Position numbers and translations under genes: made by a program. From NCBI GenBank assembly GCA_027460535.1, contig JAPZAR010000016.1, positions 1 to 16,674 on the forward strand: a stretch of DNA of 16,674 nt. The letters are read 5' to 3'. This stretch comes from Candidatus Methanoperedens sp. Lineage in GTDB: Archaea > Halobacteriota > Methanosarcinia > Methanosarcinales > Methanoperedenaceae. Shown in pieces: positions 1 to 16,674 of the stretch. Below the pieces are notes generated by a model that worked only from the letters and a program-made list of their open reading frames with translations, searched no databases and was not told the origin of the DNA. Position 1 is the first letter of the stretch. Each line of letters starts with the position of its first letter.

Positions 1-229
1 GAAGAGTGAATACATAATCATCGTTTCCATCTGAAAAAATCTGGATTTTATTATTTGGGAATGGGAGTTCCACTCTTGAGAAGAGTTTTTCGATCATTTC
101 TTTGCAGGTTTCCTGAGTCCATTTTCCGATAGAATACGCTAAAAAAAGGTATGAGCCTCTCTTTATACAACTGTAGATCCACGCATCACCTTCTTCATCT
201 GAATTTGGGCTTCCTTGCTTAACTTTTTT
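1..229 (-). CDS. Transposase DDE catalytic segment in the -1 frame (partial, open to the window edge)
   Basis: Hand translation from the poly-A tract in the -1 frame gives KKVKQGSPNSDEEGDAWIYSCIKRGSYLFLAYSIGKWTQETCKEMIEKLFSRVELPFPNNKIQIFSDGNDDYVFTL with no stop. GDAW..., GKWTxETC and SDGNDDY resemble the IS1 InsB-type second-Asp region. Confidence 0.7.
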
Positions 230-567
230 TTGTTTTTTTTAATTGTGGTCCACATCTCATCCACTTCAAATTGTCCTAATTTTATCTCATTTAGCAGGAT
301 ATCATTAACCATTTCAGCATGAAGTGCCAGTTCTTCAAGCAAACGACCAATAGTATCTCTATGAAAACCTGTAATACGTTCGATGCTTCTAATACCATTT
401 TTTTCAACAAGATGTTTGCAAATCTGGATTATGTCTTTTCTGGATAGATGTTTATGATATAGTGGTGTATTTGCTGTTTCAACAAACCAGGTACGGCAGT
501 GTTTCCACGTTTCAGTATGTCCTTTCCTTCTTCCTTCGAGAAATATTTGCAATCTGGATTCTGACAT
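163..567 (-). CDS. Transposase central segment (second half of Zn finger, helix-turn-helix, first catalytic Asp region)
   Basis: ORF-track protein contains CRTWFVETANTPLYHKHL, IRSIERITGFHRDTIGRLL (HTH-like) and FEVDEMWT (the D-E-x-W motif of IS1-type DDE transposases). It ends shortly after an A8-C-A8 tract. Confidence 0.75.
   Translation of the reverse strand: MSESRLQIFLEGRRKGHTETWKHCRTWFVETANTPLYHKHLSRKDIIQICKHLVEKNGIRSIERITGFHRDTIGRLLEELALHAEMVNDILLNEIKLGQFEVDEMWTTIKKNKKKLSKEAQIQMKKVMRGSTVV
223..229 (-). promoter_or_regulatory. A AAA AAG slippery heptamer in the transposase 0 frame; candidate programmed -1 ribosomal frameshift site
   Basis: The minus strand reads att aaa aaa aac aaa aaa aag tta. 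The heptamer a-aaa-aag (229-223) is in the X XXY YYZ register of the 0 frame. A -1 slip joins KKNKKK to VKQGSPNSDEEGDAW (the DDE domain). Confidence 0.5.
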
Positions 568-599
568 GCAATATCGATCTTACTTCTAGGTCTGGCCAT
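429..599 (-). CDS. Transposase N-terminal Zn-ribbon segment (56 aa, below the ORF-track size cutoff), out of frame with the following segment
   Basis: ATG at 599-597. Translation is MARPRSKIDIACQNPDCKYFSKEEGKDILKRGNTAVPGLLKQQIHHYIINIYPEKT. The CxxxxC-KYF-x-KEEGKDI-KRG pattern resembles the N-termini of archaeal IS1-like transposases as I remember them. After KRG the sensible sequence continues in the frame of ORF 163..567 (KHCRTWFVETANTPLY). Confidence 0.5.
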   Translation of the reverse strand: MARPRSKIDIACQNPDCKYFSKEEGKDILKRGNTAVPGLLKQQIHHYIINIYPEKT

Positions 600-647
600 T
601 AATACCACATAGTACTAATGGATTTTATACCATATATATTATGCGGT

Positions 648-2150
648 CTATTTGAGGACAATACCGATTTTTTTATTGGATTCATTTATGCAATCTACTT
701 CCCGATGAAATATGTCTGGCATATCTTCCCTTTTTACCAGGGGTTTAAGAGTCCCGTCGCCCGAAACCATGACCTTTGGAGTTCTTGGAAAAGAATTTGC
801 ATTTGATGAAAAAAAATCCGAATATGCACCGGTATCATAGAATAATAAATAATCTCCCCGTACTGGTTTCTTTATTAATTTATTTTTTATCCTGCAAAGA
901 AGATCCCCTGTAAAACATAAATTTCCCGCGACAAATGTTTCAAAGAGTTCTCCTTTTTCGATACAGTTTGCAATTTCTATCCTGTGTAGCTGTTCTGGGA
1001 CAGCAGTTCCAAAAGTATGTGAATTCACGCCGATATCTACATGAATGATGTTCTCTCCGCGTGGAGTTCTTGAGACATGACCAATTTTAGCAATGGTCAC
1101 ACCTGCATTCCCCACGATACTTCTCCCAGGTTCGATAACAAATTTTGGAGATCCGATTTCTTCCAATTTATCCCTGAAAGTCATATTTCCAGAAAATTTT
1201 TCATTAAACAATTTTTGGATGAATACATCTTGAGTGTATTCGATTGAAAGTTCCTCCCCGATCCATTCCATATCATCCGATTTTGAATCATATTCATATC
1301 CTATGAATTCATTAGCCCATGAATAATTTTCCATTCTCGTATTTTTGATTTTCTTTTTAATGTTATCCCAATCTTCCCGGTCAAAATAATGGATGCCAAG
1401 ACCCCCTCCCATATCGATCTCATTTATGTCGAAACCTATTTTTTGTGCATCTTTTGACAGATGGATGATGGCATCAAGAACAATATAATATGCCTGAATA
1501 TTTGTTATCTGAGAACCCAGATGGACCATTAATCCATTGGGTTCCAACATATCCAGATCAAGGACTTTTTGGAACACAGAATTTATGTGTTTAATATCAA
1601 TCCCAAACTTACTCCATTCACTGGATGTTGAAATCGCTCGGGAGGTTATATGCTTCACCGGGAATCCTGAAAGCCGCAGGTTTATTTTTGCAAAAATTCC
1701 TAACTCTCCGGCAATCGTATTGATTACCTCTAATTCTTCTTCAGGATCTACATTTATCAATATTCTTTTTTTTATGCATTCCTCCAGATAGGAATCACTC
1801 TTGCAATTCCCATTTGCCCTTATTTTCTCTGACGGAATTCCAGCTTTTAGCGCTAATTCCAGCTCATACTCTGAAGCAACATCTGCTCCGGCACCCAATC
1901 GGGCAAGAAGGTTAAGAACGTAATAACTTGTGTTAGCTTTAACCGCATAGCAGATGAGATGATCTTTGTACTCCCTGTCAAGACTTTCCTTGTACTTGTT
2001 ATAATTTTCCATTATAATATCTTCGAATAAGATGAACAACGGCGTACCGTATTTTTCGGCCACCTCAACCATATCTACACCGTATATCATGCGATGATTT
2101 TTTTCTGTTTTACCAATATACTTTTTCCACTGTCCTTTTTCCTCGATCAT
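648..2150 (-). CDS. Fold-type III PLP-dependent decarboxylase (Orn/DAP/Arg decarboxylase family), substrate unknown
   Basis: 500-aa ORF with the PLP-lysine motif CYAVKAN, plus GGGLGIHY, EPGRSIVG and C-terminal NLCFTGD motifs. An insertion of about 45-60 aa lies between GGGLGI and EPGRS relative to DAP decarboxylases as I recall them. It is the last gene of the minus-strand operon. Confidence 0.8.
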   Translation of the reverse strand: MIEEKGQWKKYIGKTEKNHRMIYGVDMVEVAEKYGTPLFILFEDIIMENYNKYKESLDREYKDHLICYAVKANTSYYVLNLLARLGAGADVASEYELELALKAGIPSEKIRANGNCKSDSYLEECIKKRILINVDPEEELEVINTIAGELGIFAKINLRLSGFPVKHITSRAISTSSEWSKFGIDIKHINSVFQKVLDLDMLEPNGLMVHLGSQITNIQAYYIVLDAIIHLSKDAQKIGFDINEIDMGGGLGIHYFDREDWDNIKKKIKNTRMENYSWANEFIGYEYDSKSDDMEWIGEELSIEYTQDVFIQKLFNEKFSGNMTFRDKLEEIGSPKFVIEPGRSIVGNAGVTIAKIGHVSRTPRGENIIHVDIGVNSHTFGTAVPEQLHRIEIANCIEKGELFETFVAGNLCFTGDLLCRIKNKLIKKPVRGDYLLFYDTGAYSDFFSSNANSFPRTPKVMVSGDGTLKPLVKREDMPDIFHREVDCINESNKKIGIVLK

Positions 2151-2213
2151 GTTAAAAATCCCTTCAACGTAAGTAAATCATTAGACCTTATGTAAATGAA
2201 AGCCCATATTATA

Positions 2214-2489
2214 TCATCCATACTTATAAAACACCCCATACCCCCCTCTTGGATAATTGAAATCTACCACGCCTTTTGGACAGGCGAACTTGCAGCTTCC
2301 GCACTCGATACATCCCTCATAATCATGTTTTATCTTTCCGTCTTCAAGGGTAAACCTGTTCGCAGGACAGAAATAAAGGCATGTTTTTTCATCGCACTCG
2401 CCACATAAACTGGTATCTACTTTGATATGCCGTTCCTTGTCAACCTCAAAGCTAACAAGCCCGAGCCGCTCTTCAATACTAATATTCAT
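2214..2489 (-). CDS. fixX: FixX-type ferredoxin-like protein
   Basis: 91 aa with Cys clusters CGECDEKTCLYFCP and CIECGSCKFACP, and the characteristic C-terminus YPRGGYGVFYKYG. Its start overlaps the fixC stop by 4 nt. Confidence 0.85.
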   Translation of the reverse strand: MNISIEERLGLVSFEVDKERHIKVDTSLCGECDEKTCLYFCPANRFTLEDGKIKHDYEGCIECGSCKFACPKGVVDFNYPRGGYGVFYKYG

Positions 2490-3749
2490 AGCGCTCTCAA
2501 ACCTTTTAATACATCAAGTATCATATTCGTTCTATTACCTTTTGTTCCTTCCAAGAGTTCATCAAATGCTCGTTTCTTTGCTCCGTCCACAGCCCAGAGT
2601 TTATAGAAAAGCTTGCATGCCATCTCTGGATACAATGTGTACAGCCTATCATTCTGCAAAAATTCCGATACTTTTTTAAATGTAGCGATATCTTTGAGGA
2701 CGAAATCCTTTCTCAGCAGGTCTTCATAATATGAAAGGCATTCCTTTGAAAAATCATTTTTTCCCATAGCATTTTTCACTGCTTCAGCAGCAGCTGCTCC
2801 AGAAGCAATGGCCATATCCATTCCCCGCAGCGTAATACCGCTATTTACCACGAGGCCGCCAGCATCCCCAACAACAAGCATTCCATCAGTGAAAAGCCCA
2901 CTTCGCGAGGTCTCAGGGATAACATGTGCAGAATATTCCAGTATTTTACCACCTTCTATCAGTTTTGCGACAACTGGATTCTCGTTGAACTCCCTTATTA
3001 TATCGTGTGAATCTATTTTCTTTTCAATGAGCCGGTCAATATACACCACTATTCCCACAGAAAGGCTTGTTTTGTTGGTGTAAATGAAGCCTCCTCCCGG
3101 TATCTCCTTTGTGCACTGACCAACAAAAAGCTGCGCTGCACCTTCTTCATGTGCAAGATTGAACCTGTCTTCAATGGTTTTCTCTGGCAGTTCTATTATC
3201 TCCTTCATACCTAGCGCGAATTGTTTTACTTCAAATTTCTTTAACCCCGCTTTCTCTGCCATAAGGGATACCGCTCCGTCCGCAGCGATAACCACATTCG
3301 CTTCAATTTCATCCTCACCTGCAATTATGCCTGCGACTTTTTTTTCTCTCCATAGAAGATCATCCACTCTGATGTTCGGCACGAGCGTGGCTCCTGCTTC
3401 CACGGCCTTGTTCGCGAACCATTGATCAAACTTCGCCCTGAGTGGTGAAGCTGTTCGGTGGCTCCCGAAACTCCCCGTCCAGAAAATCCAGGGTAACAGA
3501 GGCCTCATTGCACAGGAATGTGAGTTTTTCTCGAGTAACCATCCTCTCTATGGGAGCTTCTTTCCAGAAGCCAGGTATGAGACGATTTAAAGCATGCGCG
3601 TACATTCTCCCACCCATCACATTCTTGGCTCCAGGGTACTTGCCCCTCTCCACTATCAGCGCGTTAAAACCCATCTTTGCAAGTGAATAGGCGGCTGCAG
3701 AGCCTCCTGGGCCTGCTCCTACGATTATAACGTCGAATTTTTCAGTCAT
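2486..3749 (-). pseudogene. fixC: FixC-type electron-transfer-flavoprotein:quinone oxidoreductase flavoprotein, interrupted by a +1 frame change near 3443
   Basis: The N-terminal ORF 3426..3749 (MTEKFDVIIVGAGPGGSAAAY, FAD GxGxxG) ends at ...PPNSFTTQGEV*. The continuation LRAKFDQWFANKAVEAGA... is in ORF 2486..3508. Junction on the minus strand: agc ttc acc a|ctc agg gcg. E. coli FixC has SYSVLRSKFDAW at this point. Confidence 0.8.
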
Positions 3750-3759
3750 ATCCTGAAAA

Positions 3760-4536
3760 TCATATACCTTTAAACACGGGCTTTCTTTTCTCCAGAAAAG
3801 CGTTTATGCCTTCACGATGATCTTGGGTATTAAAACACTCTGAAAAGGAAACTGCTTCTCTCTCAAGCATTTCTTTAATCATCTGATTTTCATTGATCAG
3901 TTTTTTTGCCAGCTTAACAGCTACCGGCCCTCTGTGGGCAATGATATCTGCCATCTCCAGAGCCTTCTCCATCAGTTCTTCATCCTTTACTACTTTATTC
4001 ACAATGCCGATAGCTTCTGCCTCTGTTGCATCCATAATTTTCCCTGTCAGGATCATTTCTTTGGCTTTTCCTATACCCACCAGTCTGGTGAGTCGCTGTG
4101 TTCCCCCAAATCCCGGGATGAGGGCAAGATTTACTTCGGGCTGACCGAATTTCGCATTCTCGCCTGCTATCCTTATATCGCAGGCAAGAGCTAATTCACA
4201 TCCACCGCCAAAAGCATAGCCGCTGATCGCTGCAATAACCGGCTTCTCCAGATTCTCCAATTGATTGAACAACCTGTTTCCAAAATCAGAAAAAGCCTTC
4301 GCCTCTTTTGCAGTAAACTCTTTCATCTTCTTAACGTTCGCGCCTGCGCTGAAATTTTTATCTCCGGTTATAATTAAAACCCGTATCTTTTCGTCCTTCC
4401 CAAGTTCATTAAGAAGATCCTCAAGGTCATGCAGCATTGTTGAATCAAGGATGTTAAGACCATCAGATTTTTTCAGCGTAATAATGCCCACTTCATTTTT
4501 CTTTTCCACGTATATGTGTTCATTTCTGGTATTCAT
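3760..4536 (-). CDS. Enoyl-CoA hydratase (crotonase family)
   Basis: Both catalytic Glu contexts are present ([11 protein letters not shown] and [20 protein letters not shown]), and the ORF is full length. I prefer the internal ATG at 4536 ([13 protein letters not shown]...). The ORF-track start at 4572 lies inside the restored 3' end of hbd. Confidence 0.85.
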
Positions 4537-5285
4537 AGAATCCTTCTCCGGTTTTTCTCCCAAGCTTTCCACCCGCGACCATTTTTCGAAGCAGTGGACA
4601 TGGCCTGTACTTCACCTAAATCGCCATGAAGAACCTCAAGTTTATCAAGACAGATATCCAGACCCACCAGGTCTGCAAGTTCAAGAGGCCCCATCGGATG
4701 GTTAGCCCCAAGTTTCATGATACTGTCAATACTCTCCCGTGATGCAATCCCTTCATGAAGGCAATATAAGGCATCGTTTATCATTGGCATTAGTACACGG
4801 TTTGAAACAAACCCCGGCGAATCATAACCACTTCTACGAGCTTCATCACGTACGCCGGGTTCATGAAATGCATACCGGCGAACTTCTCTTTTCTCTCTGT
4901 AACCTGAGCAAGCCGTGTGATCGATATGGAAGAGGTATTTGTAGTGAAAATAGTTCCTTTTGCGCATATGGTATCCAATTCTTTGAAAATCTGCTTTTTT
5001 ACATCCTCTTTTTCTACAACAGCCTCGATTAAGGTCAGCATCTTTACAATCTTCCAGGTTTGCAATAGTCTTAATATTCGAAATGATCCTATCCTTCTCG
5101 ATGCGTTCAAGCTTCCCTTCGACAACCCTCTTTTCCAGTCTTTCTTTTATTCTGGCGAATCCCGCGCTCACGTATTCCTCGCTCACGTCTTCCATAACGA
5201 CTTCATAGCCGCTCTGCCCAGCTGCCTGGGCTATTCCGCCTCCCATGGTCCCGGCACCTATTACACCTATTTTTTTAATTTCCAT
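4520..5285 (-). pseudogene. hbd: 3-hydroxyacyl-CoA dehydrogenase carrying three lesions (two +1 frame changes and an internal deletion of roughly 80 nt)
   Basis: The N-terminus MEIKKIGVIGAGTMGGGIAQ...DCKDADL is in ORF 4533..5285. The middle IEAVVEKEDVKKQIFKELD...FAGMHFMNPAYVMKLVEVV is in ORF 4790..5125. DSPGFVSNRVLMPMINDA...MKLGANHPMGPLELADLVGLD returns to the first frame. The C-terminus [29 protein letters not shown] (hand translation) is in another frame and ends at 4520. Confidence 0.8.
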
Positions 5286-5292
5286 GAGTACC

Positions 5293-6464
5293 TCATTTTA
5301 ATGATAAATGGGCAATTAAAAGCCTTAAAATATCAGAAGTCCCCTCACCGATAGTTAGCAATCTTGCATCTCTCCAGTGTCGGTGTATATCATATTCGTC
5401 CGTATACCCATAACCCCCATGGATATGTATCGCCTTATCGCATACTTTCAATGCCATCTCTGTAGAAAAGAGCTTGGCCTGCGTAACTTCAGAAACAATA
5501 TTTTTTCCTTTATCTTTTAAGTGGGCTGCATAATAGGTGAGAAGCCTTGCAGCATTTATCTCGGTTATCATATCAGCCAGTTTCTCCTGTACGAGTTGGT
5601 ACTCTGAAATGTCATTTCCAAAGGCTGATCTGTCCTTGCTGTATGAAAGAGCTTTTTTTCATAAGCTGCCTGCGCTATCCAAATAGCGATTACAGCGATT
5701 GTAATCCTCCCTGAATTCAGGATATGTTTTACATATTCAAGTCCTTTTCCCTCTTCTCCAAGAAGATCTTCTTTTGGAACTGTGCAGTTGTCAAGATGTA
5801 CCTCGGACAACCTGTGACCCCGAAACCCGAGTTTCGGAATAACTTTCGCCACATTAAAACCTGAGGTTTTCCGCGAAACAAGGAACGATGAGATCCCTTT
5901 TTCAGTTCTTGCAAATAGTAAAATAAAATCTGCTTCTCCCGGACTTGTTATTAATGTCTTAGTGCCGTTTAAGATATAATTATTTCCCGAAAGTTGAGCT
6001 CTTGTCTGGATTGAATTTGCATCCGAACCGCAGCAGGGCTCAGTGAGTGCGAAAGCTGCCAGATTTCTCCCCTCAGCCAGACCGTTTTCTTTAAGGAATT
6101 TTTTTTTCTGTTTATCATCCCCAAAAAGCCTTATGCCTTCACACACCATTCCCTGTATAGAAACCTGCAGGGCTGTATTTGCACAGGCTTTCGCCAACAT
6201 TTCCAGCGCTGCGATGTATACAGGATATGGGAGTCCTAAACCATTGTAATCCTGAGGAAAAGGAATAGCCATGATTCCCTGTCTAGCTACTTTTTCTAAA
6301 TTCTGTCTAGGGAATATTTCTTCCTGATCTATCTTTTTTGCAGATGGCATTATTTCCCTCTCCACGAAATCACCTATAGATCCAAGTATCAAATTATATT
6401 CCCCGGCATCAGCAAAGAGCATCTCCATTACGTTTTTCATATCTTTTATATAATACATTTTCAC
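5293..6464 (-). pseudogene. Acyl-CoA dehydrogenase (short/medium-chain type) split by a frame change in an A7 homopolymer
   Basis: ORF 5568..6464 carries the N-terminal and middle domains (ALTEPCCGSDA, GRITIAVIAIWIAQAAYEK). After the A7 run (plus T7 at 5653-5659), the frame of ORF 5293..5571 reads KALSYSKDRSAFGNDISEYQLVQEKLADMITEINAARLL...IHGGYGY...TIGEGTSDILR. The likely true start is ATG at 6458, preceded by GGAGAGGTGA. This could be a homopolymer sequencing error. Confidence 0.75.
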
Positions 6465-7627
6465 CTCTCCACGATCATCGCCACGGCATTCCCTCCACCA
6501 AGACAGAGGGTAGCCAGTCCCCTTCTAAGTCCTCTTTCCTTCATAGCATATAGCAGCGTTACAAGTATCCTTGCGCCGCTGCACCCTATTGGATGCCCAA
6601 GTGCAACAGCCCCGCCATTCACATTGAATTTTTCTGGAGTAATGTTCAATTCTCGCATTATCGTAATAGAAGCAGAGGCATAGGCTTCGTTATGCTCGAC
6701 AAGGTCAATGTCATCCATTGTAAAGCCGGTCATTGAGAGCAGTTTTTTCACCGTGGGTATTGGGGCTTCCATCACATCCTCTGGTTTTGTTCCTCCAGTT
6801 GCATAACCTATTATTCTGGCAAGAGGTTTTACTCCCATCTCATCAGCTTTTCTCTCTGATGTCACCACAAGAGCGGCAGCGCCATCGCTGATCTGGGAAC
6901 TGTTGCCAGCAGTAAGAATCCCGTCTTTTTTAAAAACAGGCGGGAGTTTGGTAAGTTTCTCCAAAGAGGTGTCATCCCTCACACCCTCGTCCTTATCAAT
7001 CGCCTCGCCTTGAACTTCAAAAGGGATTATCTCCTCTTTGAATTTTCCGCTATCGATTGCACGTTTGGCCTTTTGATGGCTTCCAAGAGCGAATTCATCC
7101 GCCTCTTCTCTCGTTATGCCGTATTTCTCGGCTATTCTTTCTCCGGTAATCCCCATATGATAGTTGTTATATACGTCCCATAAGCCGTCATACACCATCG
7201 TGTCTGTAATTGATGCATCTCCAAACTTCATACCCCATCGAAGGCTTCTGATCAAATGCGGGGCTGAACTCATATTCTCCATACCTCCAGCGACGATTAT
7301 GTTGGCATCGCCAGCTCTGATGGATTGCGCCGCGAGCATGATTGCTTTGAGTCCTGAGCCGCATACTTTGTTTATAGTCAAAGAACCGATTTCAGGCGGA
7401 AGTCCTGCATATATCGCAGCCTGTCGTGCAGGATTCTGTCCCAGACCTGCTGAAATCACATTGCCCATGATAACTTCCTCAACTTCATGCATCTGAATGC
7501 ATGCTCTATTTACAGCTTCTTTTATGACCTTGGCACCTAGCTCTTGGGCTGGTACATCCTTAAATGCGCGGCCGAACTTGCCTACAGCCGTTCTTACACC
7601 GCTTACTAGAACAACTTCTTCAGGCAT
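6461..7627 (-). CDS. Acetyl-CoA C-acetyltransferase (thiolase II type), intact
   Basis: 388 aa with the nucleophile motif NKVCGSGLKA, plus VEHNEAYAS, GHPIGCSGARI and CLGGGNAVAMIVE. It is the first gene of the operon, and its stop overlaps the next ORF. Confidence 0.9.
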   Translation of the reverse strand: MPEEVVLVSGVRTAVGKFGRAFKDVPAQELGAKVIKEAVNRACIQMHEVEEVIMGNVISAGLGQNPARQAAIYAGLPPEIGSLTINKVCGSGLKAIMLAAQSIRAGDANIIVAGGMENMSSAPHLIRSLRWGMKFGDASITDTMVYDGLWDVYNNYHMGITGERIAEKYGITREEADEFALGSHQKAKRAIDSGKFKEEIIPFEVQGEAIDKDEGVRDDTSLEKLTKLPPVFKKDGILTAGNSSQISDGAAALVVTSERKADEMGVKPLARIIGYATGGTKPEDVMEAPIPTVKKLLSMTGFTMDDIDLVEHNEAYASASITIMRELNITPEKFNVNGGAVALGHPIGCSGARILVTLLYAMKERGLRRGLATLCLGGGNAVAMIVER

Positions 7628-7674
7628 TAGTTATCACAACCGACACTTTTCCACGCACCTCATAATTTACGTTG

Positions 7675-7697
7675 ATTAATTATAGTTATTAATTATA
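7675..7697. promoter_or_regulatory. Two copies of ATTAATTATA separated by 3 nt, nested in the TTGAT...ATCAA inverted repeat (7672-7703), in the divergent intergenic region
   Basis: Read directly from the sequence: gTTGATTAATTATAgttATTAATTATAcATCAA, located 48-70 nt upstream of the thiolase start codon (7627). These are TATA-like or operator-like; their function is not demonstrated. Confidence 0.35.
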
Positions 7698-7964
7698 CAT
7701 CAATTTTTGGATGCTAAGATTATTAAAGGTGATAACGCGAGTGAATTGGAGACATTCAAACCAAAGAGAAGCAGATGGAACACCCGAAATCATTTTCATT
7801 AAAAACGCAACCTTAATTTATGGACGAATCATATTGATATACAGTATCTTTTAAGAAGGATTGTATTTCATAATTACTTTCATTAAGAAGGAGACCATAG
7901 AAAAATCTCTGGATGGGTTCAGGAAGGTCCAGAATTTTTTCAGCAACACTTCCAAAAGAATAGA

Positions 7965-9557
7965 ATGAATCAAATTGTGGGAGCATTAAAGATGATAAGC
8001 CAGATCGATGAACTAAAAAAGCTTTTAGAGCCGAAAATTTCAGAACTTGGACTGGACGAAGGGACAATCGAAGAAATCCTTTCAAAAGCCATGGATTTTT
8101 CAGAAAAAGAGCTTAAGCCGCACTCCATGAAGTGGGATGAAAATGGGACTCACTTTGAGAAAGTATACAAAATAAGAATAAGATCTAAAAATGAGAATGT
8201 TGAATTAGGGGAAAATGAGTACAATATACTGGATAAATATGGATGCATAGAAGAAGCGGTATTAACACGCAGAAGATTATTATTTCCTGAATATTTTGAA
8301 GAGGTACAAAAAAGGCTTGGCAAAACAGGATTGCTGGGGCTATATATACCGAAAGAGTATGGCGGTCTGGGGTTACCTTACACACTTTACAGTTGTGTAA
8401 TAGAGATATTATCAGGAGGTGATGCCAATTTTGGGGTTCATGCTTCCATACACGGTACTGCGGCTGATTTAATCAATAGGTTTGGCACGGAAGCTTTGAA
8501 AAACAGATTGCTGCCTGACATGGCATCCGGCAAAAAACTCGGCTGTCTCGTTTTCACAGAGGGTTCTGGCGGATCTGACCTGAAAGCAGTATCTACTGCT
8601 TCTGAACTCGCTGGAGATGGTTACATTATAAATGGAAATAAGTTTTCCATTACTAGCGGTGCATACGCAGATGTTCATGTGGTGTTCACAGTCGACAAAG
8701 AAGATTACCATCTGCCATTTGCGGACAGAAAGAAATACAATGCGCTTGTGGTTGAAAAAGGAACAGAAGGTTTAGAATTACTGGGTATTGGAAATACAAT
8801 GGGCTGGCGAGCATCGCCTACTTCGATGTTGAAATTTGAAAATTGCAAAGTATCTGTTGAGAATCTGCTGGGTGAAAGGGGAAGCGGAAGAAAAGTCCTT
8901 TCTGCAGGGTTATCCGGGGGTAGAATAAGCTTCGGCTGTGCATGGTCGCTCGGGATTGCTGACGCAGCTTACAGGAAAGCAATGGAACGTTCAGAGAAAA
9001 GAATATTGTTCGGCAAACCGCTAAAAGATCACCGGGAAATCAGGAAACATCTCGCAGATATGTACAGATACCTCTGCATGGGAAGACAGAAATACATACA
9101 TGCTGCGTATCTTAAAGATAAAAACGACCCGGATTTTCCATTCGAAGCTACGATTTCAAAAATCTTTTGCTCCGAAAGGGCAGAGGATATCGTAAGGATC
9201 GTCTACCAGATGCACGGTCATTTTGGGTACATCAATGAAAGCGGTGTACCGCTGCTCTTCAGGAACGTAATGGTAGCCACAGTAGGTGAAGGTGGAACAG
9301 AGGTTTTAAGGGACAGGGTAGTAGCGCCAGGTGTGATAAACGGCGATTATGCGTTCACTGGTGAAATTGAATATGATAGAAGTTATGTTGACAGAAACCT
9401 CGGGGATGAGATATTCAGGGAACTGGCACAACGATTGGGTGATGATGTGTATCCCTGTTATGAAATTCTTGTGAGCAGGGCTACAGGTAGAAAAATAAGA
9501 ATGCCTGCAACAGAAGTAAAAAATCTGACGATTAACTGGAAACTCTACGGATTATGA
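7965..9557 (+). CDS. Long acyl-CoA dehydrogenase family protein (530 aa) with an N-terminal in-frame insertion and a C-terminal extension
   Basis: ACAD motifs are present: LYIPKEYGGLGLP, FTEGSGGSDLKA, INGNKFSITSG, GGRISFGCAWSLGIADAAY, HGHFGY and VGEGGTEVLR (catalytic Glu context). About 80 extra residues follow the ACAD C-terminal domain. An alternative start is ATG at 7992. Confidence 0.85.
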   Translation: MNQIVGALKMISQIDELKKLLEPKISELGLDEGTIEEILSKAMDFSEKELKPHSMKWDENGTHFEKVYKIRIRSKNENVELGENEYNILDKYGCIEEAVLTRRRLLFPEYFEEVQKRLGKTGLLGLYIPKEYGGLGLPYTLYSCVIEILSGGDANFGVHASIHGTAADLINRFGTEALKNRLLPDMASGKKLGCLVFTEGSGGSDLKAVSTASELAGDGYIINGNKFSITSGAYADVHVVFTVDKEDYHLPFADRKKYNALVVEKGTEGLELLGIGNTMGWRASPTSMLKFENCKVSVENLLGERGSGRKVLSAGLSGGRISFGCAWSLGIADAAYRKAMERSEKRILFGKPLKDHREIRKHLADMYRYLCMGRQKYIHAAYLKDKNDPDFPFEATISKIFCSERAEDIVRIVYQMHGHFGYINESGVPLLFRNVMVATVGEGGTEVLRDRVVAPGVINGDYAFTGEIEYDRSYVDRNLGDEIFRELAQRLGDDVYPCYEILVSRATGRKIRMPATEVKNLTINWKLYGL

Positions 9558-10439
9558 AAGAATTTCTGCTTTTTCCACTTTGCCTTCCATCTCTCCTTTG
9601 GCATTAGTTATTTTATTAATGATCCCTATCGAAAAAGAGATCTCATGATAGAAATATGTATACCAGCCGTTTTCAGAAGCCTTATCATATAGCAATTTCT
9701 TCTTTGTCTCCCAGCAATCTTCCCTGCCTAAAACGTCAACAGCCATCCTGCACCTTGGCTTTTCCTGGTGCATCACCAGTGCAGCCATATCCGCTGCGTA
9801 GAGCATTGTTCTTTCAGCCTTTATTATCACTGACTGATGACCTGCGGTGTGCCCGGGCGTCGGAAGGACAAAAATGCCTGGCAATACTTCTTTTTCTCCA
9901 TCTACAAGTTCCAAGCTCCCCGATTCTTCCAGCGGCAGGACGTCTTTTTCCACGCTGAAATAGTCGTTCTTCAACTCAAAGCCGGGATCTGTTGCAGTCT
10001 TCCACTCTTTTTTTTGTATAACATATTTTGCATTCTCAAAAGTTGGCTTCAATTTTCCATCAATATATCTGGTATTCCAGCCAGCATGATCAGGATTGAG
10101 ATGGCTGTTTATCACAATATCAACATCAAATGGTTTAACTCCAGCAATATTCATGCTTTCTATCAACGATGGATTCTTAACAATGTTATGATGTTTTACA
10201 TAATTTGGAGTCTTATCATGGAGACCTGTCTCCACCAATACATTACCCCCGGGGTGCTTGATCAAAAGACAGTTGGCAGCCTGCAAAATATTGTTATACT
10301 CATCGGTTTTGTAAGGTTTCTTGCCATCGATATTATAATTGGTCCAGATATCCTTTGGAAAGTATCCAAAAATAACCCCACCATCTTCAGTATGTATGCC
10401 GTCGCTTAAGATTTGAAGTTCCATATCCCCGAATTTCAT
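9552..10439 (-). CDS. MBL-fold metallo-hydrolase (lactonase-like) with variant motif HLNPDH
   Basis: 295 aa containing VINSHLNPDHAGWN (motif II position), TPGHTAGHQS, AADMA and a late His (YFYHE). Its ATG overlaps the DUF35 stop (ATGA at 10436-10439). Confidence 0.8.
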   Translation of the reverse strand: MKFGDMELQILSDGIHTEDGGVIFGYFPKDIWTNYNIDGKKPYKTDEYNNILQAANCLLIKHPGGNVLVETGLHDKTPNYVKHHNIVKNPSLIESMNIAGVKPFDVDIVINSHLNPDHAGWNTRYIDGKLKPTFENAKYVIQKKEWKTATDPGFELKNDYFSVEKDVLPLEESGSLELVDGEKEVLPGIFVLPTPGHTAGHQSVIIKAERTMLYAADMAALVMHQEKPRCRMAVDVLGREDCWETKKKLLYDKASENGWYTYFYHEISFSIGIINKITNAKGEMEGKVEKAEILS

Positions 10440-11056
10440 GAAAATTCCTCCACAGGAACAAAATAGACATCTCTCACATCAAAATGCGGATTTCGCCTGA
10501 ATTTCGGTTTTACTCTGCTCCCATTTTTTATTTTATGATAAACCTCCCAGATGTTTCGATTGTATTCTTCATCATTTATCAGATCTATTCCAGACCTCTC
10601 TTTATCTCTTTTCATTCTCTTCAGCCAAAGAATTTCTTTAGGCATGTATTCAGCCATCAGGTAGCTATCCACACCTTCAAATTCTACCAGGATTAAAGAA
10701 AATGGTGCCTTTTTCAAGAATACCCCTCCGCCGTACTTGCTTACGCTGTGGCAGTGTATTTTCCCTTCCTCTGGTAAATCAAACCATTCGGTCCTGCTCC
10801 CGCAATCGCTGCAATATACATGCGGACTTGCATATCTGTTACCACAACCCATACACATAGAACCGATAAGCTTCCCTTCTGCAAGAGCCATGAAATAAGG
10901 CGTATCCTGCGCAATACTTTCAATATAATCTATGGATTCATGTATTTTCTTAACTATAATTTCTTTTTCCCCGCCTGTATAGATGGCCACACCGCTGCCT
11001 TTCAGCACTTCCTTCATCACGTCCCTGTATTTAGCGAACTTTTTCACTTCTCTCAT
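10436..11056 (-). CDS. DUF35 family Zn-ribbon/OB-fold protein, extended form (about 206 aa)
   Basis: Zn ribbon CMGCGNRYASPHVYCSDCGS preceded by PYFMALAEGKLIGSMC, followed by an OB-fold-like WFDLPEEGKIHCHSVS...PFSLILVEFEGV. I prefer the ATG at 11056 (MREVKK). The track start at 11077 is TTG. The ATG lies 1 nt after the upstream TAG stop. Confidence 0.8.
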   Translation of the reverse strand: MREVKKFAKYRDVMKEVLKGSGVAIYTGGEKEIIVKKIHESIDYIESIAQDTPYFMALAEGKLIGSMCMGCGNRYASPHVYCSDCGSRTEWFDLPEEGKIHCHSVSKYGGGVFLKKAPFSLILVEFEGVDSYLMAEYMPKEILWLKRMKRDKERSGIDLINDEEYNRNIWEVYHKIKNGSRVKPKFRRNPHFDVRDVYFVPVEEFS

Positions 11057-11057
11057 T

Positions 11058-12392
11058 CTACCATGCCTTCTCGGCAAGAGTTAATGTAATATAAGTGCCT
11101 GTGCCAGCATGACTGTGGAATCCACCTCGTTTTGCATTCCTTACTTGCAGAGTATCATCCCCGAATTTCTCAGAAATTTTATTCTGCAACTGCCAGAGAG
11201 AAAATACGGCTTGCATTATTCCTGTAGCTCCTATAGGATGACCGCATGCGAGAAGTCCTCCTGAGGGGTTCACTGGAAGCTCTCCCTTTTCAGGCAGCTC
11301 CAATCCATAATCAATGTCCGGCATGAAAGTATAACCTTTATCGATGAATTCTCTGGAATAGCCGCATGGGCACAATCCAAGGTCTTCATATGTCTGTGCT
11401 TCTGACATTGTGTATGCATCATGTATTTCCAGGAAATCCAGCTCTTCCAGAGGATCTGTTATCCCTGCCTGCATGTAAGCTTTTTTTGCAGCCACCCTGC
11501 CAGCATTGAATGAGTGGACATCAGGATATAATAATTTGTCATAATATTCAACTAGCTCTTCATTTGCCGATTCGTGAGAAAACGTGGGTACTTTTCTTTT
11601 CGGTCGGTCTTCCATGGCCATATTGTCCGTCCCAGCCCCCATTCCTATGATCTTTACAGGTCTATCTGTCAGCCTGGACGCGATATCACTGGATGCAAGA
11701 ATTAATACAGCAGCACCGTCGCTCATGGTGCAGATATCGAGAGCTGTAAATGGCGTTGCTATCGGCTCTGAGTTGAGAACATCTTCCATCTTTAATTTCT
11801 TCGGGTATTGCGCGTAAGGATTGTAGAGCGCATTTGTGTGGTTCTTGATTGAAATTTTAGCCAGCTGCTCTCTCGAGGTTCCGAACTCGCTCATATGCTT
11901 ATCTGCCATAAGGGCATAGAACATGCTATAAAAACCGCCCAGGTCGCAATTCCTTCTCTGGTCAGAAGCCTTGGCAATAAAATAATTACCCATCCATGTT
12001 GGAACCCGTGACATGGTTTCAAAGCCGTAACAGACGCAGAGTTCAAGATCGCCAGAAGCAATGGCTCTTATTCCCTCCTGAATGCAAAGACCTCCAGTTG
12101 CACCGCCTCCTTCCACTCTGACTCCTGGGGCAGGGCAGAGACCTATATATTCATGTGCCATTATCCCTGCCATCAACTGCCTTGAGAAATGATCGGAAAA
12201 GTAAGAACCCACGCCTCCCAGTTCGTGTGTTTCCGAGAGTTTTTCTTTGAGATATATGAATTCAGGCACATCTTTTACTGCATTATCAAATGCTTCCTTT
12301 ACCATTATTTGAAATGTCCTGTCTGGATGTGCTTTTGCGAACTTCGTTACACCGCCAGCAACCATATAGACATCTCTGGAAAGTTTCCCCAT
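11058..12392 (-). CDS. SCP-x/archaeal-type thiolase-fold protein, apparently lacking the nucleophilic cysteine
   Basis: 444 aa with RVEGGGATGGLCIQEGIRAIASG where thiolases have RVE-x-A-C-A-S-G-G...ASG. It retains LEIHDAYTMSE, NPSGGLLACGHPIGATG and HSHAGTGT. It is adjacent and translationally coupled to DUF35, the usual partner of this thiolase class. Confidence 0.8.
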   Translation of the reverse strand: MGKLSRDVYMVAGGVTKFAKAHPDRTFQIMVKEAFDNAVKDVPEFIYLKEKLSETHELGGVGSYFSDHFSRQLMAGIMAHEYIGLCPAPGVRVEGGGATGGLCIQEGIRAIASGDLELCVCYGFETMSRVPTWMGNYFIAKASDQRRNCDLGGFYSMFYALMADKHMSEFGTSREQLAKISIKNHTNALYNPYAQYPKKLKMEDVLNSEPIATPFTALDICTMSDGAAVLILASSDIASRLTDRPVKIIGMGAGTDNMAMEDRPKRKVPTFSHESANEELVEYYDKLLYPDVHSFNAGRVAAKKAYMQAGITDPLEELDFLEIHDAYTMSEAQTYEDLGLCPCGYSREFIDKGYTFMPDIDYGLELPEKGELPVNPSGGLLACGHPIGATGIMQAVFSLWQLQNKISEKFGDDTLQVRNAKRGGFHSHAGTGTYITLTLAEKAW

Positions 12393-12414
12393 AGTACTTA
12401 GTATGTAAATGAAA

Positions 12415-12423
12415 TTTTAAATA
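12415..12423 (-). promoter_or_regulatory. TATA-like box TATTTAAAA ending 22 nt upstream of the ATG of the thiolase-fold gene (suggests a leaderless or near-leaderless archaeal-type transcript)
   Basis: The minus strand reads aagTATTTAAAAtttcatttacatactaagtactATG. No Shine-Dalgarno-like purine run is present before this ATG, unlike the internal genes of the operons. Confidence 0.35.
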
Positions 12424-12595
12424 CTTTGTTTCTGGAATTCTCTAAAGGTGGTTACCGATCAAAAGTATACGACCAAGATAAAGTGTAAAAATAGGGAAGT
12501 TGTTAACGATATGAATCAATCACAAGCTTTGCGTAATATCCTCACTTCGCTTGATGGAAAAGACTATAACGACCAATAAGAATATAACATTCAGG

Positions 12596-12889
12596 TTAAG
12601 AAAAATAACCGAACGGGTGAGAGCATGAAGTGTAAAGTTCAGCTTTCAATCTGTCTGTCATCGTGAGAACATCTTTCATTTCAGTCGTTATTTTCCCTTC
12701 CGCCAGAGAAGATAATAATCCAAGCGGCGGCATTGCATATTCTTCTTCTTTTATAAAATGTGGATGTAAGATCTTCGCAACGGCTTTTGCAGAATCTCCA
12801 ATCTTTCCGCCGACCTGGGTTGCCTTTGAGAGTTCGCCATGAAGCTCTTCATGCTCTAATTTCAATGATCTCGGTATAATGAATTCCAT
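12596..12889 (-). pseudogene. Hemerythrin (HHE cation-binding) domain protein, C-terminally truncated
   Basis: SLKLEHEELHGEL and HPHFIKEEEYAMPPLG supply only the first two metal-binding helices. After MTDRLKAEL the ORF ends in a non-homologous tail YTSCSHPFGYFS. None of the three frames downstream (12393-12595) encodes the expected third and fourth helices. Confidence 0.6.
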
Positions 12890-12908
12890 TTTCCAACCTC
12901 ATGATATT

Positions 12909-13280
12909 TCACTTAGCGTTTTTATCTTCCTGCCAGGGTCCGAATAAATTATTTTCGGTATCAACACACATCGCAAGATAACCCCAGCCGGGCACAGCTG
13001 TTTTGGGCGTGATGATATTACCACCCAGCTTCTTTACCTTTGTGATGTATTCTTCAATAGAGGATACACCGATGTAATTCATAATATTCTGTGCAGGCAA
13101 TCTTCTTTGTCCCATCCCGCCGCCTACCCCAGGGTTCCCATTCAAATCTTTTGTCTCGATAAGGTAGAAGGGTGTCGGCATCGGCGCCTGATTGAATTTC
13201 CAATCAAACAGCTTTTCGTAGAATTTCTTCCCTCGCTCCATATCATTTACAAGCAGGTCAAAATGAACGATTGTTGCCAT
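12909..13280 (-). CDS. VOC (glyoxalase/bleomycin-resistance/dioxygenase fold) family protein
   Basis: 123 aa. The pattern HFDLLVNDMERGKKFYEKLFDWKF...GGMG...YIGVSSIEEYITKVKKLGGNIITPKTAVPGWGYLAMCVDTENNLFG is typical of small single-domain VOC proteins. Confidence 0.8.
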   Translation of the reverse strand: MATIVHFDLLVNDMERGKKFYEKLFDWKFNQAPMPTPFYLIETKDLNGNPGVGGGMGQRRLPAQNIMNYIGVSSIEEYITKVKKLGGNIITPKTAVPGWGYLAMCVDTENNLFGPWQEDKNAK

Positions 13281-13410
13281 TACTAACTCCCCAACTTAAA
13301 CTATACTTTTCAGGATTAATATTTGTTGGTATGGGTATTAAAAGGAAAGTCCTTTCGGTTGCATATTCAACAAGATCAAAGGAATCAGAGATACGGTGAA
13401 ATGCTTTACA

Positions 13411-14088
13411 CTAAGCCAACAGCACCGAGATTATCCCTGTCAGGAATATGCCGTCAAATGTTCCTGCACCGCCAATGGAAGCCATTGGAGCTCCAAGATC
13501 AGGGATCTTTTTCAGGTTCAAGAGATCTGCACCGATCAGGCATCCAAGCGTGCCAGAGATGTATGCGAGCATGGGTGCTTGCTGGGGAGAGATAATTAAA
13601 GCCAGACCTGCAGCCATAACAGGGGGTATCAGCGCGGGAACAGCTATCCCGAGTCCCTTTACAGGTCTTGCTATCAAATGTATGAAAACAGTCATAAGAA
13701 ATACCCCGATGACTACATCGGCCGGATTGACCATCGGGATAAGAAAACTGGATATAAGTACTGGAATTACGCCTCCTCCCAGGTTCACAGCTATGACGGT
13801 TCGATGCTCTACCTCAAGAGGCGGGATAACGTACCTGAACCAATAGAAATCCACTATCCTTCCTGATATGACAGGTTCGCGTGATGTTTTTTCCATCACT
13901 GGGATGTTTATATGGCTGCCAATAAGTGACAGGAATAATATCAGGACTGAATACTCCGGAGGAAAACCAAGTTTTCTAAAAGCAAGACCAATGAGGTCTA
14001 TGCTTATTAGAATGAATACTATTCCAAGTAAAAACAATAACAGGATAATAAATGATGTTGTAACCCTCTGGTGGACAAAGCGAGACAT
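13411..14088 (-). CDS. DUF1614 family integral membrane protein
   Basis: 225 aa with multiple hydrophobic spans. The motifs IAVNLGGGVIPVLIS and ASIGGAGTFDGIFLTGI match DUF1614 proteins as I recall them. ATG at 14088 is preceded by GAGGT. Confidence 0.7.
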   Translation of the reverse strand: MSRFVHQRVTTSFIILLLFLLGIVFILISIDLIGLAFRKLGFPPEYSVLILFLSLIGSHINIPVMEKTSREPVISGRIVDFYWFRYVIPPLEVEHRTVIAVNLGGGVIPVLISSFLIPMVNPADVVIGVFLMTVFIHLIARPVKGLGIAVPALIPPVMAAGLALIISPQQAPMLAYISGTLGCLIGADLLNLKKIPDLGAPMASIGGAGTFDGIFLTGIISVLLA

Positions 14089-14397
14089 CAGGACCTCTTT
14101 AAAGAGAATTGGTTCAAATCTCTAATAGGTTAAATGGAAGTCGATAATATCAAATTTACTGTATATTCTGTATTGAAGATATTGATATAGTCGTGCAACA
14201 TTTCGCGCCAAAATCGGAATTCCAATAAACCGATCCTCTGCCGATGCTTCTCTCTCTCAATGACCTCACTCACCCATTTTGACTTCCTGCAGGCGTGTCA
14301 TGCTTTGAACCGCTTTCTGGTTTTAGTATATTTCTTTTTCACTTTATTAACGATATCTACTCAAATCCGGCATGACGATTTTGCATTCCTCCTGACA

Positions 14398-15195
14398 TTA
14401 GCCAACAATACCCCTTAACAACGCGCCAACCACGTAGGCTACGCTCGCTGCCAGTCCACCGACCAATAGCATCTCGAGGCCGCTTCTGAAGGGGTTTAAT
14501 TTGGTAACAGTTACTTTCGCAACCCCCAGCCCAAAGATTGTCAACGCAGATAATATAACGGATACTGTGAAGGATTCAGTCGAAGAAATCGGGTAGAACA
14601 GTCCCAGCACATAGACGATAAGCGGCATGAATCCTGCCAGGATAAAAGACACCAGCGTGGCCAGTGCGCTGAATAACGGCTTGCGTTCGTCCTGCAGCAT
14701 CCCCAGCTCGTTGATCATCATGGCTTTAACCCACCTCTCCGGGTCTCGGGCCTGGATATCAACGAGGCTTCGTGCATCCTCCTCCGAATAACTGTGGCTT
14801 CGATAAACCTCGTAGAGTTCGGCCCGTTCGCCTTCCGGGAAATGTTCAACCTCCCAGGCTTCTCGCTGCCATTCCCGCTGGTAATACTCCTTTTCGCTCT
14901 TGGATGAAAGGTAAGCCCCTATGGCCATTGCAAAACCATCTGCCAGCAGGTTGGCCATGCCCAGGATAAGAACGATACCGCTGCCCAGTTTGGCACCAGC
15001 CACCCCGCTGACTACTGCAAAGGTGGTAAGAATGCCGTCCAGCCCGCCGTATACCATGTTGCCAATATAAACGTCGCTCGCCCCACCGTGCTGCTCCTGT
15101 GCGATACGCTCCGGAGCATGCGCCAATGCTGATGCCTGTACGTCACGCCGGGCGAATGCTTTACGCATTTCTTCGAGTCGTCTGGACTTAGTCAT
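14398..15195 (-). CDS. VIT1/CCC1 family Fe/Mn transporter
   Basis: Motifs include VYGGLDGILTTFAVVSGVAGA, LLADGFAMAIGAYLSSKSE, a cytosolic acidic helix region (EREAWEVEHFPEGERAEL) and C-terminal TM helices. I prefer the ATG at 15195 (MTKSRRLEEM). The track start at 15243 is TTG. GC content is markedly higher than in surrounding genes. Confidence 0.85.
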   Translation of the reverse strand: MTKSRRLEEMRKAFARRDVQASALAHAPERIAQEQHGGASDVYIGNMVYGGLDGILTTFAVVSGVAGAKLGSGIVLILGMANLLADGFAMAIGAYLSSKSEKEYYQREWQREAWEVEHFPEGERAELYEVYRSHSYSEEDARSLVDIQARDPERWVKAMMINELGMLQDERKPLFSALATLVSFILAGFMPLIVYVLGLFYPISSTESFTVSVILSALTIFGLGVAKVTVTKLNPFRSGLEMLLVGGLAASVAYVVGALLRGIVG

Positions 15196-15266
15196 TACCA
15201 CATTCACTATTGCGATATCAAAAACCCTATTAAAATCATGCAAGCTCGATCATGGGGATTCTCCCA

Positions 15267-15323
15267 TCATTTCTTAGGTATTGGTTTCGGTTTAATGGGT
15301 TTCTTTTTCTCCTTATTTGGCAT
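15267..15323 (-). CDS. Candidate 18-aa Lys/Pro-rich small ORF (MPNKEKKKPIKPKPIPKK) upstream of the VIT1 gene
   Basis: ATG at 15323 is preceded by a perfect AGGAGG (15335-15330) with a 6-nt spacer. The stop TGA lies at 15269-15267. There is no homology evidence. Confidence 0.25.
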   Translation of the reverse strand: MPNKEKKKPIKPKPIPKK

Positions 15324-15704
15324 CTGCTTCCTCCTGACAATTTAAGGTCATAAATAATTTCTTTTTCAGGATATGAACTTTTGTGTAACGGCGCTGACAC
15401 CCCGTAACATGCAGATCATTAAATCTGCTATTTCAATACCGTCATATCCTTCCTACACGGCGCCGCTCAATCGCCGCGGAGGCTGTTGCTGCTTTGTTTT
15501 CACGTCTGAAATGTTGATGAAATGGGCTTTTTTGTGAGGAGAGAAGATGTGCCGCTTTCGGTCGGGTTGGGGCGAGAGGTATCTTATCAGTTCGCCAGTT
15601 GGCCTGACGGGGCTGGTATTGAAAGATTGTAATAATGCCGCTAATTTACCGAGGGGCTTATAATTAGGGAAGTTATAATAAACAAAAAATAGAAGGATAT
15701 CGTA

Positions 15705-15989
15705 TTGAAAATTAAAGGAATTATCTGGTATGAAGGAATTATTGAGAAACTCGAAAAAAAACATAATGTTCAGCAATATGAGGTACGGGAAGTTTTGGTC
15801 AATGACCCAAAGTTTCGTTATATTGAAAAAGGCCTGCAACCGAACGAAGATGTATATGCTGCACTTGGAAAGACAAATGCTGGAAGGTATCTTATTATTT
15901 TCTTTATCTACAAATTAAATAAGCATGCACTTATCGTGTCGGCACGAGATATGACACGAGGGGAACGGAAGAAATATGAACAAAAATAA
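15705..15989 (+). CDS. brnT: BrnT-like (DUF497) type II toxin
   Basis: 94 aa. IIWYEGIIEKLEKKHNVQQYEVREV at the N-terminus and LIVSARDMTRGERKKYE at the C-terminus match the BrnT/DUF497 pattern. The TTG start is preceded by GAAGGA. The gene overlaps the downstream antitoxin gene by 14 nt. Confidence 0.7.
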   Translation: MKIKGIIWYEGIIEKLEKKHNVQQYEVREVLVNDPKFRYIEKGLQPNEDVYAALGKTNAGRYLIIFFIYKLNKHALIVSARDMTRGERKKYEQK

Positions 15990-16239
15990 AGGCTCCATAT
16001 CCAAAGCAAAAAAGTATGAAGAAATCGGTGAATTCTGGGATACGCATGATCTCGCCGAACACTGGGATGAAACCACATCTGCCAAATTCGAAGTCGATCT
16101 GCAGTCCGAGTTGACATATTATGCGGTTGACAGTCGATTATCGGCAAAGATAGAAGAGTTTGCCAGAAGACGCGGTATATCTCCCGATACGCTTTTAAAT
16201 CTATGGCTGCAGGAAAAATTACAGGAGCAGAATGCCTGA
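15976..16239 (+). CDS. brnA: BrnA-like antitoxin (CopG/RHH-type C-terminus)
   Basis: 87 aa. EEIGEFWDTHDLAEHWDET...FEVDLQSE...VDSRLSAKIEEFARRRGISPDTLLNLWLQEKL is the usual architecture of antitoxins paired with DUF497 toxins. Confidence 0.7.
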   Translation: MNKNKGSISKAKKYEEIGEFWDTHDLAEHWDETTSAKFEVDLQSELTYYAVDSRLSAKIEEFARRRGISPDTLLNLWLQEKLQEQNA

Positions 16240-16270
16240 ACGATTCATTCAGGGGTCCGAGTCTTTCTGT

Positions 16271-16380
16271 ATATTTATCACAGCCTAATTATTAATCCCT
16301 CGGCGCCGATATGTTCCCGAAGCAGCAATATTCAACTGGAGCCGAAGCATGATTTCCTGAAAATAAAAAACCGCAGATGA
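16271..16380 (+). repeat. Copy 1 of the 110-bp promoter/leader cassette (TATA-like ATATTTAT, then a leader, ending on ATGA)
   Basis: 16301-16380 is identical over 80 nt to 16469-16548. Upstream, ATATTTAT and TAATTATTAAT are also shared, with about 8 mismatches across 16271-16300. Confidence 0.9.
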
Positions 16381-16401
16381 ACGCAGATAAACGCAGATTT
16401 A
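16372..16401 (+). repeat. Three tandem 10-nt units CGCAGATNNA (cgcagatgaa cgcagataaa cgcagattta)
   Basis: Read directly from the sequence. Copy 2 of the cassette has only a single unit (cgcagatgag at 16540-16549). Confidence 0.85.
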
Positions 16402-16448
16402 TAGTCTCGCTTTTCATAACACTCTTCTATTGCTCCGAATATTTATAA
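16377..16448 (+). CDS. Candidate 23-aa small hydrophobic ORF MNADKRRFIVSLFITLFYCSEYL behind leader copy 1
   Basis: The ATG is at the same leader position as the ATG of the downstream partial ORF. The stop lies inside the TATA-like box of copy 2. There is no homology evidence. Confidence 0.25.
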   Translation: MNADKRRFIVSLFITLFYCSEYL

Positions 16449-16548
16449 CTCTGTAATTATTAATTTCCCGGCGCCGATATGTTCCCGAAGCAGCAATATT
16501 CAACTGGAGCCGAAGCATGATTTCCTGAAAATAAAAAACCGCAGATGA
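16439..16548 (+). repeat. Copy 2 of the 110-bp promoter/leader cassette
   Basis: Same alignment as copy 1 at a constant offset of 168 nt. It ends on the ATG (16545) of the partial ORF that runs off the window. Confidence 0.9.
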
Positions 16549-16674
16549 GCGTACTATTAACACTTTCGGTCAGCATTATCTTAACGGCGCTGGGGTTACG
16601 ACCCCAGACCCCAACGGATGCGCCGCCGCTGGCGGGGTTTAACACGAAATCACCGGTTGCATATTTTCACGATT
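16545..16674 (+). CDS. Partial CDS (43 codons, open to the window end) with a hydrophobic, signal-peptide-like or membrane-anchor N-terminus
   Basis: Hand translation gives MSVLLTLSVSIILTALGLRPQTPTDAPPLAGFNTKSPVAYFHD with no stop before the edge. It is not in the ORF track because it is short and unterminated. Confidence 0.4.
   Translation, partial: MSVLLTLSVSIILTALGLRPQTPTDAPPLAGFNTKSPVAYFHD

Follow-up and report, generated by a model that had tools for sequence, protein, structure and literature searches.

Ltp2 and Sal are Cys-poor thiolase-fold proteins that function with DUF35 partners as retro-aldolases, working after an ACAD and a hydratase (PMC12329534). Their hallmark is a Tyr in the first position of an xDxF motif (YDHF or YDCY), and the acid is either Tyr344 or Cys304 (PMC12329534). 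A Cys-less thiolase-fold protein and a DUF35 protein are also encoded side by side in Candidatus Methanoperedens, a methane-oxidizing archaeon, where the ORFs of the window (the whole 16,674-nucleotide stretch that was analyzed) include an intact three-gene operon on the minus strand. The first gene (11058 to 12392) is a 444-aa ORF for the thiolase-fold protein, which is of the SCP2/archaeal type and is here called THL. It is followed by the gene for DUF35L, an extended DUF35 partner with a zinc ribbon and an OB fold (10436 to 11056; 206 aa counted from its ATG, or 213 aa from an alternative TTG start upstream at 11077), and by a gene for a YtnP-like MBL-fold hydrolase (9552 to 10439; 295 aa). 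Direct reading of the sequence bears out an earlier note on this DNA, which had described three minus-strand ORFs with two coupled junctions: a TAG-A-ATG between THL and DUF35L (11054 to 11060), indicative of translational coupling, and an ATGA in which the DUF35L stop overlaps the MBL start (10436 to 10439). The operon also converges, as described there, on the gene for a long ACAD on the plus strand (7965 to 9557; 530 aa, with Pfam ACAD N, M and C domains and an N-terminal extension of ~110 aa), such that the MBL stop codon (9552–9554) abuts the ACAD stop codon (9555–9557). HMG-CoA synthase, reported as missing, is indeed not found among the ORFs of the window. The 203-nt intergenic region 5′ of the THL gene (12393 to 12595, minus strand) includes an A/T-rich, TATA-like element (tatttaaaat, at ~12414–12423) located 22 to 31 nt upstream of the ATG, which may serve the operon as an archaeal promoter.

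THL carries the Pfam domains Thiolase_N, Thiolase_C_1 and Thiolase_C, and its top NCBIfam match is NF004982/PRK06365, with a score of 567 bits that is under the cutoff of 695. A fold search with its AF2 model (pLDDT 81.6, pTM 0.88) returned SCP2 thiolase, archaeal thiolases and BbsB as the closest folds. The fold is that of the SCP2/archaeal-type, DUF35-dependent thiolase class. When THL is compared with the PDB by phmmer, its nucleophile elbow RVEGGGATGGLC (residues 92–103; 12084 to 12119, minus strand) aligns without gaps to RVEAACASGSLA of the Methanothermococcus thermolithotrophicus thiolase (6esq_A), and 7yvy, 6hsj and 6hrv align equally. Each time, the catalytic nucleophile Cys is replaced by Gly97 (12102–12104). 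Because the AF2 model has a strand at residues 92–94 and a helix from residue 99, Gly97 is placed at the elbow and Cys103 approximately one turn into the helix. The alignments and this placement confirm the proposal of a Gly at the acyl-accepting position, and the Cys of GGLC (Cys103), which had been considered as a substitute nucleophile, falls off the elbow.

The second catalytic (acid/base) Cys is missing as well. The counterpart of the HDCF motif of SCP2 thiolases is HDAY (residues 324–327; 11412 to 11423, minus strand), wherein the His is kept, Cys is replaced by Ala and Phe by Tyr. Thus the retention of EIHDAY and NPSGG...GHPIGATG claimed previously holds, with the addition that the acid/base residue is Ala. 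The latter motif belongs to the retained GHP/oxyanion-hole loop NPSGGLLACGHPIGATG (residues 375–391; 11220 to 11270, minus strand), which aligns with the motif of solved thiolases. Other parts of the acyl-CoA/enolate site that are kept include the SDGA pantetheine loop, His324, Asn375-Pro-Ser-Gly-Gly, and His385 of GHP. Polar invariants have also been gained, namely Asp67-His68, Tyr155, Tyr327 and His428. The family-invariant Asp67-His68 is part of SDHF in the β2-α2 loop (residues 66–69; 12186 to 12197, minus strand), which is hydrophobic in true thiolases and, by analogy with the structure described for Sal, would sit in the active-site cleft. His428 is brought by HSHAGTGTY (residues 426–434; 11091 to 11117, minus strand), which stands in place of the HNxGGxG of true DUF35-type thiolases.

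These features extend well beyond the archaeal protein. All 120 of the best homologues that have the region carry GGGA[TS]GG together with HDA[YF], and Gly97 is therefore neither a chance substitution nor a sequencing error. Since both catalytic cysteines are lost family-wide, THL is not an ordinary beta-ketothiolase, as had been claimed. In alignment A1, the residues G95-G96-G97-A98, H324, D325 and Y327 are invariant, as are N375, P376, S377, G379, H385, P386 and G388–G391 of the GHP loop. The mean column identity is 77%, although pairwise identity is only ~60%, and the invariant residues cluster in the classical active-site loops. By these measures THL still looks like an enzyme. Among 90 complete representatives chosen at 50% identity, Cys97 is present in 49. 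Every one of these 49 has His324, 39 of them carry Cys326, and hydrophobic residues predominate at their positions 68 and 428. Gly97 is present in 22 representatives, and 10 of these 22 clusters carry the full set of D67-H68, Y155, HDA[YF], H385 and HSH. Across the 90 representatives, the gained residues thus track the loss of the cysteines.

The earlier note had suggested an Ltp2-like lyase or aldolase. We rejected membership in the Ltp2/Sal group because THL has HDAY rather than YDHF or YDCY, and so is without the catalytic Tyr and Cys of known thiolase-fold aldolases. Ltp2 and Sal are also further from THL than are true DUF35-dependent thiolases, both by sequence (phmmer against the PDB, E = 1e-15 for 6ok1 versus 2e-45 for 6esq) and by fold (ranks of 43 for Ltp2 and 25 for Sal), and the cysteine loss in THL is therefore independent. 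The part of the suggestion that stands is the chemistry, as a non-thiolytic enolate or retro-aldol reaction is still the best guess. An ACAD near THL recalls the ACAD, DUF35-hydratase and Ltp2 logic of steroid side-chain cleavage.

The partner protein DUF35L matches Pfam zf-ChsH2 (E = 1.3e-4) and, in a PDB search, 6esq_E (E = 3.7e-5), and its bacterial homologues bear PF12172 and PF01796. All 21 significant fold matches of its AF2 model (pLDDT 83.9) are DUF35 proteins. A C4 zinc ribbon (CxxC-x10-CxxC; Cys68, 71, 82 and 85 in the 206-aa numbering; 10802 to 10855, minus strand) aligns with the corresponding ribbons in 6esq_E, 3irb and 6htj. The protein is longer than usual, as noted previously, by ~76 aa relative to the 130-aa 6esq_E, and has an N-terminal extension of ~48 aa that is common to the whole family and 31 extra residues inserted into the OB fold (residues 136–166; 10559 to 10651, minus strand). 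The insertion is predicted to be a helical hairpin (AF2 helices at 140–154 and 163–175, pLDDT above 90). It is found only in Methanoperedens and is missing from 12 aligned bacterial homologues, a lineage specificity that does not support the earlier interpretation.

THL and DUF35L belong to a very large, mostly bacterial family, on which a literature search found no paper. The earlier reading had missed this family, whose main partners are a B12 mutase, MeaB and ACADs. The survey of homologous neighborhoods that had been suggested was run on 80 species-level loci. A DUF35 gene lies directly downstream of the THL gene in 68 of these, and natural THL-DUF35 fusions exist (P0130 and P0135). Together with the 21 of 21 DUF35 fold matches, these data uphold the view of the thiolase fold and DUF35 as a two-subunit enzyme. 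What lies nearby most often is a B12 acyl-CoA mutase of the ICM (isobutyryl-CoA) type, whose small subunit is encoded within 1.5 kb at 50/80 loci and whose large subunit is encoded within 5 kb at 41/80. MeaB (29/80), CoA-transferase (16/80), BCKDH E1/E2, ETF and PrpBCD genes are also present, and the THL gene is packed closely between those for the mutase small subunit and MeaB. At the positions of Ile90, Asp117 and Gln208 in HcmA, which are Tyr, Ala and Arg in human MCM, the neighboring mutase carries Phe, Ala and Gln. We take Phe/Ala/Gln to be the residue identities of ICM, and judged by these residues the mutase is of the ICM type. Split ICM clusters in anaerobes serve in isobutyrate/butyrate isomerization (PMC5017805).

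Two further Methanoperedens genomes (loci L085 and L087) keep the trio, with an ELFV dehydrogenase, an ADP-forming acyl-CoA synthetase, thiolase-ACAD-ECH, FixCX and ETF genes nearby. No mutase was found in the window or at the other Methanoperedens loci examined. The long ACAD, which had been proposed to act together with the module, is a neighbor and not a conserved partner, as it is not beside the trio at L085 and L087; the link to ACADs in general survives, as an ACAD of any kind is located within 5 kb in 38/80 loci. At a sister-clade archaeal locus, an AMP-ligase, a THL-like gene, a DUF35 gene and an ACAD gene lie in a row. Overall, the gene context points toward the breakdown of short or branched acyl-CoAs, as derived from branched-chain amino acids. 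Many bacterial loci already encode, with BCKDH, ICM, ACAD, ECH, HBD and thiolase, every step needed to turn valine into acetyl-CoA, so that there is no evident gap for an aldolase to fill, and the survey revealed no aldehyde- or ketone-handling enzyme consistently near THL loci.

The third protein has the Pfam domain Lactamase_B, a score of 127 bits against the NCBIfam YtnP lactonase model (under the cutoff of 425), and 3esh_A as its top PDB match (6.7e-19). Its description as a variant is confirmed by HLNPDH (residues 113–118; 10086 to 10103, minus strand), wherein the second His of the HxHxDH metal motif is replaced by Asn. In alignment A2, this Asn is present in all three Methanoperedens orthologues and the canonical His in four bacterial homologues, while H197, D217 and H265 do not vary. 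The MBL gene is kept after DUF35L at L085 and L087 and is a partner in all three MBL-bearing Methanoperedens genomes. Outside Methanoperedens it is only an occasional companion (16/80 loci, missing from ~80% of bacterial loci) rather than a standing member of the module. The MBL subfamily adjoins MeaB in 17/80 independent loci, and in Nitrospirota its gene lies between the two mutase subunit genes.

The analysis shows the fold, the loss of both cysteines, the kept and gained motifs, the obligate pairing with DUF35 and the gene neighborhoods; that THL is catalytic, which reaction it performs, on what substrate, and what the MBL protein does are our inferences. We consider it likely that THL has been repurposed as a non-thiolytic enzyme that acts in the metabolism of short or branched acyl-CoAs. 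The operon would then encode a two-subunit enzyme (THL and DUF35L) plus an accessory MBL hydrolase. An acyl-enzyme would be impossible for THL, so the reaction would most likely be noncovalent and proceed via the enolate of a CoA thioester. We favor, tentatively as regards retro-aldol cleavage itself, a reaction in which a 3-hydroxyacyl-CoA with a short or branched chain, formed after ACAD action, would be split by a retro-aldol (or hydratase-lyase) mechanism. A His/Tyr pair would serve as base and acid, perhaps with help from a metal, and the substrate cleft would take its shape from DUF35L, as in Ltp2 and Sal. The pathway would be short- or branched-chain acyl-CoA catabolism, as suggested by the bacterial ties to ICM-type B12 mutase, MeaB, ACAD and branched-chain 2-oxoacid dehydrogenase, and by the Methanoperedens setting of a Leu/Val/Glu-type dehydrogenase, ADP-forming acyl-CoA synthetase and beta-oxidation genes. 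The MBL protein probably hydrolyzes a product or by-product (thioester or lactone). Several observations count against this picture: the catalytic Tyr and Cys of the known aldolases are missing, many bacterial loci have a full valine route and no constant aldehyde- or ketone-handling neighbor, the Methanoperedens loci examined have no mutase, and most bacterial loci have no MBL. Taken whole, a THL-DUF35L enolate enzyme in a short/branched acyl-CoA pathway with an accessory MBL is the best explanation, to which we give about even chances.

Two other explanations are unlikely, each to a similar degree. The first is that THL-DUF35L is an (alkyl)malonyl-CoA decarboxylase, modeled on Cys-to-Gln/Gly ketosynthases (KSQ/CLF) and, weakly, on the SCP2-thiolase-like TbSLP, in which the two kept histidines would stabilize the enolate after CO2 loss. 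Indeed, His324 and His385 remain while both cysteines are gone, and the Nitrospirota clusters run on into methylcitrate-cycle genes, which would consume propionyl-CoA. However, KSQ-type decarboxylases normally have a polar residue (Gln), not Gly, at the Cys position, and no carboxylase is consistently nearby in the neighborhoods examined. Moreover, the mutase has Gln instead of Arg at the carboxylate-binding position and does not handle methylmalonyl- or ethylmalonyl-CoA. TbSLP, a fold neighbor of THL, has measurable but very slow malonyl-CoA decarboxylase activity (PMC12329534), which favors the decarboxylase. The second is that THL is a catalytically dead pseudo-thiolase that forms, with DUF35L, a scaffold or acyl-CoA-binding subunit, perhaps organizing or regulating the ICM mutase or beta-oxidation enzymes much as DUF35 has a scaffolding role in the archaeal thiolase/HMG-CoA synthase complex. 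The loss of both cysteines, a gene that is flanked closely by those for the mutase small subunit and MeaB, and a surrounding pathway that is complete without THL all fit such a role. Yet the very strong conservation of the old active-site loops, together with new polar invariants, would be unusual for a pure scaffold, and the Methanoperedens trio is intact without an adjacent mutase, even where nearby beta-oxidation genes are frameshifted.

Still less probable is that THL acts on beta-ketoacyl-CoA (or enoyl-CoA) as a hydrolase or an enzyme of the hydratase type, wherein water activated by Asp67-His68 or a bound metal would replace the Cys nucleophile, possibly with the MBL. The gained Asp-His pair, several clustered histidines and a co-translated metallo-hydrolase are consistent with this, but we know of no precedent in the thiolase superfamily for such a replacement, the metal site is putative, and the MBL is missing at most loci. 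It is very improbable that THL is an ordinary thiolase using Cys103 or Cys383 (ACGHP), although both residues are conserved within the close family. Cys103 lies off the elbow, and sister clusters with the same signature have Asn, Ala, Gly, Ser or Thr in its place; Cys383 is likewise not kept across sister clusters, and its position is sometimes Cys in true thiolases as well; and the acid/base Cys is missing too. A genuine Ltp2/Sal aldolase acting on steroid-like or other bulky substrates is equally hard to credit: THL shares the nucleophile-less fold, DUF35 partner and nearby ACAD, but has HDAY, is distant from Ltp2 and Sal by sequence and fold rank, has a DUF35L without a fused MaoC hydratase, and is flanked by C4/C5 acyl-CoA enzymes, with no steroid genes in the loci examined.

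Outside Methanoperedens, the closest relatives are bacterial, a pattern that suggests horizontal transfer. The THL family as a whole probably carries out new, non-thiolase chemistry on small branched acyl-CoAs.

The three genes are ORFs on the minus strand encoding the 444-aa thiolase-fold protein, here called THL (positions 11058–12392; Pfam Thiolase_N and Thiolase_C), its extended DUF35 partner, DUF35L (10436–11056; 206 aa from its ATG, with the mechanical ORF list starting at a TTG at 11077), and MBL, a 295-aa MBL-fold protein resembling the YtnP metallo-hydrolases (9552–10439; Pfam Lactamase_B). Reading of the sequence bears out the translational coupling described in the earlier note, with TAG-A-ATG at 11054–11060 and an overlapping ATGA at 10436–10439. 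The MBL stop codon abuts that of a 530-aa acyl-CoA dehydrogenase (ACAD), the long ACAD on which the operon had been said to converge. THL is preceded by a 203-nt A/T-rich spacer with a putative TATA-like element; a scan for bacterial promoters and terminators was uninformative, the host being an archaeon. Directly upstream on the same strand (12596–13280) are a hemerythrin-like ORF, which is short (97 aa), weakly matched in Pfam and probably truncated, and a VOC/glyoxalase-family protein of 123 aa, neither of which is kept beside the trio in other Methanoperedens genomes.

The segment RVEGGGATGGLC of THL aligns without gaps to solved thiolases in a phmmer search of all PDB chains. Its aligned partners are RVEAACASGSLA in the M. 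thermolithotrophicus thiolase 6esq_A (E=2e-45), KIEAACASGGAA in the P. furiosus thiolase 7yvy and NVNNNCSTGSTA in the zebrafish SCP2-thiolase (6hsj and 6hrv). As had been claimed, Gly97 takes the place of the catalytic Cys in all of these alignments; the nucleophilic Cys of the CxS motif, located at the N-terminus of helix N-alpha3, is absent from THL. Likewise, the EIHDAY motif pairs with EVHDCF of solved thiolases, which places Ala326 at the position of the acid/base Cys, and thus both catalytic cysteines have been lost. THL does keep NPSGG...GHPIGATG, and H385 (of GHP), N375–G379 and S224–A227 are invariant in the family, so that the GHP His and the CoA-binding loops are present. An AF2 model (pLDDT 81.6, pTM 0.88) has a strand at residues 92–94 and a helix from residue 99, wherein Gly97 is predicted to lie at the nucleophile elbow and Cys103 within the helix. 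We rejected two other cysteines as the nucleophile, given that sister clusters conserve neither of them, that Cys103 is inside this helix, and that Cys383 is not specific to the THL family. Judged by its aligned residues, THL cannot be a thiolase.

The loss of the two cysteines is a family trait. More than 6,000 proteins match THL at E≤1e-10, a count that includes true thiolases. The best 120 matches are 57–96% identical to THL, and all of those covering the region (n=119) carry R[VI]E[GS]GGA[TS]GG, with E[LI]HDA[YF] present in 116. An alignment of 23 diverse members has a mean column identity of 77% and reveals as invariant G95–G97, S66-D67-H68-F69, Y155, H324-D325, Y327, N375-P-S, H385 and H426-S-H-A-G-T-G-T-Y. 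Sequencing error or a pseudogene can be dismissed because the identical protein occurs on eight contigs (in GCA_027460495.1 from NCBI and in independent ENA and Logan assemblies), orthologues at 86–96% identity are all full length and the signature is family-wide.

To compare proteins with and without the nucleophile, we used 90 complete representatives from a 50%-identity library. Cys97 is present in 49, all of which have His324 and 39 of which have Cys326, with positions 68 and 428 mainly hydrophobic. Gly97 is present in 22, and 10 of these clusters carry the full set of D67-H68, Y155, HDA[YF], H385 and HSH. Thus, loss of both cysteines is accompanied by the gain of two His residues and one Tyr, at positions where true thiolases mostly have hydrophobic residues. 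Among divergent Gly97 clusters, P0131, P0136 and P0147 have lost His68, His324 and His385 together, and P0122 has lost His68, His324 and His428. This joint loss hints that His68, His324, His385 and His428 may act as a unit.

The databases name these proteins “thiolase domain-containing protein” or “acetyl-CoA C-acetyltransferase.” The best NCBIfam match of THL is NF004982 (PRK06365), which supplies the generic “thiolase domain-containing protein” label and is a model without functional information. The match spans residues 2–441 of THL and model positions 12–427 of 430, and its score of 567 bits is below the equivalog cutoff of 695, indicating that the Methanoperedens protein is a divergent relative. 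Full-text literature searches found no publications on the THL family. The family belongs with the cysteine-less thiolase-fold/DUF35 proteins and has an active-site signature of its own.

The identity of the DUF35 partner is well supported by its fold. Pfam and NCBIfam return only a weak zf-ChsH2 zinc ribbon (PF12172) for DUF35L; bacterial homologues match both PF12172 and PF01796. DUF35L aligns with 3irb and with the DUF35 subunit 6esq_E (E=3.7e-5), its AF2 model has a pLDDT of 83.9, and all 21 PDB matches at E≤1e-3 in a fold search are DUF35 proteins, including 6esq_E, ChsH2, Shy, PhlB, BbsA, Trf and MucB. The protein has the architecture of the DUF35 class, a zinc ribbon (CxxC-x10-CxxC) followed by an OB fold. 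Its extra length had been attributed to an N-terminal extension and an insertion in the OB fold. The extension, of about 50 aa, is common to the whole family and carries a conserved IDYIHSY[AG]QDSPFF, whereas the 31-aa insertion (residues 136–166, two predicted helices) occurs in Methanoperedens only and is therefore not a family feature. In 68 of 80 species-level loci, the DUF35L gene immediately follows THL. Natural fusions also exist (P0130, 752 aa; P0135, 559 aa), in which a Cys-less THL-type domain is followed by a C-terminal DUF35 OB domain. Adjacency and fusion both suggest that THL and DUF35L act together. The partner of THL is adjacent, co-translated and sometimes fused, and is separate from any MaoC hydratase.

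Neighboring genes were counted by tblastn over 80 loci from GTDB species representatives. Within 1.5 kb of THL are DUF35L (68/80 loci) and the B12-binding small subunit of an acyl-CoA mutase, MUT-S (50/80). Within 5 kb are the large mutase subunit, MUT-L (41/80), ACAD (38/80), MeaB (29/80), a CoA-transferase (16/80) and an MBL homologue (16/80). One typical gene order is BCKDH E1/E2, thiolase, HBD, MUT-L, (MBL), MUT-S, THL, DUF35L, MeaB, ECH and PrpD/B/C; another is ETFab/FeS oxidoreductase, MUT-L, MUT-S, THL, DUF35L, ACAD, MeaB and CoA-transferase. In the 50 bacterial loci with MUT-S (among L006–L084; for example L008 8749–11700, L055 and L082), the THL gene is directly 3′ of the MUT-S gene and is often followed by DUF35L and meaB. 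In the Nitrospirota loci L014, L015, L019 and L068, the genes downstream of THL-DUF35L-MeaB encode ECH, PrpD, a PrpB-like PEP-mutase/ICL-family protein, a PrpC-like citrate-synthase-family protein and an AMP-ligase, which suggests that the same gene cluster takes care of propionyl-CoA. HMG-CoA synthase, correctly reported as lacking from the window, was also not found among the conserved neighbors of THL in the 80 loci.

The large mutase subunit is nearest to HcmA (4r3u). At the three positions occupied in HcmA by Ile90, Asp117 and Gln208, and in human MCM by Tyr, Ala and Arg, MUT-L carries Phe, Ala and Gln. We take Phe/Ala/Gln to be the signature of isobutyryl-CoA mutase (ICM), and on these residues we rejected a methylmalonyl-CoA or 2-hydroxyisobutyryl-CoA mutase; NCBIfam models do not discriminate between the mutase types for MUT-L. 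Anaerobes use split ICM clusters with ATR and MeaB for isobutyrate/butyrate isomerisation (PMC5017805). The strong link between THL and an ICM-type B12 mutase is previously unreported, and our full-text searches found no paper connecting DUF35 with acyl-CoA mutases.

The THL-DUF35L-MBL trio is retained in two further Methanoperedens genomes, at L085 and L087, and no mutase was found near THL in the Methanoperedens loci. In L087 the trio is accompanied by a thiolase-ACAD-ECH-FixCX-ETF row, an ADP-forming acyl-CoA synthetase and an amino-acid dehydrogenase of the ELFV family. In L085 its neighbors are histidine-degradation genes, together with an ELFV dehydrogenase and a PLP decarboxylase. Neither locus has the long ACAD, which was therefore rejected as a dedicated partner. 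An Orn/DAP/Arg-type PLP-dependent decarboxylase gene is near the trio in two genomes (window 648–2150, 500 aa; L085 12929–14236, 435 aa) and in L085 adjoins the ELFV-family dehydrogenase gene.

The MBL protein is indeed a variant hydrolase, as had been suspected. All three Methanoperedens orthologues have HLNPDH where bacterial homologues have HLHxDH, such that the second His of the HxHxDH canonical for YtnP-family lactonases is replaced by Asn; the other ligands (H197, D217 and H265) do not vary. Its score against the NCBIfam YtnP lactonase model is 127 bits versus a cutoff of 425. MBL shares its fold with YtnP/AiiA-type lactonases and S. aureus 3esh (best matches 3esh_A, at 6.7e-19, and the YtnP model), but the MBL subfamily is tied in the genome to MeaB, ACAD and mutase genes instead of quorum-quenching contexts. 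We also carried out the reverse test, with 80 metagenome loci retrieved via MBL homologues. A THL/mutase context was present in only three, MeaB was directly upstream in 17 and an ACAD-MeaB-MBL unit was present in 13, indicating that this subfamily is independently tied to a MeaB/ACAD setting. With MBL at 16 of 80 THL loci and THL at 3 of 80 MBL loci, MBL is not an obligate partner of THL. The ACAD-MeaB-MBL units on contigs without a mutase or THL within 8 kb are those of L089 (5842–8840) and 12 other metagenome loci, including L091, L095, L108, L134, L142, L143, L148, L149, L152, L153 and L156.

A 96%-identical THL copy is present in a Candidatus Methanoperedens MAG (L005). There, an IS1595-family transposase gene (3114–4049, within 2474–4049) is located downstream of DUF35L, at the usual place of the MBL gene, and no MBL was detected on the contig. 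Every other relative with an identity above about 57% is bacterial; the lineages represented are Nitrospirota, anammox Brocadiales and Scalindua, Methylomirabilota, Deltaproteobacteria, Deferrimicrobia, Geobacteraceae, Chloroflexota, Nitrospinota and Peptococcaceae; the archaeal sister clade is merely 42% identical. The simplest reading is that Methanoperedens acquired THL horizontally from bacteria. For the distant sister clusters, most contigs are too short for a reading of the neighborhood, and one archaeal locus is informative. This locus (L172 5966–11280, of the 42%-identical clade) has the same Gly/DHF/HDAY/HSH signature and a gene row of AMP-forming acyl-CoA synthetase, THL-like gene, 246-aa DUF35 and ACAD.

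Elsewhere in the window, the canonical beta-oxidation operon beside the trio (2486–6464) is disrupted by frameshifts. Its ACAD is split at about 5640–5658 (ORFs 5293–5571 and 5568–6464), its FixC at about 3442–3444 (ORFs 3426–3749 and 2486–3508), and the middle portion of HBD (4533–5285) is in a different frame (4790–5125). Two long assemblies show the splits of both ACAD and FixC, and a third shows that of ACAD; in L087, ACAD and FixC are unbroken and the operon has no HBD gene. The trio and the long ACAD are intact despite these frameshifted neighbors. The window also holds a BrnT toxin/CopG-like BrnA antitoxin pair on the plus strand (15705–16239) and, at its edge (163–567), a 134-aa ORF with no Pfam match that looks by eye like the N-terminal region of an IS transposase.

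Among known systems, the DUF35-dependent thiolases (6esq, 7yvy, BbsAB 7pxp and the SCP2-thiolase type 1 6hsj) are nearest to THL by both sequence and fold. The sequence match to 6esq_A has E=2e-45, and TM scores are about 0.73–0.77 when query-normalised and 0.83–0.89 when target-normalised. Of these, 6esq is an acetoacetyl-CoA thiolase that belongs to the archaeal thiolase/HMG-CoA synthase/DUF35 complex, and 7pxp is the BbsAB benzoylsuccinyl-CoA thiolase. These enzymes have in common with THL the GHP, NPSGG and SDGA loops and a DUF35 partner built from a zinc ribbon and an OB fold. In contrast to them, THL has Gly for the nucleophile Cys, Ala for the HDCF Cys and the gained His68, Tyr155 and His428; unlike the archaeal complex, its operon is without HMG-CoA synthase and its DUF35 has the conserved extension of about 50 aa.

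The steroid side-chain retro-aldolases Ltp2-ChsH2 and Sal-Shy (6ok1, 9myr) share with THL a thiolase fold without thiolysis, a DUF35 partner and an ACAD in the pathway. Ltp2 and Sal act after an ACAD and a hydratase, and the base that defines them is the Tyr that opens the xDxF motif (YDHF/YDCY), with Tyr344 (Ltp2) or Cys304 (Sal) as the acid (PMC12329534). The THL motif is instead HDAY, with His324 at the position of the Tyr base and Ala326 at that of the YDCY Cys; the phmmer alignment to Ltp2 6ok1 covers residues 95–257 only, outside the Tyr344 region. Moreover, the DUF35 partner of THL is stand-alone rather than the C-terminus of a MaoC hydratase, and the genomic setting is one of C4/C5 acyl-CoA metabolism and a B12 mutase rather than of steroid degradation. 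The fold search gave SCP2-thiolase, archaeal thiolases, BbsB and ST0096 as top matches, with Sal at rank 25, TbSLP at 26 and below, and Ltp2 at 43. Membership in the Ltp2/Sal group is rejected because the catalytic Tyr motif is missing and because sequence and fold are more distant than those of the DUF35-dependent thiolases. Of the Ltp2-like aldolase put forward in the earlier note, the non-thiolytic Cys loss, the DUF35 partner and an ACAD as a frequent neighbor survive, and THL would be at most a convergent analogue. As a mechanistic analogy, Ltp2/Sal is nonetheless the best available. TbSLP (5ab4-7), S. tokodaii ST0096 (4yzo) and M. smegmatis TLP1, thiolase-like proteins with an incomplete catalytic set and a weak or unassigned function, also have an SCP2-type fold with altered catalytic residues. 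In the alignment, ST0096 likewise has no Cys at the nucleophile position (NTSGSGG), and its counterpart of HDCF reads HDMA. However, their signatures differ, and none has the GGATGG/SDHF/HDAY/HSHAGTG set. We know of no B12-mutase link for any of the three.

The loops that bind CoA and the oxyanion are strongly conserved, and polar residues have been gained; both features argue that THL is an enzyme still acting on a CoA-thioester enolate. We consider it likely that THL has been repurposed for a non-thiolytic reaction in the metabolism of short or branched acyl-CoAs. As to its specific chemistry, we tentatively favor a non-covalent C-C lyase of the retro-aldol type, wherein THL-DUF35L would cleave a short or branched 3-hydroxyacyl-CoA by way of its CoA-thioester enolate. 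The main weakness of this proposal is that a missing step for THL is not evident, given that its neighbors already provide a complete route from valine to isobutyryl-CoA, butyryl-CoA and acetyl-CoA. Alternatively, THL could be an alkylmalonyl-CoA decarboxylase or a hydrolase with an activated water, or it could be a conserved pseudo-enzyme or scaffold that attaches to the mutase.

If the C-C lyase proposal is carried to its full extent, which we regard as speculative and rather unlikely, THL-DUF35L would be the founder of a new class of thiolase-fold lyases with a His/Tyr active site replacing Cys, possibly around a metal. Such enzymes would cleave small branched 3-hydroxyacyl-CoAs that are unfit for normal oxidation and thiolysis, for example 3-hydroxyisovaleryl-CoA to acetone and acetyl-CoA, or 3-hydroxyisobutyryl-CoA to formaldehyde and propionyl-CoA. 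In Nitrospirota, anammox bacteria, NC10, Deltaproteobacteria and, through horizontal transfer, Methanoperedens, carbon from branched-chain amino acids or isobutyrate would then have a route that needs no carboxylase and is coupled to the ICM B12 mutase.

To our knowledge, thiolase-fold enzymes without cysteine catalysis are few (Ltp2 and Sal), and all function in steroid degradation. The THL family has a different replacement signature, comprises thousands of sequences from more than 10 bacterial phyla and an archaeal methane oxidiser, and in most species has its gene beside an isobutyryl-CoA-type B12 mutase. The “acetyl-CoA C-acetyltransferase” label that THL genes carry in many metagenome-based metabolic reconstructions is almost certainly wrong. 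Its carriers, among them Nitrospira, anammox bacteria, Methylomirabilis and Methanoperedens, are drivers of nitrogen and methane cycling. If THL is catalytic, these organisms would have an unrecognised reaction in valine, leucine, isobutyrate or butyrate catabolism, and the family would offer a new scaffold for the biocatalytic making or breaking of C-C bonds on CoA esters. If it is instead a conserved pseudo-thiolase that attaches to a B12 mutase, this would still be new biology of the acyl-CoA mutases.

Follow-up and report, generated by a model that had tools for sequence, protein, structure and literature searches.

A tandem repeat in Candidatus Methanoperedens probably belongs to a modular, non-coding interspersed repeat family of the Methanoperedenaceae

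We found that an exact 80-nt repeat in Candidatus Methanoperedens sp. lies within two adjacent, co-oriented units (16267-16548) that probably represent a modular, non-coding interspersed repeat spread throughout the Methanoperedenaceae. The window, i.e. the whole stretch of DNA that we analyzed, comprises 16,674 nt of contig JAPZAR010000016.1. As part of a dispersed repeat family, the doublet does not serve specifically to control the two small ORFs that follow its copies.

Results

The stretches 16301-16380 and 16469-16548 agree at all 80 of 80 bases, as the first-pass annotation had claimed, with a spacing of 168 nt, and the identity between them ends abruptly at each end. In a repeat search, the similarity of the pair reached over 118 nt (91% identity) with the same spacing. 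Chance origin of an exact 80-nt repeat in 16.7 kb is impossible. The smaller features that had been described along with it, namely the shared upstream blocks, a palindrome, a set of direct repeats and the terminal ATGs, are all present at the positions originally assigned to them (Table 1). Over 2.9 kb, the window is 79% identical to a Ca. Methanoperedens contig. The doublet follows a brnT-like and a brnA/CopG-like gene, with the stop codon of the latter 27 nt upstream of the first head, and two repeat units likewise come after the brnA/CopG-like homologue in another locus (L028). Compared with the 60-nt family profile (nhmmer), head 1 scores 54.5 bits (E 1.7e-15); it differs from head 2 at 11 of ~35 positions upstream of GGCGCC. 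The linker between the units is also found before heads in L018 and L029 and before a third, degenerate unit in strain L001. Downstream of the doublet lies a second, unrelated short repeat, of which another Methanoperedens genome (L032) carries two similar copies.

Table 1. Positions of the two repeat units, their parts and neighboring features in the window.
Feature	Position	Strand	Remarks
brnT-like toxin gene	15705..15989	+	Pfam BrnT_toxin E 2.4e-9; gene also called in L001-L005; upstream neighbor cassette
brnA/CopG-like antitoxin gene	15976..16239	+	Pfam CopG_antitoxin E 1.8e-6
Head, unit 1	16267..16319	+	ATATTTATCAC (BRE/TATA-like), TAATTATTAAT (second AT box), CCCTC, GGCGCC, GATATG
ATATTTAT	16271-16278 and 16439-16446		Shared upstream block
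TAATTATTAAT			Second shared block upstream of both copies
Core, unit 1	16301..16380	+	80-nt identical block; conserved 5' end GGCGCCGATATGTTCCCGAAGCA, conserved 3' end TTTCCTGAAAATAAAAAACCGCAGATGA
Palindrome CGGCGCCG			In both copies
CCGAAGCA			Direct repeats, two per copy; internal duplication of core
13-codon "uORF"	16311..16352 and 16479-16520	+	Not considered a gene
Terminator-like site, leftward transcription	16361..16386	-	Tail plus T6AT4 run; scan match CTGCGTTCATCTGCGG then TTTTTTATTT; putative function
Tail	16372..16398	+	2.7 copies of 10-nt CGCAGATRAA; TRF period 10, 94% matches
ATG	16377 and 16545		Ends of the two copies
23-aa ORF MNADKRRF...	16377..16448	+	Translated tail repeats and linker; judged spurious
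Linker TTATAGTCTCGCTTTTCATAACACTCTTCTATTGC	16399..16430	+	5' extension of head 2, conserved within subfamily
Head, unit 2	16431..16487	+	nhmmer 59.2 bits, E 5.7e-17
Core, unit 2	16469..16548	+	Tail shortened to single CGCAGATGA repeat
Second, unrelated short repeat	16587..16643	+	Double hairpin GCTGGGG..CCCCAG ACCCC .. CGCCGCC..GGCGG; inside signal-peptide-like ORF

To place the units in a wider context, we compared them with related sequences in other genomes. A search with a 21-nt head pattern over 185,579 species genomes returned 32 loci, 29 of which belong to Methanoperedens or Methanoperedenaceae-type MAGs; the other three, all bacterial, match the pattern alone and score 19-26 bits against the profile. 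At E<1e-5, we counted 67 heads in 30 loci (212 kb), where head densities are biased upward because the loci were selected for containing a head. The head had 0 matches in viral contigs, and plasmid and phage collections were likewise negative. Further copies of the 80-nt core, which the first-pass annotation had thought worth seeking, did not turn up: the exact core was not found elsewhere, and a 20-nt core word gave two matches in JGI metagenome contigs, which we take to be chance, as these are high-GC and have only that word in common. What recurs at other Methanoperedenaceae loci are related heads and core ends.

Each unit consists, in order, of a conserved head of ~55 nt, a variable core with conserved ends, and an A-run with tandem 10-nt CGCAGATRAA tail repeats. 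The head follows the formula of an optional GCGCC, CAYATTTATMAC, ~5 nt, AAATATTAAT, YYCYC, GGCGCC, RATAYG and YYCCC, with a BRE/TATA-like box of consensus ATTTATMAC, and is more than 90% conserved at many positions despite the unrelated cores that accompany it. Core length ranges from 50 to 250 nt, with a middle that is specific to the subfamily and ends that are conserved; both end motifs of the window core are common to copies in L028, L031, L018, L029, L014, L019 and L024. Specifically, the window core is a short form of the ~240-nt units of L019, which it matches at both ends. The modules also occur apart from one another: headless cores are present in L028 and L031, and the CGCAGATGAA tail repeat is found 36 times in the loci with the head either present or absent. 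Tandem doublets are the norm for the family in other genomes. More generally, several short repeat modules are combined into mosaics in the intergenic regions of these loci. Hairpin modules were observed elsewhere within the same mosaics.

We then considered whether the comparison of strains explains the perfect identity of the two cores. The two-unit arrangement is also found in L001 (ENA), L002 (NCBI MAG) and L006, and is thus not an artefact of one assembly, whereas L003 and L005 carry a single unit with an exact difference of 168 nt, which may reflect a true allele of these strains or a repeat that collapsed during assembly. The view that mis-joined reads created the duplication, which the first-pass annotation had named as fatal to its proposal, could draw on these two one-unit assemblies and on the contig breaks in the repeat region (5 out of 6 assemblies break within ~300 nt of the repeat). 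It is nevertheless extremely unlikely, given that three independent assemblies (ENA k141, NCBI MAG and another ENA sample) agree on two units with different heads and that tandem doublets are normal for the family. In strain L001, the second core has 3 mismatches out of 80, and a different inserted element comes after the same ATG. These one-unit and three-mismatch relatives suggest that the perfect identity stems from recent recombination between neighboring units and not from constraint, which fits the recent duplication or gene conversion that had been offered as a second option. Homologous exchange between neighboring units, by gene conversion or unequal crossing-over, would produce such an 80-nt identity. 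In the sole filled/empty comparison at this locus, the 168-nt difference falls inside the 80-nt identity, where neither a junction nor a target-site duplication can be placed.

The first-pass annotation had read the doublet as a duplicated promoter with a constrained leader of ~75 nt that controls both downstream ORFs through a uORF, a riboswitch-like RNA or a shared binding site. This reading has in its favor that the head resembles a promoter, that the identity starts about where a transcript would begin, and that an ATG ends each copy. The terminal ATGA, however, belongs to the CGCAGATGAA tail repeat, and neither ORF is conserved. The 23-aa ORF consists of tail repeats and linker, and the corresponding frame in L018 reads MNADLESRSS*, with a stop after 10 codons. 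The signal-peptide-like ORF of the second copy does continue past the window, as had been noted, but is short (49 aa in the longer contig L002); it enters and crosses the second repeat, and in strain L001 the sequence after its ATG is a different one. Control by the uORF fares no better: its start reads GATACG, GATAAG, GATAGG or GATATT in other copies (ATG replaced by ACG, AAG, AGG or ATT), and 1-nt indels just downstream shift the frame. Nor is a leader under strong constraint for the two ORFs supported, as the head and core ends recur at about 67 other places in Methanoperedenaceae loci without preference for a co-oriented downstream gene. Among 5.8 billion protein clusters, a search for words in common with the ORF that spans the core on the opposite strand gave no candidate. 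The small ORFs are therefore best seen as probable by-products of the repeat modules.

We also found no sign of a cis-regulatory RNA. The core (z +1.8 and +1.1) and the whole 168-nt unit (z +1.6) fold worse than shuffled sequences. An Rfam scan of the region at a permissive E-value gave only noise (E 2-8, far below gathering scores), and scans of 20 related loci (139 kb) and of the L019 arrays gave nothing for the repeat. In the covariation alignment of subfamily A, the best-sampled one, the covariation term was +2.55, with 1 out of 51 pairs compensatory. The unit thus has neither coding potential nor RNA structure, and the leader model as a whole is largely refuted and very unlikely to hold.

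What did stand was the promoter-like appearance of the upstream part. Head columns -20 to -10 read A-Y-A-T-T-T-A-T-M-A-C, each conserved in 31-38 of 38 copies, with conserved A residues ahead of TTTATMAC in this set. The head thereby has the sequence elements of an archaeal promoter (an A-containing BRE and a TTTAWA-type box, with a purine start expected ~25 nt on), the C-G at the predicted start falls within GGCGCC, and this start lies close to where the identical block begins. Hexamers of the second AT box are 2-3.3-fold enriched upstream of ordinary genes in the loci. The resemblance to an archaeal promoter is one of sequence.

A promoter-like head would suit a family of small RNA genes, in which the core specifies a functional short RNA (e.g. 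an antisense or decoy against TA or defense transcripts), the tail its 3' end, and the window two tandem sRNA genes. In line with this, the head is conserved far beyond the need of a decaying selfish element, the core ends are conserved across subfamilies, an unstructured A-rich RNA is suited to base-pairing, and copies are enriched beside TA genes. We nevertheless consider sRNA genes unlikely: the subfamilies have unrelated core interiors and core lengths of 50-250 nt, covariation and Rfam matches are lacking as described above, headless cores and coreless tails exist, and no target complementarity was identified.

The units occupy the intergenic gaps of toxin-antitoxin and defense islands, mostly right after a stop codon; in 15 cases, the head starts 9-90 nt past the stop of an upstream gene that has the same orientation. 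In the vicinity of heads, the genes include PIN, HEPN, MNT, AbiEii, MazE, CopG, DUF5615, RhuM, DpnII with Dam, HsdR/HsdM and SIR2, and those at least 1.5 kb from heads are housekeeping genes. Group II introns and one tRNA were seen near copies in the Rfam scan of related loci; a tRNA/tmRNA scan of the window returned none. Adjacent heads share their orientation in 33 pairs versus 4 (37 pairs); this holds for 20 of the 23 pairs with a distance above 800 nt, and 14 pairs lie at most 500 nt apart. Simple random insertion does not account for this strong co-orientation. There is no such link with the gene downstream of the head (26 co-oriented, 29 opposite), and on these counts we rejected a general role of the head as a gene promoter. 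The TA genes downstream of heads have AT-rich boxes of their own.

The co-orientation of heads, even over long distances, and the TA cassettes between them would agree with an integron-like system, in which the head serves as a site-specific recombination site for TA and defense cassettes, comparable to the VCR/attC sites of Vibrio. Moreover, the arrays of L016 and L019 are syntenic with the same slot filled by different cassettes, the same cassette recurs in arrays of L009, L020, L024 and L026, and heads often lie 20-70 nt past the stop codon of a cassette. This reading is nonetheless improbable, because the unit, which folds worse than shuffled sequences, forms no hairpin or attC-like fold (paired R''-L'' and L'-R' arms with extrahelical bases), either as single-stranded DNA or as RNA, no integrase was found in the 212 kb, and genes lie either way round relative to the heads. 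Breakpoints also vary: two cassettes break just past the head, and the break of a third coincides with the stop codon ahead of it, with unrelated cores on the other side. We considered whether crossover between modules always takes place at GGCGCC and rejected this, since breakpoints fall elsewhere despite its over-representation. In a broader form, the head might be the working part of a system specific to the Methanoperedenaceae that builds co-oriented arrays of TA and defense cassettes, where it would serve as a site of insertion or recombination or else as a plug-in promoter/terminator; we assign a low probability to this reading. If true, the cassette-array system would be an archaeal counterpart of the integron that has neither integrase nor hairpin, and a plug-in promoter/terminator would allow both expression and insulation of cassettes that have just been acquired.

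With regard to mode of spread, the many dispersed non-coding copies, subfamilies and deletion variants are as expected for a miniature inverted-repeat transposable element (MITE), and the label "mobile" is suggested by copy number and polymorphism. No terminal inverted repeats join the unit ends in the window, and an inverted partner upstream of ~60 heads was seen in only 3 marginal cases. Inverted partner heads as terminal repeats at the cassette level were accordingly rejected; one of the marginal cases lies upstream of brnT. Among the neighbors in 212 kb, we found no transposase domain and no recurrent transposase, integrase or large protein family, no integrase domain was detected among 121 neighboring ORFs or the larger ORFs checked, and no gene resembling RAYT (Y1 transposase) was seen in the loci. 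The first-pass annotation had allowed that the core might be the end of a known mobile element family; a repeat family is essentially what we found, but one for which full-text literature searching gave no published description.

Alternatively, the units might be non-mobile elements selected by the host, similar to REP/BIME, with a protein bound to the GGCGCC-flanked AT-rich heads or to the tails, and with putative roles in chromosome organization, insulation or mRNA 3'-end protection. GGCGCC occurs 141 times in the loci versus ~21 expected, with half of these sites within heads; the tail repeats are in helical (10-nt) phase; and both the position after stop codons and the mosaic intergenic regions recall REP/BIME. 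However, no candidate protein was identified, the heads are non-palindromic, and presence/absence among strains and the existence of subfamilies favor turnover over sites that stay fixed. We therefore regard such elements as improbable, although this explanation largely overlaps with that of an interspersed repeat family and does not exclude it.

Discussion

We propose that the interspersed repeat family is a non-autonomous element that spreads or is reshuffled as DNA. A head that functions as an archaeal promoter would give rise to a short, unstructured, non-coding transcript from near GGCGCC/GATATG, and on the minus strand the tail and its T-run would halt incoming transcription. With both activities, the unit might punctuate the succession of cassettes as a small promoter/terminator.

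These findings bear on annotation, as neither the small ORFs of the doublet nor the numerous ORFs of the MNADERRF type elsewhere should be counted as genes. In addition, contig breaks at the repeats fragment Methanoperedens MAGs precisely within their defense islands. A promoter-like module of ~55 nt that is nearly unchanged across an archaeal family and concentrated among TA and restriction genes may offer a handle on the organization and expression of accessory-gene islands in uncultured methane oxidizers. Should the head prove to be a strong constitutive promoter, it could find use in genetic tools for related methanogens.

The family shares features with several known repeats. Like the REP/BIME elements of enterobacteria, its units are short, non-coding, present in many copies and located in intergenic gaps just past the 3' ends of genes, where they form mosaics of short modules whose arrangements differ in orthologous gaps. 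REPs, however, are imperfect palindromes that alternate in orientation and are linked to RAYT transposases, whereas the Methanoperedens head and core are non-palindromic and the copies are co-oriented. The Correia elements (NEMIS) of Neisseria and other promoter-bearing MITEs are similarly dispersed, ~100-250 nt long, equipped with promoter-like sequence and placed beside genes in either orientation, and Correia elements also include deletion variants of a longer form; they differ in their 26-nt terminal inverted repeats and TA target duplication, and no terminal inverted repeats were found here. In the BOX elements of Streptococcus pneumoniae, the succession of boxA, a variable number of boxB and boxC parallels that of the head, the variable core and the tail repeats, which likewise vary in number. 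The two families share an intergenic location, and neither has a known mobilizing enzyme, but BOX is bacterial with predicted stable stem-loops, while the Methanoperedens family is archaeal and unstructured with a TATA-type head.

The attC arrays of integrons (Vibrio VCRs) resemble the arrays described here in their co-oriented repeats between small, TA-rich cassettes and in a content that varies among related genomes; they differ in having an attC hairpin, an integrase and fixed breakpoints, and the genes beside the Methanoperedens repeat lie both ways round. Integrons have been reported in Archaea (PMC9668308), in a text from which Methanoperedens is absent. Finally, the tandem repeats of Borgs, which are perfect, head-to-tail and made of at least three units (with examples of 18-21-nt units), are reported to be virtually absent from the genomes of their Methanoperedens hosts (PMC9879509). 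The window contains no such array of at least three perfect units, and TRF reports only the 10-nt tail repeat. The doublet has in common with Borg repeats (PMC9879509) the host lineage, the A-rich intergenic repeat and the recent formation, but it consists of two imperfect 168-nt units (91% over 118 nt) that belong to a dispersed family and lie on a contig of the host chromosome.

The doublet belongs to a dispersed repeat family

The first-pass annotation described a duplicated promoter/leader upstream of two ORFs, and the repeat itself is as it described: the two copies match at 80 of 80 bases, the identity ends sharply on both sides, and the two ATATTTAT boxes, TAATTATTAAT, the palindrome CGGCGCCG, the two CCGAAGCA repeats, the 13-codon ORF and the two terminal ATGs were all confirmed in sequence and position. 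A repeat search of the window extends the pair, with flanks, to 118 nt at 91% identity and a spacing of 168 nt. The two-unit layout is also present in three other assemblies of the locus (L001, L002 and L006), which shows that it did not arise as an artefact of a single assembly. Five of the six assemblies of the locus break off at most ~300 nt from the repeat, which is an expected effect of multi-copy repeats on short-read assembly. The NCBI MAG contig JAPZAT010000031, like several ENA and Logan contigs, also carries the antitoxin gene that lies directly upstream of the repeat, and a Candidatus Methanoperedens contig (L024) shows 79% identity to the window across 2.9 kb.

We found that the doublet consists of members of a dispersed repeat family and is not a private leader. 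The contig of sister strain L001 reaches beyond the window and carries three further copies of the upstream module, inverted and 4-5 kb distant. A 21-nt degenerate pattern from this module, scanned against 185,579 species (one genome each; ~4 chance matches expected by our own estimate), matched 32 loci, 29 of them in Methanoperedens or Methanoperedenaceae-type MAGs; three bacterial loci match the pattern alone (19-26 bits with the 60-nt profile). This 60-nt profile, made from the pattern matches, yielded 67 copies of the conserved head at E<1e-5 in 30 archaeal loci (212 kb). The head reads, in order, GCGCC (often present), CAYATTTATMAC, ~5 variable bases, AAATATTAAT, YYCYC, GGCGCC, RATAYG and YYCCC, with many columns kept in 35-38 of 38 copies. 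Dispersed non-coding repeats are a known kind of element; full-text literature searching found no published description of this family.

Variable cores, repetitive tails and mosaic gaps

Each head is followed by a core whose interior is entirely different between subfamilies and whose size ranges from ~50 nt (related loci L028 and L031) through 74 nt (window) to ~240 nt (L019; "subfamily A", five genomes). The core ends recur: the 5' side carries GATATG-YYCCCGAWGCA and the 3' side TTTCTGAAAATAAMAAACCGCAGATGAA. Because both are present in the window core, we regard it as a shortened variant in which CCGAAGCA is duplicated internally. The 3' end passes into a tail of tandem 10-nt CGCAGATRAA repeats; the "ATGA" closing each copy, considered as a start-codon boundary, is part of this repeat. 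Tails occur at 36 sites in the loci, with a same-strand head at most 350 nt upstream in 18, a head only farther off in six and no head in 12, and cores without the AT-rich head are present in L028 and L031.

Other short repeat modules are interspersed among heads, cores and tails (see table), so that the intergenic gaps are mosaics of short modules. The hairpin-bearing element lies directly 3' of the tail sequence CCGCAGATGAA in every case, as if CCGCAGATGAA were its insertion target, a placement resembling the way in which IS200/IS605-type mini elements insert at specific sequences. In another genome, a BrnA homologue is likewise followed by two repeat units (headless core, hairpin insert, full unit), and this composite of units is present a second time there, so that doublets can themselves be copied as a block. 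Matches to group II introns that exceed the Rfam gathering scores lie within ~100 nt of heads or tails; the domain 5/6 match in L014 ends ~10 nt from a CCGCAGATG tail, and a reverse-transcriptase-like ORF in L038 is putatively a maturase.

Coordinates of repeat modules and neighbouring features (L001, sister strain at the window locus; other L numbers, related loci)
Feature	Location	Strand	Remarks
Identical core pair	window 16301-16380 and 16469-16548
9-nt CTTTGCGCN tandem repeats	L007, L034, L016		directly upstream of many heads
ACGGAT-type 9-10-nt repeats	between tail and next head		form long imperfect hairpins, 80 nt
Further modules (CTTTGCGCN repeats, ACGGAT-type hairpins)	L016 3490-3640; L019 4400-4520
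Double hairpin	window 16587-16643		second short repeat family; contains CCCCAGACCCC; GCTGGGG..CCCCAG, then ACCCC, then CGCCGCC..GGCGG
Double hairpin, another Methanoperedens genome	L032 ~4045-4100 and 6478-6535
Hairpin-bearing element	L001 5210-5338; L028 ~2115-2173; L031 ~4973-5065, 6578-6640		~60-130 nt, starts GGCGCCCAGAGTC
Same element, further sites	L026 3229; L010 7422 (-); L020 5860
BrnA homologue followed by two units	L028 1500-2300; composite of units again L031 6480-6790
Group II introns	L038 410-513 and 2089-2370 (-); L014 7652-7728 (-)
Degenerate inverted head-like sequence	window 15649-15689 vs 16263-16303	inverted	32/41 positions match
Split acyl-CoA dehydrogenase gene	window 5293-6464 and 4533-5285	-	two ORFs, 4-nt overlap
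Cas1 gene	L001 6891-7734	-	two ORFs, 153 and 105 aa

The core is neither a structured RNA nor coding

The earlier proposal of a cis-regulatory leader RNA did not hold up: on either strand, dinucleotide shuffles fold better than the core (z +1.8 and +1.1), and a consensus fold of the best-sampled subfamily, A (10 copies, five genomes), gives no covariation, with one compensatory pair in 51 and a positive covariation term. The whole 168-nt unit, folded as DNA, is likewise worse than shuffles (z +1.6), and Rfam matches to the core are noise only; 139 kb of related loci gave no match for the family. The coding claims fare similarly. The ATG of the proposed uORF is ACG, AAG, AGG or ATT in other copies, with single-base indels directly downstream; the 23-aa ORF is not a gene but translated tail and linker, and the same frame stops after 10 codons in the related locus L018. 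We also rejected the signal-peptide-like ORF as a gene: it is 49 aa in a longer contig and runs through the double-hairpin repeat, and strain L001 has a different inserted element after the same ATG.

Heads 1 and 2 differ at 11 of ~35 positions and the cores are identical, which had been ascribed to constraint or to recent duplication or gene conversion. Strain L001 shows three mismatches in the second core, and assemblies L003 and L005 have one unit only, an exact 168-nt difference (L005 also with a nearby SNP). This strain pattern is expected of homologous exchange between neighbouring repeats, with one strain undergoing conversion and another a pop-out deletion; the single-unit contigs could alternatively be assembler collapses. 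Duplication or conversion fits such neighbour-repeat exchange, and a constrained leader is not required.

The head as a possible promoter and the tail as a possible terminator

Archaeal promoters share a BRE/TATA consensus, and the head fits it at the sequence level, with conserved A residues before TTTATMAC and a C-G step inside GGCGCC ~25 nt downstream of the TATA-like box; a second AT box would put the start at GATATG. In the loci, sequences upstream of ordinary genes are enriched 2-3.3-fold in a set of hexamers that includes those of the second box, which weakly supports a promoter. Headless cores start almost exactly at the predicted transcript start. On the opposite strand, the tail followed by T6AT4 scores as a terminator-like site. 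We favour a reading in which the unit would produce a short non-coding transcript one way and stop incoming transcription the other way. The toxin-antitoxin (TA) genes that lie downstream of heads carry AT-rich boxes of their own near the start codon.

In the window, a beta-oxidation-type cluster is followed by VIT1, DUF1614 and the BrnT/BrnA TA pair, which stops 27 nt upstream of the repeat. The inverted head-like sequence lies directly upstream of brnT, so that the pair is flanked by outward-facing head-like sequences, and its AT boxes would act as the brnTA promoter. Its score exceeds those of 500 local shuffles and is barely beyond the null when the whole 2.3-kb search space is counted; other loci do not generally have such inverted partners. 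Within the cluster, the split acyl-CoA dehydrogenase gene has its N and M domains in one ORF and its C domain in the other, and the 3-hydroxyacyl-CoA dehydrogenase ORF matches the N-domain model only partially, both of which point to frameshifts that stem from pseudogenes or from errors of assembly; the cluster is otherwise complete (enoyl-CoA hydratase, thiolases, ETF-QO-like protein, ferredoxin). The broken Cas1 gene of L001 lies ~1.7 kb from the doublet, with no CRISPR array seen nearby.

Co-orientation and comparison with known systems

Adjacent heads are co-oriented in 33 pairs versus four, a bias that persists at spacings >800 nt (20 versus three) and that is the least explained fact about the family. 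Fourteen adjacent pairs are at most 500 nt apart, so doublets like that of the window are the usual state. Downstream genes show no orientation link to heads (26 co-oriented, 29 opposite), and 15 heads follow an upstream gene of the same orientation, 9-90 nt past its stop codon, as in the window. In ORFs at most 700 nt from heads, PIN, HEPN, nucleotidyltransferase, AbiEii, MazE, CopG and DUF5615 domains abound, together with RhuM, DpnII with Dam, type I restriction subunits and SIR2; ORFs at least 1.5 kb away are ordinary genes of metabolism and information processing.

The placing of co-oriented repeats between TA cassettes is reminiscent of Vibrio superintegrons, in which case the head would be a recombination site in TA/defence cassette arrays. 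The arrays in L016 and L019 are syntenic with different cassettes in one slot (L019 has an extra DpnII-family restriction gene), and individual cassettes turn up again in other arrays. However, we found no attC-like fold and no integrase, and breakpoints are not fixed: two cassettes have spacer and head in common, their homology ending directly after GTTCCCGGAGCA, and a third breaks at its own stop codon, with unrelated cores on its other side. We consider an integron-like site very unlikely, and see a minority chance that the family is what organises the arrays of defence and TA cassettes in this lineage. Alternatively, strand-specific insertion relative to replication might account for the co-orientation. 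Across the loci (212 kb), no transposase, integrase or recurrent large protein family lies beside the copies.

As a separate observation, GGGCCC occurs once in the 30 Methanoperedenaceae loci (212 kb) versus ~21 expected from base composition (CGGCCG 10, GCCGGC 10, GGCGCC 141), and this strong avoidance suggests a restriction system of that specificity in the lineage.

Borg tandem repeats are perfect arrays of at least three short units and are reported to be virtually absent from host genomes (PMC9879509); the Methanoperedens family does not form such arrays. It behaves like the bacterial interspersed intergenic repeats REP/BIME, BOX and Correia, but differs in having none of their palindromes or terminal inverted repeats, and in being archaeal with a TATA-type head.
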